IMG/VR virus record: IMGVR_UViG_3300011008_000999
Length of the DNA: 64,000 nucleotides
Strand: one strand, 5' to 3'
DNA from: a virus
Taxonomy: Duplodnaviria > Caudoviricetes
Shown here: in pieces, positions 1-64,000 of the stretch
How the letters are laid out: each line of letters begins with the position of its first letter
Position numbering within the stretch: position 1 is the first letter of the stretch
Notes under the pieces: model-generated
The model's database searches: none
The model's input: only the letters and a program-made list of their open reading frames with translations
What the model was told of the DNA's origin: nothing
Translations under genes and position numbers: made by a program

Positions 1-25
1 ATTACTCATTCGAATCGATATTGTT

Positions 26-159
26 ATCTTATCACAGTGTTTTTTGTTTGTAAATAGTTTTTTGAAAATTTTTTAATTTTTTCGAAGTTCTATATCAAAC
101 ATGTTGTGTAGATATCCAACTATTATATAGTATCACAGATTTTAGAATCTGTAAATAGT
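26..159 (-). promoter_or_regulatory. Two tandem sigma70-type promoters (ACTATTTACA-N17-TAAGAT/TACTAT) in a ~101-bp imperfect direct repeat
   Basis: tgtaaatagt at 49-58 and 150-159, each 17 nt from a -10-like hexamer; flanks (atcacag...tgtaaatagttttttgaaaattttttaa) are repeated. Confidence 0.75.
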
Positions 160-224
160 TTTTTGAAAATTTTTTAAGTTTTTGCAAAAACTATTTTGAA
201 TATTAAAAATAAATAGCTCTTCGT

Positions 225-1418
225 TTAATCTGTACGAACTGCCTTCATTTGTTTCTTATTCTCGTACATTATGGCATCAGCTCTGACAAATACATCATGG
301 AATGAAGTATCTTTATCAGCTGAATATACTGCATGACCTGTAGCAGCTGATATATTTTCCCATTCATTATCTTTGCCAGTTTTAATTATAGAAGATCCTA
401 TATCATTTAGTAAGAAACTTAAAGTATCTACATTCTTGCCTGAAATAATTACAGCAAATTCGTCTCCACCTATTCTAAAACACTTACAACTAGTAAACAT
501 TGCTCTTATGTCATCTGCCAAGATTTTAAGCGCAATATCGCCTTTATCATGACCGTAAGTGTCATTCATCTTCTTAAGAAAGTTAAGATCAATTATAATA
601 AGTGAAAATTTAGCTATTCCATCTTTAATATCTCGATCTAATTGTTCTTCATACTTTTCAAATGCTGTTCTATTAGCTAATCCAGTCAAACCATCTATAT
701 ACATAATTTGTTCAGCACTTAAAGCCTTAGATGTCCAATATACAGATGATGATAGCATCATATATTCAGAAATATAAATAAAGCATATTATACCAAATAA
801 TGGAATAAATAACTTATTTGTTGGTAATACACCTAATGAATTTGCTATATAAGTTAGGACTGAAAAACTAATTAAAGACGAAATAGGTATAAGTAAATAG
901 TTCTTAATCTGTCCGTTAGCTGTTTCAAGCATTTTTGAAAAAGGTGTCTTTATAAATATAATATAGCATATAGTAAGTATACTTAATATTACTACTTTAA
1001 TTGACATAAAGAAAGTAATATTTTCATTTGTATATGGTCCATTAACAGCATCAAAATATTCTAATCGTCCACCAATTAGCTGATCTATAGTTCCGCAAAA
1101 TAAAAACGTAGCTACTACTATAATAAGAAGTGATGTAAAACAAATAAATATTGAATGTGATCTAGATTCTTTATATAACCAATGACTCACTACACATAAT
1201 CCTATACCATATATTATTATTGGAATTGCGTCATTCATTATAAAGAAACTATACCATAACATTGTTAGTGCTGCTACTATAAAACTAGAAGCGGCCCATA
1301 AAAGTACCGTAGACGATTTCTTATACTTAGGTGTCAGAGTAACTGCAGCTAATACTGACGCAAATATGAAATTTAGAGTACCACTAAGAGACCATAGTAC
1401 TATAATTGAAGTTTCCAT
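225..1418 (-). CDS. Membrane-anchored diguanylate cyclase (GGDEF)
   Basis: Multiple N-terminal TM helices; DGLTGLANR, DLNFLKKMNDTYGHDKGD, intact RIGGDEF. Confidence 0.93.
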   Translation of the reverse strand: METSIIVLWSLSGTLNFIFASVLAAVTLTPKYKKSSTVLLWAASSFIVAALTMLWYSFFIMNDAIPIIIYGIGLCVVSHWLYKESRSHSIFICFTSLLIIVVATFLFCGTIDQLIGGRLEYFDAVNGPYTNENITFFMSIKVVILSILTICYIIFIKTPFSKMLETANGQIKNYLLIPISSLISFSVLTYIANSLGVLPTNKLFIPLFGIICFIYISEYMMLSSSVYWTSKALSAEQIMYIDGLTGLANRTAFEKYEEQLDRDIKDGIAKFSLIIIDLNFLKKMNDTYGHDKGDIALKILADDIRAMFTSCKCFRIGGDEFAVIISGKNVDTLSFLLNDIGSSIIKTGKDNEWENISAATGHAVYSADKDTSFHDVFVRADAIMYENKKQMKAVRTD

Positions 1419-1433
1419 TTACGTTCCTCCGTG

Positions 1434-3299
1434 TTAAACTGCATTATGAGACGACAAGAACTCTAAGAAATTTTCCTTTGGTAAAGGCTTAGAGAAATAG
1501 AATCCTTGAATATACTCAATATCAAGTTCTGACATGGCATCTAACTGTTCTTTTGTTTCAATACCTTCAGATACAATATGAAGATTCATATTATGCATGA
1601 TTTGAGTCATTCCTTCTAATACATGCTTAACTTTCTTGTTGTTAAAATAACCTTGAGTAAAGGTATAATCAAACTTAATATTCTGTACAGGAAAATCTAC
1701 TAGATAATCTAAGTTAGATCGTCCGGTTCCAAAATCATCAAGTGAAAATGTTATACCTCTTTTAAGTAGTGCATTTATGTTACTAATAAGGTTATTTCTA
1801 TTACGATTTTGTACTGTTTCAGTAATCTCTAAATTTATCATTGATGGATCAATTTGGTACCTTTCAATAGTATCAATAATAAACTTAGCTGGATTCTCAA
1901 AATCAAACTGTGCAGCAGATAAATTAACTTCAATGCTATCAAGACCTAATTCTTTAGGATTATATTCAGCAATAAACTGACATACTTTTTCAAATATTTT
2001 CATACCTAAAGGAATAATCTGACCAGTTTCTTCTGAAATAGGAATAAATACTCCAGGTGAGATTATACTACCATCAGTATGTCTAATTCTAACTAGTGCT
2101 TCTGCTGCAGAGAACTTTCCAGTTTTTACATTATAAAAAGGCTGATAGAATACTTCTACTCTATCCTCATTAAGTGCGTCCTCAATAAGATCATGAATCT
2201 TATCATATTTACGCATCTTATTTATAAGTTCATCATTAACTTCTATAATTTCTTTAGAAGCATTTTCATAAGAATGAATAAAGTTAAAGAACTCTTCAGG
2301 ATTTAAGAAATCACTACTATTAGGAATAACTAAATATGAGCCTAATGCAGGAACATCTTTAACTGTAGCTGCCATTTCTCGAATCTTATCTAATTGAGAT
2401 CGCATTTTATTAGCATCTTCATAGATAATACAAAACATATCATCGTCTAATTTGAAGACTGGTTCAGATCCAAATGTGAGTAGTGCTTTTGCTGTTCTAA
2501 ATCTAACATTAGTCTTAAGGTCTATATCAACCATCTGTGAAATATAGTTAATTTTAATTGTAAATGCTGAGAACGACTTTTTGAATTTATATCGATCTTT
2601 TACAAAATTAACTAAACCAATATAGTTAAATACGTTAGTATCACTATCAAGATATACATTAGGATTTTCAAGTTGTGTATAAAGAATAATTACACTAAAT
2701 GCTGAAGCAAATCCTATTAATAAAAGTTCAGGAACTATAAACTGAATTATACCACAGATAAGCCAAATACTCTGCCACGTCATAATAATTCTATACTTCT
2801 TCTGCGTCATTTCTTTCTTTTTAAGAAGTCCTAAAAAAATGACAGTCAAAATAAAAATGACAGCCAATACATAAGCGACCAAAGTAGACGGTCCATACGA
2901 GTATGCTTGTCTGCCATCCATGGCAAATGATATTGGAAGTATTAATATCATCAGTTCTCCGAACGTAAAAATAAAATGCAATATACCTTTTATTGGTTTA
3001 TATCTTTTATCTACAAGTAATTCAGTCATTACATACACATATCCGAGATAACCTTGTAGTACAAGTGAAAAGATATACAGTTTACATATAATCTTTGTTA
3101 CAATTGGACTTAATCCACTATATGTTGAATGATATATACACGCAATAGATAATATATCAAGTACTAGCATTATCATACAACTATATAATGATCGCATGAA
3201 CAATATTCTATTTGTTAGATTCAGTTTCTTTTCTCTCATGAATAGCATATATATAATTAACACTACAAATAGAGAACCGCACTGTAATTCAATATTCAT
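1434..3299 (-). CDS. Membrane c-di-GMP phosphodiesterase (degenerate GGDEF + EAL)
   Basis: TM region; FYQP..AEALVR, EITE, DDFGTG, EGIET, QGFYFSKP; GGDEF motif degenerate (KLDDDMF). Confidence 0.93.
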   Translation of the reverse strand: MNIELQCGSLFVVLIIYMLFMREKKLNLTNRILFMRSLYSCMIMLVLDILSIACIYHSTYSGLSPIVTKIICKLYIFSLVLQGYLGYVYVMTELLVDKRYKPIKGILHFIFTFGELMILILPISFAMDGRQAYSYGPSTLVAYVLAVIFILTVIFLGLLKKKEMTQKKYRIIMTWQSIWLICGIIQFIVPELLLIGFASAFSVIILYTQLENPNVYLDSDTNVFNYIGLVNFVKDRYKFKKSFSAFTIKINYISQMVDIDLKTNVRFRTAKALLTFGSEPVFKLDDDMFCIIYEDANKMRSQLDKIREMAATVKDVPALGSYLVIPNSSDFLNPEEFFNFIHSYENASKEIIEVNDELINKMRKYDKIHDLIEDALNEDRVEVFYQPFYNVKTGKFSAAEALVRIRHTDGSIISPGVFIPISEETGQIIPLGMKIFEKVCQFIAEYNPKELGLDSIEVNLSAAQFDFENPAKFIIDTIERYQIDPSMINLEITETVQNRNRNNLISNINALLKRGITFSLDDFGTGRSNLDYLVDFPVQNIKFDYTFTQGYFNNKKVKHVLEGMTQIMHNMNLHIVSEGIETKEQLDAMSELDIEYIQGFYFSKPLPKENFLEFLSSHNAV

Positions 3300-3333
3300 A
3301 ATTATTTCTCCTACTGAGAATCCTCATCCATTT

Positions 3334-3366
3334 AAAAAAATGCGGTAGAATTAGGCTGCTACCGCT
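3334..3366 (-). terminator. Intrinsic terminator GCGGTAG-loop-CTACCGC + U-tract
   Basis: 7-bp GC-rich stem followed by A and a T-run on the minus strand; overlaps an alternative GGCTG/CAGCC hairpin. Confidence 0.75.
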
Positions 3367-3506
3367 CAGCCAGGGGGAGGATTACCAGATGACAAATTAT
3401 ACCTGATGGGTCTTGAACCCACACCTCTACGAATAGTGTACTACTTTATACGACAAGTATAACGACTTTCGTCGATTTGGAGGTATTTGTCGATGACATT
3501 CATCTT
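3334..3506 (-). ncRNA. Putative structured ncRNA/leader containing a tRNA-like domain with no anticodon loop (core 3397-3462)
   Basis: Bounded by conserved promoter (3513-3545) and terminator; acceptor ATACTTG/CAGGTAT, D arm GTAT-AAAGTA-GTAC, mini arm CTA-TTCG-TAG, variable AGGT, T arm GTGGG-TTCAAGA-CCCAT; adjacent CGAC-GAAA-GTCG hairpin. Confidence 0.7.
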
Positions 3507-3512
3507 ATTATC

Positions 3513-3545
3513 ATAATATCAAATAAGTTTGACCTTGTAAATAGT
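3513..3545 (-). promoter_or_regulatory. Conserved element promoter ACTATTTACA-N17-TATTAT
   Basis: Exact motif shared with 12 other intergenic sites. Confidence 0.8.
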
Positions 3546-3547
3546 TT

Positions 3548-4306
3548 TTAACGATATTTCTCTCTAACTTTTTCAAGATCTGATTTTACATAATATCTAT
3601 AAAACATTTCTGTTGAATAGTATTTATAAATATCATCTGTATAATTCTCGTCCTGATGAATACAATCTGGACAATCTATCCAGTGGTACTCAATAATATA
3701 TGTGCCTTCACCAAATATTTCATTTACAGGCGCACGTTCACCTTTAAGATTAGTAATCTCAAAGTCAGGTAAATCCATATATGGTGTATCTAGTGATAAT
3801 GTAGTTCCTAAAATCATATCGAAATAAGACTTTTCTATATCTCCGTTAAATGCACCAATAACTGTACCATCTTTAACTACAATATAAGAAGGAACCCAAT
3901 CAACTCCCAAATCATCTTTAATCCAATTTTCGAAATCTGATCGATGTTCAGGATTATCACACACATATACATGATCTTTTGGCATTATAGTTCTTGCATG
4001 CATATATATCATAAGACCAAAATATGCTACTACAAAAACCATAAAGAATGCAATAATTGGACCAAGTATTTTTAATACTTTATTCTTTTTCTTTGGCGGT
4101 TTTGTAGGTTCATCTACAACTTCTACTTCTGCGTCTAATAGTTCTGATTCTTCTTCAATTGAATTATTATCATCAATTGGTTCACTTGTAATTTCAGCAA
4201 CAGCTTCTTCTCTTGCTCTAGCTAGCATAGCATCAAGTTCATCTTTTGTAAGAGTAACTGTTTCATCATCAGTAGTAGAAGTAGCTAACTTTTCTTCATC
4301 AACCAT
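3548..4306 (-). CDS. Membrane-anchored thioredoxin-fold protein
   Basis: Acidic N-terminus, one TM helix, GVDWVPSYIVVKDG (cis-Pro loop) and CPDC motif. Confidence 0.55.
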   Translation of the reverse strand: MVDEEKLATSTTDDETVTLTKDELDAMLARAREEAVAEITSEPIDDNNSIEEESELLDAEVEVVDEPTKPPKKKNKVLKILGPIIAFFMVFVVAYFGLMIYMHARTIMPKDHVYVCDNPEHRSDFENWIKDDLGVDWVPSYIVVKDGTVIGAFNGDIEKSYFDMILGTTLSLDTPYMDLPDFEITNLKGERAPVNEIFGEGTYIIEYHWIDCPDCIHQDENYTDDIYKYYSTEMFYRYYVKSDLEKVREKYR

Positions 4307-5345
4307 TAGCTACGACCTCCTTTATACTAATTATTTCTTTCTTACCATCAGTCTCACATTTCATAAGATCCTGATTTGTATAGTAGATAGTAAGTTCTTT
4401 ACCTAACGCTGTAAGTTTCTTAACTGCATCATTAGTAAGTTCAAATGTATGATCTTCGCAAGTGTCATCACTAATCTTATATATAAACTCTACACTGTCA
4501 ATTCTTAAGAAAATACCTTTAGGATTAAATACAAGATTAGGCACAGTCTTAAACATTGCTGCTGCGCTCATAGCTTTAGATAGAATAGTAGTATCTAATT
4601 TAACACTACCACCATCGATATCTGTAAATAATTCCATAAAATCGTTATATTGGAAATCATCATTTGAATTTTCAGTGATAACCATAGTAGCATAAAGCTC
4701 ATCAGATTTAACAGCTAATTTGTTAAGTTTGCCTTCTTTAATAATATCATATTCTACATTTGAGATACTATTAAGAATTTCTACACTACTAAGATCAAGA
4801 AGAATATCTTCATCAAAAATTCGTTTTTCTATAATAAGAACATTATCTGTATCTGAAACCATGATATTATCTCCAAAATAGATCTTCTCATAAGTCTCAA
4901 CTACATGTGTAGGATCAAGTACTGATTTTAATGTTCCTAGTTCAATAGTATCATTAATCTTTCTGGAATATTTATAATCACCAGTAGGATCGTTGATACC
5001 AGTTTTTCCTCGCTCTGCTTCATGATTATATGTAGGCAGTTTACACTTTACATTACTTGACTTAATCTGAATAAACTTACCCTTTGTTTCCAAAGTAATA
5101 TCACCATCACAAGACTTAATAAAGTTTGAGAAAGTGTTATAGTCTACAATAGCGTAGAAATCATCAGTTGACTTACCGATTTCTACTCTAATATTATTTA
5201 CTCCGTCTATAGAATATCCATAAACTGTATCACCATCAGTTTCAAAACGAAGCATTCTTTCATACTGTTTACTTGCTACGTTTTTAGATACTGCCATGCC
5301 GAGTAAATTAACTTTCTTTCTTAATTCATCACCATTGACAATCAT
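4299..5345 (-). CDS. Divergent DNA polymerase III beta sliding clamp-like protein
   Basis: 348 aa, DnaN-like N-terminal pattern (ELRKKVNLLGMAV...FSNFIKSCDGDITLE...IQIKS), located in the replication cluster with clamp-loader subunits. Confidence 0.6.
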   Translation of the reverse strand: MIVNGDELRKKVNLLGMAVSKNVASKQYERMLRFETDGDTVYGYSIDGVNNIRVEIGKSTDDFYAIVDYNTFSNFIKSCDGDITLETKGKFIQIKSSNVKCKLPTYNHEAERGKTGINDPTGDYKYSRKINDTIELGTLKSVLDPTHVVETYEKIYFGDNIMVSDTDNVLIIEKRIFDEDILLDLSSVEILNSISNVEYDIIKEGKLNKLAVKSDELYATMVITENSNDDFQYNDFMELFTDIDGGSVKLDTTILSKAMSAAAMFKTVPNLVFNPKGIFLRIDSVEFIYKISDDTCEDHTFELTNDAVKKLTALGKELTIYYTNQDLMKCETDGKKEIISIKEVVANG

Positions 5346-5824
5346 TCGTTACTCTCCTTTTCAAATGTGTCATAGTCAATAACTTCTACCCCACACTTAT
5401 TTAAGATATACTCTGCAGCAGTAGTTTCTTCTGATCTATGGTATTTTTCTTTATAAATAACTCTCTTAATTCCAACTTGTGCAATCATACATGCGCATCT
5501 ACTACAAGGCGAAACAGTAACATATAAATCTGATCCTTTAATATCAGAAATCTGACCGTCATAATTAAGAATAGCATTCAATTCTGCATGACACATAAAA
5601 GTATTTTTCTTTTCAATAAGAGTTTCACCATCGTTATTTTCTGGTACTAACTCATCAGGAAAAGACTGTGGTGCACCATTATATCCAGTAGACTTAATTC
5701 GTCTATTATTTACAATTACTGCACCAACCTGTGTATGTGGATCTTTACTTAATTTAGCAGATTCTTTCGCTACTGCCATAAAATATCCTGGCCATTTATT
5801 CATACGATTACCTACCTTATACAA
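5342..5824 (-). CDS. dCMP deaminase
   Basis: SKDPHTQVGAVIV, GYNG, HAELNAI, SPCSRC zinc motifs. Confidence 0.93.
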   Translation of the reverse strand: MYKVGNRMNKWPGYFMAVAKESAKLSKDPHTQVGAVIVNNRRIKSTGYNGAPQSFPDELVPENNDGETLIEKKNTFMCHAELNAILNYDGQISDIKGSDLYVTVSPCSRCACMIAQVGIKRVIYKEKYHRSEETTAAEYILNKCGVEVIDYDTFEKESNE

Positions 5825-6284
5825 GATTATTTATTACATCACAGTAGAGATCTACTGCTTTAGAATTATCAGTGTTAAAAAATGAATTATCAACATATAC
5901 GTCAATAGGAGTTTCTTCTACTCTTCTTCTAAGATGTCGAGGAAGTTCACTAAAACGCTTACCATTATATTCAGTAATCATTTCTAATCCCTGAATAACA
6001 CGATCTTCGACAATAAAGGTTTCTAATGTTTCAAGAAGACCATGACCTCTACAAACGGACCAACCAGTTTCACAGGACCCATCGCCGTCAAGATTATCTT
6101 TATCTAATTTAGGATTAGATCTTACAATTAGACGCTCAGGTCTAAGATTACTCCAACAAAGTTCAAAAAATCTAGGATCTACTTTTCCAAAAGTAAAATA
6201 TTCAATAGATCCGCTCTTGATTTTATTAACTAAAGTATTTATACAAATTTGTGATTGTCTAAAATCTATATCTACTGGAACCAT
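5817..6284 (-). CDS. Degenerate DUF262 (ParB-like) domain protein
   Basis: YNGKRFSELPRHLRRRVEETPI resembles the DUF262 C-terminal signature; DGQQR motif not retained. Confidence 0.4.
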   Translation of the reverse strand: MVPVDIDFRQSQICINTLVNKIKSGSIEYFTFGKVDPRFFELCWSNLRPERLIVRSNPKLDKDNLDGDGSCETGWSVCRGHGLLETLETFIVEDRVIQGLEMITEYNGKRFSELPRHLRRRVEETPIDVYVDNSFFNTDNSKAVDLYCDVINNLV

Positions 6285-6307
6285 AACATTACCTCCATTC
6301 TATTTTT

Positions 6308-6340
6308 ATTATAACATGATTGGAAGTAAATGTAAATAGT
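6308..6340 (-). promoter_or_regulatory. Conserved promoter ACTATTTACA-N17-TATAAT
   Basis: Consensus -35/-10, 17-nt spacer, TG extension. Confidence 0.85.
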
Positions 6341-6350
6341 TTTACATTAT

Positions 6351-6386
6351 AAAAAACTAGACAGACTTAAAAAATCTGCCTAGTTC
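6351..6386 (-). terminator. Intrinsic terminator after dUTPase
   Basis: CTAGGCAGA/TCTGTCTAG stem followed by T-run. Confidence 0.7.
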
Positions 6387-6392
6387 TTAATA

Positions 6393-6884
6393 TTAAACTC
6401 CAGTTGATCCGAATCCACCTTCACCGCGCTTAGTCTTCTCTGAGAAGAACTCTTCTTCAGGTAAATCAGATACTACTACTTCATCAGTAGCAATAACTGT
6501 AGGAATGAATTGAATGATCTTCTGTCCAAACTCAATCTCCTGAAAATGCTTAGAAGTATTGATAAGATGGAAATGCCATTCTCCCTGATAAGAGCAATCA
6601 ATAACGCTTGCGCCAACGATTAACTTCTTCTTAGTACAAATACCGCTCTTATTATTAGCAATAAGTGCAAGATTGTTAGGAAATTTGCTCTTGATACCTG
6701 AAGGAATACATACATCACAATGAGGTTCAATAACAATCTTGTTATCACGAACAATACCAAGCTTATCTAATTCTTCCTCAGTGAAAGCTGACTTTTCTGG
6801 CACAAAGAAGTCAATTCCTGCATTTTCACTTGCATCTCTAATAGGAGACTTAACATTACGAACCTTAATAAATTCTAAACTCAT
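6393..6884 (-). CDS. dut: dUTPase (trimeric)
   Basis: AGIDF, KSG, VIDCSYQGE, RGEGGFGSTG; start at MSLEF after RBS. Confidence 0.93.
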   Translation of the reverse strand: MSLEFIKVRNVKSPIRDASENAGIDFFVPEKSAFTEEELDKLGIVRDNKIVIEPHCDVCIPSGIKSKFPNNLALIANNKSGICTKKKLIVGASVIDCSYQGEWHFHLINTSKHFQEIEFGQKIIQFIPTVIATDEVVVSDLPEEEFFSEKTKRGEGGFGSTGV

Positions 6885-6900
6885 TTTGTAATTTCCTTTC

Positions 6901-7203
6901 TTATTTTGCTTTAACTGCACAATTCATATAGTATATAATTTGTGGAATATCATCTTTAGTTGTCATAATATTACGAGCTTTAATAATATAGTCTCTAGTA
7001 AATTCAGCTTTCTCATTTTCTTTCAATGTTTCATTATATTTATTTAATGCTTTCATGAGAATTTCTACTGTAAAATCAATCGCTCGTTCTTTCTTATTTT
7101 CATCTGTAAGATAACTTATATTATTCAGCGCCTCTAAATATGGAATTAACTCCATATAAACAGCAGTTGCTGCTAGAGGCTGCTGAGATACTTCCCTTGG
7201 CAT
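6901..7203 (-). CDS. Hypothetical protein
   Basis: RBS GAGG before MPREVS; longer ORF-track start overlaps polA. Confidence 0.55.
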   Translation of the reverse strand: MPREVSQQPLAATAVYMELIPYLEALNNISYLTDENKKERAIDFTVEILMKALNKYNETLKENEKAEFTRDYIIKARNIMTTKDDIPQIIYYMNCAVKAK

Positions 7204-7243
7204 AATTATTTCCTCTTTCAACATATTTATTATTAAATAGCAT

Positions 7244-8353
7244 TTAGCCTTCAAGGCCTTCGAGAATGGCATCAATATCAAGCTCGTCACCATACCATCT
7301 TTCAGATGAAACAACGTCACATGAAATAGGAATAGTAAGTCTTGGTCTTGCTGCAGTTTCCATATCATTTGCGAAACGACCTTTTACATATCTAGCATAT
7401 CTTAAAGGTGTTTCAATAAGAATTTCATCATGAACAGGAATAATTGCATAAGTCTTTCTCTTCTGAAGTTCTTCGTCATTTCTAATTTTAATAAGTGCTA
7501 ACTTACTCATATCAGCAGCAGATCCCTGAACTCGAGAGTTAATAATCTGTCTACTAGCGTTGGCAATCTTATTTCCATTATCAATTACTAAGATTCTTTC
7601 TTTTGTCTTTAACTCGTTCACATAGTTAAATCTAGACTTCCACCACATATTTGTAAGCTTTTCCGTATACTTCTTAACATCAGATTCAGGTACTTTCATA
7701 GAATCGTCAATATTACCATCCTCATCAAGATAGTGGAATTCAAATGTAGGAAGGTTGTATTCAGGAAGTCTTCTCTTTCTACCCCAAAGAGTAGTAACAT
7801 ATCCATGTTCTCTAACCATCTGAGAAGACTCGCGTTCAAATATTTTGATTCTAGGAAATGCATCATATACAGAATTCTTAATCTCTTTTGCTTCTTCAGG
7901 TGTACAACCTAACTGTTCTGCAATAGAGTTTTCACCTCTACCATACATAATACCTAACAGAATCTTTTTAGCCTGACCTCGGTATTCTTTACCTTCCTTA
8001 AATACATCAGTCTCACCATCAGATAATTTATCATAATCATAATCTTCAGGATTTATGTCTGAGTAATCGAGATCTTCAAACTTTTCTTTTCCATCATCCT
8101 GACCATTCTTAAGTAATGCATAAACCCATTTACCATCAGAATTTTGTTTTATAGGACAATTCTTAGGAAAATGTTCAAGACATTTCTTATAAGGTCGTCC
8201 AAAAGAAATAGCAGCGATCTCAACATAAAGGTCTTTACCATCCATATATGCCTGAAGCATACCAGGATCCTCACATAACTGAGTAAGTACACGAGGTTCC
8301 TGAGCAGAATAGTCTGCACCTTGAATGATTCGTCTTGTTCTTGCTTTAATCAT
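7244..8353 (-). CDS. polA: Family A DNA polymerase, C-terminal fragment (motifs A, B, C)
   Basis: ADYSAQEPR, RGQAKKILLGIMYG (Leu at the E. coli F762 position), NSRVQGSAAD, VHDE; own RBS AGGAG. Confidence 0.92.
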   Translation of the reverse strand: MIKARTRRIIQGADYSAQEPRVLTQLCEDPGMLQAYMDGKDLYVEIAAISFGRPYKKCLEHFPKNCPIKQNSDGKWVYALLKNGQDDGKEKFEDLDYSDINPEDYDYDKLSDGETDVFKEGKEYRGQAKKILLGIMYGRGENSIAEQLGCTPEEAKEIKNSVYDAFPRIKIFERESSQMVREHGYVTTLWGRKRRLPEYNLPTFEFHYLDEDGNIDDSMKVPESDVKKYTEKLTNMWWKSRFNYVNELKTKERILVIDNGNKIANASRQIINSRVQGSAADMSKLALIKIRNDEELQKRKTYAIIPVHDEILIETPLRYARYVKGRFANDMETAARPRLTIPISCDVVSSERWYGDELDIDAILEGLEG

Positions 8354-8357
8354 ATCA

Positions 8358-9860
8358 CTATACTCCTATAAGTACTTTGAGTTCTTTAACTTTTACTGCT
8401 TTAACAACTGATCCATCAGCAAGAGTATCACCAACTTTAACAAGTTCAACCCACTGCCAAGATCCATCAGCCATTTCTACTTCTTCACAACGATCGAAGA
8501 TATATGCTCCATCATCTCTCTTATCTACATCTCTATATGTAGTCTGACCAATGAACATCTTACGAATATCTTCATTATGTGAAGGAATGTTTTGTAAGTT
8601 AAGAGGATCAGATGAACTCATACGACCAGTCTTAGCACCCATAGAATTAAAATGAGTATGTACACGACCATCAGTATGAGTAATTCCAGGAATATTATCT
8701 ACATAAGTAGAAGTAATCTTCTGAGCAGCTCTATAGTCTAAGATATGTTTAGCTATAGGATATTCTTTTGCCCAAATATCCATTACATCTGCATCAGTAC
8801 AACGATCTTTCTTACCTGGAATAGGTTTACATTTAAGAATATCATAAAATAGAATTGCAAGCTGAGTTGAAGATCCAATATTAGGTGGCATATTAAATAA
8901 CTTATCTGAATGAGTGGCATTATATTTACCAATTTCAGTTTCATGTGTCATAATCTCTTTTATACACTCATCTAATGCATTCTGAAGATTATTGTGGTAT
9001 TTCTCATGAAGAGTTGCAAGGTATTCAGTATCAACTGCAACACCTGCATCTTCAAGATCAACAATAACGTCAACCATTGGAATTTCAATATTTCTAAATA
9101 ACCAGTTAAGGTCTTTCATATCAGGTCTTTCAGACTCAATATAATTACGCTGAAACTCATAAAGCTCATAAGTATCAATAGCATCATGAGCTGCATAAAG
9201 ATACGCAAATTCAATAGGAATATAGTTAAATGATACCTGACCAAACAAATCTGAGAATGTCTGCTCATCACTATGGCTAATATATTTTCCATGTAAGTAC
9301 TTCAAACCGTGAGGTTCATTCTCATTAAGTAAGTGTCCACCTAAAAGTGTGTCCCAATAACAACCAAGTCTAATACCAACCTGATTTTTAATTACTCGAA
9401 TATCGAATTGAGCATTATGATAAATAACATCTGCAGTTAATTCTGCTAATACTTCTCTTGATTCTTCCTCTGTTAACTGCTCATCAATTCTAATATCTGA
9501 GAAATAATTTACATGATTAATTGGTACATACGTTGCAGGTTCACCTGGAAAGTATAAACACAAACCAACAATCTTATCTACTAAAGGATTAAGACCCATA
9601 GTCTCAGTATCGATTGCAATCTTACCATGTTTATTTGCTTTCTGTATATACTGTCTAAAAACATCCTTATCTGTAATAACCTGATACTGATCCCTAAACT
9701 GACCAAGATGATTATCTACATCTTGTCGAATTTTCTCAATAGTATCAATGATGTTATTACCTTTAGGAGCAGTTTTCTTAGCCGATTTAATTTTCGCAGC
9801 TAACTCTTTGTCTTGCAATGCACTTAGAGTTTCTGACTTAAATTTAATTGGTAATGGCAT
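8358..9860 (-). CDS. polA: Family A DNA polymerase, N-terminal fragment (3'-5' exonuclease + thumb) with Hint-like C-terminal tail
   Basis: AIDTET, HNAQFD, YAAHD, TGRMSS..PLNLQNIP, IRKMF; no 5'-3' exonuclease; ends TAG TGA. Confidence 0.92.
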   Translation of the reverse strand: MPLPIKFKSETLSALQDKELAAKIKSAKKTAPKGNNIIDTIEKIRQDVDNHLGQFRDQYQVITDKDVFRQYIQKANKHGKIAIDTETMGLNPLVDKIVGLCLYFPGEPATYVPINHVNYFSDIRIDEQLTEEESREVLAELTADVIYHNAQFDIRVIKNQVGIRLGCYWDTLLGGHLLNENEPHGLKYLHGKYISHSDEQTFSDLFGQVSFNYIPIEFAYLYAAHDAIDTYELYEFQRNYIESERPDMKDLNWLFRNIEIPMVDVIVDLEDAGVAVDTEYLATLHEKYHNNLQNALDECIKEIMTHETEIGKYNATHSDKLFNMPPNIGSSTQLAILFYDILKCKPIPGKKDRCTDADVMDIWAKEYPIAKHILDYRAAQKITSTYVDNIPGITHTDGRVHTHFNSMGAKTGRMSSSDPLNLQNIPSHNEDIRKMFIGQTTYRDVDKRDDGAYIFDRCEEVEMADGSWQWVELVKVGDTLADGSVVKAVKVKELKVLIGV

Positions 9861-10635
9861 TGTATCTCCTCACTTTCAAATAACTAATTGCATCATCAGG
9901 ATCAAGTAAACCTTTCTTGATCTGACTATCTAAATAAAAACAATCATTTATAATTTGTACTAATTCTTCTACAGAAAGATCTTTAGCCAACTGACTGTTG
10001 ACAGATATAATATATGGATTCATTCCTGCAGTATCTTTCTGTTTGATCTTTAGAATATTTTGACTATTAGTTGATAATAATGCCATTATACTAATAGGCG
10101 ATTCATTAACTTGCGGTAGTTTTTGTTTCTTAAAGAATGCATCAACCCAACCATATATATCACTACTATAGTCTATAAATCTATTATAAGTCATTTCAGA
10201 ATCATTGTAAACAGTTAATCCATTCTTAATTCTACCAAAATCATTATTATTTGCTTTAGCAAATTTGATAGCTTCAGCTTCAGACAAGTTACTATTCTTC
10301 ATTATATAAGGAATAAAGTTATTATCTAATTCAATAATTTGATCTTTATGCTGTTTATATGCAGCAGTTCTTTTATCTATTTCATCTGTATAGACAAAGA
10401 TAAATTCTTTACGTTCAAATATTGATTCATCAAGCTTAGGCATATAAATAACACTTAAAGTCTTTTTCTTAAAAAGCTTACCATAAGGCTTAATCTGTCC
10501 ATAAGAAACTAAGTCAGCATGAATAGCTTCCTTGAATCGACTTACATATAAATCAATCATCTCGCTGTCTATAGATACTAAACAGTATACGTTTTTAGGA
10601 TTCTTCATTGCCTCCTTAAATTCTTCTTTGTTCAT
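9844..10635 (-). CDS. Clamp loader delta (HolA)-like subunit
   Basis: Size, KNVYCL start, C-terminal LDSQIKKGLLD pattern, context. Confidence 0.55.
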   Translation of the reverse strand: MNKEEFKEAMKNPKNVYCLVSIDSEMIDLYVSRFKEAIHADLVSYGQIKPYGKLFKKKTLSVIYMPKLDESIFERKEFIFVYTDEIDKRTAAYKQHKDQIIELDNNFIPYIMKNSNLSEAEAIKFAKANNNDFGRIKNGLTVYNDSEMTYNRFIDYSSDIYGWVDAFFKKQKLPQVNESPISIMALLSTNSQNILKIKQKDTAGMNPYIISVNSQLAKDLSVEELVQIINDCFYLDSQIKKGLLDPDDAISYLKVRRYNAITN

Positions 10636-10886
10636 GTCTTACCTTTCTCAATAGCCCATTCTAAGGACTTTAATTGTTCACATTGTCTTGATTTGCACTT
10701 ATGCATTTTAGTCTGATTTCTAGTCATATATCCTTTATAATGACAACAGTATGCATAAGGTTGATTTGAATAATTACCATCTATAAGATGAAAGTCATGA
10801 TCCTGTTCAGGAACATCTTTATTATTCTGTCGTCTTCTCTTTTGTTGAGCATGACGATCTCCTCTACTGGATTTGTATTCATACAT
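10632..10886 (-). CDS. Small Cys/His-rich hypothetical protein
   Basis: ORF with RBS; YCCHYKGY...HKCKSRQC. Confidence 0.55.
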   Translation of the reverse strand: MYEYKSSRGDRHAQQKRRRQNNKDVPEQDHDFHLIDGNYSNQPYAYCCHYKGYMTRNQTKMHKCKSRQCEQLKSLEWAIEKGKT

Positions 10887-10898
10887 ATTATGTTTACC

Positions 10899-11528
10899 TC
10901 ATAATCTTTTCCATTCCTCCGATAAACCTTTCATGTCCAACTGCCAGTTAACAATAAATTGCTTTTTATTTAAAGACTTAAGATTCTTAGCAGCATTATA
11001 TTTACTACTAATAAGAAATTGTTTCTTTACATCTTCGCCATTCTTAATTCTTTCAAGTAACTTATTGCATACAACTGACATATATACATTAAGATCATAA
11101 TCATCTTTATACTCAAGTTTATCTACAGACTTAACTAATTCATCTGTAGCAAATTCAATCTGACCAATACAATCGCAGTAATGACCAATATCTACATAAG
11201 GTTCCATTCTTTCAATAATACATCTTGACTGAATAGAAGTAGGAAGATTCATTATGTTCTTACATGTGATGATAATATGATCTTCTTCATTCTCTTCAAG
11301 CATTTTAAGCATTGCACTAAAACAGGCAGGAGACCATTCATCTACATCAGCAAATACAAAGTCACCCTTGCCTATTTTTCGTATATTTTCAACTTTTCCT
11401 TCAACCCAATAAAAGTTAGGTGCCACTTCTTGTACAAGTGTCTTTTTACCACTATACTTTTGACCAACTAATATTAGATTATTAGGTAGAACTTTCAACC
11501 GTTCTAATAACTTTTCCTGTTGTATCAT
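10899..11528 (-). CDS. Clamp loader delta' (HolB)-like AAA+ subunit
   Basis: GQKYSGKKT, AMLKMLEE, LPTSIQSRC (SRC motif). Confidence 0.75.
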   Translation of the reverse strand: MIQQEKLLERLKVLPNNLILVGQKYSGKKTLVQEVAPNFYWVEGKVENIRKIGKGDFVFADVDEWSPACFSAMLKMLEENEEDHIIITCKNIMNLPTSIQSRCIIERMEPYVDIGHYCDCIGQIEFATDELVKSVDKLEYKDDYDLNVYMSVVCNKLLERIKNGEDVKKQFLISSKYNAAKNLKSLNKKQFIVNWQLDMKGLSEEWKRL

Positions 11529-11531
11529 ATT

Positions 11532-12099
11532 CTACCTCACAATATTTCTATTTTGATATTTAGTAATCTCACCAGTAACTGTGTCAATAGACATAAATGT
11601 CTGATCTCCAAATATAGAACCATCTTCATTTGTACTAAATGTATCAGTTACCCATACATTATCAAACTGCTGAATAGTTCTTACTGGTGAATGACCTACT
11701 ACTTGAATTAGCTTCATAACTTTTAGCTAGTCCAGCATGACTAAATACTACATTATCAATTTTAACTGCAAGTACAAGTTCTACAGCTCTTTCATAATTA
11801 TTGAGCATAGTTCTAATCATAGGACGATATAATTCACTATTACCAGAACACCAATCTCCAAGCATATAAGCCACTTCATGATTTCCATAACAAAATACAC
11901 TATCTCTATTCATGCATTTGAATAACATTGCACGATCGATAGTTTCTTTATATAGATCAATATAGTTTTCTTTATGCCATTCATCTACTAAATCTCCGAC
12001 AAATACTGCATTATCAAGATTAAAATGTTTTAAGATAAATTCAGCATCATCAAAGATCCAAGGTTTAAGATGAACATCTGGTATTGTAAGCACTTTCAT
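11532..12099 (-). pseudogene. Calcineurin-like metallophosphoesterase, frameshifted and probably internally deleted
   Basis: DVH, GDLVD, GNHE, SHAG in one frame; QVVGHS..DTFS in another frame right after. Confidence 0.7.
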
Positions 12100-12402
12100 G
12101 TTATACGTCCTTTTTCACCAGTGACTTCCAGAGGACTCATATATGGATATATATATAAAATATAATCCAGTTAATTAAAGTGTCCCAGAAGTCAAATCTG
12201 GATTATCCAGAGATCTCTTATTTGTGACCATTTTTCTCTTTTTCAATAATAGCTTTCTTAGACATTTCAAATAACTGGTCAAAACACATACCAGCATTTG
12301 TCTTTCCATATATTATTGACTGATCTTGTGACTGTTTAGGTTGATTAGTAAAATCACCAGTTCTACCACTTATAGGTACACCTTCTACTCTTGAATGTTC
12401 GC

Positions 12403-13308
12403 TCATACTATTAACCTCGCTATGATGATATTCTTAGGTGAATCATCATATCTAATATCCTGAAGTGTAGCCAGTAGTCTCTCAACTAAATTAAGATCTG
12501 CTCTCTTAGCAATACAATAATCAAGTAACTGACGAGTAAACTGATGAAGTTCATATCCAGAATTATACACATTCTCAATAAGTTCAATGATCTTATTAGT
12601 GTCTGAATTATTATAAGCTTCACATATATCTGCAAATATGTCAATAGATACCATATTAAGCACTTTACGTACACTATCTACAGATAAATCATCATACAAC
12701 AGACACTTATCAAGATTAGTTAAAGCCTGTCTAAGACTTCCTCTTGCAGATTTGACTAAATACTTAAGTGCTTCATCATCCATTTCAATAGATTCAAGTT
12801 TCATAATAGCCTTAAGTCTTTCAGCAATTCCTTTATTAGAAATAGGTAAGAAGTCAAGTCTTTGCACTCTACTCATAATAGTATCAGGAATCTTCTGTGT
12901 ATCAGTTGTACAAAAAACAAATATTGTACTTGGAAGATGCTCTTCAAGCACAATAAGTAAAGATGACCATCCGTCTTTAGTAATACAATGGCACTCGTCT
13001 AAAATAACTACTTTATAGTCATGAAGTAATGGTTTAATTCTCGCCTTCTCAACAATCTCTTTGATCTCGGCTACACCGCCATGAGTGGCACAGTCAAGTT
13101 CAATAATTTCACCATTTATCTTCTTAGCAAATATTTTTGCACAAGTAGTCTTTCCACAACCAGCATGTCCAGCAAATAACTGAGCATGACTGAACTTATT
13201 CTTTTTAATCTGATTTGTCAATACTCTAGTACACACTTCTTGATCGCATACATCTTCAAATTCAGTAGGACGATACTTATTTGCTAGAGTCATAAGATCT
13301 TCTGGCAT
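12403..13308 (-). CDS. dnaX: DNA polymerase III gamma/tau clamp loader ATPase
   Basis: LANKYRP..FEDV, GHAGCGKTT, ILDECH, TTDTQKIPDTIMSR, GSLRQAL; start MPEDL after RBS. Confidence 0.92.
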   Translation of the reverse strand: MPEDLMTLANKYRPTEFEDVCDQEVCTRVLTNQIKKNKFSHAQLFAGHAGCGKTTCAKIFAKKINGEIIELDCATHGGVAEIKEIVEKARIKPLLHDYKVVILDECHCITKDGWSSLLIVLEEHLPSTIFVFCTTDTQKIPDTIMSRVQRLDFLPISNKGIAERLKAIMKLESIEMDDEALKYLVKSARGSLRQALTNLDKCLLYDDLSVDSVRKVLNMVSIDIFADICEAYNNSDTNKIIELIENVYNSGYELHQFTRQLLDYCIAKRADLNLVERLLATLQDIRYDDSPKNIIIARLIV

Positions 13309-13378
13309 AGTTTCTCCTTTCAGTTTACAGTTAAAAATATGCAGATATAAAAATATACCTGCATATTCTTTGTTATAA

Positions 13379-13618
13379 TTAAATAGTCTTTCGCTCGAAA
13401 TATTCCTTGATAGATAAGTTAGCATTAGTCTTTAATTCTGCTAAATATCCATCAACGAATGACTGAAGTTCTGCTGTCTGAGTAGGAGATACTACCAAAG
13501 AGTTAGAATCACCTTCACCTAAGTGTGAACTCACATAATCAATATCACCATGAAACTTAATTGTTCCATCTACAACTAAATCATACATGATGTGATCATA
13601 AATATAGTTTAGATCCAT
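13379..13618 (-). CDS. Hypothetical protein
   Basis: ORF with RBS. Confidence 0.5.
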   Translation of the reverse strand: MDLNYIYDHIMYDLVVDGTIKFHGDIDYVSSHLGEGDSNSLVVSPTQTAELQSFVDGYLAELKTNANLSIKEYFERKTI

Positions 13619-13650
13619 AGTACTTTCCTTTCTTTTAGATTAAATAGTTC

Positions 13651-15462
13651 TTACATTACTCTTTCAAGAAGATCACATACCGTGTCGATAAATATACGGC
13701 AGTAATCATCTTCAATGATAATAACTTTTGCCTGTCTAACAGACTTTTCAATGTATCTCTGATTATCCTTATCAGATACAATAATAGTATTAGGACCATC
13801 AAAGTACTTAAATGCGGTAGTTCCATCACTATATCTATCAGGATCAGCATCACCATCAAAAAGAATGATATTATAGTTATTAGCCTGTCTCTGAGTATGT
13901 CTTCTAACTACCTGACCGATTGACGCATGGAGGCTATTACCACCAGAGCTCTGGAACTTCTTCTTAGTATTAGGCCATTCAACAACTCTAGTATTTACAG
14001 TAATTACATCGAAGTCAAAGTCCTTAGAACGAAGCTTATTAAGTGCAGAAATAAAGGTATTCATATTACCATCATTAGGGCAGAAAGAACCAGAATTATC
14101 AATGAAGAGGTTGAAGTGTACCTTAGAGAATCTACGAATGTCACCATTCACATTCTGCTGAGACCACCACTTATAATCATCTCTTCTTACAACTGCTCTA
14201 GGATTGAATACTCCAGAGTATGCAGAAATTGCTGCACCATTCTTATCATCTTCCTTAAGTTTTTCATCGATGATCTTCTTAAGTCTTCCCATAAGAGCTT
14301 CATCAGAATATACATCAAATACTGCCTCAAAAGCTTTTCTAATGAGATCATTAATCTGATCTTCAGTAAGATTAGTCTTAATGTCGTCGATCATATCTTC
14401 TACATCTTTATCAGTAAGAGTATTTGATCTCTCTGTAGGATTAGATTCATCTTCTGAATCACCGCCACTCTTATTAGCAGTATCAGAAGGATCACAATCA
14501 TCTTCAGAATCGCCGTCATCACTGTCTTCTGAATCGTCATTACTACTATCATTGCTATCGTTGTTATCAGAACCATCATTAGAAGAATCGTTATTTTCAC
14601 CATCTTCTTCATCGTCTTCAGATTCATCATCTTCACCAGAACCAGAAAACTGCTGATTTTCATCACCATCTTCATCATCATCTTCATCTTCATTCTGATT
14701 GTTATTACCGGACTGATTCTGCTGATCGTTATTCTGCTGATCATTCTGATCATTTGACTGACCATTCTGATTCTGCTGATTCTGCTGGTTTTCTTTATTC
14801 TCTTCGAAGTCTTTAACAATATCGTTATAAAGCTTTAAGATGGCTTCTACGTATTCTCTAACAATACGTTTTTCTTTATCAACAGCATCACTGTGATGCC
14901 AGTAAGTATTATCTTTATGAAACTCTTCATCACCAAAAGATCTGTTAATCTGTGCATACTTTCTAATGATCTGACCTACACGATCAACAAACTGCTTCTT
15001 ACCTTTATGGTAACGAACTACATTATAGAATGCAGAATCTGCATCTTTAGGTTCAGTAGTTCCATCATAGTTATTGAGGAAAATGATATTCTTCTTAAAG
15101 TTAGTATTCATGTATCTGTGAGCGAAAATAGTCTCAATTCTCTCATCTTCAAATACATTGATTGTTGTATGGTTACGAGAACCACTTGCATCCCACAGAC
15201 AATTAGGAGTAAGAACTACGTGTGAAATCTCATGGTAAAGAAGACCACGAACAACTTCCTCAGTGTCAACATCATATTTTCCATCAGTCACTTTTACAAA
15301 AGCTTCAGCAATAAGACCGTAACCAATAGTGATCTTATCTTCAAGAGGTGAATAATATGACATCATTCCTTTAGAAAGTTCTACAGGAATACTTCTCTTA
15401 ATATAATATCCGATAGGAAGTGTATCAAGAATATGTTTTACTGTATCGAAAGAAACGTTCAT
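13651..15462 (-). CDS. Metallopeptidase-like (HExxH) / acidic linker / VWA protein, probable MoxR partner
   Basis: LLYHEISH, NVFEDERIE, Q/N- and D/E/S-rich linker, MIDAS-like FIDNSGS and ILFDGD. Confidence 0.8.
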   Translation of the reverse strand: MNVSFDTVKHILDTLPIGYYIKRSIPVELSKGMMSYYSPLEDKITIGYGLIAEAFVKVTDGKYDVDTEEVVRGLLYHEISHVVLTPNCLWDASGSRNHTTINVFEDERIETIFAHRYMNTNFKKNIIFLNNYDGTTEPKDADSAFYNVVRYHKGKKQFVDRVGQIIRKYAQINRSFGDEEFHKDNTYWHHSDAVDKEKRIVREYVEAILKLYNDIVKDFEENKENQQNQQNQNGQSNDQNDQQNNDQQNQSGNNNQNEDEDDDEDGDENQQFSGSGEDDESEDDEEDGENNDSSNDGSDNNDSNDSSNDDSEDSDDGDSEDDCDPSDTANKSGGDSEDESNPTERSNTLTDKDVEDMIDDIKTNLTEDQINDLIRKAFEAVFDVYSDEALMGRLKKIIDEKLKEDDKNGAAISAYSGVFNPRAVVRRDDYKWWSQQNVNGDIRRFSKVHFNLFIDNSGSFCPNDGNMNTFISALNKLRSKDFDFDVITVNTRVVEWPNTKKKFQSSGGNSLHASIGQVVRRHTQRQANNYNIILFDGDADPDRYSDGTTAFKYFDGPNTIIVSDKDNQRYIEKSVRQAKVIIIEDDYCRIFIDTVCDLLERVM

Positions 15463-15507
15463 GTTAATACCTCCATAAATAAATCATGTATCATTTATTA
15501 TGGTTTT

Positions 15508-15540
15508 ATTATAACACGAACGTTTCACAATGTAAATAGT
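15508..15540 (-). promoter_or_regulatory. Conserved promoter ACTATTTACA-N17-TATAAT
   Basis: Consensus motif. Confidence 0.85.
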
Positions 15541-15555
15541 TTTTATTCAATTTTG

Positions 15556-16086
15556 TTAAATAAAATATTTAGTTGGAACTTCTTTTGTAAGCCATACACC
15601 ATTTACAGATAAATAAAACTTATATCCATCTTTATACATCTGTTCTGAGTTGATAGTATAAATAAAAGGTGATCCGTGTCTTTTACCAACCTTTGTAGCT
15701 GTAGTCTTATCTTTTGATAAATGTACGTAAAGTCTAGACTTAGGTCTAAGACCTTGTCTATTGATAGAATTTACATACTTCATACCAGTTCCATGATAAA
15801 GAACCTTTGGTGGCTCTTTCTCTTCAAGTTCTACATCTACAGGAATAGAATGTCCTTGATTAGCTCGAATAAGAGTCTTATCTTCGTTAAAAGAATATCT
15901 CTGCTTGTTATCAGTTTGAACTATCTTTTCCAGTTCAGACATTCCAAATCCTTTATATTGTTTTGCTATACCAGCAATAAGCTCATCGACATTTGCCCAA
16001 CCATGTTCATCAAGAGTGATTCCGATTTCTTCTGGCTTATGTCGAAGAATCATACTAATAAACTTTGAAATTGTATCTAAATTCAT
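15556..16086 (-). CDS. kptA: RNA 2'-phosphotransferase (Tpt1/KptA)
   Basis: [40 protein letters not shown]. Confidence 0.95.
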
Positions 16087-16100
16087 TTTATGTTACCTCG

Positions 16101-16880
16101 TTATTCTATAGCTGATGCATCTACATTAAATGCATATTCCTTAATAACTTCATCTATAGAACAAAGTTGTATGTAGTCCTTATTCTCTTCATAGTCATTT
16201 TTATCAATATACACAAGTACTCCATTAGAATAAAGTAAAGTTACATGCTCAGTGTTAGGTGATTTTATTACTTTATCAAGAGTGACTTTAGACACATCAA
16301 TTTTACCACTAGTTAAAGAAGGAGATACCTTCTTTTGTGCATCTCTATATTCATTTTCAGTCAAGCCATCATGAGATGCCTTATATAGCTCATCTACAAA
16401 TGGATTTTTATTTTCAGGTACTGATCCTAACTTTATTCTAGTTTTATTAGTTTCACTATTGTGCATAAATCCCTCTATAGCTATTTTAGGTTTTCCAGTA
16501 GAATAATCTAATTTTACTTTAGCACTATAATTTTGACCAGTCTTAAGAGACTTAAAATCATTTCTGGTTATAATTCCACCTGACTCGAGAATATTCTTTT
16601 CTTCGTCAGTAAAAGTCACACCACTAAACCCTGGAGGACATTCATACTTCCAAGCAGGCGCAAATCCTAAGAATGTATGTCCTTCATGTGTCTGCATTAT
16701 AAGTTTACCACGTAGTTCTGAAAATTCTCTACCAGATGAAGATTTATAAGGAAATGATATAGTCTCACCATTAGCAAGACGCTCGCATTCGTTAATTGAA
16801 AATTCTTTCTGTCCCCACTTACGACAAAATGATACAGGTTCACCAGTATTCTTATTTTTTCCAACATACATTGACGACAT
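16101..16880 (-). CDS. Protein with topoisomerase-C-terminal-type repeats
   Basis: Two repeats: F(S/T)..E...L..G..I....(K)S..G..(F/Y)S. Confidence 0.55.
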   Translation of the reverse strand: MSSMYVGKNKNTGEPVSFCRKWGQKEFSINECERLANGETISFPYKSSSGREFSELRGKLIMQTHEGHTFLGFAPAWKYECPPGFSGVTFTDEEKNILESGGIITRNDFKSLKTGQNYSAKVKLDYSTGKPKIAIEGFMHNSETNKTRIKLGSVPENKNPFVDELYKASHDGLTENEYRDAQKKVSPSLTSGKIDVSKVTLDKVIKSPNTEHVTLLYSNGVLVYIDKNDYEENKDYIQLCSIDEVIKEYAFNVDASAIE

Positions 16881-16909
16881 AATATAATACCTCTAAATAT
16901 ATTTATATC

Positions 16910-16942
16910 ATTATAACATAGTGAGAACAATCTGTAAATAGT
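16910..16942 (-). promoter_or_regulatory. Conserved promoter ACTATTTACA-N17-TATAAT
   Basis: Consensus motif overlapping the upstream stop codon. Confidence 0.85.
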
Positions 16943-17472
16943 TATTGATCACCATATCTAAACTTTTTTGCAGGTTTTTCTACTAACGCACAAATAGGTA
17001 AACTAATTACTATTACAAACGCATCAGATATAAATGAAGTCATATTCTTAGCAAATCTTACTACAAATGGTTGACTTACTACAAAACTATCAATAAGGGA
17101 TTTAATAAGTTCTATTCCTATAAAAGATGCTATAATAGCAACTAATGCAGTTAAGATCACTTGTACAGTTTTATTTTTGATCTTTTGAATAAATTTAAGA
17201 GTCATTCCAATTATAAGACCTATTACTATATTACCAGCTGCCCAACCTGGCATACCATTAAAACCAAGTCCACCGATAATACAGTATAGAATTACTCCAA
17301 GACATCCTATAATTGCTCCTTCATACCATTTGAAACACCAGATATATACAGTCATAACTATATATCCTAAACATAAATAATAGTTCTCAAATACTGGTAC
17401 TCTGAGACACATAGATAAAGCCACAAATAATGCCAAACCAATTGCTATAAATGTAATATCTTTTGTTTTCAT
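16942..17472 (-). CDS. ECF transporter S component
   Basis: MKTKDITFIAIGLALFVAL start; ~6 TM helices; 176 aa. Confidence 0.75.
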   Translation of the reverse strand: MKTKDITFIAIGLALFVALSMCLRVPVFENYYLCLGYIVMTVYIWCFKWYEGAIIGCLGVILYCIIGGLGFNGMPGWAAGNIVIGLIIGMTLKFIQKIKNKTVQVILTALVAIIASFIGIELIKSLIDSFVVSQPFVVRFAKNMTSFISDAFVIVISLPICALVEKPAKKFRYGDQ

Positions 17473-17476
17473 TATA

Positions 17477-17905
17477 TTATCCTCTTACTTTTAGTTTAAT
17501 TTCGTCACGAACTTCCATAAGTATTTTGCCAAGAAGATTTTGTCCTTCACCATTTACTTGTCCCCAAACCTTATCGCCCCAGTTATTACCTTCAACTAAT
17601 TCTTCATCTTTAGTATTAAGTAACTCAACGGTGAGATTTGGATGCTGTGTAAATTTAGCAAATACAATCTTTCGCATAAGACCGACCTTAACATCTTCCC
17701 AGTCAGATCTAAGCTTAATTTTTCTACCCATCTTTTTAGCTGTAGTCGGATCTAACTCACTGAATTTCTTTCGATCCTCTGGATCAATACACTTTTGAGC
17801 CTGAAAAGCAGCTTCATTATTTCTGTATCTTACATTATCAAAAATAATTGGCGCTTCATAAAAATTAGATAAGAAAAAGTACTTGTTTCTGAAACTAGTA
17901 ATCAT
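17477..17905 (-). CDS. NADAR (YbiA-like) hydrolase
   Basis: FLSNFY, EAAFQAQK, KFTQH, LVEGNNWGDKVWG, GQNLLGKILM. Confidence 0.92.
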   Translation of the reverse strand: MITSFRNKYFFLSNFYEAPIIFDNVRYRNNEAAFQAQKCIDPEDRKKFSELDPTTAKKMGRKIKLRSDWEDVKVGLMRKIVFAKFTQHPNLTVELLNTKDEELVEGNNWGDKVWGQVNGEGQNLLGKILMEVRDEIKLKVRG

Positions 17906-17916
17906 AAGATCACCTC

Positions 17917-18693
17917 CTATTCTGCTAAATTTTTAATATATTCCTCGTATGGATCTCCATACGGAAGTTCATAATTAACTTCTGCTACTCTACGTTTAGT
18001 CATAACAGTTTCTTTAGTTTTAGGATTATAACCTTCACGATCTACTTCAGTAAATACAATACCAACTCCTCTTTTTTGCCAAGCAGGAAGATCGTTAAAA
18101 TTGATTCCATTCTGGAAAAGTAGTTCATTCTTAAAGGCATTACCTTGACCAGAAAGAATTGAAGTAGCCTTACGTTTAGATTCGTTATTTTTTCTAAGAG
18201 TCCAATAACACCAACCATTAAGTGAGTTTCTACATGCATCTTCCTGTCTCCATCTAAAATATTGACCTACAATATCAAGATTAGGAAGTGGACATACTCT
18301 ACTATCAAAAGAAGCAATTACATCAATTCCAAGTCTCTTATAAAGTTCTTTAGTAAAGTATGCACTTGCTTCACCAGCAAGAGTGGTATTGATCTTTCTG
18401 ATCTTACGACCAAAAGTGTTATCATCTAATCTGAGAAGAATTGACATCTCATCACTCTCAGTAAAACCATATACAGTCTGGAAACCACTATTTTCCATAA
18501 GATATTTAAGAGTATCTACCATAAGATCTCTAAATCTCTCATCAAAAGGCGCCTCAAACTTACAAGTTTCTTTAGTAAGTTTAGTAAAACTTCTGCCATC
18601 AAGTCTTACTACAATATACATATTCGGTGCAACCCACATATCGAGTGATTGCTCGTATGCTCTCATTGCTCCATCTAAATCATCAAATTTCAT
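17917..18693 (-). CDS. tRNA(His) guanylyltransferase Thg1-like protein
   Basis: VRLDGRSF, ESDEMS, FDSR, YFRWRQEDA.RNSLN, GINFNDLPAWQKRG. Confidence 0.93.
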   Translation of the reverse strand: MKFDDLDGAMRAYEQSLDMWVAPNMYIVVRLDGRSFTKLTKETCKFEAPFDERFRDLMVDTLKYLMENSGFQTVYGFTESDEMSILLRLDDNTFGRKIRKINTTLAGEASAYFTKELYKRLGIDVIASFDSRVCPLPNLDIVGQYFRWRQEDACRNSLNGWCYWTLRKNNESKRKATSILSGQGNAFKNELLFQNGINFNDLPAWQKRGVGIVFTEVDREGYNPKTKETVMTKRRVAEVNYELPYGDPYEEYIKNLAE

Positions 18694-18704
18694 AATAATT
18701 CTCC

Positions 18705-19400
18705 TTAATCTCGTTTTGATGACTTACTATTGCCAAGAATCTGAAGGATCTTTAAGAAGAGATTGATAATGTCAAGATAAATATCTACTGCACTATCAAC
18801 TGCATTGTCTAAAGTCTTCGGATATTCCTGAGCTTTCCAGTAGTCATAACCAATATATAAAGTAAAGATCACTGCACCAATCCATGCAAAGGCAGTCTGT
18901 GCCCAAGGGAATAAGAACAACGAAAGAATTTCTGCTATAATTAAACCTATAAGTGCTCCAAGTAACAATCCGCCTAACTTCGAGAAGAACTCAGGGAAAG
19001 CAATTGATAGAGCAATCATTGCAGCAGTAATTACCGCTGTAAGTACTATTGCCTGGAATACAAGATCAGCATCGCCATTCTTAACATAAGACTTAACTAC
19101 AACTCCAACTACTAGTCCAACCGGTACAACTACTAAGTTATATCCAATGAAACTAATCAATGGATTTGTAGACTTAGCTGACATTATAATACCAGTAATA
19201 GCACACGCAAAATATCCAATAAAGAATATAATTGGATTGATCTGCTGTGCAGCATCACCAAAGATAAAATACATCAATACGTTCATTAGTAGTCCATAAA
19301 GTACTGAACCACCGAGTGCAAAGTTATAAGTTCTATCACTTAAAATAGTACCTTCCATTGCATGTAATCTTGCTTCTTTTCTATCACTTGACCAACTCAT
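18705..19400 (-). CDS. Bax inhibitor-1/YccA family membrane protein
   Basis: 7 TM; YIGYD...AVDIYLDIINLFLKILQI. Confidence 0.88.
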   Translation of the reverse strand: MSWSSDRKEARLHAMEGTILSDRTYNFALGGSVLYGLLMNVLMYFIFGDAAQQINPIIFFIGYFACAITGIIMSAKSTNPLISFIGYNLVVVPVGLVVGVVVKSYVKNGDADLVFQAIVLTAVITAAMIALSIAFPEFFSKLGGLLLGALIGLIIAEILSLFLFPWAQTAFAWIGAVIFTLYIGYDYWKAQEYPKTLDNAVDSAVDIYLDIINLFLKILQILGNSKSSKRD

Positions 19401-19412
19401 ATTTATTCTCCT

Positions 19413-20348
19413 TTATACTATAGTACGTCTAAACTTAGAATTTAAGAAGAAATCCTGTCGTTCAGACCAATTATCATCAGTTGTATCTGCAAGAAGATCA
19501 GAAAATCTTCTAAGTTTTGCATCAGTATCATCAGCAAAGCTAAGTGCTGTTGCTTCAATAAGTGCAGGAACCTTAGGTGAACCATATTCAAGACCACCGT
19601 GATGTGCTAAGATACAGTGCTTAACTTCATTTGCAAGAACTTTAGGAAATCCGTCAATCTTACGAACCTGAATATCAACCATCTCAGCACCCATATAGAT
19701 ATGACCGAGAAGATTACCTTCATCTGTGTAGTCATTCTCAGGGAATGCTGCAATTTCCTTGATCTTACCAATATCATGAAGTACTGCTACAGTAATAAGT
19801 AGATCTCTATTAATTGTAGGATAGTTATTAGCAAGAGTATCGCAAATCTTAGCAACTGAAAGTGAATGATCTAATAGACCACCAACATACGCATGATGTA
19901 CCGTCTTTGCTGCAGAATTTGCCTTAAATCTTGATGCAATCTTTTCATTATCAAAGAATGCATGAAGTAGTTTACTAAGATACTCATTCTGAACTGAGTT
20001 AACAAGATCCATAAACTCTATCCACATTTCTTCTACAGGTCTAGGTGCCTTAGGACAAAAATCATCAATATTTACTGTTGAAGGATCTACTTTATCAAGG
20101 TTTGTAATATTGATCTGAAGTGCACCTTTATAAGAAGCGACTGTGCCAGAAACCTTAATAAAATCCTTTGCTTCAAACTGATCTATATATTCATTGATCT
20201 CCCACACTCTACCAGGAAGAGATCCGCTTCCATCTTGCAAAGTAAGAGCATAATACTCACCTTTTACTGATGTAGCAGATGATTTACTTGTACAATATAG
20301 AATCATATTCTGAATTGAATTACCTTCAGCTAATTCTTTAATCTTCAT
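19413..20348 (-). CDS. yhaM: YhaM/Cbf1-like 3'-5' exoribonuclease (OB + HD)
   Basis: LTLQDGSG OB fold; AAKTVHHAYVGGLLDHS, LHDIGK, LLGHI, HCILAHHG. Confidence 0.88.
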   Translation of the reverse strand: MKIKELAEGNSIQNMILYCTSKSSATSVKGEYYALTLQDGSGSLPGRVWEINEYIDQFEAKDFIKVSGTVASYKGALQINITNLDKVDPSTVNIDDFCPKAPRPVEEMWIEFMDLVNSVQNEYLSKLLHAFFDNEKIASRFKANSAAKTVHHAYVGGLLDHSLSVAKICDTLANNYPTINRDLLITVAVLHDIGKIKEIAAFPENDYTDEGNLLGHIYMGAEMVDIQVRKIDGFPKVLANEVKHCILAHHGGLEYGSPKVPALIEATALSFADDTDAKLRRFSDLLADTTDDNWSERQDFFLNSKFRRTIV

Positions 20349-20360
20349 CTTCTTCTCTCC

Positions 20361-20687
20361 TTATCTATTCATATGAACGGATCCGACAGCGTCTACATGA
20401 CCGCCTACATTTCCGCATCTTACTGAACCAACTGCGTCTACACTTCCACGTACATCTCCACAGGTTACTGACCCTTTAGAAACTACATTACCGTCTACGT
20501 TACCAGAAATTGTAGCATTACCACCACAGTTAAGTGATCCAACATTTCCAGTAATTTCGATCTTAGGCGTGTTAGAATCATACGATGCTACTGAATTACC
20601 ATTTACGATTACAGAGTTATTGTTTATGTTGATGCTCGCTCCGTCAGGTATTTCAATAGTATTCCCGTTGATATTTACAGTTATCAT
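20361..20687 (-). CDS. Small beta-helix (bactofilin-like) repeat protein
   Basis: Repeats of GNV.G.V...GSV.CG. Confidence 0.5.
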   Translation of the reverse strand: MITVNINGNTIEIPDGASININNNSVIVNGNSVASYDSNTPKIEITGNVGSLNCGGNATISGNVDGNVVSKGSVTCGDVRGSVDAVGSVRCGNVGGHVDAVGSVHMNR

Positions 20688-20688
20688 A

Positions 20689-21126
20689 TTACTTCTCCCT
20701 TTTCTTATATGTTCTTACAACTGTTGCATGATAACCAGCATTCAGTACGTCTTCATACTTAAATACATCATCTCTTGTTACTGGAGATTCAATAATTTCA
20801 AAGTAATCTGCTTCTTTAATAGATTTCTCAGGAAGCTGCGCAAGTACTTCATGAATAGAAGGCTTAAATAATCCATAATAACCATATCCATGAAGACATA
20901 TAAAATCTTCAACTACTTCCAGATCTTCCTTATGCACAATGTTTCTCTTATCAGTATCTCTATCCCAAATATATGACTGATCTGACAAAGCCGAAAAACT
21001 GAACTCCTTCATATCATAAGTGATTCCATCGATCATAATGATTGGCTTAGTTTTTGCATATCTTTTCTTAAGTTCGTCATCTTTAAGAAAATGAATATCC
21101 AATTCCCTATCAATATTTACATACAT
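20689..21126 (-). CDS. Hypothetical protein
   Basis: ORF in operon; H.YGYYGLFKPS..EV motif. Confidence 0.6.
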   Translation of the reverse strand: MYVNIDRELDIHFLKDDELKKRYAKTKPIIMIDGITYDMKEFSFSALSDQSYIWDRDTDKRNIVHKEDLEVVEDFICLHGYGYYGLFKPSIHEVLAQLPEKSIKEADYFEIIESPVTRDDVFKYEDVLNAGYHATVVRTYKKREK

Positions 21127-21162
21127 AGGTCCATAAAGTTTAAGTTCTATATCTTCTCCTTT

Positions 21163-21684
21163 TTACTTATCTTTATTAGTATCTATTTCATAAAGCCAAT
21201 CATATAAGTGAACACCTATATTATTAGCTACGTACAACTTACGTTCAAATCTATCAGTAATATGGTCAGGAATAGTTAAACTATATGTTTGATTATTGTC
21301 ACCAAAACTAATAGAAAAATATATATTCTTTTTATCTGTTACGTTATTAGGATCAATTCGATCAAGAACTCCAGTAACGCCTATTCCAATATATGTATCA
21401 TAAGCTAATCTACATTCCCATGCCATACTAATAGCAGTTTCAGTAGAATATACTCCGTATGTGTCTATAACATCTGCAGATACACCTTGTTTGATCTTAG
21501 CTTCATTACTATATGTAACAAATGCTCCTTTCATAATAGCAGAAGCTCCAGGTTCATTAGTAATCATTGTGGCAACTAAACCAGATGTGCAGCTTTCCAT
21601 TGTAGAAATACTATAATTATGTTTAATAAGTAGTTTAGTTATATTTGACCAAATCTTTTTGGTGGAGTCATATAAGTTATTCAT
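21163..21684 (-). CDS. CinA/PncC-like NMN amidohydrolase
   Basis: STMESCTSGL, PGAS, VTYSNEAK, GVYS.ETA..MA, IGVTG. Confidence 0.88.
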   Translation of the reverse strand: MNNLYDSTKKIWSNITKLLIKHNYSISTMESCTSGLVATMITNEPGASAIMKGAFVTYSNEAKIKQGVSADVIDTYGVYSTETAISMAWECRLAYDTYIGIGVTGVLDRIDPNNVTDKKNIYFSISFGDNNQTYSLTIPDHITDRFERKLYVANNIGVHLYDWLYEIDTNKDK

Positions 21685-21695
21685 AAAATATCTCC

Positions 21696-22322
21696 TTAAT
21701 TACTACTATCTGCTTGATAATCTGATACATAAGAGGCAATTATCATAAGTATAGCTTCATCAGAACACATAGAATTTTCGTATATAGTTACAGTGTAGTC
21801 ATTAACTGCAAAATTTTTACTATATTCTGCTACCATAACACCTTTAGTATCTACAATAGATCCGCTAGTACAAAACGAGTTAAATGATGCAGAACCAACT
21901 TTTATTCCATCTACATTATATAATTCATAACTATTACCAAATACTTCAAAGTTACCAACTACATCAATTTCAGCTTTTCCATTGATAACTATTGCATGGT
22001 CGTCTTGGTTAACAATATGATATGTATCATCTGCTTTACCGATAACATCACCATTCTTTGAAAGAGTAAGTGGATCAGTTACAAGTCTCCAGAAATTACC
22101 TTCAACAGTATATTCAGCATCGTCTTTATTAAAAGTAATCTTAGTCTTAAATGACATAGTGTGGTAATCACATTCGTATTTTCTACTAGGACTACTAGGA
22201 CGAGAACTACTTACACGACTACTGTGTGAAATACTTGTAACTACAGATATAATAAAAATAATAATTACAATTACACATACAGTAATCTGAAACTTATCTG
22301 CAAAATTATCTTTAATCTTCAT
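21696..22322 (-). CDS. Membrane-anchored LURP-one/scramblase-like beta protein
   Basis: N-terminal TM, repeated beta pattern, C-terminal DYTVTI...ILMIIASY helix. Confidence 0.45.
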   Translation of the reverse strand: MKIKDNFADKFQITVCVIVIIIFIISVVTSISHSSRVSSSRPSSPSRKYECDYHTMSFKTKITFNKDDAEYTVEGNFWRLVTDPLTLSKNGDVIGKADDTYHIVNQDDHAIVINGKAEIDVVGNFEVFGNSYELYNVDGIKVGSASFNSFCTSGSIVDTKGVMVAEYSKNFAVNDYTVTIYENSMCSDEAILMIIASYVSDYQADSSN

Positions 22323-22349
22323 TATAATATACCTCCATATTATGGATAT

Positions 22350-22382
22350 ATTATAACAAGATTTTATAAAGATGTAAATAGT
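22350..22382 (-). promoter_or_regulatory. Conserved promoter ACTATTTACA-N17-TATAAT
   Basis: Consensus motif. Confidence 0.85.
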
Positions 22383-22384
22383 TT

Positions 22385-22711
22385 TTATCTAAGCTTTTTA
22401 ATTGGTTTCCATTTCTCTCCAACTTCGCCTTTAATACAACCACAATAGATAGGTAGTTCTTTATTGATAAGATCTGCATATCTTAAAGCTGTAGTTTCGA
22501 CTTTATCATTTGTCTCAAAGTCACCTTGATAAAAATAGATTCCAGACTCATCTACATAGCCTCGAATCGTTTCATTAAATGTATTAACACTCATATCTAA
22601 CTGACCTATTAACCAATCAGCATGACTAAATCCTAATGGACCATACCTTAATGAATCATTTATAATTGCAAAAATAGTTCTACTATTATGGTAAATTTGT
22701 TCCTTAGTCAT
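22385..22711 (-). CDS. Hypothetical protein
   Basis: ORF coupled to upstream gene. Confidence 0.6.
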   Translation of the reverse strand: MTKEQIYHNSRTIFAIINDSLRYGPLGFSHADWLIGQLDMSVNTFNETIRGYVDESGIYFYQGDFETNDKVETTALRYADLINKELPIYCGCIKGEVGEKWKPIKKLR

Positions 22712-23165
22712 GCTTCTTTTCCTCTTTAAGTCTTTCTCGAATCTTAGTTAGTCGTGATGTAAATTCTTTTGTAGTGAGAACTGTTTCAGACATTTTCTTT
22801 TTACCTTTACTATGTGTAAGAGTAGCATCTCCAGTAGCAAGTAAAGCTTTTTTAAAACCTTCATTCTTAGCTAGCTGATTATATGCTTTATCAAGAAGTT
22901 TCTGATATTCCTCACTATCTCGTTTATACGCTTTGCCTTTCCAATATAAAGTTTGTTTTTGTCGCCAATTTTTACTAGCGCCTTTAGATTTAGCTGCTTT
23001 ACCAACCAACTTACAGACTTCCACTTGCATTTCAGGACTATTAAATTTTAGTGATTGTAAGAATCCTTCCATTGAAGCACATTCTATACCATCTACAACA
23101 AATCCATGTGGTGCAAAGTTTGAAAGTGTTCCAGCTGGATAGCCGTTTCCACTTCCTATATCCAT
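22704..23165 (-). CDS. Phage-type NADAR protein (T4 gp30.3-like)
   Basis: YPAGTLSNFAPH.FVVDG..CASMEGFLQSLK, QTLYWKG, ALLATG...LTHS. Confidence 0.82.
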   Translation of the reverse strand: MDIGSGNGYPAGTLSNFAPHGFVVDGIECASMEGFLQSLKFNSPEMQVEVCKLVGKAAKSKGASKNWRQKQTLYWKGKAYKRDSEEYQKLLDKAYNQLAKNEGFKKALLATGDATLTHSKGKKKMSETVLTTKEFTSRLTKIRERLKEEKKHD

Positions 23166-23340
23166 TAGTCATTCTCCTTTATTTCTGTAGTACATTCAAA
23201 GGTATATTCAAAATCTTTAGGATATGTTCCTTCTTTCTTCATTATCTGAATCTGATTATAACAAATAACAAGATCATGAAGAGAAACTTGTTCACCATTT
23301 TTAAGTTCAATCACATCATCTGAATGTGTATCATAATCAA

Positions 23341-24114
23341 TTAACATGAAATCTCCTTTGGCCATATAATGTAACAACCATGTTCTGTAGCATTCATAAG
23401 ATAAGTATTGTCTGAATCATATACTTGAACAGTTAAATTCATCATATTGATAAATTTCTGGAATGTTTCATCATCCACTTCATTTAAGTCTCTAAAACCA
23501 AATCTTAGATCCATATCCACAGGATAGAGATATACAGTATTAAATACATTAAGCATAAACTCTAAATCCCATTCAGTTTCAAATACAAATGGTGAGTCTG
23601 GTCTAGGCTTAGCATAATCTTCAGGTAAAGCTTTATCCTGGAGAAGTCTCTGCATAGTATCATGCCAAGCAGATAGCCAATCTATAATGACACATTTAGG
23701 ATTAATCTTCTTAATGTTATTGATAATCTTACCACGATCATTATGTTCAGTATGATACCAAGCACCTTCAATTATAACAAGATCTGCACCACTCCAATAT
23801 TCTTCAGGAAGTTTATCTGTACAATCCCAAACTCTTTTATGTAAGTTAGGATAATCATTCAACTGTTCTACATGCTTAGGAATAATGTCAGATGCGTAGA
23901 TCTCTATATCAGGATAATTTTCGCATAACCAATTAGTATGAACGCCTGTACCGCATGCAATCTGGATTATTTTCTTAGGTTTAACATGTGAAATAGTATA
24001 TTTGTATAGAAATCTCTTTCTGTACAATTCTACTTTATGCCTATTATCATTTCCAGATAAACGCGCACTCTCATCAAAATTGTTATTGTAAAATTCATTT
24101 ACGTTCATCTTCAT
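23341..24114 (-). CDS. Class I SAM-dependent methyltransferase
   Basis: IIQIACGTG, YASDI, VWDC. Confidence 0.8.
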   Translation of the reverse strand: MKMNVNEFYNNNFDESARLSGNDNRHKVELYRKRFLYKYTISHVKPKKIIQIACGTGVHTNWLCENYPDIEIYASDIIPKHVEQLNDYPNLHKRVWDCTDKLPEEYWSGADLVIIEGAWYHTEHNDRGKIINNIKKINPKCVIIDWLSAWHDTMQRLLQDKALPEDYAKPRPDSPFVFETEWDLEFMLNVFNTVYLYPVDMDLRFGFRDLNEVDDETFQKFINMMNLTVQVYDSDNTYLMNATEHGCYIIWPKEISC

Positions 24115-24883
24115 ATCCTTCTACCAATAAGTTATTGTCTGTAATAACGCCATTTGTCCAGTAATTAGAAGAACTAATACTTTCTTTCTTAAATACTGTT
24201 TCCCATACAGATACTGGAAGTCCATCTACATCATAGATAATAGACTCATTGAAGTTACCTTTTACAGGAAATGATTTAAGCTTACTTACTACGTCATTGA
24301 AAGCATCTATATCTAACTGAATATCAGCGTCATCATAATACTTATAACACTGTCTTAGCTGTACATATCTAAGATTAAAAGATTTAAGTTGATGAAGCAT
24401 GTCAAATATTTCAGTCTTATTGTATCTATTAACTACTATACTAACTCGTACATTTGGATTAGTAAGCTGATTTAGGTTTTTAAGAAAATCAAAAGTAAGA
24501 GGAACTCCAGTTATTTTTTCAAAAGTATTAGGATTAAGTGACTGTAGAGATAAAGAAATCTCTTCCTTACATTTATCGTAAACTAAAAGATCCTTAGACG
24601 CATTTGTTCTAATACCTACCTTAAAACCTACATCTTGTAGAAAATCAATTAGTTCAGACAAATATTTATATAGAAGAGGTTCACTGTTTGTAGAAGATAA
24701 GTAGATAGTCTGTACACTATTATTTCTTAATTTATACAGCCATTTACCAAAATTAGGCCACTCCTGAAAATGTATATCTAATGTATTACACTTAGTAGAC
24801 TCATGCATCTCATGACCTAAACAGTAAAAACATTTGAAGTTGCACGGTCCTACAAATAATATCTCGCCATAATCTATTCTCAT
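24095..24883 (-). CDS. Radical SAM protein
   Basis: CNFKCFYC, EPLLY, GIRTN. Confidence 0.88.
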   Translation of the reverse strand: MRIDYGEILFVGPCNFKCFYCLGHEMHESTKCNTLDIHFQEWPNFGKWLYKLRNNSVQTIYLSSTNSEPLLYKYLSELIDFLQDVGFKVGIRTNASKDLLVYDKCKEEISLSLQSLNPNTFEKITGVPLTFDFLKNLNQLTNPNVRVSIVVNRYNKTEIFDMLHQLKSFNLRYVQLRQCYKYYDDADIQLDIDAFNDVVSKLKSFPVKGNFNESIIYDVDGLPVSVWETVFKKESISSSNYWTNGVITDNNLLVEGYEDERK

Positions 24884-25347
24884 ACATCTATACCCTCAAC
24901 TCTTTTATACTGATGTCTTTTTCTAGGTTGATTGCTAGTCCAACTTTTTTCTTTACGTAATTGTTTTACTGTATTTCCCCAATTAGTTCTAATTTCTTTT
25001 TTAGCACATCCACAAGATACAATATTTCCATTTAATAAATTATGCATTGGTGCACCTACAAATTTTCCGCAATCACATCTGCATAGCCATACAACATATC
25101 CATAGTATCGTTGTTTAGTAGGTTCTAAGACAGTTAATCGTCCAAATTTTTTATTAGACAAATCTACCATTTTATTATGTTTATTACATCCACAAGATTT
25201 AGATATTCCATGTTTCAGATTACCTGTAGATACAATAGAGATTTTACCGCATTCACATTGACAAACCCATTTACCTACGTCAGGTGCTGGAGCTAATACT
25301 GTCCATTTTCCAAATTTTTTATTAGTTAAATCTTCTTTTTTATTCAT
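24880..25347 (-). CDS. Zinc-binding repeat protein of the HNH/AP2 endonuclease-associated type, no nuclease domain visible
   Basis: Two DL..KKFG.(W/L)TVL...W.C.C.CG...SCGC repeats. Confidence 0.7.
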   Translation of the reverse strand: MNKKEDLTNKKFGKWTVLAPAPDVGKWVCQCECGKISIVSTGNLKHGISKSCGCNKHNKMVDLSNKKFGRLTVLEPTKQRYYGYVVWLCRCDCGKFVGAPMHNLLNGNIVSCGCAKKEIRTNWGNTVKQLRKEKSWTSNQPRKRHQYKRVEGIDV

Positions 25348-26264
25348 TAACTTGCCCTCATCGATCTAAGAATACGATCACAAATAACTTTGTCTTTTTC
25401 AAACTGTTCCATAATAATATTAGCATGTTTATCACTAAGTTCATGATATTTGTCTTCAAACTGTTTATAGACACCAGTAAACTTAACACCTTCATCATAA
25501 GCTTCCTGGCTAATTGTTTCTAAGATTCCAAAAAATCTAGAAAATTCCATCATGAAAGTTGAGCTGTATACATTAAGTTTTTCAAGTTCTGCGAGTTTCT
25601 TTGAAATAAAAGCTTCACTTACCATAATACTCTCCTAACTGATCTTCAAATTCATCAACCTGACGCTGTTCCTTTGGTGCATAATCTACTGCTGGACCGT
25701 ATGCACCATTATGTCTATATGATGCATGACCATGTTTAGCTTTAGTCTTTTTAGCCGTACCTGCATTAGTGTATTTATTCATTTCATTGTTATTTCTAAG
25801 CTGACCTTCACAAATATCACCACGTTCAATAGGTGATAATGCACAGTCTGAAATACTTTTTGGTTTAAACACACATGTATTTATATTATATTGTTCTTAC
25901 AAAATGGACAAGGTTTTATCTGCATACTTTATACTCTCACATACTGATGTTTATTAGCAACATACTTAGCGTCGATCTTAGAAGTAGAAAGCATAATACT
26001 AGTAAGTCCAGATCTTTCAGAATTCTCAGAAGATCTCTGCCAGAAAATATACTTCCAACCAGCATCGAAATACTTTCCTAAAAGAGCATCCATTATTTCA
26101 TTCTGATACTCACCGTCCAGCATTGCATACTCCCAAGGACAATCTCCGTGAAAGTCCTTAATAGACTGATCCGTCTCTTTAACAAGATCATCAATCTTTG
26201 CCTTATCAATACTGATCTGTTTTGCTTCACTAGGTGTAATCATAATTGTTATTCTCCCTTCTTT

Positions 26265-26735
26265 TTATGACCAATCACAAACAAGAATATCAATATTCGT
26301 ATCTGCAAATAGTCTCATTATAATTGTATGTACTTTATTCCAATCAAGACCATCGAGTCCACATCCAATCTTAGGAATAGCAAGTCTCATAAGTGCACGA
26401 CTTACCATATATTCTTTAAGCTCTATAAGACTCTGCTCAAGAGTTTCATAAGTCGGCTTATCATGTACATCATTTTTTGTAACAAGATTTACTACAGTCC
26501 ACTGACTACAACCAGAAGTAGATTCATCTTGCATAGGACATACTCGAATATATCCTTTACCTTCCCATACTCTATCAGGGTACAAGGTTTGAAGTGTACG
26601 TTTAACACCTCTAATTGTGAACTGCTTAGCAATTCCTGCACCCATCACAAAATCTGAAGATATACAATGTGCTAAAATATAACCGGTTCCAACAGTAAAT
26701 AAATCACGATGTTCTTCTTTATACTGCATATTCAA
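26265..26735 (-). CDS. Macrodomain ADP-ribose hydrolase (TARG1/Poa1-like)
   Basis: DLF...LAHCISSDFVMGAGIAKQF, NLVTK, LAIPKIGCGLDGLDW. Confidence 0.9.
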   Translation of the reverse strand: MNMQYKEEHRDLFTVGTGYILAHCISSDFVMGAGIAKQFTIRGVKRTLQTLYPDRVWEGKGYIRVCPMQDESTSGCSQWTVVNLVTKNDVHDKPTYETLEQSLIELKEYMVSRALMRLAIPKIGCGLDGLDWNKVHTIIMRLFADTNIDILVCDWS

Positions 26736-27135
26736 TTTCCTCTACTTTAATCCGATCTTTTACAATTACTACATAAGGAACTCCACCAGCAAGAGCAGTC
26801 CAAAGTTTTCTAGGAAGCTGGTATTTTAACCAACCTGCAGCTAAACCTAAAAGCATAAGTTGTTCCATAGTTTTATGATCTGCCTACTGATTACCAGACT
26901 TATCAACAGCCATCATAAGGAATGACCAGCCACCACCAATATCTTCCTTGAACTTATCATCAAGCTCATTAAGCATCATCTTGATAGTAAGTGAATAGTC
27001 GTTGATCTTTTTAGGTACGAATCCAACATTTGTCACGATTCCTCTAACTGGAATAAACTTAGTACCAGGTTCTGGTTCAGATTTGAATAGGCAATCTGTA
27101 AATACTTCATTTACCTTACTAGTAGTAAGTTCCAT
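26719..27135 (-). pseudogene. Hypothetical protein interrupted by in-frame TAG at 26884-26886
   Basis: Frame continues past TAG (…GGGWSFL…DKSGNQ*ADHKTMEQLMLLG…LPRKLWTALAGGVPY…) to TAA at 26719. Confidence 0.7.
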
Positions 27136-27137
27136 GA

Positions 27138-28412
27138 TTATTTCTCCTTCTTAGCAATTTCGATCATTCTATCAATAATATTTGACCAATCAGTAAATTC
27201 CTCAGTGGTACCATTATAAGAAAGTTTAATAGGTTTTGCACTGCGATCATAAAATTTTTCTCTTAAAATTTTATCTTTCTTTTCTTTTCTAAGTTCAGCT
27301 TCAGATCTTATTGTTCCCCAAGCACGATTACGCTTAAGGCTGTCTGTGATATCTTGTTCATACCAATCTGCACTTTGTACCCACTTAGGAAATTTATCTG
27401 AAGCATAAAGTTCTTCTACACATTTATTATAAGAAACTTTAGTTTTCTCAAGTATCTTTATAGTAGCCTCTTTATCATGTCTAAAGATAGCAAATGCAGT
27501 ATGAATGAAATGTTCTATAGAATAGTATCTATCAGTAGCATCATTCTTTTCTGCTATCATATAATCTACTAGATCTTTATAATATGTAGGAGTTTCTTCA
27601 AAGATCTGTTCGCCTTCCTGTCTAGATGGACATTTAGGTTTAAGGTAGTCATATGAAATATCTTCAACAATGTCTTTATAAACATCTGATATTTTTGGAT
27701 TCTTGCTTTTGTACAGACCTCCATATAATACATAGTCTGGACGAGTAAAGTCAAGGCTAATCGCCAATTGACTATCACATCCATAATAAGAATTATAACT
27801 ATGATTAAATGATACAATCTTAGAAAACATACCAAACATTATATCATTAGTAGTAAGAGTCTGATATTTATATCCAATCTTCCATTTAGTAGTTTTCTTT
27901 TTAGCTACATCTTTCTTTAGCTGCTCGTCTTTAAGAAGTTCCTGATAAGACGGCATATTCTCGTGCATTACGCCAAGCTGACCATTCTTACGAGCGAAGA
28001 ATACTTTCTCATCAGTTTTACCTTTATTCATAACGGTCTCAAGAATAAGATCGCAGAGAATATCTGCATTGATACCTACTGCAAAAGGTTTAATTCCTTT
28101 CTTTTCCATGAGACACATCCAGAAAGAAAGCTTTCCACCCTGCCAAGAATTTCCAGCAGCAGAAATAATCTGGAATGAAAAGTCCTTGTTGTCAGTTTCT
28201 ACAACTTCAGGTTTTCTATAAGACTTGGTCTTGTAGTCTTTACTCCATTCATAGCTTTCAGCCCATCTTACACCAGACTCAATTGCCTTCTTATTTTTTG
28301 TCTCAGCAACATAAGCCTTAGGATATTTCTTTCCGTTATGTGTCATATAGTCATTAGTTGAATATATGATAGAAATACCGCCAATCTGTTTCCATCCAGA
28401 ATATTTTTCCAT
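27138..28412 (-). CDS. Hypothetical protein
   Basis: 424-aa ORF with RBS. Confidence 0.75.
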   Translation of the reverse strand: MEKYSGWKQIGGISIIYSTNDYMTHNGKKYPKAYVAETKNKKAIESGVRWAESYEWSKDYKTKSYRKPEVVETDNKDFSFQIISAAGNSWQGGKLSFWMCLMEKKGIKPFAVGINADILCDLILETVMNKGKTDEKVFFARKNGQLGVMHENMPSYQELLKDEQLKKDVAKKKTTKWKIGYKYQTLTTNDIMFGMFSKIVSFNHSYNSYYGCDSQLAISLDFTRPDYVLYGGLYKSKNPKISDVYKDIVEDISYDYLKPKCPSRQEGEQIFEETPTYYKDLVDYMIAEKNDATDRYYSIEHFIHTAFAIFRHDKEATIKILEKTKVSYNKCVEELYASDKFPKWVQSADWYEQDITDSLKRNRAWGTIRSEAELRKEKKDKILREKFYDRSAKPIKLSYNGTTEEFTDWSNIIDRMIEIAKKEK

Positions 28413-28423
28413 GTCATGTCTCC

Positions 28424-29380
28424 TTAGATAAATTTCTCGATATCAGTCTTAAGTGACTTCCAATTAGGATGAGTGCTCTTCTGATGATCAAGTGTTTTGA
28501 TAATCTCCTGAATGCTTGATTTACCAAGATTCTTGATATAAGCAAGATCTACAGCATTTGCATTATAGAGATCATTAAGTGTCTTATATCCTGCTGCCTT
28601 AAGTGCGTTAGTAGTTCTAGCTGAGAAATTAAGATCATCAATAGGTTTATTAAATACTTGATTAACTGCAGCATTTACTGTAGCAGTAGTAAGATTAGGA
28701 TATTTAGATTCAATGTACTTATTGATCTCCTTAACATCAGGTACCATAGAAAGATATGTCTGAAGTTTAGCAAACTCAGTATAAGCAGCATCACATTCAG
28801 CTTTCTTATCTACTTTATACTGTTCAAACTCAGCAATCTTATCAATAAAATCTGAGTAAAAGATTTCAACTATAACTGACTGATCATGAAGCTTAGCAAT
28901 TGCAGCATTATCGATCTGCATTACTCTTACACGAGTAAGACCAAGACCTTTACCGATTGCTTCATAGCTCATAGGTTCAGAATCATATCCGATATGCTTA
29001 GTAACTACATCGTAGTACTTTTCAGTAAGAGTCTTTTTAACTGCTGACCAAAGCTTCTTCTCGTCATATTCAGGAAAGACAACTTTCTGTCCAGGCTGAA
29101 TATCGAAGATTCTCTTGAGTAGACGATCTGCAGGTGTGTCAAGTGCATCGATCAATCCAGTAAGATCTTCAGGATCGATATAACGAATACGACTCTTAAA
29201 ATACATTGCAAATGAAGACTGAAGTTCAGTATTGAGCGCCTGAGGTCTAAGTCCACATTCCTTTCCAATCTGTGCGAGAGTTATCTCATCATTTTCTGCT
29301 TTCTTTAAAAGGACAAGCAGCTTTTCAAGATTCTCTCTTGTTTCTGTAATTCTGTTCTTATTCTGAATACTTCTTGCCAT
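28424..29380 (-). CDS. Transcription factor fusing sigma70 region 4 and RNA polymerase alpha-CTD
   Basis: MSYEAIGKGLGLTRVRVMQIDNAAIAKL (sigma r4.2); PIDDLNFSARTTNALKAAGYKTLNDL..IKNLGKSSIQEI (alpha-CTD); extra N-terminal HTH. Confidence 0.85.
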   Translation of the reverse strand: MARSIQNKNRITETRENLEKLLVLLKKAENDEITLAQIGKECGLRPQALNTELQSSFAMYFKSRIRYIDPEDLTGLIDALDTPADRLLKRIFDIQPGQKVVFPEYDEKKLWSAVKKTLTEKYYDVVTKHIGYDSEPMSYEAIGKGLGLTRVRVMQIDNAAIAKLHDQSVIVEIFYSDFIDKIAEFEQYKVDKKAECDAAYTEFAKLQTYLSMVPDVKEINKYIESKYPNLTTATVNAAVNQVFNKPIDDLNFSARTTNALKAAGYKTLNDLYNANAVDLAYIKNLGKSSIQEIIKTLDHQKSTHPNWKSLKTDIEKFI

Positions 29381-29395
29381 AATAACTCTCCTTTG

Positions 29396-29680
29396 TTATC
29401 CTTCGTACAATTCAAATCTGTACGTTTGTTTAATGTTTGGGTACTTGTTATGATCTACTTCCGACATAAACATATCGAAAGGTCGTGCATACGTAAGTTT
29501 CTCACCATACAATGCTTTGTATATGATTAACTTTTCCTTTGTTTCTGTATGGTTTGCTATATCAAGAATTTCGTATAAGTACTGAGTACCTTTTTCTCCT
29601 TCAATCATTTCTCTTTTGAAATGTTGAACAATATCACCTGGTCTAAAATCATGGACCTTAATGTCAGTAATCTGCAACAT
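29396..29680 (-). CDS. DUF1653 protein
   Basis: QHFK..Y....IANHTET.E.LIIYKALY....YARPFDMFMSEVD..KYP...Q.YRFE. Confidence 0.9.
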   Translation of the reverse strand: MLQITDIKVHDFRPGDIVQHFKREMIEGEKGTQYLYEILDIANHTETKEKLIIYKALYGEKLTYARPFDMFMSEVDHNKYPNIKQTYRFELYEG

Positions 29681-29960
29681 AATAATCTCCTTTATTAACG
29701 TACATTTCTATCTATATAAAAACTACAAACTGTAGTGTTATTTTTAATTATTAGACCAAAATTCCCATGCAGAATCTGACATATTAGATAATACTGCAAT
29801 ATCATCAGTTCTGATAATACCTGCTTTATTTTTCCATATAACAGTACATTCAGAAACCATATCAACTAGTTCACATCCATGTGCGTTTAGTATTCTAACT
29901 GCCTGGTCTTTCATATTGACTACCTCATTATAACTAGAGCCACTTTTATTGTTTATATTC

Positions 29961-29993
29961 ATTATAAACAGCTTTCAAAAATATGTAAATAGT
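29961..29993 (-). promoter_or_regulatory. Conserved promoter ACTATTTACA-N17-TATAAT
   Basis: Consensus motif. Confidence 0.85.
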
Positions 29994-30302
29994 TTTTTGA
30001 AAAAAGTTACAACTTTTTACAAAATAAAAGAGTAATGCAGAAATTATCTGCACCACTCGTTAAAATCATTCATCATTTGTTCTTCTTTTATCTCTTTATC
30101 CATAGCATCAAAGAGTACACATGGAACGTAAAGTAGTCCTACACAAAGTAGTATTAGTAACCAAAAAGCTTTCATTACAACCCACAAAATACTATATATG
30201 ATTTTTATTATAGTGTCCTTTCTTAAATGAAGAAAGACCTGTCATAATAGTTTTACAACAGGTCCTTCAATATATGGAGGTATTTTTTGAAAAATGTCTT
30301 AT

Positions 30303-31313
30303 TTACTCAAGAGCTCTGAGGAGATCTTCAGCAGTGAGCTTGAACTCAATGATTTCAGCAGCTCTATCTGCAAGAGGCTGAGGAATAGGCTGAGGATGTC
30401 CATCAACATTAAGGTTCATAGTTCCATAGATCTTGAAGTTAGGGTGAATCTTAATGTTACGACCCTTATAATCGATAGATTCCTTATTATCAGTAATAGT
30501 CTGAAGGAATCTAAGTGTAGGATAAGGAAGAAGATTGATCTCATCAAGAAGAATCTGCTCTCCGTTTTCCATTGCCTTGCAAATATCAGATGCATCAAAG
30601 TTAGGCTTACCATCAGTAAACGCAAAATTCTGAACGATATCTGCAGGAAGCATATCAGATGCGCAAGGAATCTGCTTAGAAGTAAGTTCAGTTGCTCTGT
30701 ATGTTTTACCGGCACCAGGAGCGCCGTAGTAAATTACAAGTCTTGTATTGATTGGCTTAGGTGTAGGTCCACTAGACTTAAGCAGTGCAACCATCTTTGC
30801 AAACTCAGGAGATTTAACCTTTTCAGCAATTGACTGTGCATCAGGATGATCCTGCACGTAGAAGTAATTTCTTGTATATGCCTGAGGATCAGCACTAAGT
30901 ACAAGGCAGTTAACAAATCTGAGAGAAATATCAACTTTCCATTCATCAAAGAAATTGATAAGAGTCTGAAGTGCCTGTTTAGCTTTAGTCTTATCAAGAA
31001 CTTTCTTCACCTCACCAGTAACAGGATCAACTTCAACTGCTGTTGTAGCGTAAATTCTATTAGGAATCTCTTCTGCAGGAATACCGAGCATAGTAAGGAT
31101 CTGAGTGAGCGCGATATTCTTCTCTTCAAGAGTTTTATTAGTAAGTCTATGAATAGCAAGAATTTTTTCTCCTGCCTTGTACTCATCAGGATTGTCCTTC
31201 TCAGTGTAAAGACGCTCAGTATGATCACCAGGCTCCTTATTAAACATATCAGTAGCGATCTGATTTGTCTGCCTATAAATGAATGTCTTGGTCTGTCTAT
31301 TAATTGTTGCCAT
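30303..31313 (-). CDS. MoxR/AAA_5-type AAA+ ATPase
   Basis: YGAPGAGKT, ILLDEINLL, IHPNFKIYGTMN, PLADR; start MATINR after GGAGG. Confidence 0.88.
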   Translation of the reverse strand: MATINRQTKTFIYRQTNQIATDMFNKEPGDHTERLYTEKDNPDEYKAGEKILAIHRLTNKTLEEKNIALTQILTMLGIPAEEIPNRIYATTAVEVDPVTGEVKKVLDKTKAKQALQTLINFFDEWKVDISLRFVNCLVLSADPQAYTRNYFYVQDHPDAQSIAEKVKSPEFAKMVALLKSSGPTPKPINTRLVIYYGAPGAGKTYRATELTSKQIPCASDMLPADIVQNFAFTDGKPNFDASDICKAMENGEQILLDEINLLPYPTLRFLQTITDNKESIDYKGRNIKIHPNFKIYGTMNLNVDGHPQPIPQPLADRAAEIIEFKLTAEDLLRALE

Positions 31314-31366
31314 AGTACTTACCTCCATAATGCTTGTACTAAATCAATCATTTATTTTATGATTTT

Positions 31367-31399
31367 ATTATAACAAGAAAACATACTAATGTAAATAGT
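31367..31399 (-). promoter_or_regulatory. Conserved promoter ACTATTTACA-N17-TATAAT
   Basis: Consensus motif; another copy at 31750-31782 (TATTAT). Confidence 0.85.
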
Positions 31400-31810
31400 T
31401 TTTATTCAACTTTTTCAAAAATATTTTAATTTTTATTCTCACAAAATATTTCTTCAAAAGTTTTTGCAGGAACTTCAATCATAGACAAAATTACATTAAT
31501 TGCACGTAACTTTTGTTCTTTAGTATGTTTAGTATCGTGCATAATCTTCAGTATCTTATCTGCTACGATAAACTTTTGAGATTCTTCTGGAACATTATAA
31601 TTATATGAATATACTGTATTATCTCCAGATTTATTGAATATATCAGTACTAATAGTAACTTTAGTATGTTCTTTATTAGATTCCTTATAAATAAACATTG
31701 ACATCCAATCTCCTCTATGATGTAAGTTAATAGTTTATTTTATAGGAATATAATAACATGTTTAGAGGTAAATGTAAATAGTATTTTTATATATTTTATA
31801 AAATTGTTCT

Positions 31811-32245
31811 TTAAAAATCCTCCTTGTCTAATTTATGAGAATATATAATAGGAACTATTGATAATCCCATCAAAATCCAAGCAATAGTTATTGGAATATT
31901 TATACTAAAGAAACACCATAAACCTGCAAATAATAATGCTACACCTATTCCAAATATGAGTTTATACTTAGGTTTAATTATAACAAATCTAATACCATTA
32001 ACTAATAACCACAATATTAGTAAAATATTACCTATAGTGCATAATGCATTCATTAGAGGTATATTATATTTAGAAGCTATTTCTGTATACTTATCACCAA
32101 TCCACGGTCCAGTAAATTCATTAAAAGTTAATTCAAACATATAGTTGAACGTAACAATTGTAGTACCTACTATAATTACAAAAAGAACTATTTCAGTAAT
32201 TGTAAGTATAATTAGTTTTTTCTTATTATAAGATAATAACTTCAT
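31811..32245 (-). CDS. Hypothetical membrane protein
   Basis: About 4 hydrophobic segments. Confidence 0.6.
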   Translation of the reverse strand: MKLLSYNKKKLIILTITEIVLFVIIVGTTIVTFNYMFELTFNEFTGPWIGDKYTEIASKYNIPLMNALCTIGNILLILWLLVNGIRFVIIKPKYKLIFGIGVALLFAGLWCFFSINIPITIAWILMGLSIVPIIYSHKLDKEDF

Positions 32246-32267
32246 ATTTTATTCCTCTCTTTGTCGG

Positions 32268-32780
32268 TCATCGAATTGAAATAGACTTCATTTCCGCTTC
32301 TGTTAATACTTCAAATGGACTAACATACCACTTAAATGCTTTGTAATCTGCATACGTGACGTCTCTCATTTGATGATATAGCTTAATATTTGCACTATCT
32401 ATAGTCATCCAATAGTATTTTACATTATTAGTATATTGTTCACTCATTCTATATTCTTGACCAGGTTTTACTATAACATGCTTCATACACATGTCTTCAG
32501 GATTTATTTCTATAAAAGCACCATAATGTCCAATAACTATTCTATTATATCTATTAGCTATTTTGATCTTATTATCCGTAAATAGTTCTAAATTCTTTCC
32601 TTCTATATAAAAACCTGGTTTATTTTCTACTTCAAAAACTTGCCCAGAAAAATAAATAGGAAGAGTACTAATGTACTTTTTCATATTGATCTTAGCTATA
32701 AGATTAGGTAGTAATTTATACTTATACTGTTTAGCAAGTCTATCTTGTAAAACAAGCATTTCGCTACCAATTTCAGTCAT
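32268..32780 (-). CDS. Hypothetical protein
   Basis: RIVIGHYGAFIE...Q...V.YADYK..KWYVSP; RBS present. Confidence 0.7.
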   Translation of the reverse strand: MTEIGSEMLVLQDRLAKQYKYKLLPNLIAKINMKKYISTLPIYFSGQVFEVENKPGFYIEGKNLELFTDNKIKIANRYNRIVIGHYGAFIEINPEDMCMKHVIVKPGQEYRMSEQYTNNVKYYWMTIDSANIKLYHQMRDVTYADYKAFKWYVSPFEVLTEAEMKSISIR

Positions 32781-33399
32781 TTATTAAATTCCCTCCAATA
32801 ATAGTTAGTCTCTATTTATCACTTTAACTGATATTAGCGACTTTAGATAATCAGCAAACTCACAATCATTATCATTCATATAAAAGCCAGGACAAAAGTT
32901 ACCTTCATACCACTGCTGAGCGTTATTAGTTAATTCTTTATCTTCTATCTCTTGTCCGTTGAAATAGTTTTCTAACTGCTGGAGTAATGCTTTACCTTTC
33001 TCATCTTGATATACTCCATTATTCATACATATCTATTCAACATGTCAAATCCAAACATTCCAAGTTTTGGGTATCGACTGGCTAACTCTTTTTGTTTATC
33101 TGAATAAGCCGGTACCATTTTATCTCCTATCTGCCTAGTAAGACTCATTACTATATTCGGTATGTTCTTACTACGCTGTAAATTGTCTAATTCTTTTGGT
33201 GTTAAATCTACACTCATTTAGAGCCTCCATTTATGCCAATATACAAATTTCTTCAAAAGTTCAAATTTAATAATTTTGAATATTGAATATATCTATATAT
33301 TAGCATATTAGGGTATCATTTTTTGCAATATATCAATACACAAAGCAATATCATACATGATATATGCAATCATCTTATTTCCTTTATGTTTGACGGGAA

Positions 33400-34512
33400 C
33401 TATAAATCTCTTTTTCGTTCTTGAAAATCAGTCTCGTTATAAGAATAATAATCTGCAAATGTTAAATATTCACTCTGATATTCATTTTGATGTGTAACTA
33501 CTATCTTATAATCATAACCTTCAGCATCTACTTTAATTCTATTAAGAAGCTGATCAGCTAGATTCTTATCAAATAGACCATATCTGAGGGTTCCCTGATA
33601 ATCATTAGGATGATTCGTTTTATCAACCATAGAACTATTTATATTATCTATAGAAGTTTCACCAGGAAACACACCATTACCATGTTTAGTGAGATATGAT
33701 CGTGTTACATAATATGGAATAACTTCTTCAGATGTAAGTTCTTTAATATAAGTCATTCCAGTTCTTGTAGGTGTTCCCCATGTATCAGTATATCTATCTA
33801 ACAGTAATCCTTGAGCATTTTCAAAAACTACTACATCATATTCTTTTTCAATTGACTTATAACTGCGTACATTTACAATCATTGTCATATTAACTGTATC
33901 TGCAGCATAATTTTCAAGAAGATTATCTGAATAGAATATGTCATACTCATCCGCGGTAAGTATGATTCCATATTCTATAAGAACATTCTTAAAATAAGTA
34001 TCTCTAAGTGTTTTAAACTTTTCTACAACTTCTGCAGTACTAATACCAAGTATATCTTTCCAATATATAGGTTGTCCAGCTTCATTTCTACGAACTGTTT
34101 CCCATATACCATAACCACAACTACCATGACGCTTATCGCGTCGCTGCTCAACCATACGATTGATTAACATATCAAATGGAGTTGTTATTGTGCAATCTTC
34201 ATCAATATAGATTCTGTTCATTGGCTCCATGGTTTTCTTAAGTTCATAATACTCATCCATAAAGAGCATTGGATTAACCATATAGAACTTAGAAAAATAG
34301 ATGTCTGCGTATGAAAATCCTGCACCAAAATGTGAATATACATGACGATTTCCATCTTTGTCATAAGCAGTATGACCACGCTGACATCCACCATTTGTAA
34401 GAACATTTATAACTGACTTATTATGAAGTTTAGCCTCGCGGCAAAGTTTATTTGCCACGAGACCTTTACCTTCATCGCCGTAATTTGCACCGATTACCGC
34501 GTATCTTACCAT
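33400..34512 (-). CDS. Adenylosuccinate synthetase-like protein (short, divergent PurA family)
   Basis: GANYGDEGKG, NGGCQRGHT, HGSCGYG, VFENAQGLLLD, TRSYLTKHGNG. Confidence 0.85.
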   Translation of the reverse strand: MVRYAVIGANYGDEGKGLVANKLCREAKLHNKSVINVLTNGGCQRGHTAYDKDGNRHVYSHFGAGFSYADIYFSKFYMVNPMLFMDEYYELKKTMEPMNRIYIDEDCTITTPFDMLINRMVEQRRDKRHGSCGYGIWETVRRNEAGQPIYWKDILGISTAEVVEKFKTLRDTYFKNVLIEYGIILTADEYDIFYSDNLLENYAADTVNMTMIVNVRSYKSIEKEYDVVVFENAQGLLLDRYTDTWGTPTRTGMTYIKELTSEEVIPYYVTRSYLTKHGNGVFPGETSIDNINSSMVDKTNHPNDYQGTLRYGLFDKNLADQLLNRIKVDAEGYDYKIVVTHQNEYQSEYLTFADYYSYNETDFQERKRDL

Positions 34513-35399
34513 GTGATTACTCCGTTTTCTTTCTTAAGACCTGTGCTAGTAGTACCAGATGCTTTACCGGCATTATTATTGATAACTTCCGTAATCTTAT
34601 CTGCTACATCATCAAGAGTTGCACAGATTACTCGATCTTCTCCCATAACCTTAGCAAATGTAGGACCACAGTTTTCAAAGCTATAAAAGCTTCTAGAAGA
34701 GTTGTGATTTACGTGGATGTGGAAGCATTCAAATTTCTTGCTAACTTCCTGATAAAGAGCATTTGTATCAATATCTTCCTCGATAATATCACCGAATACA
34801 GACTCGAAACTAGCTCTTCCACCACGCTTAGGAAGATAAGGATTGATAGGCTCATCACCCATAGTAATGATAATACCTTTCTTATTTCTCTTATCAATAG
34901 CGTCGATCTTAGTGTGGTTGAGTGCGAAGTACCAAGCAAGTGTGTAAGATTCAAATCCGTTACCACCGCCACCAAACTCGAAGTAGATCTTTTCAAGCTG
35001 ATCTGCGATACGAATATCAGATTCGAACTGAGATGCCTGAGCAGGAACTGAATCACAAGCCATATCACCAATTCCCATAATAAGGAACTGCACGTCCGGC
35101 ATTGTCTTATAAAGTTCAGTCATAACTACATTGATCTTCTTAGCAACTTCAACAGCGGCCTGTCCCATAGAACCGGTAACGTCAAGTGCAAGGATTACTG
35201 GAACAACATTAGGATGTTCATCAGAATCACAACACTCGCGAGTTACATTTTTAGGATCAAGCATAGGATTGAGATCATAGGACTTAAAAATCTCCTGATT
35301 GCTGTAATTACCATCTACAACACCACTGGCACTTACACTACGTCCTTTAGAACTAGAATAACTTCTGAAAGCAGAATCAGACCAACTACCGTAACCCAT
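34506..35399 (-). CDS. VWA domain protein
   Basis: RECCDSDEHP...ILALDVTGSMG, QFESD, GGGGNGFESY, ITMGDE. Confidence 0.85.
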   Translation of the reverse strand: MGYGSWSDSAFRSYSSSKGRSVSASGVVDGNYSNQEIFKSYDLNPMLDPKNVTRECCDSDEHPNVVPVILALDVTGSMGQAAVEVAKKINVVMTELYKTMPDVQFLIMGIGDMACDSVPAQASQFESDIRIADQLEKIYFEFGGGGNGFESYTLAWYFALNHTKIDAIDKRNKKGIIITMGDEPINPYLPKRGGRASFESVFGDIIEEDIDTNALYQEVSKKFECFHIHVNHNSSRSFYSFENCGPTFAKVMGEDRVICATLDDVADKITEVINNNAGKASGTTSTGLKKENGVITW

Positions 35400-35402
35400 A
35401 GA

Positions 35403-36032
35403 TTAGTCCTCCTTCTCTTCATCGTCGTCTTCGTCTTCGTCAACTGCCTCAGCAGTATCTGCATCACCGTCATTCATGATATTGAAAATGTCACCGAAGA
35501 AATCATCTCCGCCATTTCCATTCATGAGCATCATCATCGGAAACATGCCGGACATGTTATTACCCATGCCATTGTTTCCGTTCATCATCTGAGACATCAT
35601 CATGTACTTGAAGATTCTGTTTGTTCCCTTACCTCTGAAGTCAGTACCGAAAAGAGATACGATCTTACCGTAGAAGTAAGTATTACCCATGAAGACGTGT
35701 CTCTCAGGAATAATATCCTCAAGACGAGAATCTTCATAATCAAGAACCTTGATGCTCTTGTCTTCATTGACCTTTATTACACACTTAGGCTTGCCATTTG
35801 CGATGATAATATCACCGGTAGCAACCTTATTTGTAGGGATCATGAAGAAACAATCCATGTTAGCACCAATGTTGAAGACGAAGTTGTTACAGTTAACAAG
35901 CTTGTTCTTCTTTACATTGTACGTCTTGTAGCCATTAGATGTCTTAATGGCAATGTCGCCGTTCATAGACAGCCTACACATATCAGATCCAATCTTACCG
36001 AACATGTTGTCAAGAAAATTACCATTTCCCAT
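35403..36032 (-). CDS. Hypothetical protein with Met/Gly/Asn-rich and acidic tail
   Basis: First gene after promoter 36085-36117, strong codon bias. Confidence 0.75.
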   Translation of the reverse strand: MGNGNFLDNMFGKIGSDMCRLSMNGDIAIKTSNGYKTYNVKKNKLVNCNNFVFNIGANMDCFFMIPTNKVATGDIIIANGKPKCVIKVNEDKSIKVLDYEDSRLEDIIPERHVFMGNTYFYGKIVSLFGTDFRGKGTNRIFKYMMMSQMMNGNNGMGNNMSGMFPMMMLMNGNGGDDFFGDIFNIMNDGDADTAEAVDEDEDDDEEKED

Positions 36033-36084
36033 AATTTGTTTTCCTTTCTGTTTATAAATATGGATTTTTTGGTTTAACAGTTAT

Positions 36085-36117
36085 ATTATAATCTGTTTCT
36101 AGACAATTGTAAATAGT
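36085..36117 (-). promoter_or_regulatory. Conserved promoter ACTATTTACA-N17-TATAAT
   Basis: Consensus motif. Confidence 0.85.
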
Positions 36118-36119
36118 TT

Positions 36120-37929
36120 TTATGAACCAAATGTAGAATCTTCATCATCGTCTTCCATGTCTTCTTCACGCTTCTTAGCAAATGGGTTAGAAGTAAGAAG
36201 GTTTACATCATAAATAGACTTGATACGAATAATACCATTACGATTCAATCTATCAATCATGAAGCAAGTACCTGTAGGAAAGTTAGTTGCTGATGATACA
36301 ATTGAATCTACATCAATAGCTGAAGATGGATTGATCTTAGACGTATCAAATGCATCTAAGAACAGCTGTGCTTCTTCCATAGATGACTTGAACATAAACT
36401 TAGTTGTAATGTAGTTTGCAATACCCTTAGGGAAGTGAGAAATACCCTGAGACGCAAGTACAGTAGCAACATTAAGTGAACGACCAAGAACAAGGAATCT
36501 ATCTATAATAGCACCCATCTCCTTGTTACCAAATAATAAGTGCGCCTCATCACAAATAAGTGTTGTAGGAATCTTATTATCACCAGAAAGAATATCAAGT
36601 AACTTTGTAGTTATAATATAAAGAATAGCTGATGTAAATCTTTCATTTGCATCATAGTCTTCAGGTTTCTTAGAATAATCAGGAAGACTAAGACCATGTA
36701 ATGAAATAACCATAGAATCTGTAGATGAAAGTACAAGTGGCTTTACATTTGTTTCACGAGTAAAGAGTAACTTACCATACTTGTTATCTTCAAACATCTT
36801 AAGCAATGTACCAACAGTCTGAGCATATTCATTCTGGTTAGCATAAAGATAGTCTGCAACATCCTGCATATCATAATAATCGCCAGTAGTTTTAGCTCTA
36901 GTAACAAAGTCTGTTACAATAGGTGTAATACCAATAATAGTATTTCTTTCAAGCTTACCACACATGATTTCAATAACAGTCATAAGTGTAGCAGTATCAA
37001 TATACTTAATATTACCTTTCTCGTCGATTTTCTTTAAGAATTCGAACGGATTTAAAGCACCTGGACGAATCTTATTGATGTCAATAATACTGATGTTAGG
37101 ATTTACATTATACAACTTATCAAAGTCGTTTTTAGGGTCAATAGCAATAACTCTTTGACCCATACCTAAACAATTTGCTGCAATATTTAATAGTGCAAAT
37201 GTCTTACCTGAACCAGGAGAACCTACTACAATAGTAATATCGATAGGTAAGCCTTTGAAGTTATCTCCAGCTTTTCCCCCGATCCACACCGTGCATGCGA
37301 TTTTCATCGCACACGGCGTTCCATCAAGATTTAATTATTCTCGAGTTACAATTAAACCATTGACTTGTGGCCATTACTACTATTCTCATTACAAGAATTA
37401 TCGACGCTTCGACCACTACTTTTCAGCATTAGTTAAGTAGCTTATTATTCTTCGTCTACAATCTAAATCGACTAATACCTTTCCTCGTTCCAATATATTC
37501 TATCTGTACATATACTTTTAGGTGCCTACTTTAGACTAATTTAGCTTGGATGTACCCGCCTGATAAATCATTCGTACAACATAGTATTTCATAGCCAAGC
37601 ATTTTACTTTACTACACTAAATTATCTGTATACTTCGTAGGTTCGTCAGATTTCGTTATCATTCTCACCATGAGTATTTTATAGACTTCCGGCATATTCT
37701 GCCGACTTTACCGAGCTTCTAACAATTAAAGTTTCCTTATATATTGCTAGTCGAAGATTAAAGAATGTGTTTCAAGTCGTTACTCTATCATTCCACATTT
37801 CGAATATATTAGTTCTCCATACATAACTGTATGTGTTTAGCCTTTGTGTATTTAAGCTAAAAACGAGTCGCACCCTGGCGCATTATTTACCATCTGAGCA
37901 GTTGTAGGACTCCATTTGATAGTACTCAT
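36120..37929 (-). CDS. VirB4/ConE-like conjugation ATPase, two exons (37874-37929 + 36120-37236), 390 aa spliced
   Basis: Spliced start MSTIKWSPTTAQMVNNAPG|TIVVGSPGSGKT; IDPKND, LNPF, ICDEAH, GRSLN...ASQ. Confidence 0.82.
37237..37873 (-). mobile_element. ORF-less group II intron (637 nt, class B-like)
   Basis: 5' GTGCGACTCG; domain V GAACGCCGTGTGCGATGAAAATCGCATGCACGGTGTG; domain VI ending CCTATCGATAT; EBS1 CTTGGC (37594-37599) complements IBS1 GCCAGG; excision restores the frame. Confidence 0.92.
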
Positions 37930-37932
37930 TTT

Positions 37933-38967
37933 CTAATTTTCCTCCTTTACTATAGGTCCAACTGAATAAACAGTTCCTTTATTAGTTTTGTTTCTATATA
38001 ATTTTGGAATAGGCATAATAAAATTATTCTTATTAAAGTCTAATTTAGAATATATGTCTTTTCCTAAAATTAACGATTTTAATAATAGCTTTTGTTGTTC
38101 AAAATCTTCAAATTCATATATATGTATTAGACGTATTCCTTTATCTTTGCATAATAATGATTTTTTGAGATGATAATCTTTACTACATCCATTTTCTGTA
38201 GAATGCCAATAGTTTCCATTAAATTCTATAGCTAGCTTTAAATCTGGTAAAAATATATCTAATTCATTTGGATATATAATCTTACGTCTATTTTCTAATA
38301 CTGGTCCAGTATAAAATGACTTAATATAATTTACTAAATCTTTTTCTTTATACGACATTCCAGCATTAGGTGTTATAGAACTTTTGTATTTTACTATTTT
38401 ATCTATATCTGAGTTTTTAACAAATGCATGTGCTTTATATATAGTAATATCCACAATATGTCTCCAACTATCACCATATTCTGGTATTAAATCTGTAACT
38501 AATGTACAATCATTTTCTTTTGCATACTGATCTAATAATTGTTGTTTAGTTAACTTCATTTTAGCCGAATTTACATATATCTCTGAACCATAACGTTCTT
38601 TACAAGTTTGTCTAGTTCTTTGCTGACATTCTTGAGATTTAACTGTATTAGATATTTTTCTTTTTCTTTCAGTAGTATCACCATTCCAAACATTACTTAA
38701 TTTTTGTCTAGTTTCTTTAGAAAATGTATGACCGTAAAAACTATTTAACTTACCTACTTTAGTTTTTCCTATTTCACTGAGTTTTTTATTTCTATTAAGT
38801 CTAACACATTCTGGACATTTACTACTTTTATAAAGAATTTGATGTACAGTTTTAACATAACTGCCATGTGTATCACATACTAACGTTATTGGTGTATCAT
38901 ATGTTACATCATTATATGTAAGATTTGGAAATACTGAATTGAGTCTATTTGCTAAATATGTACTCAT
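37933..38967 (-). CDS. Free-standing Vsr-like (PD-(D/E)xK) homing endonuclease
   Basis: C..HG and CPEC zinc motifs, NUMOD3-like NSFYGHTFSKETRQKLS, ELDIFLPDLKLAIEFNGNYWHS, IRLIHIYE. Confidence 0.82.
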   Translation of the reverse strand: MSTYLANRLNSVFPNLTYNDVTYDTPITLVCDTHGSYVKTVHQILYKSSKCPECVRLNRNKKLSEIGKTKVGKLNSFYGHTFSKETRQKLSNVWNGDTTERKRKISNTVKSQECQQRTRQTCKERYGSEIYVNSAKMKLTKQQLLDQYAKENDCTLVTDLIPEYGDSWRHIVDITIYKAHAFVKNSDIDKIVKYKSSITPNAGMSYKEKDLVNYIKSFYTGPVLENRRKIIYPNELDIFLPDLKLAIEFNGNYWHSTENGCSKDYHLKKSLLCKDKGIRLIHIYEFEDFEQQKLLLKSLILGKDIYSKLDFNKNNFIMPIPKLYRNKTNKGTVYSVGPIVKEEN

Positions 38968-39125
38968 TCATCTTCCTCCACCTTATCTTCTACTTTATTT
39001 TCTACTGTATTACTATTTTCATCTAAATATAATTTCTGTCCTTTTCCAGGACGTCCTACTATAAAAGTATTTTGTGAATTATTTTCTATTTTAGCTGTTG
39101 CTGGATTCCATGTAATTGATGACAT
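38964..39125 (-). pseudogene. Orphan duplicate of the ATPase N-terminus (53 aa)
   Basis: MSSITWNPATAKIENNSQNTFIVGRPGKGQ aligns with MSTIKWSPTTAQMVNNAPGTIVVGSPGSGK; RBS GGAGG; stop overlaps the endonuclease ATG. Confidence 0.8.
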
Positions 39126-39977
39126 TTTTCACCTCCATATGAAAAATAAAGAGCTCCAGAAAACTCTGAAGCTCATTGATAACTTATTGAAATTTTGTTA
39201 GTGGTAAAAAGTTATTATAACATACTGAACATTCTCGATAACTTCGTCCATGTTCATCCTTATACCGTTTAGATTCAAAGCTTTCCTTAAAAGAGATTTG
39301 TTGTCCACAATGAATGCAATTGATAGTAGTATCATCTTCAGCATTAGTAACAACATTCCAACCATTAGGAATTGTAGCTTCACTATACTTGCCATTAACG
39401 ATATTATACCGATGTACGATCATTGTCAATCCTCCTTAGTAAAAACGAGTAATAACTTCAGGTTTAGTTACATTCAATTCATCATCAGAATATCTAAATT
39501 TCTTCTTAAGATAAATTGCAATTCTATACGCATCATTATTATTTGATCGATAACCATGTCTGTCTTTATTTGAAGCAATGTCAAAAAACTGCTCAATAAA
39601 GTCTGAAAGTTCTTCAGTTGACTTTGTAGTCATAATTGTGATACTCGCACATACATCTCCATATGCATCTGATCTAAGGGTTAAGGTTAGTGTTCTCATT
39701 TTATAATTTCCTTTCTTATTTAGTTATCTTCCTTCATTCGCATAAATCCATGCTTCATGACCTTTGTATTCCCAGAGCTTAATCTTTTCAATTCCGCTCT
39801 CAATCTCAATATCATACTTAGTGAATTCCTTTGCTTCCTCACCAGTATCTTCTGCAATCCACTGTTCTTTCATTGTTACTTGTCTGTCAGTTCGTTCTAC
39901 AACTGTGTAATGAACATCACCACCATATAACATAGTTCCTCTATAAGTCTTACCTACTTCAAACTTATTATCCATAG

Positions 39978-41117
39978 TTATTCTCCTCCATTATCAAATG
40001 AAATGTATTTACTAAGTTTAGATTCCTTAATGGCTTTTACTGATAGTATACTGTTAATCATCCAACTAACAGATTCACGATCTTCATACTTTTCAAAATA
40101 TCTTAACATTTTATCAGTAACGTCATTAAATTTGTTGAAGAAGTCATGTGTTTTCTTTTCTGATTCATTCATATCTTCATATTCTATATGTACATTATCA
40201 TAAGATTCATTTTCACCTACTAGTACATGAAAAACTATGAAACCTTCAACGTTATCTTCTTTTGGACTAGTCTTATACATATATGAAAGTACATTTTTCA
40301 TTTTTTCATCTTCAAGCATAACAATGTTCAATGGCATGAAGCTTAAATTATTTTCATCACATATAAGCTTAGGTATATCATAAATCAAATCAAGAACAAT
40401 TTGCTCAGATATTTCTGTCTGATAATAAGGAAACAGATACATCATAGGCTGATTATAAATACCTCTATAATCTTGATTCTCACCAAGTTGTTTAATAGTC
40501 ATAGCGATCATAGTAGTTACTTCACCATTACGCTCCACATAATAGATACAACCAAATTGCATCCAAAATATGATATTCTCTCGAGCAGCTTCTTCAGAAT
40601 CAAGCACGTCATTCTTTTTGAGATATCTAATTAAGTAATCAGTAATTTTATCTAAATCATCCCAAGTGGCATATTTCAAAACATACTTACTTTTAACTCC
40701 AACTGATTTATTTTTACGTCTAACATTTCTAGGAGTTATGAGAATTGATCTGTTGTATTCATCATACGCAAGAAGTCTATGTCGCTGACAATAGTCTATA
40801 ACTTGCACATATGAATCCAAATAGTCTTTAATCTGTTGCTTATACTTAGGTTTAAGATATTTGATATATTCCATGCTATATAGTTTGTTGTCCTTAGATT
40901 CATTACAATCTTTACATAATGGAATTAAGTTAATCATTTGATTAGATCCACCTTTATCAAGTGGAATAAAATGATCCACTGTCATCTGATAACCTGCAAA
41001 AATAGGTGTTCCACAATGTGCACACTTATTACCTGATTTTGCACAAATATCTTCTTTTTCATCAAGAGTAAAATGTTCTCTATCGTAATATTTCTTTTGT
41101 ATTAAATTCCCTTCCAA
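39978..41117 (-). CDS. HNH endonuclease domain protein with C-terminal extension
   Basis: CAHCG...TVDHFIPLDKGGSN...NL.PLCKDCN..K. Confidence 0.85.
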   Translation of the reverse strand: MEGNLIQKKYYDREHFTLDEKEDICAKSGNKCAHCGTPIFAGYQMTVDHFIPLDKGGSNQMINLIPLCKDCNESKDNKLYSMEYIKYLKPKYKQQIKDYLDSYVQVIDYCQRHRLLAYDEYNRSILITPRNVRRKNKSVGVKSKYVLKYATWDDLDKITDYLIRYLKKNDVLDSEEAARENIIFWMQFGCIYYVERNGEVTTMIAMTIKQLGENQDYRGIYNQPMMYLFPYYQTEISEQIVLDLIYDIPKLICDENNLSFMPLNIVMLEDEKMKNVLSYMYKTSPKEDNVEGFIVFHVLVGENESYDNVHIEYEDMNESEKKTHDFFNKFNDVTDKMLRYFEKYEDRESVSWMINSILSVKAIKESKLSKYISFDNGGE

Positions 41118-41496
41118 TTTATCTACCTCCTTATAAGTCTAATTCTTTTGCTAAGAAAAGTAGATGCTCAAGCATTTCTGGTGATTCTAATGCTGGACGT
41201 AATGTTTTCCAAAGTTCAGCTGCACCAACTTGCTCTTCCATATAATCTGCAATACTATCGAGCTTCCAACGTTCATAATCATGCTCTTCGCTCATTCGTT
41301 TCAGATCATTATAACAATAAACTTTACCACTCATGGAACCAATCCTCCTTATCATACTTACCAGCTAAAAAGTCATAGGCAGAATCTGGTGTGTTATCAG
41401 TTACAATCATGATAGCTACAATAATACAAGCAACAAACATTCCAATAAACAATGGCAACATAATTTGAAACATATTCGTATTCTCCTTTTTATTTT

Positions 41497-41529
41497 ATTA
41501 TATCAAGAGCAAATACAAATGTAAATAGT
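41497..41529 (-). promoter_or_regulatory. Conserved promoter ACTATTTACA-N17-TATAAT
   Basis: Consensus motif. Confidence 0.85.
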
Positions 41530-41562
41530 TGTTCTGTATTATTATTAAATAGCTTTACATTT

Positions 41563-43955
41563 TTAGACTGAACTTGCCCAGAAACAGCTTGCAGTATTGT
41601 TATATCTAATGTTGATGTTCTTTTTCTTAAAGAACTCTCTAATATTGTTTCTAGTATCATCTTCAAGATTCAGAATATACGAGTCAATGTATTTTTGACA
41701 ATTAGGCTTCATTTTAATATCAACTACACCTTCCATTCCATTCTGAAATTTGAACTCAAAGATTGCATCATTATACTCATTATTAAGCTCGTCTAAAATA
41801 TCTTGTGTAATCATAGGTATTCCTCCTTATTTTCTAAGTACGAAGTATCTATCTTCATTACAAGCTTGAATAAGATCTTCTTTTGTATATTTCACATCTC
41901 TAATACCTAATTCATTGAGTATCTTTACTAAAGTAGAAAAGTCTTTAACTCTCTTTCCTTTACCTGCTACATAATTGTAGAAGTTCTTTTCACCAAGTCT
42001 CTTAGCAATTCTAGTTAAATTGAACTCATAATCACCTACAGTATCAGCACCAATTGCAAAAACTGTAGTATAAGTATCATAAGCACTAGTGATCCAGAAG
42101 CTATAAGAAAGCTTAGACTCAATGGTTCCGTCTAAAAACTGCTGATACATGAATGTATCTTTCATTTTTTCGTATACGTCTCTATATTGACCTTCACCTG
42201 CTTCATCACATTTAGCAAGAAATCTTCTTCTTTCATCTGCAGTCATTGGAATACAACCTCTAAAAGAACTATCATGCTCTACACAATCTGCAGCTTCTTC
42301 AATAGTAAATCCTGGTAAAGTACCAATGCTATTCCATGGATCGTCTAAATATGTAACATAGAAAGTCATACTTATACCTCCTTATTTTTTAATCTTAAAT
42401 GAACCATCTTGTTCATTAAATTTAGCTCTGTACATATGACCAACTTCGTATATAGTAGAACATTCATCATACTCATAAAGTATCTTAGAATTTTCTGGTT
42501 CTACAAAACTAAATTGGTATTCACAAGTAGATTTGTTTCTACCATCATCATCTATACCATAAATCATATTTTTCGCAATACAAGTTATGGTACAATCAAT
42601 TATGTGCTTTTTCTTAAAAAACATAATTTATACCTCATAATTTCCTTACAGATTATTGTTAATCAGCAATAATTTTAGAGCCAAAGATCTTTTCAATAAG
42701 CAGTAATTGGTCATATGCAGCCATTACAGTTGTATAAGAAGCTTTAGCATAATCATATAACTTCTGTCCAAATTCAGTAAATTCTACATTGACTACCTCA
42801 GTATCTTCTACATATTCTGGATAATATGTTACACCATTACGACTAATTTTCATAACTGCATAAGGCGCATTAGTCTTACGAATAGCAAATGGTAAACCAG
42901 CTGGAATCCATACATCATCGCCATTGTTATCTATTCTGCAGCCAAATCTTTCTGCGTCATCTTTAGCAGCTACACTATCTGCACCATCATATAAGCTAAT
43001 CTGATCTATCATAATAGGTTCATTATAACTAAACTGACCATTTACAAACATTTTATCAAACAGATCTTTATCTTCTGCATACAAAATAGGTTTTAATTCT
43101 CTAAATAGCATATTTCAGCCTCCTTAATCATATACTAAAGTAGTTTTGTCAAACATTAGATTATTCCAATTATCTACATAAACTGTTACAGTAGTGACAT
43201 TTATACTAGCCTGACTTCCAATTCCTATATGTTGAGATCCACCTTTTTTAGTAGATACTAAATTGATAAATCTTTCTTTAGAAATTTTAGTAGCATAACC
43301 ATATCTATCATTTTCATAAAATTCTTTTGCAGATTCTATATCAGATCCATTAATCTTAGCTTCATGCCAACCATATTGTGGATGTTTCTTATAGAAATAT
43401 CTAAAACCACTTACAATACCTCCAGCATTGCCTGATAACTTAATGTCATACTTTTCTGAATAGTCTGAATCATAAGATAAGTCTAAGCCTTTAGATCTGA
43501 GAGCTCTTTCCATATCTTTTTCGATATCTTTCCAAGTATCATAATTGATTAAATGAACATCTTCTATCTTATAACCAAATTGTTCTAATGTGCCAACTAA
43601 TACGTCCATAATTTCATCTGCTTTAGACATGATAAAATCTACCTCCTTATTAATCTTCTAATTCACCAATAAATATTATATCTTTAAAATTAAACATAGT
43701 ACCATTATCATCTACAATATTATCATCTTCAACTCTATCAAATACTATTTCATATACATGTCCACTTCGTGCAATCATAAATAAATTTTGGCCTTTTTCA
43801 AATACTAATAAGAAACTATTACCATTATCATCTTTACAACTTGCGCCTTTAGCGTCTTGCCATACTAATGATGTTCTTGGATTTTGTCCTGTAAACAATT
43901 TATCTTCTGTTATTACTTTAATATTATTACCATAAACCATATTATCAAAATACAT
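41563..43955 (-). other. Run of six small hypothetical genes
   Basis: ORFs 41563-41814, 41827-42369, 42382-42624, 42659-43111, 43124-43630, 43650-43955, each with a (G)GAGG RBS. Confidence 0.7.
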
Positions 43956-43993
43956 ATTAAAATCCTCCTTATAAACAAATTCTTCTTATAAAC

Positions 43994-44054
43994 AAAATGA
44001 CCAGCTTCATTTCTGAAACCAGTCATTTTTCTCATCCTTATATAATTAAATAGC
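43994..44054 (-). repeat. Repeated CTATTTA-T(T/A)ATA + AAAATGAC-hairpin-GTCATTTT element, copy 1
   Basis: Same architecture at 50724-50790 and 62460-62526; variant at 59787-59847. Confidence 0.7.
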
Positions 44055-44057
44055 CTT

Positions 44058-45623
44058 TTATTTCTTCCATTCAAATTTTAATGAACCACTACCCCAAATT
44101 ACTGGATAATTCTTAAGCTTACTATATAACTTAGGGTTTCTTGCAACTACATTATCTCTAGATATTACATACCATTTATTTGGACCAGTATCTCCAATTA
44201 GCTCCATACCTAAAGCTAAATAAGACTTACCATCAAACTTATTAAAGTCACAATAACTGAATACTTTTGATGGAGTATAATCAGTGACAAAATGTTTAAA
44301 TAACTTACTTACACCACCTATGACTATATTATTAGAACCTGGACAACCACGAATGATTTCCCATTCATTATCGTTTTTAAGGTTTCTATTATATCTAGTT
44401 TTACTAAATGACATAAGTTGAACTAATTCATTTTTGTAGAATAATCCATACGTAACTTGAGCATTTCTATGACCTTGTAAATGCGTAGCTTCATTAAATG
44501 GTTTAGCATCTTGATTAGATATTAGCCTAACTTCACACTGACGAGCATATATCTTAGATACTGAACCTAATGATATATTCAGTAACTGCTTAATCTTATC
44601 AGGATAATTAGACCATTCCCATTCATAAATATGAATCAATCTTATTCCTCTATCTCTACAAGCTTTAGACTTATCTATATGATAAGTTTTATTCTTATGT
44701 TCTGCATCATGCCAGAATGTTCCATTACACTCTATAGCAATATGTTTATCTGGAATATATACGTCTAATTCATAAGGCTTTAGAATATCTCTAGTATTAG
44801 TAATAATCTTACCAGAATAGATAGATTTAATGTAGTCAATAACTTCAGTTTCAAATAAAGAACTTTGATAATGATTAATCTCACTATATTTTTGGATATT
44901 GATAAGCTCTGAATTCTTTATAAAGGCATTATTTCCACAATAAATAGGATGTACGTTAATCTTATCAATAACAAAAGTCCAACCAAAACCATATTTCTGA
45001 ATAACTTCATCTCTACTAATACAATCATTTTGTATCATAAATTCTTGTAATCTAGACTGTTTTAATTGTTTTGTATGTTGTTTTACTATATCAGACTGCT
45101 GAGGACGTTCTGTACCATATTTAGCTAAACTAGTAGCTTTACTTTTGTCCTTAACATCATCACTTTGCCAAGAATACTCTACTCCATAACGTTCTAGATT
45201 AGTTTGTCTAATCTTTTCTTTTATTTGTTCCGATGCATATACATTTTCAACACCATACTTCTCGACGTTTGTTTTAGCTCTTTTAGTCTTAGCTTCTTTT
45301 GATTGACTATTTACTTTTGCTTTTTCTTTAGTCTCCTCAAGATTAAGATTGCATTTTACTCCATATTTTTCAATAGAAGTTTGTTTAATCTTTTCTCGGA
45401 CCACTGGATCTAAGTTAGCACACTTAGAAGAACAATATAATCTATAACCAGTTAGTATAGTATCAAATGCAGTTTCTTTTCCACAAATCTTACACTTACC
45501 TTCAGAATCAGTTTTAAGATACTTATCATAATAATCTTTACTTGCTAACTGATGTTTTCTCTTAAGATGACTACTTATTCCTTTAGGTCCGCATTCTTGA
45601 CCACATATTTTACACTTAAACAT
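44058..45623 (-). CDS. Homing endonuclease: zinc fingers + Vsr-like nuclease + Hef-like C-terminal domain
   Basis: CKICG..SHL...H, KYGVE repeats, ELDVYIPDKHIAIECNGTFWH, IYARQCEV..HLQG..GGVSKL..FSYCD. Confidence 0.82.
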   Translation of the reverse strand: MFKCKICGQECGPKGISSHLKRKHQLASKDYYDKYLKTDSEGKCKICGKETAFDTILTGYRLYCSSKCANLDPVVREKIKQTSIEKYGVKCNLNLEETKEKAKVNSQSKEAKTKRAKTNVEKYGVENVYASEQIKEKIRQTNLERYGVEYSWQSDDVKDKSKATSLAKYGTERPQQSDIVKQHTKQLKQSRLQEFMIQNDCISRDEVIQKYGFGWTFVIDKINVHPIYCGNNAFIKNSELINIQKYSEINHYQSSLFETEVIDYIKSIYSGKIITNTRDILKPYELDVYIPDKHIAIECNGTFWHDAEHKNKTYHIDKSKACRDRGIRLIHIYEWEWSNYPDKIKQLLNISLGSVSKIYARQCEVRLISNQDAKPFNEATHLQGHRNAQVTYGLFYKNELVQLMSFSKTRYNRNLKNDNEWEIIRGCPGSNNIVIGGVSKLFKHFVTDYTPSKVFSYCDFNKFDGKSYLALGMELIGDTGPNKWYVISRDNVVARNPKLYSKLKNYPVIWGSGSLKFEWKK

Positions 45624-45664
45624 ATTTATCTCCAATTCTACTTAGAGATAAATATCTCTAAGCT

Positions 45665-46060
45665 TTAATCTTTTACTTCGACTAAAGTGTCGATTGACAA
45701 TGGGTTATTTTGAATAATACCAGGCAAAACGGAAGCATCATTACGCTGAGTACAAAGTATACAATGTATTCCAGCAGATCTTCCAAGCTGAGTAATACTT
45801 TGTATGTTACTAATAATCTCGTCTTTTAAAGCGTCTTCAGCTTTACCTTCAGTAGTTTTAATACCAGACTTACCAGTTAACTCTGCAATCTCATCTACTA
45901 CAATCAATAGACGAGGCATTTCATCTGTATAACATTTATCTACACAGTTCTTATTGACTGGAATCCAATGTTCTCCATCAAGTTGAATTTCAAGTTCTGG
46001 CAATTGAACTTCTACTTTTGCTTTAGCATTTTTACCAGTATCATTTAACATCCATCCCAT
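45665..46060 (-). CDS. FtsK/SpoIIIE (coupling protein-like) ATPase internal fragment ending in an intein-N remnant
   Basis: PRLLIVVDEIAEL (Walker B), LGRSAGIHCILCTQR, PGIIQNN then PLSIDTLVEVKD-stop; no Walker A. Confidence 0.85.
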   Translation of the reverse strand: MGWMLNDTGKNAKAKVEVQLPELEIQLDGEHWIPVNKNCVDKCYTDEMPRLLIVVDEIAELTGKSGIKTTEGKAEDALKDEIISNIQSITQLGRSAGIHCILCTQRNDASVLPGIIQNNPLSIDTLVEVKD

Positions 46061-46063
46061 TGT

Positions 46064-46957
46064 TTAATTCACCTCCAATTTACCTGCACCATATATAGTA
46101 TATCCATTATCATATATCTTAGTTGGTTCAGGAATAACATCTAATAAACTATTTTTATTAAAGTCATTTTTAGGATATTTGTCTATACCTAAAATCAATT
46201 CTTTTAATAAATGTTTTTGTTTATCAATATCTTCAAATTCATAAATATGTATTAGACGTATACCTTTATCTCGACATAATAATGACTTATGTAAATGATA
46301 ATCTTTAGGCGTTCCAGCATTTACAGAATGATACCATTTACCATTATACTCTATGGCTAATTTCAAATCTGGCAAATATATGTCTAATTCGAATGGATAA
46401 ATAATCTTACGTCTATTTTCTAGTATTATTCCTTTATAGAACGTTTTTATATATTCTACAAGTTCTTTTTCTGCATGTGAAGTGCTACAATTAGGCCTTT
46501 TTACTGATACATAGTCTATAATTTTTTGTATTTCATTGATAGGCACAAATTTAGTTTGACTATCCATATAAATAAAATTAACTATATTACTTGAATACCA
46601 ACCATGTCCATATTGTACTCTTAAATCATTCGCAAATATACAATTATGGTCAAGCTCAAATTGTTTTATTTTACTATTTCTAGTATCTTTCCATGCATTA
46701 GGATTAAAATGATCCTTGTCTGAATACATACATTCTGGCGAGCAATATTTTCCAATATATCCTATAGAGATAGTTTTGAACTTGGTATCTTTTCCACATA
46801 CTGTACATTTTCCTTCATTAGGTTTTCTTAAATATTTATCATAATACTCTTTAGCTGAAAGTTTATGTTCAATAAGATGATTACCTAATACTTTACATGT
46901 TTTACTACATATTATACAAGTTTGTGATTGATCTCCATTACGATCGAACCATCCCAT
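46064..46957 (-). CDS. Free-standing Vsr-like homing endonuclease
   Basis: Zinc fingers, EYYDKYL...EGKC, ELDIYLPDLKLAIEYNGKWYHS, IRLIHIYEFED. Confidence 0.82.
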   Translation of the reverse strand: MGWFDRNGDQSQTCIICSKTCKVLGNHLIEHKLSAKEYYDKYLRKPNEGKCTVCGKDTKFKTISIGYIGKYCSPECMYSDKDHFNPNAWKDTRNSKIKQFELDHNCIFANDLRVQYGHGWYSSNIVNFIYMDSQTKFVPINEIQKIIDYVSVKRPNCSTSHAEKELVEYIKTFYKGIILENRRKIIYPFELDIYLPDLKLAIEYNGKWYHSVNAGTPKDYHLHKSLLCRDKGIRLIHIYEFEDIDKQKHLLKELILGIDKYPKNDFNKNSLLDVIPEPTKIYDNGYTIYGAGKLEVN

Positions 46958-46969
46958 ACTAACACCTCC

Positions 46970-47242
46970 TTAGATAGTAATCCAGTGATCACCTTCGTAC
47001 TGAATCAGTCCAAGTATTTCATCTTCTATGAATCTTACACCGTCAGATGTGCCTATAATAACTGTACCAATATTACCTGAAATCTTAACTACGATGAAAT
47101 ATGCTTCAGGGTCATTTACATCGTATACAAATGAGTCCTTTGAGATAAATTTCTTTTTAGTATCATCGTAGTCAAATTCAATTGGATCAATACCAAGCTG
47201 ATCAAAATAAGGTTTCATTGCCTCGTTAATATTAGTGTTCAT
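46970..47242 (-). CDS. Hypothetical protein
   Basis: ORF in operon. Confidence 0.6.
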   Translation of the reverse strand: MNTNINEAMKPYFDQLGIDPIEFDYDDTKKKFISKDSFVYDVNDPEAYFIVVKISGNIGTVIIGTSDGVRFIEDEILGLIQYEGDHWITI

Positions 47243-47246
47243 TCTT

Positions 47247-48083
47247 TTAATTTCCTTTCTTGAATAGGTTAAATTTTATTTTTTGTTGTGTATCTTTTTC
47301 TTTTATAAAACGATCTAAAATAAACAATAGATCTTCTGGAAGTCTATTACGAACTTCCTGTTTCATATCTTCAGGAACTCCATAAAAAGCTTCTGCCATA
47401 CTTCCTGCAATACAAGTTAATGTATCGCAATCACCACCAAGAGAAACTGCTGTACGTATAACATCTTCAAAGTCATTACTTTCTAAGAATGCTGTAATAG
47501 CTTGTGGTACAGTTTCTTGACATGTTTCTACATGATGATATGTAGGTCTAATTTCATCACAAGTTTTAGATAAATCATATCCAAATTCATCAATTACATA
47601 CTGTTTGATGTAGTCTTTATCTTTACCTGTTCTAGCTAAGAAAATAACTGAAGCAGTTGCTTCTGCACCTTTAATTCCTTCAGGATGATTATGTGTTACT
47701 TCTGCTGTAAGTCTAGCTACTTCTCTTGTTTTCTCTATAGTATTAAATAGCCATCCAACTGATGAAACTCTCATAGCAGATCCATTACCACAGCTATTAT
47801 ATGGTTCTGTATGATTTGTTTTAAGCCACCAAGAGAATCTTGTTCCATAACCTTCATCTGGATATAATGCTCCATAATGTTTCATAGACTTAACTATTGC
47901 TTTTTTAATCTTTTCATTAGACTTAAATCTAGTATCAAGTAGAGCTTCTGCTACTGCTAGAGTCATAACTGTATCATCTGTTTTTCTACTAGATTCGATC
48001 CATAATGGAAAATCTTTTCGTTTTTCACTTCTATCATATTCATAAGGTGCTCCAACCATATCACCTAAAATTGCTCCATACAT
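47247..48083 (-). CDS. ADP-ribosylglycohydrolase (DraG/ARH family)
   Basis: GAILGD.VGAPYE, TDDT, GNGSAMR, THNHPEG, GGDCDT. Confidence 0.93.
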   Translation of the reverse strand: MYGAILGDMVGAPYEYDRSEKRKDFPLWIESSRKTDDTVMTLAVAEALLDTRFKSNEKIKKAIVKSMKHYGALYPDEGYGTRFSWWLKTNHTEPYNSCGNGSAMRVSSVGWLFNTIEKTREVARLTAEVTHNHPEGIKGAEATASVIFLARTGKDKDYIKQYVIDEFGYDLSKTCDEIRPTYHHVETCQETVPQAITAFLESNDFEDVIRTAVSLGGDCDTLTCIAGSMAEAFYGVPEDMKQEVRNRLPEDLLFILDRFIKEKDTQQKIKFNLFKKGN

Positions 48084-48149
48084 AGGTAATTTCCTTTCTG
48101 TGAATAAAAATCGAACCTAGTATATAAAATACCAGGTTCGAAATTTATT

Positions 48150-49874
48150 TTAATTATCATCTTCTAAATCTTCCTCAGATTCATTATCGAAGTAGAAACC
48201 GATCTTATGTTCTTTGTCTTTACCTCTATTGAAAATACGAGTAAGATTTAACATTCTTCGGCCATCAAAGCCTTTTTCATCACCTTCAGCATCTGCAAAT
48301 GTATAGAACTGAAATATAAAGCTTTCATTTACATCAAGTTCAATATTAGTAAGAATCGCTACACCTGAAGAAGCATTGAATTCTTTAATATGTGTTCTAA
48401 GCTCATCTAATAATTCAATTGGTTTATAGACAATAATATTATTTCTAAGTCTACCGCGCTTCTCAAAGTAATATGTTTTATTTTTAAGAACATTTGCTCT
48501 AGCTGTACCAGCGACACTTTCAAGTAATGGTTTAGTGAGTCTAGGATCTCTTGAATTATCGATAAGAGTTTCAAAGACTTCTTCCCAACCTCTTACCCTG
48601 TCATAATAGTCAGCTAATCTATGTTTAGCTACATATTTAGCAACTGCTTTACGATCTTTTTCTGGTGTATCATAGAAGTCATAGAAAATTTTAAGCATAT
48701 TAAGTATATGCTCTTCGAGTACATTGAGATCAATAATATCTCTATACATATTATAGATAATATATCTAGGTGCGTCAGACTTATACTTAGTTAATGCTCT
48801 CTGAACTGCACTAAAATATCCTAAACTTAACGCTGTATCAATATCTACACAGATAGTCATAGCTTCCAGACCAGATGACTGATATTCTTTAAACATCTTA
48901 TGTCTAAACTCAATTACTCTAGAATATTCTACATACGTCTTAATATTATTAAGAAGTTTGTTTTTAATATTTTCACCTATTGAAGAATCAGTATAGTTAG
49001 ACATAGTTATGTTTCGTTTAACTTCAGTCTTAGCAGTTTCAAAATAATCTGACAGTTTTAACTTATATGATGCATTAGAGTTTAACATACCTGCAACTCT
49101 ATTTTCTAAGTTAGGTACATTTACAGTTAAGAATTTATCGACATTTTCAATAAGCTGAGTAGTACTAACAGTGCTTCCAGATGTCCAAATCTTAGATTCT
49201 ATGTCTCTAATCCACTTTAAGATCTCGTCTCTAACTGCATCTAATTCCTTAGACTTTCTTTCAAATTCAGCTTGTTCCTGAGCTCTTTGCGCTTTGAAAT
49301 CAGCTTGTATTTTATTAAACTGTCCTTCATCAATTTCAACTACTCGACCTTTATCTAACTTACCGTAGAATACATAACCAGCATCATTTCTTACATAAGG
49401 TCTATAACACTTAACACGAAATACCCATTCAGTTCCACAAGGGAAATTTTCTGAATAAGTTTTCCATTCAGTAGATAAATCAAATGTACTTATGAGATTT
49501 TGAGGTCTAGTATAGCTAAATCTTGATCCATCATAATAACTTTCAAGTAAAGCTTTACCTTTAGCTTTTATAGTTACGTCATCATCAGCAAGATCAGTTT
49601 GAATATCAATAATTTTAGTTTCTTTTCCATCTTTACGCGTATATGGAATAAGTTTAGCTGTTACAGTAATAACACCACTTTCGGACTTTTTAGGTACAGT
49701 AAATGTAACAGTTTTTCCAGCCACAATCTGTTCAAGATGGTCTTCAGTCATATATCCTGGTTCAAAATAGTTATCATATACTTCTTTAAATATAGATAAG
49801 TTCTTTTTCTTACCAGCAGCATCAGTATATGAGTAATACCAACCATATGGACCATTTATTACTTTATTAGCCAT
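48150..49874 (-). CDS. Hypothetical protein with an N-terminal topoisomerase-C-type repeat
   Basis: MTEDHLEQIVAGKTVTFTVPKKS....TVTAKL resembles the repeats in 16101-16880 and 54583-55095. Confidence 0.6.
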   Translation of the reverse strand: MANKVINGPYGWYYSYTDAAGKKKNLSIFKEVYDNYFEPGYMTEDHLEQIVAGKTVTFTVPKKSESGVITVTAKLIPYTRKDGKETKIIDIQTDLADDDVTIKAKGKALLESYYDGSRFSYTRPQNLISTFDLSTEWKTYSENFPCGTEWVFRVKCYRPYVRNDAGYVFYGKLDKGRVVEIDEGQFNKIQADFKAQRAQEQAEFERKSKELDAVRDEILKWIRDIESKIWTSGSTVSTTQLIENVDKFLTVNVPNLENRVAGMLNSNASYKLKLSDYFETAKTEVKRNITMSNYTDSSIGENIKNKLLNNIKTYVEYSRVIEFRHKMFKEYQSSGLEAMTICVDIDTALSLGYFSAVQRALTKYKSDAPRYIIYNMYRDIIDLNVLEEHILNMLKIFYDFYDTPEKDRKAVAKYVAKHRLADYYDRVRGWEEVFETLIDNSRDPRLTKPLLESVAGTARANVLKNKTYYFEKRGRLRNNIIVYKPIELLDELRTHIKEFNASSGVAILTNIELDVNESFIFQFYTFADAEGDEKGFDGRRMLNLTRIFNRGKDKEHKIGFYFDNESEEDLEDDN

Positions 49875-49888
49875 GATCGATACCTCCT

Positions 49889-50698
49889 TTAGTTCGAATT
49901 AAAATGGTTATAAATAACTTGAATCATCTTAGGTCTAATTGTTATGAAATAAACTGCCTTGAAACAATCATCTGCTGCCATAGATAGTCCAACTTTCTGT
50001 GTAACTTCTTTTAAGTAGTCTGAATTATTATAAAATACTGACTGTAACATCTTAGAAGCAGCTGTATAATTTGGCCAAGCAAGTTCGTATTTTTCGTCAT
50101 TAAAGTTTGAATTAAGTGTATTTAAGTATGTTTCATCAATTCCATGTTCAGAAATATACTCAAATTCATCTTCATAATAAACTAAAATACTTTCAACCCA
50201 ATCATTATACTCATTTACATCAGTATCAATATTTAAACTAAGTGATTCATCTATAATTACTTTACTAATAGCTGATTTAAACTCCTTCATTCCAGGAGCA
50301 TTAGCCAGTTTCTGGAATGCATAGTTATGCCCAGTTCTTTCTAATAGATAATCATAACATTCATAGCAGTGAGATACAGTCATATCATGATTATAACTAA
50401 TATACTCAGAGATCTCCATATTATCTCTACTCCAGCCCTGTTTATTATTACCTACTTCATCCTGGACAACCGCTTTAAGTTTACCTGCAAACCAATGTTT
50501 AATCCAAGCTTCAGCTCTACCTCTGAAACCGCTATCCCATTTATCATTATCAATAATAAGACCAGTTCCTTCAGTATGACAATATTGCCAATACTTATTC
50601 ATTCCAGGACTATTTTCCCATTTACCATCAGATAACTGACCAATAACACCATCAATTATTCTAGCTCTAGTTGTGTTTCCTAAACTAATTGTCATCAT
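49889..50698 (-). CDS. Hypothetical protein
   Basis: VIGQLSDG.WEN motif; RBS present. Confidence 0.7.
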   Translation of the reverse strand: MMTISLGNTTRARIIDGVIGQLSDGKWENSPGMNKYWQYCHTEGTGLIIDNDKWDSGFRGRAEAWIKHWFAGKLKAVVQDEVGNNKQGWSRDNMEISEYISYNHDMTVSHCYECYDYLLERTGHNYAFQKLANAPGMKEFKSAISKVIIDESLSLNIDTDVNEYNDWVESILVYYEDEFEYISEHGIDETYLNTLNSNFNDEKYELAWPNYTAASKMLQSVFYNNSDYLKEVTQKVGLSMAADDCFKAVYFITIRPKMIQVIYNHFNSN

Positions 50699-50723
50699 GG
50701 TTATCTACCTCCGTAATCCAAAT

Positions 50724-50790
50724 AAAATGACTAATCTCTATATGAGACTAGTCATTTTTCACATTCTTACTCTATTATAATTAAATAGTT
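50724..50790 (-). repeat. Repeated promoter-like + hairpin element, copy 2
   Basis: CTATTTAATTATAAT...AAAATGACTAGTCTC-ATATA-GAGATTAGTCATTTT. Confidence 0.7.
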
Positions 50791-50792
50791 CT

Positions 50793-51176
50793 TTATAATA
50801 CAAAAGTAGATATAATACGTCCAATTTCAGCTATATCTACACGACCCTTAAATTCAAAGGTAGCAGTAAAATTATTTGAAAATACAATATAAAGTTCTGA
50901 GTCTGGAAATATCTCCATAAATCCAGTAGTCTGAATAGTAAAGTACTGAACCTTAGAATAAGGCATAGTACAAAATGATTTTCTCTTACCTGTTACACCT
51001 TGTACATCAATAGCTATAATTCGCTTATTAGTAAATACTAACTGATCTCTAATTGTTTGAAAAGCCATAATTATCTCTTCATCAGGTACAAATAATGCCT
51101 GTACTTCACTTCTTACTGAATCATTTGATATCTGTTTAAGATTAAATACATTGTCTTTGTTAAAATTTACTGCCAT
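50793..51176 (-). CDS. Bacterial PH domain protein
   Basis: F.TIRDQLVFTNKRIIAIDVQGVTGKRK....PYSKVQ.F.IQT.G...DSEL. Confidence 0.88.
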   Translation of the reverse strand: MAVNFNKDNVFNLKQISNDSVRSEVQALFVPDEEIIMAFQTIRDQLVFTNKRIIAIDVQGVTGKRKSFCTMPYSKVQYFTIQTTGFMEIFPDSELYIVFSNNFTATFEFKGRVDIAEIGRIISTFVL

Positions 51177-51187
51177 GATACCTCTCC

Positions 51188-51733
51188 TTATGTATAGTTC
51201 ACTAATTTTTCATCAAGTTTCTTTTTATCCGCAATTGATCCATATAGACCTATGCAAATCGCATCAGCTGTATCATTATCCTTGATGATCTCATCACCTT
51301 TCTTTGGATGATGTACTACAATATCTAAATTTACTTGAGGATATTTTGATTCTATAAATGCAACTGCATCTTCTTTCTTTGCTGATCTATTACCTAGTAC
51401 TTTACTTTTCCAAGATTGTACATGTACAGCACTTATAGAAATCTTATCTGAGAATTCATTTATTATAGTCGCTTGTAAGAATGCCATACTTACAATATTA
51501 TACATTCTAGATACACCTTTATAGAATGCAATTTCCTCAAATAATAAATAGTCGTTTTTAGTCAGTTTGTACTTTTTAATGTACTCATTAATTTGTTTAA
51601 TGATTTTCTTTCTATGATGCCAGGCGGATTCAGAATCTGCATAATTCAATCTACTCCAGTCAAGTAGTTCTTCACCTCGCATGACACAGATAGAATTACG
51701 AGTTTTATTGCCTAAATCTATGCCTATAATCAT
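51188..51733 (-). CDS. RuvC-like Holliday junction resolvase
   Basis: IIGIDLG, LFEE, SWKSKVLG...AKKED, DTADAICIG. Confidence 0.8.
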   Translation of the reverse strand: MIIGIDLGNKTRNSICVMRGEELLDWSRLNYADSESAWHHRKKIIKQINEYIKKYKLTKNDYLLFEEIAFYKGVSRMYNIVSMAFLQATIINEFSDKISISAVHVQSWKSKVLGNRSAKKEDAVAFIESKYPQVNLDIVVHHPKKGDEIIKDNDTADAICIGLYGSIADKKKLDEKLVNYT

Positions 51734-51947
51734 AATTAACCTCTTTCAATCTTTATAATATGTCCATCTTTATCAATATAAGGACTAATTTTGTTCATAA
51801 TAATTTCCCTATAAAAAGTTAGTTTTAGAAATATTAAATACTTTACAATATTCATTTACAAGTTTTTCAAGTTCAGGATCGTTTTGTATCATAATTTTAC
51901 CTCATATAGAAAGAGGGTACTCATTTCTGAATACCCTCTTAATTTAA

Positions 51948-53351
51948 TTACTTCATACGTTTAATGGCTTCCTCAGCAAGAGGACTTCTTACACACTGAT
52001 CAGGCTCAAAGCGAATGATCGCACATAACGGACTACCTTTCATACAGTCTTTTGCATAAACCAAACCATTATTTCTCTTATCAAGCTTAGTATTATCAAC
52101 CTGTGAAGGATCTCCAGCAATAATTACTTTTGTATTCTGACAAGGTCTTGTAACTACATCTTTAATAAGATTCTTAGAAGCATTCTGCGCTTCATCACAG
52201 ATAAGATATGCATTGTTAATTGAACGACCTCTAATAGAATAAAGAGGACATAATTCAATATATCTATCATACATCATATCTTCAATGACTCTTCTTGTAT
52301 CTGCAATAGGTGTGTCTTTATCTCCAAGAATAACTTCGAGGTTATCCATATAAGATGCAACCATAGGACCCATCTTTTCCTCAAGTGTACCAGGTAAGTA
52401 ACCAAAGTCCGCATCAGACGTATTAGCATTAGGTCTAGAAATTAGAATTCTATTATAGATTTCCTGTGTATCATTATCTGACTTCTTTTTGCTAATACCT
52501 AACTGATGTAATCCACACGCCAATGATGCAAATGTTTTAGATGTACCTGCAGGTCCTTCTAGAATAACTAAAGGAATATCAGGATTAGTTAATGCCCACA
52601 TTGCGTATGTTTGCATCTTATTAAGTGGATGAATATTTCCATGTACAATAATATCATTGATCTGTTTAATAAGACCTTTCTGATATACTGTAAGTACACA
52701 TTTATCACCACATGTAATAGTTACAAACTGATTTTCATATAATGGATATTCTAATTTTCCAATTTCATCAATCAATTCTGCTTCTATTTGATGCTTCTTA
52801 TAAATTTCATCTATAATAGTCCAATCTGCAATTTCAAGATTTAAGTGACCTGAATATCCAATATACTCAATCTCTTCACTTTTTATAGTATCAGCATTAA
52901 CATCACATATAAGTGAATTAATAAAACATCCAGTATCATTTGTGAGAAGAGTAACTGGACTATCTTTAAGATAGTTCTTATTCATATGTACGCAAGAAGA
53001 AATTATTCTATTGTCTGGAACCGATATATCGTATCCTTTAGGAAGATTAGAAACATCAACTCCGTCTGGTTCAAAGAATAATTTTCCACCATTAGGAAGA
53101 TCAATTCCTTGATCTCTTACAATTTTAATTCTTTCTTCTTTAGGTACATTGTCAATTGCATCTTTAATTAAATTAGCAATGATACGAAGAGCTTCTCTAG
53201 CATTATAACCAGGCTCTCCTTTATCTCTCTTATGTGCATCTAATTCCTGAATAACTGTACCACAAAGACGAACATTATTATCCTCGAAATTAAAAATAGC
53301 ATTAGGATTGGACATCAAAATATTGGTGTCAAGTAAATAATTCTTTACCAA
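51948..53351 (-). CDS. phoH: PIN-PhoH protein (PhoH2)
   Basis: LLDTNIL..ELD..PDNRI..LLTND; GPAGTSKT, GYLPG.LEEKM, IRGRS, DEAQN, GDPSQVD. Confidence 0.93.
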   Translation of the reverse strand: MVKNYLLDTNILMSNPNAIFNFEDNNVRLCGTVIQELDAHKRDKGEPGYNAREALRIIANLIKDAIDNVPKEERIKIVRDQGIDLPNGGKLFFEPDGVDVSNLPKGYDISVPDNRIISSCVHMNKNYLKDSPVTLLTNDTGCFINSLICDVNADTIKSEEIEYIGYSGHLNLEIADWTIIDEIYKKHQIEAELIDEIGKLEYPLYENQFVTITCGDKCVLTVYQKGLIKQINDIIVHGNIHPLNKMQTYAMWALTNPDIPLVILEGPAGTSKTFASLACGLHQLGISKKKSDNDTQEIYNRILISRPNANTSDADFGYLPGTLEEKMGPMVASYMDNLEVILGDKDTPIADTRRVIEDMMYDRYIELCPLYSIRGRSINNAYLICDEAQNASKNLIKDVVTRPCQNTKVIIAGDPSQVDNTKLDKRNNGLVYAKDCMKGSPLCAIIRFEPDQCVRSPLAEEAIKRMK

Positions 53352-53365
53352 TGTTATTATCTCCT

Positions 53366-54031
53366 TTAGATTATCTCATCTATATCGCAATCTTCACCGA
53401 CTATACAATCTACTACTCCAACTTCCTTAGCCTTTTTAGGGAGGAAATACCATTCAACTCTATATTTTTCATCATAGAGCTCAGGAGTAATTTTTGTATG
53501 GTTTATAATATGGTCTTTAGTAATTGCTTCAAGTTCGCCTAATTCAAAATCCATTCGATCTTTCATTTTTGCGGTTGAACCGTATGCACCATTTGAACCA
53601 TCATGCATTAAAAACTCTGCATGTGGCATAGCGAATCTTTTCTGACCTGCAATAAAAATGAGAAATCCCATACTATAACACATTGCCTGATTTATTGTAT
53701 AAACAGGTGTCTTGCTAGTAAGAATTGCATCGATTAAACCATAACCTGGACAAACTTCACCACCTGGGCTATTAATGTAAAGTTTAATCGGTACTCGGTC
53801 TTCAATAGGTTTGCCTTTATCTTGTCTGTTATATCTTAAGATATGCCAAACTATAGACTCGATAACCTCGTCATCGATACCAAAGTTAATATATAGTCGT
53901 CTACCTTCAAGTTCTTCAATATCAAAGGTATCTTCTATACAAAGATTAACTACGCTTTTTGCCTCCTCGTTTTTATTAGTTTTAGGTGTCGGCGTCTTAG
54001 CGCTGGCCTTGGTTGTTGTGTTTTCTGCCAT
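53366..54031 (-). CDS. clpP: ClpP-like protease subunit
   Basis: IKLYINSPGG, CYSMG, RFAMPHAEFLMH, A.EVGVVD. Confidence 0.88.
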   Translation of the reverse strand: MAENTTTKASAKTPTPKTNKNEEAKSVVNLCIEDTFDIEELEGRRLYINFGIDDEVIESIVWHILRYNRQDKGKPIEDRVPIKLYINSPGGEVCPGYGLIDAILTSKTPVYTINQAMCYSMGFLIFIAGQKRFAMPHAEFLMHDGSNGAYGSTAKMKDRMDFELGELEAITKDHIINHTKITPELYDEKYRVEWYFLPKKAKEVGVVDCIVGEDCDIDEII

Positions 54032-54582
54032 AACATGTTTCCTTTCATGATTTTTTATTAGATAGTCTTTCGACTTAATCTACATCTTTTACGTCAAATT
54101 CATCAAAGAAATGAACCATAAACCACTCATGCGAGTCACTTATAATATCTTCATACTCTTTTTTAGTAAGCGTTGTTTCTATATTCTTTTTTGCCAATAC
54201 GTTAAAGCATACATCACTTACAGCATTATAATATTTTGATCTGAACTCACTCTTAATTTCTTGTTTTTGCTCGTCTGTCATGATAATACCTCCTATAAGT
54301 CTAAATGAAAATACTTAATAAGTACATTAGTAATTCTATTCCAAGAGTCTACAGTAAGTTTAGCACCTTTAATAGTCTCACCGGTAACACCATCACAGAT
54401 AGCATCGTCATCAAAATAAAATGGATTATCAGCATCTATTTTATCACCAAACTTTTGCAGAAATTTCTCTTTATACTCCAACTGATTTTCATAATTCGAA
54501 ATTTCATCTGAGAAAATATTTAATACGACTTTCATATAGTTCCTCCTTTAGTAATAATTTACTGATAATCCATTTATGTAGT

Positions 54583-55095
54583 TTACTTAAAATCAGGCTT
54601 AAATCCAACAAACTTGTTACCACTGTATTCCTGTTCAGCGAGCTTACCTGTAGCAGTGTAATAATTTCCAGTTTTCTGAGATACAGCTTGAAACTTAATA
54701 GTCTGTCCTGCAAGAAGAGCTGCTACTTCTTCATCTGTGAATCGGTGTTCACTCCAAACTCTCTTAGGATTAACCTCTTTTCCATTCCATGTACCAGAAA
54801 ATCTTTCTACATCATCCTTAGGTTTCTCGTCAAATACTAACTGGAATCCAAGATACTCATGCTCATTACCTTCATCATCAGTAAACTTTTGAATATCAAG
54901 CTTACCTTTTGCCTTGTAAGGCTTACCTGCTTTAGATATTGCATCAAACTCTATAGTTTCTTCATTAAAGAGCTTGGCACATTCTTCAGCGGTAAACTCA
55001 TGACCTTCCCAATTAGGATTCTTACCCCATAACTTTTTAATACTATAAGGATTACCTTTCCAGGTACCATTTACTTTTTCTACTGCTTCGCTCAT
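54583..55095 (-). CDS. Stand-alone protein of two topoisomerase-C-terminal-type repeats
   Basis: 2x GTW.G....K..W..H.FT.EE.A.L....TI.F.A.S.K.G..Y.A.GKL..Q.(F/Y).G....GF. Confidence 0.7.
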   Translation of the reverse strand: MSEAVEKVNGTWKGNPYSIKKLWGKNPNWEGHEFTAEECAKLFNEETIEFDAISKAGKPYKAKGKLDIQKFTDDEGNEHEYLGFQLVFDEKPKDDVERFSGTWNGKEVNPKRVWSEHRFTDEEVAALLAGQTIKFQAVSQKTGNYYTATGKLAEQEYSGNKFVGFKPDFK

Positions 55096-55311
55096 AATCT
55101 AAATTCCTTTCTAGAACAATTACATTGTTATAATTAAATAGTCTTTATTTTTCACGTTCCTTAAAGTGTTTACAAGCAGTCTGACCAAAGAAAGAAATAT
55201 GTTTTCCAACTAGATCAGACTTTAGACATACACAAGTGAATTTACAATTATACTGACAATCTCTACAATTCTTCCGTTTTATCGTTTTTGCCTTCATGAT
55301 TATTTACCTTT

Positions 55312-57003
55312 TTACATAGATGCAATGATTTTCTTATACTCATCGTCATCTGGAATTAGACTAGGCTGATTATTCCAATCAGTGATCCATATAATAGATC
55401 TATCTAAACACTCTTCTTTAGTTCTATTTGGATTATACTTATAGATAAGTTTAGCGTACATCTTAATATCTGAACGTCTATTTCTACAATCAGCTAATCT
55501 TTCCCATGCGGCATAATCATCAGATTTAAGCTCGTCTCGCCAATCGTCATTCCACTTTTCATCCATAGTATTACCTCTCTTATCTATCCTTAATATTTAC
55601 TTCTAATTTGTTCTTTACATTCTTCGCATATATGACCAGTTACATTAGCGTACATTTTATTAAGTTCATATGTCTTTTTGCATCCAGTACAAACACAAGC
55701 GTCTTTAAGAGCTTCATCAATAATTGTACTTAACTGTAAATGATGTTTATTATCTATAGTTGTTAAATAACCTTGAGCACCATATTCAGGTCCATCAAAA
55801 CAAATATATACACCAATATCAGTTCTTCCAGGTCTACATACTAAAGCAATTCCATACCATTCTTCATTAGTCTTTTTCTGAAACTGTGGTATAGGAATTA
55901 CAATTTGATCATCTTTTACAAAATCACATTTATAATTGTTTAGTTCAGCCAACAGATACCTCATATCTGGGCGACTATCGATATCTACCATAAGATTATC
56001 CTCCATTTCTACATATAACTCTGTCAAAATACTTAGGCACGTTTTGTAAGTCTTTATTCCTAATAGTGATTTCCAATAAAATATCAGCTTCAAGATTATG
56101 CACTTTAGCTAAATATTCATAATATCTTGTTATTTCATTTACTAATGAAAATACATCTTGATCCCACTCTTCTGCAACCCATAGAATAGCAATAGTGGCA
56201 TCGTCATAATATACAGACTCTACATAATAATCTCTTAATCCATAAGGTATATTACAGATGTTAACTGCATCTTTTTGTTCAGGTGGCATTTTATTACTAT
56301 ATTTTGGTCCATTGATCTTAATATCACAGAACTCTCTTATAAAACTACTTGCTTTCATCATGGACCTCCTTTAGCTTTTCTTTGAAATTTATATATTCAT
56401 ACATTGTTATTCCTAAACTATCTATTGTATGTGAATAAAATGTACTATCTGCATATTTAATAAAGTCATCAGTAAATCGACGACCATCACAACATATTTG
56501 TCTGACATATTGTCTATTTTCTTTTGTGTTTGATTTTCTTAATAATTTTAACGTATTTTTAGTCGCTATATACATTGGTAGACTACGTGTATCAAAAAAC
56601 ATTAGTGAAAGTGGTCGGCTAAAAAACAATACAACACATATAATTAAAACTGTTATGCATGCTAATACCGACTGCACATTGTTCACTTCCTCTCTATATA
56701 TTTTCTAGTAGTAAAGTCTATACAATCACGAACTATTCTATTATAGAGTAATTCATCATAAGATTTAAAAGTACTCCATTTATATGGATGCTCATTAAAC
56801 TTAGCTTTACCTGTGATATCATAGTAGTCTTTATCTATTTTGCAGATAAAATGATTTTCAATTGGCAAGTAATATATCTCACCATTAAAGTGTTCTTTTA
56901 AAATCACTGCGAAATAATAACAATTACCATGCAGAAATAGGTCTTCAACCTCACTTGCATGGCAAAACTTAAACTTCTTTATGAATTTTTCAACATTATC
57001 CAT
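55312..57003 (-). other. Run of small hypothetical genes
   Basis: ORFs 55312-55566, 55590-~56000, 55996-56361, 56345-56686, 56683-57003. Confidence 0.6.
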
Positions 57004-57011
57004 ACTATCCT

Positions 57012-57452
57012 CTACTGTACACTATCTAACAGTTGAGTAGGAGATAAGAACATTAAACAAGGAAAATTTCGTACAATACCAAATATGATTAAGGTGGATA
57101 AGAATATTCCAATAAACCATATAGTGAATTTTGACCATTTACCTCTGAATACATAGAATATATTTTGATATAAGTAAACCAATATAACAATTGGCCACAT
57201 AATAAATACATAAGGATTCCATCTAAATGCTTGATATAAGTCATGATCGTAAAGTACACTTTCTATAAGTCGAGTTGTACCACAGCCAGGACAATTAACT
57301 TCAAAATGCTGATGGATAGGACACTGGATCCTATAACCTATATGCCATTCTATAATTACAAAAGCAATACATATACAAACTATAAAGATATTTATAAGTA
57401 AGACCAGCTGGATTCTATCCACACTGGTCTTCTTGGAGGAGGGTCTATTCAT
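57012..57452 (-). CDS. DUF2752 membrane protein
   Basis: CP......CPGCGTTR........YQAFRWNP...FGIVRN. Confidence 0.85.
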   Translation of the reverse strand: MNRPSSKKTSVDRIQLVLLINIFIVCICIAFVIIEWHIGYRIQCPIHQHFEVNCPGCGTTRLIESVLYDHDLYQAFRWNPYVFIMWPIVILVYLYQNIFYVFRGKWSKFTIWFIGIFLSTLIIFGIVRNFPCLMFLSPTQLLDSVQ

Positions 57453-57800
57453 TTGATAATTCCTTAATTATTTGCGTACATTCCAGCACCTGCAAGAATA
57501 ATGTTGTACATATACTGCAGAAGTGCGATGCTGTCACCTCTGAAATTCTGGATCTTAGCGATTATCTTCTTCTGATAAGCAGTTGCCTCAACATAAGTAT
57601 TCACAAAGACAATCAGCTGAGTTTTCTTTTCTGCCATTGAAATAGTTTCATCAAGGCAAATCTGATCGAAATTCTTATGATATTCCTCAAGAGTAAAGGC
57701 AATTGAACCTTCAACCTTAGTAAAATCCACTGCGTTGTTCTTTTTCTCGTTAATTTTCTTTGCCATGTAAAATACCTCCACGTATTTTTATTATGATATA

Positions 57801-57833
57801 ATTATAACATGACAAAGTCAACTTGTAAATAGT
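57801..57833 (-). promoter_or_regulatory. Conserved promoter ACTATTTACA-N17-TATAAT driving 57464-57781
   Basis: Consensus motif. Confidence 0.85.
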
Positions 57834-57891
57834 TTTTAGAAAATTTTTTCAAAAATTTTAGTTACTTTGATATAATAAATATACACATTTA

Positions 57892-58353
57892 TTATACCTC
57901 CTCAAATTTCTGCTCTTTACGATTATCGATCTCAGCATGCTCACCACTAAAGTCAATAACTGTAGTAGAGTTCATGTTATCGAGATCAATTTCTCCTTCA
58001 AGTTTTACGTCATCAGCAACCTGTGACGTCATTCCACTATAACCTAAATCATCAAGACCACGTTGTTTGAAATATGTCTCTGTAATCCATTTCTGTTGTT
58101 CAAAATAATATTGAACACGAGAAATCTGACCTTGCATCTTAGTTATACCTGCACCTTTATGAGTACCATCTACAGTAGTACCAAGTGTCGAACCAAGAGC
58201 CATCATTGATGCAGTCTGTTCCAAACGTCCAGCAACGATCTAAATACGAGCAGCACAATTATGGGTAAAGATCATTTTCTTATCCATTGTTGTTCCACTC
58301 TTATTTAGATCACCTCCTTTACGTTTAAAAACTTTTTCTAAAATATTTAACAT
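57892..58353 (-). CDS. FtsK-like ATPase C-terminal fragment preceded by an intein-C remnant; in-frame TAG at 58240-58242
   Basis: RBS GGAGG + MLNILEKVFKRKGGDLNKSGTTMDKKMIFTHN|CAARI*IVAGRLEQTASMMALG...KGAG...RVQYYF; continues the FtsK fold where 45665-46060 stops. Confidence 0.75.
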
Positions 58354-58363
58354 AATTTTCCTC

Positions 58364-59227
58364 CTATAATAATTTTCCTGCTCCATATACATGATAATTT
58401 CTTTCACTAGTATGTATTAAAACAGGCTTTGGAATCTTTCCAAAATTGTTTTTATTGAAATCCTTTTCATTATATAAGTCAATTCCATTTAATAAAGAAT
58501 TTAACTTATAAATCTGTATATTAAAATCTTCAAATTCATATATGTGTATAAGTCGTATATCTTTATTTCTGCACATAATTGATTTTCGTAAATGATAATC
58601 TTTAGCTATTCCAGCTTCTAATGAATGATACCAGGTTCCATTATACTCTACTGCAAGCGTTAATTCTGGAAAATATAAATCTAATTCTAATGGTGATATT
58701 ACTGTTTTTGTATTTTCAAATACCTTTCCATTATAATTGATATATTTTAGAATATTCTTTTCCTTATGACTTCTTCCACTTATAGGTGTATATTTGAATG
58801 ACTTAATAATATCGAGATATTTATTATCTACATATTGGTACATCTTTGATACACGTATAATTGGAATATCAAGTCTTTGCCAATCACGTCCATATAAATC
58901 AATTAACTTTACAATATGCGTACAATTATTTGATTTTTCAAATTCATCTATTATTTGATGCTTAGTTTTCCATTGATTTAAATGATCCACTTTACTAAAA
59001 TTGCTTTGGGCAATAACTTGACACCTTTTACAACAATACGTATTATATCCTCTATCCATTCCATAGAAGTTAGTTGGTCTATTACATACGAGACATATTC
59101 CTTCATTTGATTGTTTCATGTATTTATCATAATACGAATGTTTATCTAAATTATGATAACTAGTAATATGTTTACTTAATGGTTGAATATTTTTATATTC
59201 TTTACCACATATATTACATTTTACCAT
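58364..59227 (-). CDS. Free-standing Vsr-like homing endonuclease
   Basis: CNICG..LSKHI..H, YYDKY...EGIC, ELDLYFPELTLAVEYNGTWYHS, IRLIHIYEFED. Confidence 0.82.
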   Translation of the reverse strand: MVKCNICGKEYKNIQPLSKHITSYHNLDKHSYYDKYMKQSNEGICLVCNRPTNFYGMDRGYNTYCCKRCQVIAQSNFSKVDHLNQWKTKHQIIDEFEKSNNCTHIVKLIDLYGRDWQRLDIPIIRVSKMYQYVDNKYLDIIKSFKYTPISGRSHKEKNILKYINYNGKVFENTKTVISPLELDLYFPELTLAVEYNGTWYHSLEAGIAKDYHLRKSIMCRNKDIRLIHIYEFEDFNIQIYKLNSLLNGIDLYNEKDFNKNNFGKIPKPVLIHTSERNYHVYGAGKLL

Positions 59228-59326
59228 ACAATCGCTTCCTTAGTGTAAAAACCATATTTTTAGACGTGGTCTGCTTAGGTTTTATTCTTTTTAATAGTCT
59301 CATAATAATTTCCTCACAATTTCTTT

Positions 59327-59758
59327 TTACTCCTTATTGGTAGGATATTTAACTGCACTATTTCTCTGAAGTCTATCACAGAAATCAAGAAATGCTTCCT
59401 TATCTTCTGGATTAGAGAAAGGAACGGTAAATGTAAGTGTGCCATGTCCTTCAATAGTTCTATCCGGCTCAATCTTAAGTAAGAGCTTACCTGTGTTATC
59501 ATATACACTAAAGTTCTTTGCTTCGGTCTTGTAATTCGGATTGTTAGCATAAACTTCATTATCTTCTAACATGTCAGGTAAGTAATCAGGTAAATTACGA
59601 TTAACTTCTTCCTGAGCCTCTTTCTGAGTCATGCCATCAATTTCTACATTCACAGGAATCTGCTGAAGCTCACCCATAAGTTCAACAACCATTCCATTTG
59701 CAGCATCAGCATTTAATGCAATGTCAATATATTTTGCTAATACTTCTCTTGAATACAT
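59327..59758 (-). CDS. Hypothetical protein
   Basis: RBS AGGAGG before MYSREV. Confidence 0.65.
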   Translation of the reverse strand: MYSREVLAKYIDIALNADAANGMVVELMGELQQIPVNVEIDGMTQKEAQEEVNRNLPDYLPDMLEDNEVYANNPNYKTEAKNFSVYDNTGKLLLKIEPDRTIEGHGTLTFTVPFSNPEDKEAFLDFCDRLQRNSAVKYPTNKE

Positions 59759-59868
59759 ACTAAATCCTCCTTTGTGTAATAAAAACAAAGGTAAGTCAAG
59801 CTGACCTACCTTTTATTTTTCGCATCCACTATTATTATTAAATAGCTTTTTATGCGATTTAGTTATCT

Positions 59869-60120
59869 TTAATCATCATCTCTACCAATAAAGGTGAGTC
59901 CTTTTACTTCAAATAAACCTACATTTTCAAAGTGAATAGCTTTGTTTTCTGGATCTATTTTAACAATCTTGTCATGAAACATTCTACCTTGAGTGGTAAC
60001 TACATAGCATTTATCTCCAGTAATAAGATCACATCTGCCAACTGTACCAGTAACTACTATTCAAGAAGAGGTAGATAATGACAAATTACCTGATGCATAT
60101 CCACAAAAATATTTGTTCAT
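59869..60120 (-). pseudogene. Small ORF with in-frame TGA at 60061-60063; possible paralog of 43650-43955
   Basis: RBS GGAGG; frame continues to ...FEVKGLTFIGRDDD (cf. FNFKDIIFIGELED). Confidence 0.6.
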
Positions 60121-60129
60121 AATACCTCC

Positions 60130-60656
60130 TTAGTTATACCATCCAGGCTGTTCATACTTTTCTCTCATTTTTGGAAGACATTCTGGACAACATCTACCTG
60201 CAAATGAATATCTTTGCTGCTCTTTATATGGAACTGACTTTCCACATACTGGACAAGTGTCCATAGCTGCTTTAGCTTTACTTACAATATCAGATAAGCT
60301 AGATCCTTCAGGACCAATAAAGTCAGTAAGTTTTTCTGCTATAATTTTTAATTCAGCCTTTAGCTCTCTAGCAGAATATACACGCTTATCTACGCCTAAT
60401 TTCTTTGAACTAATTCTAACGCACAAATTACTATAATCTGCATAATCTGGATAGTCAACAGTAATTTCAATTGATGTTTTGAATATACTATATGTTATTG
60501 TACCACTAAAACATCCCAAGCACCTGGATCATTGTCATAATCTAAATGTCTTAAACTACCTTTACCATCTATATCAACATTAAATGGACCATCTGCACGA
60601 TTTGTAAAATCTACAACATATTTAGCTAGTCTAACTGTAGTATCAAAATTTCCCAT
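60130..60656 (-). pseudogene. Zn-ribbon protein with a 1-nt frameshift near 60515
   Basis: RBS + MGNFDTT...DNDPGAW joins GCFSGT...CPVCG...CCPEC if one G is added to TGGGA. Confidence 0.65.
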
Positions 60657-60672
60657 AGGTATTCTCCTTTTA

Positions 60673-61719
60673 TTATTTCTTAGGCTTTACTAAAACCCTA
60701 AAATGATAACATTGTCCATGTCGTCCTGAATCAAGAATGACATGTTCGTTATAACCACCTGCTCCAATAGTTTCAACTTCAGCTTTACCATCTTTACCGA
60801 TAATATAGCCATTGAGATTACCATCATCTGCAATATAAAGATATGTTGCATCAAGAATTTCACCAGTAATCTTAGATACTCTAGTCATAAGATCGATAAG
60901 TTTATTGTTCTTTTCCTGTTCAATCTGTTTATCTAGCCAATCAGGATCAAACTTACGACTTAACCAAGCTTGGAAGAATCCATCTCCGAATTTAGCTTTC
61001 CATTGCTCTTCATTTCTAACATACTTAGGATGCTCATCTGGATCATTCTTATCTCTATAACCAAAATGGACTAAATTGATGTATTCATAATTATTGTTAG
61101 GTTTGAATCCTTCATTAAGAGTGTCCATAATTCTATTGAATCTATCTTCACTCTTCCAGCAGTATTTTTGAATGAATTCTTCTTTATTTTCTTCAACTAG
61201 TCTATTGACTACTTCTACAAGACATTCATAATATAACTTATCACGTGTCTCCTTGTATTCCTGTAAAGCTTCTGGGTATTCTTCTGCTTTTTTAGTATAA
61301 TAACCTATTACTCTAGATTTCCATTCATTCAGGAACTCCTTGATAACTCCAGGGACTGAATCTTGGATATATTGCAACTTAACTTCTTCAAGTCTGAGTT
61401 TTTCTTTCCAATTCTGTACTACCTGTTGTGCATCTTTAAGTTTTCTAAGGTTATCATTTATAGCAGATTCCTTATCTCTAATATCACAAACTGTCCAATA
61501 AATGTCATGATAAAAGTCTTTACCTTGATATTCACGATACCAATCAGGTTTATCACATACATCATCATAAGTTATTCCAAGGTTGTTTTGTTCCATGATC
61601 TTATTGAGAGCCACGACTTTCTTTTCACCTTGAGTCTTATGACGTTCAATAGTCTTTTCGATCTTTGCACATTTTTCTTCAGCAAGTCGAACTTTTTCTT
61701 TTAGCTCATCAATAGTCAT
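60673..61719 (-). CDS. Hypothetical coiled-coil protein
   Basis: Heptad-rich N-terminus; C-terminal LNGYIIG..GKAEVETIGAGGYN...QCYHFRVLV. Confidence 0.75.
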   Translation of the reverse strand: MTIDELKEKVRLAEEKCAKIEKTIERHKTQGEKKVVALNKIMEQNNLGITYDDVCDKPDWYREYQGKDFYHDIYWTVCDIRDKESAINDNLRKLKDAQQVVQNWKEKLRLEEVKLQYIQDSVPGVIKEFLNEWKSRVIGYYTKKAEEYPEALQEYKETRDKLYYECLVEVVNRLVEENKEEFIQKYCWKSEDRFNRIMDTLNEGFKPNNNYEYINLVHFGYRDKNDPDEHPKYVRNEEQWKAKFGDGFFQAWLSRKFDPDWLDKQIEQEKNNKLIDLMTRVSKITGEILDATYLYIADDGNLNGYIIGKDGKAEVETIGAGGYNEHVILDSGRHGQCYHFRVLVKPKK

Positions 61720-61730
61720 AAGAAAACCTC

Positions 61731-62441
61731 CTATTTATAATACTCAAAATTAGTTACTATAAAAGTATAATCTTTAGTCATTCCAAGTTTATTAGTGTGT
61801 GTGTATTGTGCTAACATAGGAAATTGTTCACTAGGTCTACTATATTCATTTACTTTAAATACTGACTTTTCATTATACACATTACTAACTGCTTGTTTAA
61901 TAGTATTCATGTCAGGATTATATGCGATATGCTCTTCATCAATTCTACCAATCTCTTGCATACTTCTTTGTATAGGTGCAAACATATCACGTACTTGTTC
62001 TTTTACCTTATTTATAGTAGCACTAGTAAGTTCAATTTCTCCACTTTTCTTATCTAAACAAATAAAGCTTGCATTAGACAATTTAATCTGAACAAATATT
62101 TCTACAGTTGCTGTATCAGGTTCAGCTATTACATCAATAATCTCAGGAACTAAACCTTTAGTATGTGACATAATAAAATCTTCTACTGCGTCTTGTCTCC
62201 ATTCTTGTCTTACATGACATGATCCAGTGTGTATTGAAATAGGTGTAGTAATAGAAAGATCTCCAGTATAGGTATGTTTTTCTTTCTTTTCTTGAAGAGC
62301 CTTTTCTTCAGCTTTTTTCTGCGCTTCTACATTCATTCTATATGCCGCATCTCTACCTGCTTCAGTTATTTCAGTACGTCCTCCACCACCAGGACTACCA
62401 CCCATTCGGCTCATAGACCATATAGTAAAATAAGCTCCCAT
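61731..62441 (-). CDS. Hypothetical protein
   Basis: ORF with GGAGG RBS. Confidence 0.65.
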   Translation of the reverse strand: MGAYFTIWSMSRMGGSPGGGGRTEITEAGRDAAYRMNVEAQKKAEEKALQEKKEKHTYTGDLSITTPISIHTGSCHVRQEWRQDAVEDFIMSHTKGLVPEIIDVIAEPDTATVEIFVQIKLSNASFICLDKKSGEIELTSATINKVKEQVRDMFAPIQRSMQEIGRIDEEHIAYNPDMNTIKQAVSNVYNEKSVFKVNEYSRPSEQFPMLAQYTHTNKLGMTKDYTFIVTNFEYYK

Positions 62442-62459
62442 AGTAACCTCCTTAAAAAG

Positions 62460-62526
62460 AAAATGACCTACCTCTTTCGAGATAAGTCATTTTTCGCCAT
62501 CCATTCTTTATTATAAATAAATAGCT
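62460..62526 (-). repeat. Repeated promoter-like + hairpin element, copy 3
   Basis: CTATTTATTTATAAT...GGATGGCGAAAAATGACTTATCTC-GAAA-GAGGTAGGTCATTTT. Confidence 0.7.
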
Positions 62527-62527
62527 C

Positions 62528-63064
62528 TTAATAACTAATATTATCATATAAGTCGTTGTCATCAAGTTCGTCACCATAGACATGTTCAATTCCAGTGATT
62601 TCTGTCCAACCTTGATTATGAAAAAGTTTTAACAACTCCTCTTTTGTTTTATTTCTAGCTGGACACTCTTCATTCTTAAATGGGAATCCATTATAGTCAA
62701 ATTCAAGTTCAGGACCTTCAGGTGGACAATATCTATCACCAGCATAACCAGGACTAATTACTCTAATATTAGCTCTAACATCTGCTGTAACTGTAATATC
62801 AGTATAATCTATACTTGAAATCTCAAAATCATCAGCATCTTCCATAAGAGAACTAAGAATATCAAATATATCCTCTTCAATGTGATCAATGGAATCGATA
62901 ATCTCATCTATACGCACATCTGGAACATTTTCGGCCCACTTAAGAATAATTCTAATAGTCTGACGACCATGTGAATGATCTGGACCTCTATCGTAATCAT
63001 CATATCTATCCATAGATGAACTATTTGTTTCAAAACAACTGTTTCTAATTTTAAACATGGTCAT
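62528..63064 (-). CDS. Hypothetical protein with an N-terminal IR..FETNSSS motif
   Basis: KIRNSCFETNSSS; acidic body. Confidence 0.7.
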   Translation of the reverse strand: MTMFKIRNSCFETNSSSMDRYDDYDRGPDHSHGRQTIRIILKWAENVPDVRIDEIIDSIDHIEEDIFDILSSLMEDADDFEISSIDYTDITVTADVRANIRVISPGYAGDRYCPPEGPELEFDYNGFPFKNEECPARNKTKEELLKLFHNQGWTEITGIEHVYGDELDDNDLYDNISY

Positions 63065-63448
63065 TCCTCCTTATTTATATTTTTATATCTCCAATATCTT
63101 ATTCATGTCAATATCTTTTTCATGTTCAATAAATTTTGGATTAATATCATTAAACTGTTTCATAAAGTCAGTTATGTCTTTAGCGTTAATATCTACTAAA
63201 TCCATATTAGTATGATATCCAGTCGTGTTTACTTTCCAAATAATATCTGACATATCTAACTTAAATCTCTCTAAAAAATCTTCTATAGCAAAATCAATAC
63301 CAGGACAAATCATAAATGGACAACGATTACTATGCATAATTAATGATTTTTGCTTCAAATATACAATCAAACACTGGAAATAAATATACAGTTTGCATAT
63401 AATACTACTCCTTATATATAGGTTTTCCTAAAAATCCTCCAAATTTAG

Positions 63449-63784
63449 TTAATACAGTAAATTCATCTGTAGTCCAAAATCTAAATTTTTTGTATTAACT
63501 GCTTTTCCTTCTGGTGATACAGATAAAGTAATATGCGGAATTGGAATAGCTTCATAAAGCTCTCTAAGTTCATCAGATTCACATGAGACTAATTTAACTT
63601 TATATCCTTCATTTACTTCGTCATTTCCGTATCCAGTAACTACAAAAGTAGCCTGCTGACCATATAAATGTTCATGACTTTTAGCAGGCTTAAATTCTGT
63701 TGTTATGTGTTTGAATTCTATATCTTTAGAAAGTTTGCTATCTAATGGACCTTGTACAAAGAATGCTTCATATACTACGCCCAT
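63449..63784 (-). CDS. 2H phosphoesterase (cyclic phosphodiesterase-like)
   Basis: Two HxT motifs: KHITTEF and PHITLS...GKAVNT. Confidence 0.75.
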   Translation of the reverse strand: MGVVYEAFFVQGPLDSKLSKDIEFKHITTEFKPAKSHEHLYGQQATFVVTGYGNDEVNEGYKVKLVSCESDELRELYEAIPIPHITLSVSPEGKAVNTKNLDFGLQMNLLY

Positions 63785-64000
63785 AATACCTCCACTCTAC
63801 TATCTTGAATATCTAAAATAATTTTATCCCAACCTTCATCAGGCATAGGTAAGTTGAATCTATTATTCATTATTTCAATACTTTCATCTGGAACTCTAGC
63901 ATATTCAGTACGTTGAGAATTGAATTCCATACAAGTATACATATCTACTAATTTTACATAACAGATTTTTTCGTAGTTAAATTTTTCAATTAAATTAAGA
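63775..64000 (-). CDS. Polynucleotide kinase-like P-loop protein, C-terminal part (cut by window edge)
   Basis: ...TCMEFNSQRTEYARVPDESIEIMNNRFNLPMPDEGWDKII matches the PNK/AAA_33 lid and C-terminal pattern. Confidence 0.65.
   Translation of the reverse strand, partial: LNLIEKFNYEKICYVKLVDMYTCMEFNSQRTEYARVPDESIEIMNNRFNLPMPDEGWDKIILDIQDSRVEVLWA

Follow-up and report, generated by a model that had tools for sequence, protein, structure and literature searches.

Introduction

The t-elements of plant mitochondria are tRNA-like processing signals. The CI RNA of P4 is a mobile-element antisense RNA matured by RNase P, and in both CI and C4 the antisense segments form part of the mature, cloverleaf-like RNA and are directed at long, specific targets. 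The C4 antisense RNA of phages P1 and P7 is described as an RNase P substrate (PMC4919922). mascRNA and menRNA are the tRNA-like processing signals of MALAT1 and NEAT1 (PMC8457004), and the tRNA-like domain of the YrlA bacterial Y RNAs keeps D, T and acceptor features without decoding (PMC4201824). Streptococcal csRNAs combine an unpaired anti-Shine–Dalgarno (anti-SD) sequence with a CAU anti-start, and a terminator ends the small RNA (PMC3091779). CPK-1 pseudoknots have an S2 of 6–7 bp, an L1 of 1–2 nt and no inter-stem loop (PMC3835772).

The RNA gene described here was found in a 64,000-nucleotide window, the whole stretch of DNA that was analysed. By analogy, the RNA appears to work most like a mascRNA-type processing signal combined with csRNA-type blockers, and the C4 and CI phage RNAs are its nearest mobile-element analogues. 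Like mascRNA and menRNA (PMC8457004), and like the t-elements, it holds a non-decoding cloverleaf with a reduced anticodon arm inside a longer RNA; unlike all of these, it belongs to a bacterial element, its flanks rather than a long transcript look like the products, and its cleavage is putative. It shares the csRNA features listed above, whereas csRNAs lack a tRNA-like domain, are CiaR-controlled and chromosomal, and gave no sequence match. Like C4 and CI it would be a mobile-element antisense RNA, with RNase P maturation only proposed here; unlike theirs, its antisense segments lie on either side of the core and are complements of start sites in general, and no Rfam match was obtained. The YrlA likeness extends to the retained D, T and acceptor features, but the present RNA is not permuted and has no adjacent Ro60. 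Its predicted pseudoknot (S2 of 7 bp, 1-nt L1, no inter-stem loop) resembles CPK-1 examples such as phage T2 gene 32 but, unlike that one, lies at the 3′ end before a U-tract.

Results and discussion

The window is contained in a 331,944-bp circular record (G000) which, like its 394-kb relative G001, is catalogued as a complete virus. As the terminase families PF03237 and PF04466 were found in neither genome, the replicon is termed an element, not a phage. The RNA gene resides on a 330–440 kb rumen element (ruminant guts) of unclear type, and bovine gut runs contain 150–360 nt pieces of it at high identity. A replication gene block flanks the RNA gene on one side and a tRNA/tmRNA cluster on the other; the cluster, of about 40 tRNAs and a tmRNA, begins 4.4 kb downstream. 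The element encodes RNase Z, above the NCBIfam cut-off, and an enzyme of the PolyA_pol/CCA-adding family. The features of the locus, in window coordinates, are as follows.

3548–4306, minus strand: protein of 252 aa with no assigned function; ends at the promoter and was the synteny anchor for collecting homologues
3513–3549, minus strand: promoter of sigma-70 type, a member of the element's repeated family (A-tract, −35, extended −10)
3492–3504, minus strand: 5′ hairpin GATGA/TCATC over the anti-AUG of module A, only partly conserved
3477–3498, minus strand: module A, anti-AUG (GUCAU) and anti-SD (AAAUACCUCCAA), 6 copies
3463–3476, minus strand: small variable hairpin before the core, CGAC-GAAA-GTCG in the window and GGCT/AGCC in others
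3398–3460, minus strand: tRNA-like core, 63 nt (63–68 in homologues), from the alignment of copies and covariation
3460–3454/3405–3399, minus strand: acceptor stem, 7 bp, then U8
3451–3438, minus strand: D arm with 4-bp stem
3436–3427, minus strand: truncated anticodon hairpin CTA-TTCG-TAG
3426–3423, minus strand: variable loop AGGT
3422–3406, minus strand: T arm
3398, minus strand: discriminator A, CCA not encoded
3374–3396, minus strand: module B, anti-AUG (GYCAUCU) and anti-SD (AUCCUC), all 12 copies
3342–3371, minus strand: 3′ H-type pseudoknot or terminator (S1 3371–3367/3358–3354, 1-nt loop, S2 3365–3359/3348–3342)
3334–3340, minus strand: U-tract, the 3′ end predicted from the sequence
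3314–3325, minus strand: SD-like GAGGATT stretch with complementarity to module B, immediately before the SD of the EAL gene itself (3312–3308)
1434–3299, minus strand: membrane EAL-domain protein, ~52% identical to Lachnospiraceae proteins; absent in one lineage
225–1418, minus strand: membrane GGDEF protein, second gene of the putative passenger operon

Several other features of the element and its relatives were recorded. In a distant relative, a ROOL RNA (L009:1071-1658) closely follows the anchor gene on its downstream side. G000 has tRNA-like genes with long insertions at C1:155600-156000 (L063 ~12600-13000), near 157100-157300 and at 171170; ACAGC motifs occur inside some of them, and in L014 ACAGCAA repeats of a similar kind are found ahead of a DUF2828 gene, DUF2828 being present in G001 and absent from G000. 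ARAGORN called a tRNA with a TTA (ochre) anticodon at G001:C1:114279-114350. A Hint-like tail splits polA at window positions 7244–9860 and is similar to a free-standing Hint-domain gene (L064:1559-2053) located between a sigma factor gene that is split and the best candidate for module B.

Promoter and extent of the gene

The promoter, said in the sequence-only reading to be conserved, does precede every homologue. On the minus strand it comprises a −35 TTTACA (3541–3536), 17 nt of spacing and a −10 TATTAT (3518–3513) with an extended TG, and its family has 51 sense-strand copies, including this one, against one antisense copy. Transcription is predicted to start at about 3506. The locus may be modelled as a stand-alone small RNA gene of ~170 nt (3506 to 3334) heading the element's tRNA island, a description that is about evenly balanced between right and wrong. 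Among assembled contigs, one of 155 nt (run X9) spans 3373–3526 at a depth of 2.6; it extends upstream of the predicted start, so it may derive from DNA or read-through and is neutral as to expression.

A second motif found genome-wide in G000 only on the sense strand, RAAGARCTATTTA followed by an AT-rich block, has 23 copies and 0 antisense, similarly in G001, and is probably a second promoter class. Examples are at C1:92332, 99068, 142904 and 143174, and a GRATG..GAAAAATGAC leader with a hairpin often comes next.

Homologues and conservation

Homologues were collected using the upstream 252-aa gene and the EAL gene as anchors, giving the set L001, L010, L013, L016, L019, L017/L018, L011, L012, L032-L034 and L037-L040. 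Twelve distinct copies were aligned: the window copy and 11 homologues from related elements. In this comparison, proposed as a check in the sequence-only reading, 99.7% of cells pair, against only 26–48% in slid-partner controls, and six pairs change on both sides (three in the acceptor stem, two in the T stem and one in S1), although the copies represent only about four lineages and independent covariation events are few. The fold z of the window copy is −2.25.

These results bear on one rival explanation, a decayed pseudo-tRNA beside an ordinary terminator, with an anti-SD likeness arising by chance. The RNA does sit at the edge of a tRNA island, and a tRNA-Gln occupies the same slot in a distant relative (L006). 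However, the extent of pairing and its compensatory changes largely refute decay, the anticodon stem varies in pairs, and the 3′ module has hardly changed while identity in the upstream protein has fallen to ~50%. Decay is therefore considered extremely unlikely.

Neither complete genome (G000, G001) holds a paralogue. The RNA model had no match in the 151 Lachnospiraceae genomes searched, GenBank phages gave none and plasmids only chance 25-mers; this is not proof of absence. DNA pattern matches in L002-L004, L020-L030 and L035-L036 were due to chance, as they fell within unrelated genes or at their starts. On the RNA stretch nothing was found by ARAGORN or by Rfam at E up to 10, from which a weak match at best had been expected. 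On these comparisons the family is new, without an Rfam entry.

The tRNA-like core

The cloverleaf proposed from the sequence alone, with its 7-bp acceptor stem, U8, 4-bp D stem, AGGT variable loop and T arm, lies at the coordinates listed and is conserved by covariation. The T arm had been called canonical: its stem is kept, but its loop varies (TTCAAGA, TGCAAGA, TGCAGGA, AGCAAGA) and has the canonical form in some copies only. The invariant bases are U8, A14, A15, A21, U48, C56 and one G of the D loop, which in established tRNA structure are the core and elbow contacts.

The anticodon arm is always a 3–5 bp hairpin with a 3–4 nt loop (12/12 copies). Its loop is the least conserved part of the RNA, with seven different sequences, and no copy (0/12) has the 7-nt loop of a normal anticodon arm, which in relatives would have pointed to a simple pseudo-tRNA. 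As the arm is short and its loop variable, the core can neither decode nor serve as a decoy for anticodon nucleases, and the latter suggestion is not supported. A tRNA mimic without decoding, as first described, is thus established as a conserved fold recognised by neither ARAGORN nor Rfam. The absence of CCA, also pointed out earlier, is real but not distinctive: it is the local norm, because 0/40 tRNA genes of G000 and 0/39 of G001 encode CCA and the element encodes both RNase Z and an enzyme of the CCA-adding family. When four variants of the D arm were compared with the 79 tRNAs of the two genomes, tRNA-Gly scored best for each, which suggests that the ancestor of the core was a tRNA, likely tRNA-Gly.

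By the tests run, the RNA is not a tRNA, tmRNA, Y RNA, HDV-like ribozyme or known riboswitch. It has the 7-bp acceptor, the D stem and the 5-bp T stem with 7-nt loop of a canonical tRNA, but a 5-bp anticodon stem with 7-nt loop is absent in 12/12 copies and RF00005 did not match. A tag ORF with a tRNA-Ala-like acceptor end is lacking, ARAGORN and Rfam gave no tmRNA match, and the element has a separate tmRNA, upholding the earlier remark that tmRNA features are absent. As for YrlA, neither genome has Ro60, and the GNCGAAN(0-1)G motif occurs in only 3/11 copies. The nested double pseudoknot (P1, P3, L3) of a theta/HDV-like ribozyme was found in 0/11 copies with a simple descriptor. The c-di-GMP-I/II riboswitch was rejected since its aptamer model was unmatched and the regulated gene is not always downstream.

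The flanking modules

The sequence-only reading overlooked two anti-SD/anti-AUG modules. Module B lies directly 3′ of the core, and its complement has the order SD, spacer, AUG; both blocks, anti-SD and anti-AUG, stay constant and only the spacer between them varies, and the module is among the best-conserved parts of the RNA. Its conservation as a start-site complement is established. Module A occurs in the leader of 6 copies and is absent in the L011 and L017 lineages. The anti-SD of module B is mostly unpaired in window-type copies (0.69–0.82 in 5/6) and unpaired at 0.39–0.74 in the L011 lineage; the accessibility of module A is variable. Apart from this variability, the unpaired anti-SD and anti-AUG at start-site spacing are those of an anti-TIR small RNA.

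The 5′ hairpin and the outer stem noted earlier fared less well. GATGA/TCATC is present in the window copy, but its exact form occurs in only 3/11 copies, and the outer GACAAAT/ATTTGTC stem is complete in 1/11, the window copy alone. In the L017 lineage another structured leader stands in place of module A (L017:3725-3800), and an extra GACAAT/ATTGTC hairpin lies between core and module B (L017:3880-3901). Peptides on the opposite strand were rejected, the ORFs started by the module complements not being conserved (4 to >41 aa, shifting frames).

Alternatively, the RNA could be an unprocessed tRNA mimic whose elbow binds a protein, such as a defence or tRNA-binding factor, or the ribosome, its C-rich stretches being protein sites or mRNA tethers. 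The acceptor stem is lengthened to 9–10 bp by invariant leader and trailer bases, the T and D loops are non-canonical and no module B target was found, all of which would suit such a mimic. It leaves unexplained, however, two modules with CAU and CCUC at SD-to-start spacing; Ro60/TROVE is in neither genome, DUF2828 only in the relative G001, and the anticodon loop is not conserved. This explanation is judged unlikely, though it deserves to be kept in mind.

The 3′ end

The helix GCGGTAG/CTACCGC followed by the U-tract at 3340–3334 was correctly identified from the sequence, but its supposed competition with GGCTG/CAGCC was a misreading: the two use different nucleotides and are compatible as one H-type pseudoknot. 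With an S1 of 5 bp, an L1 of 1 nt, an S2 of 7 bp and no inter-stem loop, the predicted structure falls within CPK-1 by geometry alone. A terminator scan with a loop limit of 8 did not call this 3′ end. One S1 pair occurs as GC, GU and AU, and S2 is invariant except for one broken cell. Between module B and the S1 5′ strand, an alternative GYCA/UGRC pairing is kept at 97.9% and is worth only −0.5 kcal/mol; some rearrangement of S1 and module B is possible, and a ligand switch is unnecessary to explain it.

This pairing is one of the arguments for a cis switch, in which module B would pair just past the U-tract and so set termination or translation of the following sequence. A complement of module B lies ≤60 nt downstream in 10/11 copies (0–8/300 shuffles); in the EAL-less lineage the match is 11 bp long. 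On the other hand, the two lineages match different halves of module B, the match in the EAL-less lineage overlaps a second promoter motif with no gene downstream, and the complement in L017 is not significant (49/300 shuffles). The alternative stem is weak, and a complement beyond the U-tract cannot act before termination. A cis switch is distinctly unlikely.

The EAL-GGDEF operon

The RNA, with both 3′ helices complete, is present in L011, L012, L032, L037, L039 and L040, where promoters and not EAL/GGDEF genes lie downstream; in L011 and L012 these promoters lead to a GOLLD-like RNA and tRNAs. As the L011 lineage has the complete RNA without EAL/GGDEF, the c-di-GMP genes are not what the RNA is kept for. 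Its independence from the operon is established, and attenuation of EAL-GGDEF as a primary role, as first suggested, is unsupported.

A riboswitch or attenuator responding to c-di-GMP, or to another ligand, would be suggested by the 35 nt that separate the RNA from EAL-GGDEF, with no other promoter seen (7 copies), and by the compact pseudoknot adjoining the U-tract. Against it stand the full conservation of the RNA where no EAL/GGDEF gene is downstream, two 3′ helices that are not mutually exclusive, and the lack of a match to the model in the 151 genomes of the Lachnospiraceae, the family of the closest EAL relatives. No Rfam riboswitch matched at E up to 10, in agreement with the earlier view that the RNA does not resemble a c-di-GMP riboswitch. 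This possibility is very unlikely; gene silencing, not c-di-GMP sensing, is most likely the RNA's role.

The closest matches of the EAL protein outside the element's relatives are Lachnospiraceae proteins. No separate promoter was seen for its gene, which is probably read through from the promoter of the RNA. In six EAL-bearing copies the duplex of module B with the SD-like stretch amounts to −14 to −20 kcal/mol, matched by 0–8/300 shuffles. From its sequence and position, this stretch is read here as a decoy that would protect EAL translation in read-through transcripts.

The divergent GOLLD-like RNA (L011:6649-7082, also in L012 and L039) scores 86 bits (E 1e-22) against a gathering score of 150; it sits between the element and a tRNA-Pro, with further structured-looking sequence upstream.

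Candidate targets

Both modules were scored against all predicted start sites of G000 and G001. For module A, one 95-aa orphan gene (G000:223694) and its orthologue take first place in their respective genomes (−24.2 and −25.3 kcal/mol); next come a DUF932 gene and further small genes that have GGAGGTATT sites. Of the GGAGGTATT genes, 6/12 and 6/14 lie just behind the promoter family, compared with 39/421 and 47/511 genes overall. The top-5 energy of module A was reached by 1/100 and 3/100 shuffles that kept the CAT and CCTCC cores, and 5/250 shuffles did as well in an orthologue-paired test. Against the element's own GGAGGUAUU start sites module A showed a modest excess over shuffles (p ~0.02–0.03, uncorrected across several tests), which may partly reflect GGAGGUAUU being the genome's commonest strong start site.

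With module B, an orthologous 86-aa gene comes first in one genome and second in the other, but against the element's start sites the module is no better than shuffles (25–119/250). No family was found for the candidate target proteins. Among 301 Lachnospiraceae genomes no recurring host target was found; complements of the modules occur in 13 and 20 of them, in unrelated genes. Immediately upstream of the candidate ranked first for module A is the element's RNase Z gene (L065:1190-2482).

Proposed mechanism

It is proposed, as the preferred reading, that a tRNA-derived scaffold and cutting signal carries antisense translation repressors, a proposal that may equally well prove right or wrong. 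Transcription would run from the upstream promoter (~3506) to the U-tract (3334), and the core would be a tRNA descendant that has lost decoding and been retained for its shape. By pairing with target mRNAs across the SD and the start codon, the modules would keep the 30S subunit from binding, the likeliest targets of module A being the element's promoter-proximal orphan genes with GGAGGUAUU sites. The EAL-GGDEF operon would be a passenger expressed by read-through, with the SD-like decoy absorbing module B in the long transcript.

An RNase P/Z-processed small RNA, already considered in the sequence-only reading, is plausible. RNase P and RNase Z measure from the tRNA elbow (PMC4919913), and the core has the 7-bp acceptor and 5-bp T stem, the invariant D-loop G and C56 that they would use. 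Cutting is argued for by the 7-bp acceptor register and the invariant U-1 and elbow. Against it are G55 in the T loop of many copies, the single D-loop G and the first pair A1-U72, which is not the preferred pair; leader bases U-1 and U-2 pair with positions 73–74, and this could also hinder cutting. In MALAT1, however, leader-trailer pairing that extends the acceptor stem promotes RNase P cutting, so such pairing need not block it (PMC8457004).

Host RNase P would cut at 3461/3460, and A3398 would be the last base before the RNase Z cut, made by the element's enzyme as on its CCA-less tRNAs; RNase P is assigned to the host, no RNase P type B RNA having been found in the element. This would release a ~45-nt 5′ piece with module A and a ~63-nt 3′ piece with module B and a pseudoknot cap. 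Alternatively, the core would stay attached as a nuclease-resistant scaffold. In Firmicutes a freed 5′ end is exposed to RNase J1, which would favour the core being kept as a protective cap. In its strongest form, offered tentatively and more doubtful than the general proposal, a tRNA gene would have been domesticated as the spacer of a two-guide antisense cassette, host RNase P and the element's RNase Z freeing two start-site blockers, one of which would silence a class of the element's early promoter-proximal genes via the ribosome-binding sequence they have in common.

Conclusions

The proposal specifies where the RNA should be cut and names its top target, and is therefore cheap to test. 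The family joins two known devices, a tRNA-like fold for processing or stability and csRNA-like start-site blockers. The two-guide cassette, if true, would mean that bacteria have a natural equivalent of engineered tRNA-guide arrays. Should the mechanism hold, it would show a route from a tRNA gene to a regulatory small RNA, and a large mobile element could silence a gene class via a shared ribosome-binding sequence.

Follow-up and report, generated by a model that had tools for sequence, protein, structure and literature searches.

An ORF-less group II intron in an ATPase gene of a 332-kb phage-like gut element appears to spread as DNA in company with a free-standing Vsr-type endonuclease gene

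The prevailing view of group II introns is that they are retroelements relying on their own reverse transcriptase (RT). To our knowledge, collaborative homing has so far been described for group I introns. For instance, psbA of cyanophage S-PM2 carries an ORF-less group I intron adjacent to the gene for the free-standing endonuclease F-CphI, and the pair has been discussed as a case of collaborative homing (PMC6083498, PMC3984707). Group II introns of phages, including ORF-less introns of class IIB in jumbo phages, were published in 2025 by Merk, Jones and Eddy (NAR; PMC12350094), who also scanned IMG/VR in bulk and, in their Table S1, classed phage introns with a match to the D1D4-5 model, a CGC or AGC triad and an AT end as IIB. 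Among the jumbo phages of Firmicutes, ORF-less IIB introns interrupt the RNA polymerase beta' gene of Bacillus phage vB_BspM_Internexus (594 nt) and the terminase gene of Listeria phage LPJP1 (671 nt), and Staphylococcus phage PALS_2 provides a further example (PMC12350094). The group II introns of AR9, PBS1, MarsHill and S6 carry in domain IV an endonuclease of the CapR/DUF723 plus EDxHD/Vsr type (PMC12350094).

The intron described here lies in a 64,000-nt stretch (the window) of the IMG/VR virus record IMGVR_UViG_3300011008_000999. It resembles the introns of Internexus, LPJP1 and PALS_2 in its match to the D1D4-5 model, CGC triad, AT end, length of ~600 nt and lack of any ORF, as well as in splitting a conserved gene of a very large phage or phage-like genome, the junction being defined by intronless homologues. 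Domains V and VI match those of LPJP1, AR9, PBS1 and Internexus at 78-83% identity. Unlike the introns of Internexus, LPJP1 and PALS_2, it sits in a gene for a VirB4-C-like ATPase of an uncultured gut element and appears to move with an adjacent free-standing endonuclease gene. Moreover, LPJP1 has one RT-bearing intron, whereas no RT was found in the genome carrying the window. RT-bearing D1D4-5 introns, such as those at IMG/VR locus L150 and in the LPJP1 DNA polymerase gene, belong to the same structural family and have an identical 32-nt domain V core, but their domain IV accommodates a 600-aa RT/maturase (TIGR04416), where the window intron has a hairpin of roughly 40 nt. As in AR9, PBS1, MarsHill and S6, a D1D4-5 group II ribozyme is combined with a DUF723/Vsr-type endonuclease, and homing would proceed at the DNA level. 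In those four phages, however, the endonuclease is encoded inside the intron, whereas the gene in the window lies outside, upstream of the host gene; BLASTP between the window endonuclease and the AR9 intron-encoded one gave no significant match (E = 0.27) apart from the nuclease motif. With S-PM2 psbA and F-CphI, the locus shares an ORF-less self-splicing-type intron at a conserved position, a free-standing endonuclease gene beside it, joint gain and loss of both elements, and co-converted flanks. The cyanophage intron is of group I, and experiments showed that its endonuclease cleaves the intronless site, whereas the window system pairs a group II intron with a Vsr/EDxHD-type endonuclease whose cleavage of intronless genes is predicted. 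Our literature search found no case of a group II intron linked to a free-standing endonuclease. The intron by itself is of an already known sort, and its partnership with a free-standing endonuclease is possibly the new part.

The replicon is a 331,944-bp record from gut samples, bears direct terminal repeats, is rated complete and has a G+C content of 32.7%. Of its 79 ORFs of at least 330 aa, 78 lie on one strand, and the sole exception overlaps an ORF on the plus strand. Its phage-type genes include split beta-like genes for a multisubunit RNA polymerase of the jumbo-phage kind, as well as genes for a UvsX-like recombinase, topoisomerase II, a sigma factor and helicases, and a PurZ-like adenylosuccinate synthetase homologue is encoded in the window. 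The replicon also encodes ParA and a 4378-aa adhesin-like protein with TQ and SpaA domains. Neither Terminase_6N nor Phage_sheath_1 matched in the replicon, and a PHROGs scan of 28 large ORFs recovered replication and transcription genes, a weak TerL-like match and a weak tape-measure match. We term the replicon 'phage-like' because virion genes could not be verified. Judged from its predicted genes, it is a 332-kb phage-like element and not a recognisable conjugative element.

Table 1. Features of the intron-bearing locus in window coordinates, listed in the order in which they are read on the minus strand
Feature	Position	Strand	Remarks
53-aa ORF	39125..38964	(-)	copy of the ATPase N-terminus up to a decayed Walker A (...FIVGRPGKGQK)
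Free-standing homing endonuclease gene	38967..37933	(-)	344 aa; phrog_3339, 8.9e-40; Pfam DUF723
Recombination block in common with L038	~38160..37200	(-)	98-100% identity; 3' end of the endonuclease gene, exon 1, intron and ~39 nt of exon 2
Exon 1 of the ATPase gene	37929..37874	(-)	ATG + 18 codons + GG (two bases of Gly19)
IBS1, GCCAGG	37879..37874	(-)	last six bases of exon 1
ORF-less group II intron 'B'	37873..37237	(-)	637 nt; six domains; Rfam, RNAalifold and covariation
Part of domain I, RF02004 (group-II-D1D4-5)	37817..37678	(-)	105 bits, E = 8.4e-22; gathering score 34.5
EBS1, CTTGGC	37599..37594	(-)	terminal loop of domain I
Domains V/VI, RF00029	37321..37237	(-)	59.8 bits; gathering score 40; CGC triad, bulged A
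Exon 2 of the ATPase gene	37236..36120	(-)	third base of Gly19, then TIVVGSPGSGKT (Walker A), to the stop codon

An earlier reading of the letters of the window (the sequence-only reading) had proposed a 637-nt ORF-less group II intron with the splice junction of Table 1. This proposal held, as Rfam models match both halves of the intron and intronless homologues display the predicted N-terminus. Exon 1 reads MSTIKWSPTTAQMVNNAP in the 18 codons from its ATG at 37929 and ends with GG, and the frame continues after the intron with T at 37236 into G-TIVVGSPGSGKT. The predicted GG|T joint (37874|37236) unites ...GCGCCAGG on the exon 1 side with TACTATTG on the exon 2 side, yielding ...NNAPGTIVVGSPGSGKT. 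The intron opens with GTGCG (37873..37869) and closes with AT (37238..37237), and these boundaries are kept in 13 copies. A search with exon 2 returned 288 relatives, the N-termini of which sort into classes, including (i) uninterrupted proteins that start with MSTIKWSPTTAQMVNNAPGTIVVGSPGSGKT and correspond to the predicted spliced product, (ii) proteins with a start called inside the intron (MKVACTVW...), and (iii) proteins with a start called at an internal Met (MVNNAPG...). The spliced N-terminus is identical, letter for letter, to those of the intronless homologues P0004, P0005 and P0007, which belong to the first class and show 95-97% identity. As the intronless alleles at L026, L028 and L031 are up to 98% identical to the gene in the window, the junction is fixed without any RNA model. 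One of the relatives carries an intein after GSGK.

Since exon 1 supplies the start codon and the 18 conserved N-terminal residues, splicing is required for a full-length ATPase, in agreement with the earlier claim that production of the enzyme depends on it. The comparison of alleles establishes that the predicted full-length protein is obtainable only from RNA joined at 37874|37236. The start of the ORF as called, MKIACTVW, corresponds to an ATG at 37307 in the loop of domain V and is therefore intron sequence, as had been suspected. We also considered an N-terminally altered ATPase initiated at this in-frame ATG. Such a product is unlikely, as (i) the ATG is within a stable helix of domain V, and (ii) the family shows almost no variation in the residues encoded by exon 1.

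The structure of the ribozyme was examined in the window and in its relatives. An Rfam scan of the window gave no match besides RF02004 and RF00029, so that the covariance models proposed as a check by the sequence-only reading both find the intron. Domain V contains the CGC catalytic triad, domain VI an unpaired bulged A at 37244, which lies 8 nt from the 3' splice site and is the putative branch point, and domain IV is reduced to a short ORF-less hairpin. Contigs from ENA, Logan, JGI and IMG/VR supplied 13 intron copies at the same insertion site, with lengths of 621-665 nt and identities of 82-99%. RNAalifold folded them into six domains with 182 pairs, 50 of which have compensatory changes. 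In an alignment with 200 pairs (A3), 98.6% of the pair cells are paired. Changes on both sides affect 57 pairs, against 21.6 in shuffles (none of 500 shuffles reached 57) and 3-10 in controls with slid partners. The 6-bp helix of EBS1 and IBS1 is 94.9% paired over the 13 copies and includes two compensatory pairs: the exon end ACCAGG is matched by EBS1 CCTGGT in L023 and L025, and GCCGGG by CTCGAC in L018. A candidate EBS2 pairing (GCATTAT/ATAATGC) overlaps a conserved hairpin, and a search for EBS3 yielded three columns covarying with the first base of exon 2, in two possibly related copies only; neither candidate was convincing. The GTGCG start, AT end, CGC triad and EBS1/IBS1 pairing read from the letters were all borne out by Rfam and by covariation over the 13 copies. 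This covariation identifies a structurally conserved ribozyme that is, on the evidence of the aligned copies, under selection. The predicted intron is a complete ORF-less group II intron, IIB-like by its D1D4-5 match, CGC triad and AT end; the 'class B' label given to it earlier fits the usage of Table S1 of Merk et al. (2025), which applies the same three characters.

The spliced gene encodes a protein of ~390 aa. The exon 2 product matches Pfam PF12846 (AAA_10; 2.3e-30, 106 bits), and the matches to models of conjugation ATPases are confined or weak: in the NCBIfam model TcpF, only positions 458-797, the C-terminal domain, match (77 bits against a cut-off of 1100), and VirB4_CagE scores 39 bits against a cut-off of 643. 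No match to the VirB4 N-terminal domain was found anywhere in the genome. The neighbours of the ATPase gene are endonuclease genes, small ORFs, phrog_2971 and the PurZ-like gene, with no type IV secretion cluster, and they differ between relatives. The name 'VirB4-like ATPase' given by the sequence-only reading can thus be kept for the C-terminal ATPase domain, which matches, but not for the protein as a whole, as the N-terminal VirB4 domain is absent and the scores are far below the cut-offs. 'VirB4-like ATPase domain' is a fair description of what is predicted to be a stand-alone P-loop ATPase resembling the C-terminal domain of VirB4/TcpF. The further term 'transfer ATPase' is not supported, given the match to the TcpF C-domain alone, the lack of secretion genes among the neighbours, and a virus record with genes of the jumbo-phage type.

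The stop codon of the endonuclease gene is only 3 nt ahead of the start codon of the ATPase gene, and paralogues of this gene occur elsewhere in the replicon. In a structure model with a mean pLDDT of only 71, the C-terminal domain resembles the catalytic domain of I-Bth0305I (3r3p; TM 0.64-0.66, E = 3e-3) and, to a lower score, Vsr (1vsr, 1cw0; TM 0.51-0.57). Residues E235, D237, E248, H255 and H266 are invariant across nine homologues of the endonuclease. On the strength of the model, the protein is predicted to be a Vsr/EDxHD-type endonuclease.

The intron is mobile, because close relatives differ in whether they carry it, while divergent alleles have almost the same intron sequence. The introns at L038, L039, L024 and L020 are 99.2%, 93%, 93% and 91% identical to that of the window, respectively, whereas the ATPases at these loci are only 74-78% identical to the ATPase of the window (74% for L038). 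The block in common with L038 (Table 1) has sharp borders, outside of which identity falls to ~70% downstream and below 50% upstream. Similar breaks in identity were found in L039, L024, L020 and L036; the right border at these other loci is as in L038, and the left border lies within or just past the upstream gene. Retrohoming leaves upstream intergenic or gene DNA behind, and break repair or recombination brings such DNA along. A sharp-bordered block with endonuclease DNA upstream of exon 1 therefore argues for break repair or recombination and not for retrohoming. The mosaic of identities among the aligned alleles demonstrates that the intron was transferred as part of a DNA block that starts within the 3' part of the endonuclease gene, takes in exon 1 and reaches ~39 nt into exon 2.

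The distribution of the intron follows that of the endonuclease. In all 12 non-redundant alleles in which an endonuclease gene, a related gene or a remnant abuts the ATPase start, intron A, intron B or both are present. Five of the seven alleles without an abutting endonuclease are intronless, and the two others (L019 and L024) have an intron without an endonuclease gene. Fisher's test on these 19 close-clade alleles, which ignores shared ancestry, gave p = 0.0018. The sister of the window's allele, 98% identical to it, has neither intron nor endonuclease. In the more distant relatives L012, L051, L052 and L054 (54-57% identical), an endonuclease-like gene lies ~0.5 kb upstream and there is no intron. 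Two features expected of collaborative homing, namely an adjacent free-standing endonuclease and joint gain and loss with co-conversion of the flanks, are found at this locus.

The same partnership was found in a second gene. In the related genomes G001 and G004, one or three ORF-less introns of the same family, 77% identical to the intron of the window, lie in the 3' end of an FtsK-like gene, and a homologous endonuclease gene directly follows the intron-bearing gene end. G001 also has a duplicated FtsK-like gene end, and EBS1 of its intron (CCGGAC) fits the exon end at its own site (GCCCGG). By its predicted genes, the FtsK-like locus is an independent repeat of the pairing of intron and endonuclease.

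Upstream of the endonuclease gene in the window, we noticed a 53-aa ORF whose homology to the spliced 5' end of the ATPase gene ends around codon 32, which is the right edge of the transferred block. This ORF is probably the stranded old 5' end of the ATPase gene, as judged from the alignment. The order at this locus is thus stranded old gene end, Vsr-like endonuclease gene and replacement gene end, the last carrying one or two group II introns. Similar stranded fragments lie upstream in L002, L026, L028 and L031. We rejected the idea that the fragment is a constant part of the cassette, as it is missing from L016, L018 and L020. Its lack in these endonuclease-bearing alleles marks it as a lineage-specific scar.

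The sequence-only reading had noted the lack of RT and maturase genes in the window, and the search of the replicon that it proposed confirms and extends this: the RVT_1 and GIIM profiles found no match anywhere in the 331,944-bp genome. There is also no further group II intron in this genome, and no intron-encoded RT/maturase, domain IV holding the hairpin only. RVT_1 is likewise missing from four related complete IMG/VR records, two of which hold 2 and 3 further ORF-less introns. When an invariant 18-mer of the intron was searched in 185,579 bacterial genomes, all 14 matches were chance ones without further similarity. Splicing may be self-catalysed or aided by host factors, or a maturase may assist it that comes from a related, RT-bearing intron residing in the host cell.

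Taken together, the identity of the intron, its mobility at the DNA level and collaborative homing driven by the endonuclease form the best explanation of the locus, to which we give a probability of about 0.6. The endonuclease would cut naive ATPase genes at the conserved Walker A region, and repair of the break would copy in a cassette made of the endonuclease gene, a replacement 5' gene end and the intron or introns. In the replacement copy the intron would split the target of the endonuclease, by which the genome carrying the cassette would be protected. It is attractive, albeit more tentative and in our estimate somewhat short of an even chance, to generalise that ORF-less group II introns in a clade of RT-free giant phage-like gut elements persist and spread inside free-standing Vsr-type endonuclease cassettes, with the target cut at codons of an ATPase motif and immunity conferred by the intron.

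Classical retrohoming, as the main route of spread, would account for the same intron by reverse splicing into intronless alleles, with an RT/maturase acting in trans whose source is either a co-infecting element or an RT-bearing relative within the host cell, the endonuclease being a coincidental second parasite of the site. The EBS1/IBS1 pairing maintained by compensatory changes is in line with this, as is the 77%-identical intron in another gene, with a similar IBS1 and an adapted EBS1. RTs are also at hand among relatives, since an RT ORF is present at 19 of the 32 IMG/VR loci that share the domain V core, one of these ORFs being a bona fide TIGR04416 RT/maturase (332 bits), and mobilisation of ORF-less phage introns in trans has been proposed by Merk et al. 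(2025; PMC12350094). Nevertheless, the genome and the four related complete records contain no RT, endonuclease DNA from upstream of exon 1 belongs to the transferred block, whose borders in the flanks are sharp, and intron and endonuclease co-occur strictly in the 12 alleles; we therefore regard retrohoming as an unlikely account of the locus as a whole. RNA-based retromobility with an RT in trans may have contributed to the spread, because RT-bearing domain V relatives are common and a second site, with a similar IBS1, is occupied by a related intron.

Two further explanations do without mobility or give the intron a function. If the intron were an immobile, vertically inherited relic that has to be removed by splicing, its patchiness would stem from repeated loss; an ORF-less intron in an RT-free genome is what such a relic would look like, and precise loss could produce intronless close relatives. 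Vertical descent would not, however, leave intron identities (99% and 93%) far above those of the host genes in L038, L039 and L024, with sharp mosaic borders, and such incongruence of intron and gene renders this explanation highly improbable. The sequence-only reading had instead proposed that splicing is a possible control point for conjugation, gating a transfer ATPase. The VirB4/TcpF-like ATPase domain is compatible with this proposal, and so are ParA and the adhesin-like protein of the element and the lack of Terminase_6N and sheath matches in it. The element is nonetheless a virus record with jumbo-phage-type genes, its ATPase matches the C-terminal domain with neither a VirB4 N-domain in the genome nor type IV secretion neighbours, and near-identical relatives are intronless, while a built-in regulator should be conserved. 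We saw no sign of a regulatory role, and the proposal is the least probable of those considered. Presence and absence of the intron among near-identical relatives fit a selfish element.

If endonuclease-driven homing is genuine, the locus would be the first case of collaborative homing of group II introns, and it would show a way for a retroelement ribozyme to survive with no RT at all. A locus with dozens of natural alleles with and without the intron suggests that DNA-level homing can sustain ORF-less group II introns, and, if confirmed, this would explain their persistence in RT-free phage genomes. For studies of splicing, the locus further provides a small ribozyme of ~620-665 nt that naturally lacks a maturase. 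For annotation, it serves as a warning, as public protein sets call the ATPase gene with a false start inside the intron.

The first 33 codons of the VirB4/TcpF-C-domain-like ATPase gene are occupied by more than the 637-nt intron in codon 19, here called intron B. In relatives, a second ORF-less group II intron (intron A; 663 nt, with the 5' end GTGTG) is inserted behind codon 7. Introns A and B are both present in the related loci L018, L021 and L023, where they flank a micro-exon of 36 nt, so that, as read from the sequence, the first 57 nt of the ATPase gene would need two splicing events. Other relatives carry an intein behind GSGK at the same Walker A site (protein P0091), and codons 1-33 are therefore the home of two introns, an intein and the cassette with the Vsr-type endonuclease gene, albeit spread over different lineages.

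The small ORFs found immediately 5' of the ATPase gene are copies of its N-terminus, and their Walker A motifs are progressively decayed. In L028 and L031 the N-terminus fragment is accompanied by neither an endonuclease gene nor an intron, which would fit a secondary loss of the cassette.

A similar arrangement was found in two related giant elements, G004 and G001, in which ORF-less group II introns (three in tandem and one, respectively) lie close to the 3' end of a piece of an FtsK-like gene, with a Vsr-type endonuclease gene behind it. The terminal part of the endonuclease ORF in G001 is a copy of the last 16 residues of the host gene.

Features of the ATPase locus, the 332-kb record (G000) and related elements (L, loci from this record or from related contigs and elements; G001 and G004, related giant elements)
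Feature	Location	Strand	Detail
ATPase N-terminus-copy ORF	window 38964-39125	minus	
ATPase N-terminus-copy ORF	L026:3333-3497		
ATPase N-terminus-copy ORF	L028:3362-3547		
ATPase N-terminus-copy ORF	L031:3365-3547		
ATPase N-terminus-copy ORF	L002:2057-2239		
Intein at ATPase Walker A	L006:2337 onwards		P0091; Pfam PF05203
Intron A	L002:3301-3963		
Intron A	L018:1736-2399		
Intron A	L021:1745-2405		
Intron A	L023:1781-2433		
FtsK-like gene piece, three introns, Vsr-type endonuclease gene	L129 (G004:148000-154500), about 1245-4812		
FtsK-like gene piece, one intron, Vsr-type endonuclease gene	L124 (G001), 364-2468	minus	
Adenylosuccinate synthetase homologue	window 33400-34512	minus	phrog_1211, PurZ-type, 5.9e-50
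4378-aa protein and ParA-like ATPase (listed jointly)	G000:C1:289495-302628 (L132:495-13628) and G000:C1:282759-284189		
HNH-domain protein	window 39978-41117	minus	379 aa; HNH at N-terminus

Searching the 332-kb 'virus record' for Terminase_6N and sheath gave no match. The record encodes a ParA-like ATPase and a 4378-aa protein in which a SpaA-like and a subtilase domain accompany six T-Q ester domains. The PurZ-type homologue hints that the element may have 2-aminoadenine in place of adenine in its DNA.

The HNH protein is kept upstream of the ATPase region in L002, L003, L026, L028 and L031, and looks like the product of a resident gene rather than a sporadic homing endonuclease. Downstream of the ATPase locus in L021 lies a HEARO RNA (5792-6001; RF02033, 130 bits), a type associated with IscB/OMEGA nucleases.

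Follow-up and report, generated by a model that had tools for sequence, protein, structure and literature searches.

A free-standing Vsr-like endonuclease gene, an ORF-less group II intron and an orphan gene start at the 5' end of a jumbo-phage ATPase gene

Anatomy of the locus

The window, i.e. the whole stretch of 64,000 nucleotides under analysis, belongs to a 332-kb gut phage (a jumbo phage), and the locus lies on its minus strand, at the 5' end of a gene for an AAA_10 (VirB4/TraG-like) P-loop ATPase (Pfam PF12846, E=1.8e-30, residues 25-369). An earlier note on this DNA had read there an orphan gene start, an endonuclease gene overlapping it at ATGA, a second gene start, an intron and the rest of the gene, and all five elements were recovered in that arrangement (Table 1). 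The TGA of the orphan overlaps the ATG of the endonuclease gene, and the ribosome-binding site of the ATPase is located inside the 3' end of the endonuclease gene. GenBank phages provided no close homologue of the ATPase (best 23%) and no cultured system was found among them. Related loci that were compared with the window are designated by L-numbers (L006, L023, L074 etc.).

Table 1. Features of the locus, in the order in which the minus strand is read.
Feature	Coordinates	Strand	Remarks
Upstream Zn-ribbon gene	39429..39184	-	followed by the hairpin
Terminator-like hairpin	39151..39174	-	10-bp stem, then T run; just before the orphan's ribosome-binding site
Orphan ORF, 53 aa	38964..39125	-	degenerate duplicate of ~codons 1-35 of the ATPase, plus acidic tail
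Endonuclease gene HEG_A, 344 aa	37933..38967	-	free-standing; immediately upstream of the true ATPase start
ATPase exon 1	37874..37929	-	56 nt; ATG at 37929; 18 codons + 2 nt
Group II intron I19	37237..37873	-	637 nt, ORF-less; 56 nt into the ATPase gene
Intron D1-D4 match	37817..37678	-	Rfam covariance model
EBS1 candidate CTTGGC	37599..37594	-	intron position 275; pairs with exon GCCAGG
Intron domains V/VI	37321..37237	-	CGC triad; bulged A 8 nt from the 3' end (position -8)
ATPase exon 2	36120..37236	-	begins T/ACT ATT GTA; carries Walker A GSPGSGKT

The intron, I19, scored 105 bits with RF02004 (cut-off 34.5) and 59.8 bits with RF00029 (domains V/VI, cut-off 40) in Rfam. Its ends, 5' GTGCG (from 37873) and 3' ...GATAT, fit the GUGYG/AY rule, the last 6 nt of exon 1 (GCCAGG) constitute IBS1, and the bulged A of domain VI was read from the covariance-model alignment; EBS2 was not found. 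Intron removal is predicted to restore the reading frame, and a comparison with uninvaded alleles, which the earlier note had suggested, establishes the splice junction: NNAPG/TIVVG is read straight through by many intron-less homologues (95-97% identity), the intron-less alleles reading ...NNAPGTIVVGSPGSGKT. Group II introns are textbook retroelements, the mobile members of which typically encode a reverse transcriptase/maturase. Here, the longest stop-free stretch of the intron is 33 codons and the whole 332-kb genome is without a match to PF00078 or PF08388, and we therefore classify I19, the only group II intron of this genome, as an ORF-less member; no remnant of an ORF was found in it. 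Its domain V resembles that of many bacterial group II introns. A search by domain V pattern for a bacterial parent intron with a reverse transcriptase returned at least 120 generic matches, with similarity confined to domains V/VI, and this lead was rejected; no close full-length bacterial relative was found among the 80 loci sampled.

HEG_A is a free-standing homing endonuclease gene, its presence being polymorphic among close relatives: on one backbone, the window, L095 and L074 have the gene, L067, L069, L072 and L084-88 lack it, and L006 carries another endonuclease in its place. Sequence and model comparisons place its product in the EDxHD/Vsr-like family: (i), the N-terminus carries DUF723/NUMOD3-type DNA-binding modules (Pfam DUF723 on the window protein, NUMOD3 and DUF723 on close homologues) and the C-terminus an EDxHD/Vsr-like ("Hef-like") nuclease domain, (ii), a profile of 12 HEG_A homologues matches I-Bth0305I (3R3P, E=3.9e-4), (iii), residues E208, D237, E248, H255 and H266 are invariant in the homologues and, (iv), Foldseek matched the predicted model to 3r3p (prob 0.99, TM(target) 0.70) and 1vsr (prob 0.98). 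The E-values of these fold matches exceed 0.03, the model has a mean pLDDT of 69 and, searched as a whole (344 aa), it retrieved nothing at E<=0.001; the matches are weak by E-value and lean also on the profile match. The nearest GenBank matches to HEG_A are annotated Hef-like genes of Campylobacter and Yersinia phages.

Co-occurrence and shared identity of endonuclease gene and intron

The co-occurrence across genomes that the earlier note had proposed to look for was observed. All nine loci with the codon-19 intron only (window, L095, L074, L077, L021, L023, L024, L025 and L096), which represent six backbones with different upstream neighbours, carry a gene of the HEG_A clade, or a remnant of it, directly before exon 1. 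This clade is monophyletic (support 90/90) and was found in none of ~30 other backbones (rough Fisher p=5e-7, the backbones not being phylogenetically independent). Tight physical linkage, the two elements being 56 nt apart, could be behind part of this co-occurrence. A second endonuclease lineage accompanies a second intron, inserted at codon 7, in L006/L018 and L089-93, with a remnant in L019; the codon-7 intron is also found without any endonuclease in L020 and L094, and the codon-19 intron is also found in twin-intron alleles with a different endonuclease lineage upstream (L078-82, L019).

HEG_A and the adjacent intron are co-inherited, and between phages both show higher identity than the host gene does. 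For the intron this identity is 92-99%, in pairs of phages with only 72-82% in exon 2 (99.2 vs 74.8% for window-L023, 98.4 vs 75.3% for L077-L078 and 96.5 vs 73.4% for L074-L024), and its pattern among loci is incongruent with that of the exons. Leftward, high identity can extend over exon 1 and ~190 nt into the 3' end of the endonuclease gene: the window and L023 share a continuous ~99% tract that runs through the endonuclease 3' end, exon 1 (55/56 identical, vs ~75% for exon 2) and the intron, and the 3' part of the endonuclease gene is 94% identical to that of L024 (72-77% for exon 2). Rightward, high identity ends +3 to +7 nt past the 3' splice site in every pair compared. In L077-L078 the boundaries are sharp at both intron ends, which is also expected from retrohoming. 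These comparisons support a view of the endonuclease gene, the 56-nt exon 1 and the intron as horizontally moving DNA, with which the first 19 codons of the ATPase move along. To this extent the replacement 5' end envisaged in the earlier note holds. The same note had placed the invasion, and the cut, in the P-loop coding region; in no pair does co-conversion include exon 2 positions +8 to +45, and we therefore reject this placement for the cassette now present.

The orphan gene start

The orphan is a second version of the gene start, as first proposed: BLASTP aligns it from residue 1 with residue 1 of the true ATPase N-terminus (16/34 identical, E=2e-10), and a degenerate start motif occurs in the window at the orphan and the true start only, and in 0 of 100 shuffles. 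This likeness is far above chance. The first description has to be corrected in one respect: the duplicate does not stop within Walker A, which is present in degenerate form (GRPGKGQK), and ATPase homology continues to ~codon 34-36. The orphans of relatives have an intact-looking GSPGAGKS, then FYILN. The last ~11 codons of the acidic tail correspond to a leader and ribosome-binding site common to L074 and L006, the Shine-Dalgarno sequence of the endonuclease being situated in the very last codons. A candidate origin of the tail as the C-terminus of the donor's upstream gene was rejected, no similarity being found to the ThyA upstream of the L025 endonuclease.

Homologous orphans are present in L006, L067, L069, L072, L084-88 and L095. 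The orphan and its tail are common to close relatives that carry a different endonuclease, HEG_B (L006), or none (L067, L069, L072, L084-88). The endonuclease-less loci show a deletion scar, in which the ~14 final codons of HEG_B follow directly on the orphan's tail. In L074, whose endonuclease is that of the window, the orphan has been deleted and the leader alone kept. From these comparisons, the orphan is older than the present endonuclease, which did not create it, and this part of the replacement scheme is not supported. A conserved 27-nt pattern of the orphan retrieved from IMG/VR the L006 phage only. The L058 locus offers what looks like a fresh case: a 12-codon orphan with a duplicated ribosome-binding site, at the native position, as defined by the endonuclease-free relative L044, precedes a Hef-like gene and an intact gene that differs at synonymous sites only, which suggests that orphans are scars of endonuclease entry without upstream homology.

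A proposed mechanism, its alternatives and its known relatives

We propose that three layers of selfish DNA occupy a hotspot at the 5' end of the ATPase gene, and give a probability of about 0.6 to this explanation as a whole (the three layers, intron spread at the DNA level and an older orphan). The endonuclease would most likely cut alleles without the intron, at the codon 19 insertion site or a few bases from it at most, a position placed from where sequence identity ends. The intron would then be copied during repair, together with exon 1 and the endonuclease gene where resection or homology permits. Because the intron splits the target of the endonuclease, the carrier genome would be spared self-cutting. 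DNA-level homing is favoured since the genome is without reverse transcriptase or maturase and identity stops at most 7 nt from the 3' splice site; an intron without its own reverse transcriptase would then spread by a group II version of collaborative/trans homing. The orphan would go back further, as a duplicate of the first ~35 codons in neutral decay. As to the repair route that made it, we infer that an earlier endonuclease cassette may have entered the genome without upstream homology, the broken recipient 5' end being joined illegitimately to donor DNA before the endonuclease gene and the donor's own 5' end restoring the ATPase gene. Today, the orphan would be at most an upstream ORF (ribosome-binding site, ATGA coupling) for the endonuclease occupying the slot. 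Since the orphan extends ~45-50 nt past codon 19, at odds with the cut site proposed for the present cassette, the founding event probably proceeded via another enzyme or extra resection.

The intron could instead spread by retrohoming, through reverse splicing and a reverse transcriptase that the host or some other element provides in trans. The endonuclease would then be just a close neighbour with a target of its own, and there would be hitch-hiking without functional partnership. Such a route would fit with identity that breaks precisely at the two intron ends in L077-L078 and, in every pair, no more than 7 nt from the 3' end, with the occurrence of the intron beside other endonuclease lineages or none, and with the bacterial resemblance of domain V. 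We nevertheless consider it unlikely: the phage has no reverse transcriptase, maturase or second intron, the intron has no ORF remnant, none of the 80 loci sampled yielded a full-length bacterial relative close to it, the ~99% tract common to L023 is unbroken from the endonuclease 3' end through exon 1 to the intron, and the association with a single endonuclease clade (9/9) extends over six backbones.

The orphan, too, can be read otherwise. It could be under selection as a functional upstream ORF that provides a ribosome-binding site and ATGA/GTGA coupling to the endonuclease, an explanation that overlaps with ours. About 10 loci retain its reading frame, its ribosome-binding site and the stop/start overlap, which may reflect selection rather than pure decay. 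An open frame with Shine-Dalgarno sequence and stop/start overlap is found with two unrelated endonucleases and also in L095 and L058, and the block around the degenerate P-loop is near-identical in the window, L006 and L067. However, its amino acids drift at an approximately neutral rate (its divergence, in raw difference counts over too few sites for a formal dN/dS, is about the synonymous rate of the ATPase), with indels, one of 3 nt among loci with identical ATPases; moreover, its N-terminus was replaced or decayed differently in L067 and L095, its tail is frame-shifted in L069 and L084, and it is wholly deleted in L074, L077, L025 and L096 despite an intact endonuclease. We thus hold this reading to be doubtful, and its variant in which the orphan encodes a small decoy peptide to be less likely. 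That the duplicate start is an ordinary tandem duplication or an assembly error, independent of endonuclease activity, seems very improbable: short direct repeats can come from replication slippage and nothing in the data points specifically to it, but the same layout recurs in independent assemblies from different samples (L006/L018, L095, L072, L067/68, L069-71, L084-88) and each of three separate orphan types flanks an endonuclease gene or its scar. Returning to the three-layered hotspot, it is tempting to generalise: distinct lineages of free-standing Vsr-like endonucleases would each have a partner of their own, an ORF-less group II intron at codon 19 or at codon 7 that splits the target of the enzyme, as a stage before the endonuclease gene enters the intron, and orphan starts would mark past cut sites in genomes without flanking homology. 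We give this extension slightly less than an even chance.

To our knowledge, group II introns in phages were reported only in 2025, some with Vsr-like endonucleases replacing the reverse transcriptase. The locus and ~20 related loci provide natural before and after states (no intron, either, both; three endonuclease lineages; deletion scars; fresh orphans), which makes directly testable the hypothesis that a neighbouring endonuclease can mobilise a group II ribozyme at the level of DNA alone. If true, such pairs would be the origin of endonuclease-bearing group II introns. The locus also has a bearing on annotation, given that orphan starts, and read-through ORFs that begin within the intron, are at present called as genes, and compact, self-splicing, endonuclease-targeted cassettes are candidate engineering parts.

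The earlier note knew of no description of the pairing. Group I introns with collaborative homing are on record (PMC6083498, PMC2790892), and endonucleases of the same family are described inside phage group II introns; what appears undescribed, within the literature searched, is only the association of an ORF-less group II intron with an endonuclease gene that is free-standing. In the closest arrangement, that of cyanophage S-PM2, the free-standing endonuclease F-CphI is paired with an ORF-less group I intron of psbA (Zeng, Bonocora & Shub 2009, via PMC6083498). As far as it is recounted there, both cases have a free-standing endonuclease gene beside a gene split by an intron without working mobility protein, the intron and endonuclease are inherited together, and the intron is proposed to spare its carrier from self-cleavage. 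By the same account, the intron of S-PM2 is group I and the present one group II, the present enzyme is EDxHD/Vsr-like rather than Endo VII-like or HNH, and here, in a case described by sequence comparison, an orphan gene start accompanies the cassette. Phage group II introns that encode CapR/DUF723-like and EDxHD/Vsr-like endonucleases, and not a reverse transcriptase (Merk, Jones & Eddy 2025, PMC12350094), share with the window the endonuclease architecture and family, the intron type, phage hosts that include jumbo phages and a proposed homing at the DNA level. Unlike in these introns, which contain the gene, HEG_A is free-standing, 56 nt upstream of an ORF-less intron, a layout that one would expect to precede the move of an endonuclease gene into an intron. 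The nuclease domain of HEG_A matches, by profile and fold, I-Bth0305I (EDxHD family, 3R3P) and Hef of T4-related phages, but identity is just ~20-33% and I-Bth0305I is encoded in a group I intron. Finally, in fungal mitochondria (Allomyces, Glomus), mobile endonuclease ORFs carry a replacement C-terminus of atp6, atp9, cox2 or nad3, and the native C-terminus is left as a displaced fragment (PMC3630166). There as here, the endonuclease cassette brings its own copy of a gene end and the resident copy stays as a diverging orphan. The phage locus would be the 5'-end version of this "replacement gene end", in contrast to the 3' ends of mitochondria, with a group II intron added and an orphan reused by successive endonucleases.

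Layout of the interrupted ATPase gene

The window covers 79126-143125 on the minus strand of a 331,944-bp IMG/VR record with direct terminal repeats; its G+C content is ~30% and nearly all of its genes lie on its minus strand. The host gene encodes an AAA_10/VirB4-like ATPase (PF12846, E=1.8e-30, Pfam) that has no close homologue among cultured phages in GenBank. The earlier note described an orphan gene start, an endonuclease, a second start, an intron and the rest of the gene, and this arrangement is real, as seen from the layout (see table), from the Rfam intron domains and from homologues that read across the junction. The intron at codon 19 (I19, 637 nt) has group II domains, a CGC triad, a bulged A at position -8 (8 nt from the 3' end) and a candidate EBS1, CTTGGC, that pairs with exon GCCAGG; none of its stop-free stretches exceeds 33 codons. 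Joining 37874 to 37236 gives ...NNAPG followed at the junction by TIVVGSPGSGKT, which dozens of metagenomic homologues (95-97% identical) read uninterrupted. Other homologues open with domain V/VI read-through (MK[IV]ACTVW...) and therefore carry the same intron. Gene callers place the ATPase start inside the intron, in the window as elsewhere; the public protein collection contains many such read-through products and the N-termini of the family are widely mis-annotated. Neither a reverse transcriptase, a maturase nor a second group II intron was found in the phage genome, and a domain V pattern searched in bacterial genomes returned generic matches.

The first 35 codons of the ATPase are a general hotspot for insertions, because alleles carry introns at two codons and an intein-like insert elsewhere. 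This insert directly follows GSGK of Walker A in locus L010 and in protein P0091 (products of 725 aa and 649 aa); P0091 matches Pfam Hom_end_hint, and the L010 insert has P, not C, as its first residue.

Coordinates of features in the window and in related metagenomic loci (L numbers)
Feature	Position	Strand	Remark
Zn-ribbon gene	39429..39184	-	upstream of orphan
Terminator-like hairpin	39174..39151	-	between Zn-ribbon gene and orphan
53-aa orphan ORF	39125..38964	-	good Shine-Dalgarno
Codon-19 site in orphan	39070-39040	-	AAT replaces GGT (SPN/T, not APG/T)
Same site, L084 orphan	L084:3400-3440		CCAGG/TACT retained, as in L084-88
344-aa endonuclease ORF	38967..37933	-	ATG overlaps orphan TGA
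ATPase exon 1	ATG at 37929	-	three bases past endonuclease ORF; 18 codons, then GTGCG at 37873
I19 domains I-IV	37817..37678	-	Rfam RF02004, 105 bits
I19 domains V/VI	end at 37237	-	Rfam RF00029, 59.8 bits
Called ATPase ORF	36120-37307	-	MKIACTVW..., start inside intron
Hef/Vsr-like paralogues	44058-45635; ~46076-46726; ~58355-59029	-	identity 41-50%; in-frame TAG in one
Twin-intron alleles	L019:3671-4999; L078:2745-4071		also L079-L082
Second endonuclease lineage	L006:4236-5277		split into 260-aa and 93-aa ORFs
Intein-like insert allele	L010:4837-7014 (=L031)		
HEARO RNA	L078:6792-7001		RF02033, 130 bits; just past 549-aa DUF7487 endonuclease gene, downstream of ATPase

A mobile intron and its proposed endonuclease partner

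Judging from ~90 related loci, I19 moves horizontally. Pairs of phages with only 72-82% identity in exon 2 share 92-99% identity in the intron, and the two similarity patterns disagree. The window exon 2 is closest to that of L074 (90.8%), the window intron to that of L023 (99.2%), where exon 2 is at 74.8%; between L077 and L078 the intron is 98.4% and the exon 75.3% identical. High identity stops 3-7 nt past the 3' splice site in every pair, which contradicts, for the present cassette, the proposal that the P-loop was cut. On the left its extent varies by pair: in the pair of the window and L023 it spans exon 1 (55/56) and the final ~190 nt of the endonuclease gene, and with L078 it ends no more than ~14 nt from the 5' splice site.

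DUF723, at the N-terminus, is the sole Pfam match of the endonuclease; NUMOD3 is also present in close homologues. A profile of 12 homologues matches the I-Bth0305I catalytic domain (3R3P, E=3.9e-4), the top Foldseek matches of the AlphaFold model (pLDDT 69) include 3r3p (prob 0.99, target TM 0.70) and Vsr, with weak E-values, and the conserved residues (E, D, E, H, H) match the EDxHD/Vsr pattern. The closest GenBank entries come from Campylobacter and Yersinia phages and are named "Hef-like homing endonucleases". The window's own genome encodes three paralogues.

The suggested co-occurrence of endonuclease and intron across genomes is borne out. One monophyletic endonuclease clade (support 90/90), as gene or remnant, directly precedes exon 1 in all nine loci carrying intron 19 only (the window, L095, L074/75, L077, L021, L023, L024, L025 and L096, on six backbones with differing upstream neighbours), and in none of ~30 other backbones (rough Fisher test, p=5e-7; backbones not phylogenetically independent). 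The clade and I19 are tightly linked, and their presumed partnership is well supported comparatively. A second group II intron, I7, at codon 7 and 36 nt upstream of the I19 position, is accompanied by a second lineage of endonuclease (zinc finger and DUF7487): the pairing is seen in L006/L018 and L089-93, and L019 retains a remnant. L019 and L078-82 contain both introns. I7 is more conserved than the exons, and, because the codon-7 introns of L078 and L080 are 88% identical while their exons are at 98.8%, intron turnover is indicated. The second endonuclease is intact in L089-L091 (342 aa); its split copy in L006 is probably decaying.

Origin and age of the orphan gene start

The orphan matches the real N-terminus from residue 1 (16/34 identical, E=2e-10), and the start motif occurs only in it and at the true ATPase start. 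It does not end inside Walker A, as had been thought: this motif is degenerate (GRPGKGQK) and similarity extends ~five codons further. Relatives' orphans retain GSPGAGKS, then FYILN. Nor was it made by the present endonuclease, since L006 has the same orphan and tail before a different endonuclease, again with an ATGA overlap; the orphan is the older of the two. In the closest intron-less relatives, L072 and L067, the orphan is joined to the final ~14 codons of an L006-type endonuclease directly before the intact gene, a deletion scar that retains the ATPase ribosome-binding site. Further variants occur in L084-88 and L069. On the same backbone, L074 has the window's endonuclease and only a ~30-nt leader in place of the orphan body, and L095 (endonuclease 95% identical) has the window's layout with an orphan decayed differently. 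A pattern search for further orphans found only L006. Where the encoded ATPases are identical, 1.4-8% of orphan sites differ and a 3-nt indel occurs, which is close to the synonymous rate of the ATPase gene. Orphan N-termini and tails were rewritten in several lineages. In our reading, the orphan is a fragmentary pseudogene that has kept its frame end and Shine-Dalgarno because both serve the endonuclease. The AAT for GGT at its codon-19 site, seen in orphans of lineages with a present or recent endonuclease, may be a resistance change.

L058 suggests how orphans arise. At exactly the position of the gene start in its relative L044, which has no endonuclease, L058 retains the ribosome-binding site plus 12 codons. 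Next come seven foreign codons and a GTGA overlap leading into a Hef-like gene; after these lie a second ribosome-binding site copy and an intact intron-less gene that differs from the orphan only synonymously, at codons 9-13. This layout would be expected if, after a cut near codon 12 of the recipient, the donor 5' end and endonuclease gene were copied onto the right end, and the left end, lacking upstream homology, was joined illegitimately. L027 has a third orphan type. The idea of a replacement 5' end was right in spirit, exon 1 travelling with the cassette and orphans being invasion scars, but it was not the present endonuclease that made the window's own orphan.

Mode of spread and known systems

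DNA-level homing is the best fit to the data. A site-specific break at or beside codon 19 would account for the splice site as the common end of all independent transfers, and for the occasional inclusion of exon 1 and the endonuclease gene on the left. Retrohoming with a foreign reverse transcriptase would produce the intron-only transfers, but would explain neither the continuous L023 tract, nor the 9/9 association, nor the absence of any reverse transcriptase. Favouring homing at the DNA level, we infer a cut site at or next to codon 19 and a putative protective role of the intron.

The logic is shared with collaborative homing by F-CphI and the psbA intron (PMC6083498) and with trans homing by MobE (PMC2790892), but the psbA intron is group I and the window's ribozyme group II. 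Four phage group II introns encode internal endonucleases (Merk, Jones & Eddy, PMC12350094) of the same architecture as the window's, there inside the introns. In fungal mitochondria the native C-terminus is left stranded where an endonuclease ORF supplies a replacement for it (PMC3630166), the mirror image of the phage case.

Follow-up and report, generated by a model that had tools for sequence, protein, structure and literature searches.

Two genes of a probable natural three-piece class 3 split intein in the FtsK-like ATPase gene of a jumbo phage

Two minus-strand coding sequences in a 64,000-nucleotide stretch of DNA from an uncultured jumbo phage (hereafter the window) carry what look like the two ends of one intein, although the second lies about 12 kb from the first and is transcribed ahead of it. 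The question raised by this locus is whether and how the FtsK-like ATPase divided between them is put back together. The original prediction offered three alternatives: splicing in trans by a separately encoded intein core, non-covalent assembly, or decay of the gene. We conclude that the C-terminal half of the ATPase is probably rebuilt by a natural class 3 split intein in three pieces, two of whose genes would lie in the window; the splicing itself we infer from sequence and structure models. The features of the window relevant to this conclusion are the following.

45704..46060, minus strand: N-extein, residues 1-119 of the middle ATPase piece (Walker B LLIVVDE to TQR, end IIQNN)
45668..45703, minus strand: N-intein tag, 12 aa, PLSIDTLVEVKD, block A with Pro1; stop codon 45665-45667
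58258..58353, minus strand: C-intein piece, 32 aa, MLNIL...MIFTHN; RBS AGGAGG 58360-58365
58243..58257, minus strand: first five C-extein codons, CAARI; Cys+1 is 58255-58257
58237..58242, minus strand: 6-nt insert TAG ATC after ATT, an in-frame stop between two Ile codons, candidate ribosomal hop
57895..58236, minus strand: remaining C-extein, 114 aa, VAGRLEQTAS...KFEEV, ATPase C-terminal domain; stop 57892-57894
58364..59227, minus strand: free-standing homing endonuclease gene, zinc finger and Vsr-like ...AVEYNGTWYHS... (PHROG 3339, E 2e-29)
46064..46957, minus strand: homing endonuclease gene directly upstream of the middle piece (PHROG 3339, E 1.5e-33)
44058..45635, minus strand: homing endonuclease gene, 525 aa, directly downstream of the middle piece (PHROG 3339, E 3e-96; PF24308, PF18741)

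The middle piece (ORF 45665-46060, 131 aa) had been described as the Walker B-to-TQR section of an FtsK-like ATPase with an extra tail, PLSIDTLVEVKD, after ...IIQNN. This description holds: the piece matches PHROG 1358 (FtsK/SpoIIIE-like, E 8e-16), and the homology ends before the tail, with the last N of QNN (residue 119). The match to PF01580 (FtsK_SpoIIIE) covers positions 167-218; taken by itself the piece scores 21 bits there, short of the 24-bit cut-off. The INPHARED GenBank phage collection yields distant FtsK-like genes only. The tail is a 12-aa N-terminal stretch of intein, as claimed. It lines up with block A in the contiguous intein of a relative, is conserved as PLS(I/L)DTLVE(V/I) in five genomes, and its codons show 6/10 synonymous and 0 non-synonymous differences between this genome (G000) and its relative G002. 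The piece has its own RBS (GGAGGTG), located inside the 3' end of the upstream endonuclease ORF. A second intein-C end suspected at its N-terminus (NKN-C) proved to be native extein; relatives read NKH-S or NKF-S, and the intact proteins are uninterrupted. Intact relatives are ~600 aa long with the Walker A sequence GATGGGKS and are tiled by four ATPase pieces of this genome, which together supply the Walker A, Walker B and TQR regions of a RecA-type, FtsK/SpoIIIE-like ATPase. The Walker A portion was mapped outside the window, as was supposed, to genome 5.0-6.3 kb and 61.9-62.3 kb. No intein is involved where ATPase piece 2 meets the middle piece; there the gene is simply split in two. A 90-aa ORF at 46970-47242, considered as an N-intein or Walker A piece, was rejected, having no family match and a different position in G002. 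Its EGDHW resembles the middle piece.

The unannotated ORF proposed at 58353, reading ...THN-CAARI and continuing past a stop, was located on the minus strand with its start, RBS and in-frame ATPase C-terminus. AGGAGG at 58360-58365 precedes an ATG at 58351-58353 that opens a 37-codon ORF ending ...MIFTHN-CAARI; TAG follows at 58240-58242, and past it the same frame (ATC GTT GCT GGA CGT TTG...) is open as far as 57895. Only the last ~8 residues of the C-intein piece correspond to block G, the remainder being a basic leader. The C piece has no match in INPHARED; the 114-aa C-extein aligns over its full length with intact relatives. The proposal that removal of both tails restores a continuous FtsK-like sequence is borne out by the intact intein-less relatives P0027, P0034 and P0017, which run through the junction as ...RSN-LGxRxFCG... 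or ...SN-TGFRCFCG..., and by the related genome G001, where the junction reads CAARIVAGRL, stop-free. The C-terminal piece is indeed upstream in transcription order, both pieces being on the minus strand with 12.3 kb between them.

The blocks missing from both tags are encoded elsewhere in the genome. At genome 55361-55717, outside the window, a separate extein-free gene encodes a 118-aa core that contains block B (His and Trp, in HQW) and the block F Cys (QCITT) and matches residues 12-132 of the relatives' long C-intein (E 4e-16). The expectation that Hint and intein HMMs applied to the rest of the replicon would uncover a stand-alone core and the Walker A pieces was right about the targets but not about the HMMs, the core having been located via relatives of the C piece. 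PF14890, TIGR01445 and TIGR01443 (Pfam/NCBIfam intein models) gave no match in the whole genome at E 10, and the sole curated-model match of the core, to the Hint model PF05203, is sub-threshold (E 7e-5, 23.4 bits, cut-off 32.1). Because the intein models find nothing in this genome, the intein assignment rests on relatives, motifs and predicted folds. Inspection of every frame beside the core revealed no hidden block A or G. A genome-wide tag search for other substrates of the core returned one C-terminal block A tag and two block-G mini-ORFs and no more, and a wider IMG/VR count of stand-alone cores returned the same relatives only. The arrangement differs from a two-piece split intein, in which two genes are each fused to an extein: there are three genes, the middle one extein-free, located at genome 55.4, 84.8 and 97.1 kb (12-42 kb apart, permuted, the C piece ahead of the N piece). 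Each begins with an RBS and a start codon of its own.

The same three separate genes occur in four other complete jumbo-phage genomes (250-467 kb), in one of which they lie in the order N, core, C, all inside 5 kb; the layout recurs in independent assemblies. Other relatives have 1) a contiguous intein at the same site (P0018), 2) a two-piece form cut solely after block A (P0001-4) or 3) a two-piece form cut solely before block G (P0036, P0011, P0012), and all of these are collinear with the three pieces. Class 3 inteins are defined by a non-nucleophilic residue 1 together with a triplet of Trp (B:12), Cys (F:4) and Thr (G:5) (PMC2807308). Here the middle piece contributes Pro1, the core HQW and QCITT, and the C-intein FTHN. 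An alignment of 15 forms shows no change at Pro1, His B:10, Trp B:12, Cys F:4, Thr G:5, the terminal Asn or Cys+1. Every intein-bearing allele has HN-C at the junction (with Ser replacing the penultimate His in G004), that is, a terminal Asn and a nucleophilic +1 residue, and the intein-less alleles have L or T at +1. The class 3 reading, originally based on Pro1 and THN, is upheld by this triplet and by the fold matches described below.

The AF2 model of the contiguous intein (P0018:486-640, pLDDT 86.6) has the class 3 DnaB inteins 6rix and 6bs8 as its best PDB matches (E 5e-7, TM 0.73-0.77). All of its top fold matches are inteins, indicating a Hint fold with which the pieces of this genome are collinear. 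A three-chain model of the pieces scored 0.80 against 0.47 for the best of 3 controls, a pass at a mark reached by 58/80 solved complexes and 2/110 mismatched pairs, which may partly be memory because solved split-intein complexes exist. Contacts agree to at least 82% between runs, partner pLDDT is at least 85, and the modelled interface consists exactly of QNN plus the tag (residues 117-131 of the middle piece) and KKMIFTHNCA (residues 25-34 of the C piece). The fragments were also tested for purifying selection, and all parts are constrained (dN/dS 0.04 for the core, 0.08 for the C piece). Among G000-G003 the values are 0.04-0.29 for the core and 0.06-0.17 for the C piece, and the 114-aa C-extein gives 0.084 against G002, which bears the same TAG; since dS is near saturation, these ratios are rough. 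The stand-alone core, its recurrence in four genomes and purifying selection support the first of the three original alternatives.

The scheme that we propose involves three genes: 1) gene 1 (45665-46060) would supply the Walker B piece with its 12-aa block A tag, 2) gene 2 (from 58353) the ATPase C-terminal domain headed by Cys+1 and, before it, a short C-intein with block G (...IFTHN) and 3) gene 3 (genome 55361-55717) the extein-free 118-aa core with blocks B and F. Strands of the two tags would complete the Hint fold on the core, whose block F Cys would attack the Asn119-Pro1 bond and hold the N-extein as a thioester; the N-extein would then pass to Cys+1, followed by cyclisation of the terminal Asn. 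The predicted spliced product is ~238 aa long and reads ...IIQNN-CAARIVAGRL..., with NDASVLPGIIQNNCAAR as the expected tryptic peptide across the splice junction. A full C-extein behind Cys+1 would require the ribosome to pass ATT-TAG-ATC, which is less certain than the splicing scheme; the likeliest passage would be a hop of peptidyl-tRNA-Ile from ATT to ATC. The cassettes are probably scattered and maintained by the flanking homing endonuclease genes, acting as mobile elements. Class 3 chemistry proceeds through an acyl-enzyme in which the N-extein is bound to the block F Cys, and a free core could therefore shed its tags and act again. We regard it as unlikely, if worth considering, that the core is such a turning-over, trans-acting protein ligase instead of a consumed intein part, a reading that also needs ribosomal hops in the same gene; the core would then release 12-aa and ~8-aa tag peptides.

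An alternative to splicing is that the intein pieces still bind each other but no longer splice, forming a non-covalent clamp that joins the middle and C polypeptides. A clamp would suit a docking model that speaks for assembly and not for chemistry, a family that already copes with piece 2 and the middle piece being encoded apart without an intein, and the Ser found instead of the penultimate His in G004. However, Cys F:4, Thr G:5, the terminal Asn and Cys+1, which serve only the chemistry, are invariant in all split forms, and a clamp would not need them; the L or T at +1 of intein-less alleles likewise counts against it. We therefore hold the clamp to be improbable.

The three-gene splicing scheme also has to accommodate the stop codon in the C piece. 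The TAG and additional Ile codon are not noise but a 6-nt insert shared with the closest relative, G002, and missing from G001 and eight other loci, which read the junction uninterrupted. We found 11 distinct gap alleles at the junction (this one and ten in relatives), all of which begin with a stop. Gap length is 6 nt here and 4-16 nt in the relatives (13 nt in G003), and the frame downstream stays open and conserved. Six of the 11 are frame-shifting and resume exactly at the residue expected from the uninterrupted alleles. The landing codon is synonymous in 6/11 (rough P 3e-5, the alleles being partly non-independent), and the other five are near-matches only. In this genome the stop stands right after the take-off codon and the landing codon matches (ATT TAG ATC), whereas in G002 (ATT TAG GTC) it is not cognate. 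From the stop-first alleles we infer ribosomal hopping on sequence grounds, although the matched flanks could be a target-site duplication from an insertion and not a landing signal. Going by E. coli, a 6-nt hop is expected to be inefficient. Readthrough or recoding of TAG was considered and excluded because frame-shifting gaps cannot be read through; in addition, none of the 41 tRNAs (0/41) has the CTA anticodon of a suppressor.

That lack of a suppressor also fits a different view of the gap, as do the non-cognate landing codon of G002 and a TTG located 5 codons past the TAG in G000: TAG may be a true stop, such that the intein adds only the stub CAARI and the C domain is reinitiated separately and binds non-covalently. 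Yet the gaps have no conserved downstream start codon or RBS (the TTG is TTA, CTG or CTT elsewhere), and the six frame-shifting alleles pick up at exactly the expected residue. Moreover, the core and tags are under strong selection in both TAG-bearing genomes, so that transfer of only five residues would be pointless. We give this view little credence, about as little as the clamp.

Two further explanations were considered. The in-frame stop, the three endonuclease genes beside the pieces and the permuted, scattered order could suggest that endonuclease insertions fractured the ATPase gene and that the pieces are decaying relics, but we reject this as very improbable because every piece is under purifying selection (dN/dS 0.04-0.12 at dS ~0.9-1.4); further stops or frameshifts are absent, each piece has its own RBS, and the architecture is repeated in five complete genomes. 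Joining at the RNA level by group I/II intron trans-splicing, or TAG recoding, is the least probable of all: group II introns do interrupt the ATPase gene in relatives, and one lies elsewhere in the window, but an Rfam search at relaxed threshold found no group I/II intron near any piece in this genome, the pieces carry stop codons and their own RBSs, there is no suppressor tRNA and the frame-shifting gaps are unreadable.

Splicing of three separately encoded pieces has engineered counterparts (reviewed in bioRxiv 10.1101/2023.01.30.526203). In three-piece versions of Ssp/Rma DnaB, Npu DnaE and gp41-1, an N-tag, an extein-free middle and a C-tag likewise rebuild the Hint domain, with cuts after block A and before block G. 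The cut positions here correspond to the S1 and S11 sites of those inteins, which are, in contrast, laboratory constructs of class 1; ours is natural, of class 3, at distant loci and present in several phages. VidaL (PDB 6vgv) and the AceL/GOS TerL inteins also have a very short N-intein on the N-extein, exactly the two-piece form of P0001-4. Here the C-intein is cut a second time. The N-tag of VidaL is at least 16 aa long, compared to 12 aa here. AceL NrdHF (PMC7891396; PDB 6zgq) is a natural split class 3 intein from uncultured viral/environmental DNA, but both of its two pieces carry an extein, and its authors merely predicted atypically short fragments in nature. The DnaB intein of mycobacteriophage Bethlehem (PMC2807308) and Msm/Mch DnaB-1 (6bs8, 6rix) share Pro1, the Trp-Cys-Thr triplet and the terminal Asn and include the best fold matches, but are contiguous cis-inteins; class 3 inteins typically have Thr/Ser at +1 (PMC2807308), as opposed to Cys here.

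The genomic setting recalls the fractured genes of Dassa et al. 2009 (PMC2677866), where the fragments of a phage enzyme gene end in split-intein halves, one of them borders a free-standing endonuclease gene, and that gene carries control elements. In our case the endonuclease at 58364..59227 lies directly upstream of the C-intein piece and its TAG stop overlaps the RBS of that piece (it is absent from this locus in G002), and a hairpin at ~45640-45664 precedes the endonuclease at 44058..45635. In those fractured genes, however, neighbouring halves flank the endonuclease in their proper order and the split site is canonical, while here 12-42 kb separate the permuted pieces and the two cuts are non-canonical. 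The candidate hop resembles the translational bypass of phage T4 gene 60 with its MobA endonuclease cassette (bioRxiv 10.1101/2022.08.31.505936; PMC5462505) in that a stop follows the take-off codon, the landing codon matches, and the phage gene concerned is fractured and neighbours a gene for a homing endonuclease. It differs from T4 gene 60, to which it has no sequence homology, in gap length (50 nt there, 6 nt here). Bypass of the gene 60 type also involves a take-off hairpin and a nascent-peptide signal.

In the literature that we searched, natural inteins are encoded by one or two genes (bioRxiv 10.1101/2023.01.30.526203) and the three-piece layout has so far been reported solely for laboratory-made inteins. 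If this is a conserved natural example, a Hint domain can become an independent catalytic unit able to recognise a pair of very short tags, and the relatives show all evolutionary steps: contiguous, each two-piece form and three-piece. The 12-aa and 8-32-aa tags and the 118-aa core would be ready-made, co-evolved parts for tag-directed protein ligation, and a second, different three-piece set in the same genome, the Walker A set, may be orthogonal. The candidate ribosomal hops beside the splice junction would connect two uncommon processes, one of recoding and one of maturation, with the movement of homing endonuclease genes in jumbo phages. If the ligase reading is true, the separate core locus would let the phage time the assembly of its ATPase, and if the hop is real as well, both recoding and splicing from three parts would be required to make a single protein.

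Two small minus-strand genes in the window encode parts of one FtsK-like ATPase; the observation behind the original prediction is confirmed, and the middle piece, its tail and the ORF at 58353 are all present as described. The middle piece, an ORF of 131 aa at 45665-46060 (-), contains LLIVVDE and ...CTQR..., matches positions 167-218 of the FtsK_SpoIIIE profile and the PHROG FtsK/SpoIIIE-like family (E 8e-16), and resembles its relatives up to residue 119, the remaining tail being PLSIDTLVEVKD. At 58353 (-), AGGAGG precedes a 37-codon ORF that ends MIFTHN/CAARI and then TAG, past which the C piece continues in the same frame (ATC GTT GCT...) for 114 further open codons. When the whole library was searched with the middle piece, the matches retrieved proved to form a family of ~600-aa proteins whose N-terminal part is a membrane domain and which carry Walker A GATGGGKS; across the junction, the relatives P0027 and P0034 read ...ILRSN-LGxRxFCGRATE.... 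The virus record comprises 331,944 bp with direct terminal repeats, the window being its minus strand, bases 79126-143125 (genome coordinate = 143126 minus window coordinate), and tblastn with intact relatives shows the ATPase tiled by four extein pieces of this genome, at about these positions:

~5.0-6.3 kb (genome), ATPase extein piece
61.9-62.3 kb (genome), ATPase extein piece
97.1-97.5 kb (genome), ATPase extein piece, the middle piece of the window
84.8-85.2 kb (genome), ATPase extein piece, the C piece of the window

The family often occurs as two polypeptides split just ahead of the middle-piece start (P0017, P0023), which makes the N-terminal residues of the middle piece, NKN-CVDKC among them, native extein. 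Since relatives also carry NKH-S or NKF-S there, the second degenerate intein-C end once suspected at this position is rejected.

The closest database relatives of the C piece (P0001-4, ~265 aa) each start with a 143-aa C-intein containing CSGDH.W, R-C-I-S and FTHN/C. Searching the source genome with them returned the C piece and a second match at 55373-55708 (E 4e-16). The latter is a free-standing ORF of 118 aa that has an RBS of its own, whose start coincides with that of the long C-intein and whose stop lies just ahead of block G. Examination of all frames revealed no adjoining A or G block, and the Hint match to Pfam is sub-threshold. The free core that the original prediction had envisaged elsewhere in the replicon is thus found. 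Other relatives have a contiguous intein at the same site (P0018) or one cut solely before block G (P0036, P0011, P0012). All 15 aligned intein forms are collinear, with Pro1, His B:10, Trp B:12, Cys F:4, Thr G:5, Asn and Cys+1 invariant, which is the class 3 signature defined on the Pro1 Bethlehem DnaB intein (PMC2807308). The predicted fold of a contiguous relative (pLDDT 86.6) best matches the class 3 DnaB inteins 6rix and 6bs8 in the PDB.

Four more complete genomes (250-467 kb) have the tagged middle piece, the free core and the short C-intein piece at separate loci. The order core, C piece, middle piece, as in the source genome, occurs in three genomes and core, middle piece, C piece in one; in G004, a related jumbo phage, middle piece, core and C piece lie within 5 kb, and the C-intein is 8 aa (MGKILTSN) with a strong RBS ahead. 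The fragments are under purifying selection: dN/dS is 0.04 for the core against the related genome G002 and 0.12 against another, G001, 0.084 for the part of the C piece that follows the TAG against G002 (the TAG being common to both) and 0.12 for the middle piece against G001. Compared with G002, the tag has synonymous differences in 6/10 codons and no non-synonymous ones. These low ratios and the synonymous-only tag changes exclude a decaying gene.

Middle-piece tail, core and small ORF modelled as three chains scored 0.80 versus 0.47 for the best of 3 controls, by a mark met by 58/80 solved complexes and 2/110 mismatched pairs, with at least 82% contact agreement between runs and partner pLDDT of at least 85. 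The interface comprises middle-piece residues 117-131 and small-ORF residues 25-34, i.e., exactly the tag and block G, excluding the small-ORF leader. Because split-intein complexes have already been solved, this agreement indicates likeness, and the predictor may in part be reproducing known structures. With the core found, its layout recurring and selection and models concurring, the three-piece alternative is the one that stands: comparison, selection and structural models together lend a three-piece class 3 intein good support, its catalysis being predicted only.

The junction reads C-A-A-R/K-I/M-V... uninterrupted in G001 and eight metagenomic loci, versus ATT TAG ATC in the source genome and ATT TAG GTC in G002. 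In other loci, the same junction holds 4-16 nt of inserted sequence, for example ATT/TAGGCCTGCGG/ATT, GTA/TAGAACCAACCAA/GTA and ATT/TGACGGCCA/ATT. A stop codon opens all 11 gap alleles; the frame is shifted in 6/11, yet reading resumes exactly at the expected residue, and the landing codon is synonymous in 6/11 (rough P 3e-5, the alleles not being fully independent). This pattern, together with strong downstream selection, makes ribosomal hopping across the gaps, as in T4 gene 60, the likeliest reading, and we predict it with some confidence, even though the G002 landing codon GTC is not cognate. The matched flanks could instead be a target-site duplication. No suppressor tRNA is found among the genome's 41 tRNAs (one tmRNA is also encoded), and no intron signal near any piece. 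The small ORF with its RBS (58243-58365 (-)) has ~97% DNA identity to G002 (L017), versus 77-90% downstream in the C piece and none upstream, where the endonuclease gene of the source genome is absent from G002. This pattern resembles that of a cassette passed between phages, perhaps recently; alternatively, the high identity may reflect RNA-level constraint.

The same ATPase holds further inteins. Outside the window, a second three-piece intein occupies the Walker A GGGK/S site:

genome 5009-6298, 17.5-18.2 kb and 61.9-62.3 kb (L007:9900-10340), second three-piece intein

It has a 15-aa tag (AIYIDQSVEVQSDEM, then stop), a free core of ~195 aa ending ...CFCISTDTGRYET and a mini-ORF reading ...RGLISHN/SVTLRNVIFHCI, after which comes a hairpin insert of 24 nt that contains three stops and is flanked by two ATT codons. 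The same P-loop also holds a cis intein (VGS/PLGLNT...IYQ/TGGGK). P0006, a 91% relative of the middle piece, carries a contiguous cis intein at a third site (RNDA/ALDKLY...FISHN/TVLPG), so that inteins occupy at least four different points of this ATPase gene when the family is taken together. Contiguous-intein relatives (L029-L033, ~2230-2520) bear a ~290-nt insert 2-3 codons past THN/C, which Rfam did not recognize in the two loci scanned (L029, L030).

Three ORFs flanking the pieces have matches to the homing endonuclease family PHROG 3339; like fractured-gene endonucleases (PMC2677866), they contain the Vsr-like ...EYNG..WH... motif. A perfect hairpin (45640-45664 (-); CTTAGAGATA TTT ATCTCTAAG) separates the middle-piece stop from the TTG with which the 525-aa endonuclease begins, and it resembles the 5' hairpins reported for fractured-gene endonucleases. 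Group II introns are present in relatives' middle piece; those interrupting the gene in G002 (one) and in another close relative, G003 (at least two), are ORF-less (L010:10389-10968; L011:10325-12161). The G002 endonuclease ORF downstream of the middle piece (L010:11035-12102) ends ...VQNNPLSADTLVKTKD, a diverged second copy of the end of the middle-piece gene, intein tag included. In the window, a group II intron at 37237-37817 (-) (RF02004, 105 bits; RF00029, 59.8 bits), without obvious reverse transcriptase, overlaps with its 3' end the beginning of an ORF for an AAA_10 ATPase (36120-37307), and that gene is therefore probably interrupted.

The window has ~31% G+C and almost all genes on a single strand. 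The span separating the two window pieces holds ordinary phage cargo (47247-54031 (-)):

47247-48083 (-), ADP-ribosylglycohydrolase
51948-53351 (-), PIN-PhoH ATPase
53366-54031 (-), ClpP-like protease

A 90-aa ORF at 46970-47242 (-), for which no family match was found, ends ...IQYEGDHWITI, resembling EIQLDGEHWIPV near the middle piece's start.

In the literature searched, three-piece inteins are described as engineered only. Known natural inteins comprise one or two genes according to a 2023 preprint (bioRxiv 10.1101/2023.01.30.526203), and the paper on a natural split class 3 intein only predicts possible atypically short natural fragments (PMC7891396). Three-piece class 3 splicing and ribosomal hopping are both predicted functions of the genes described here.
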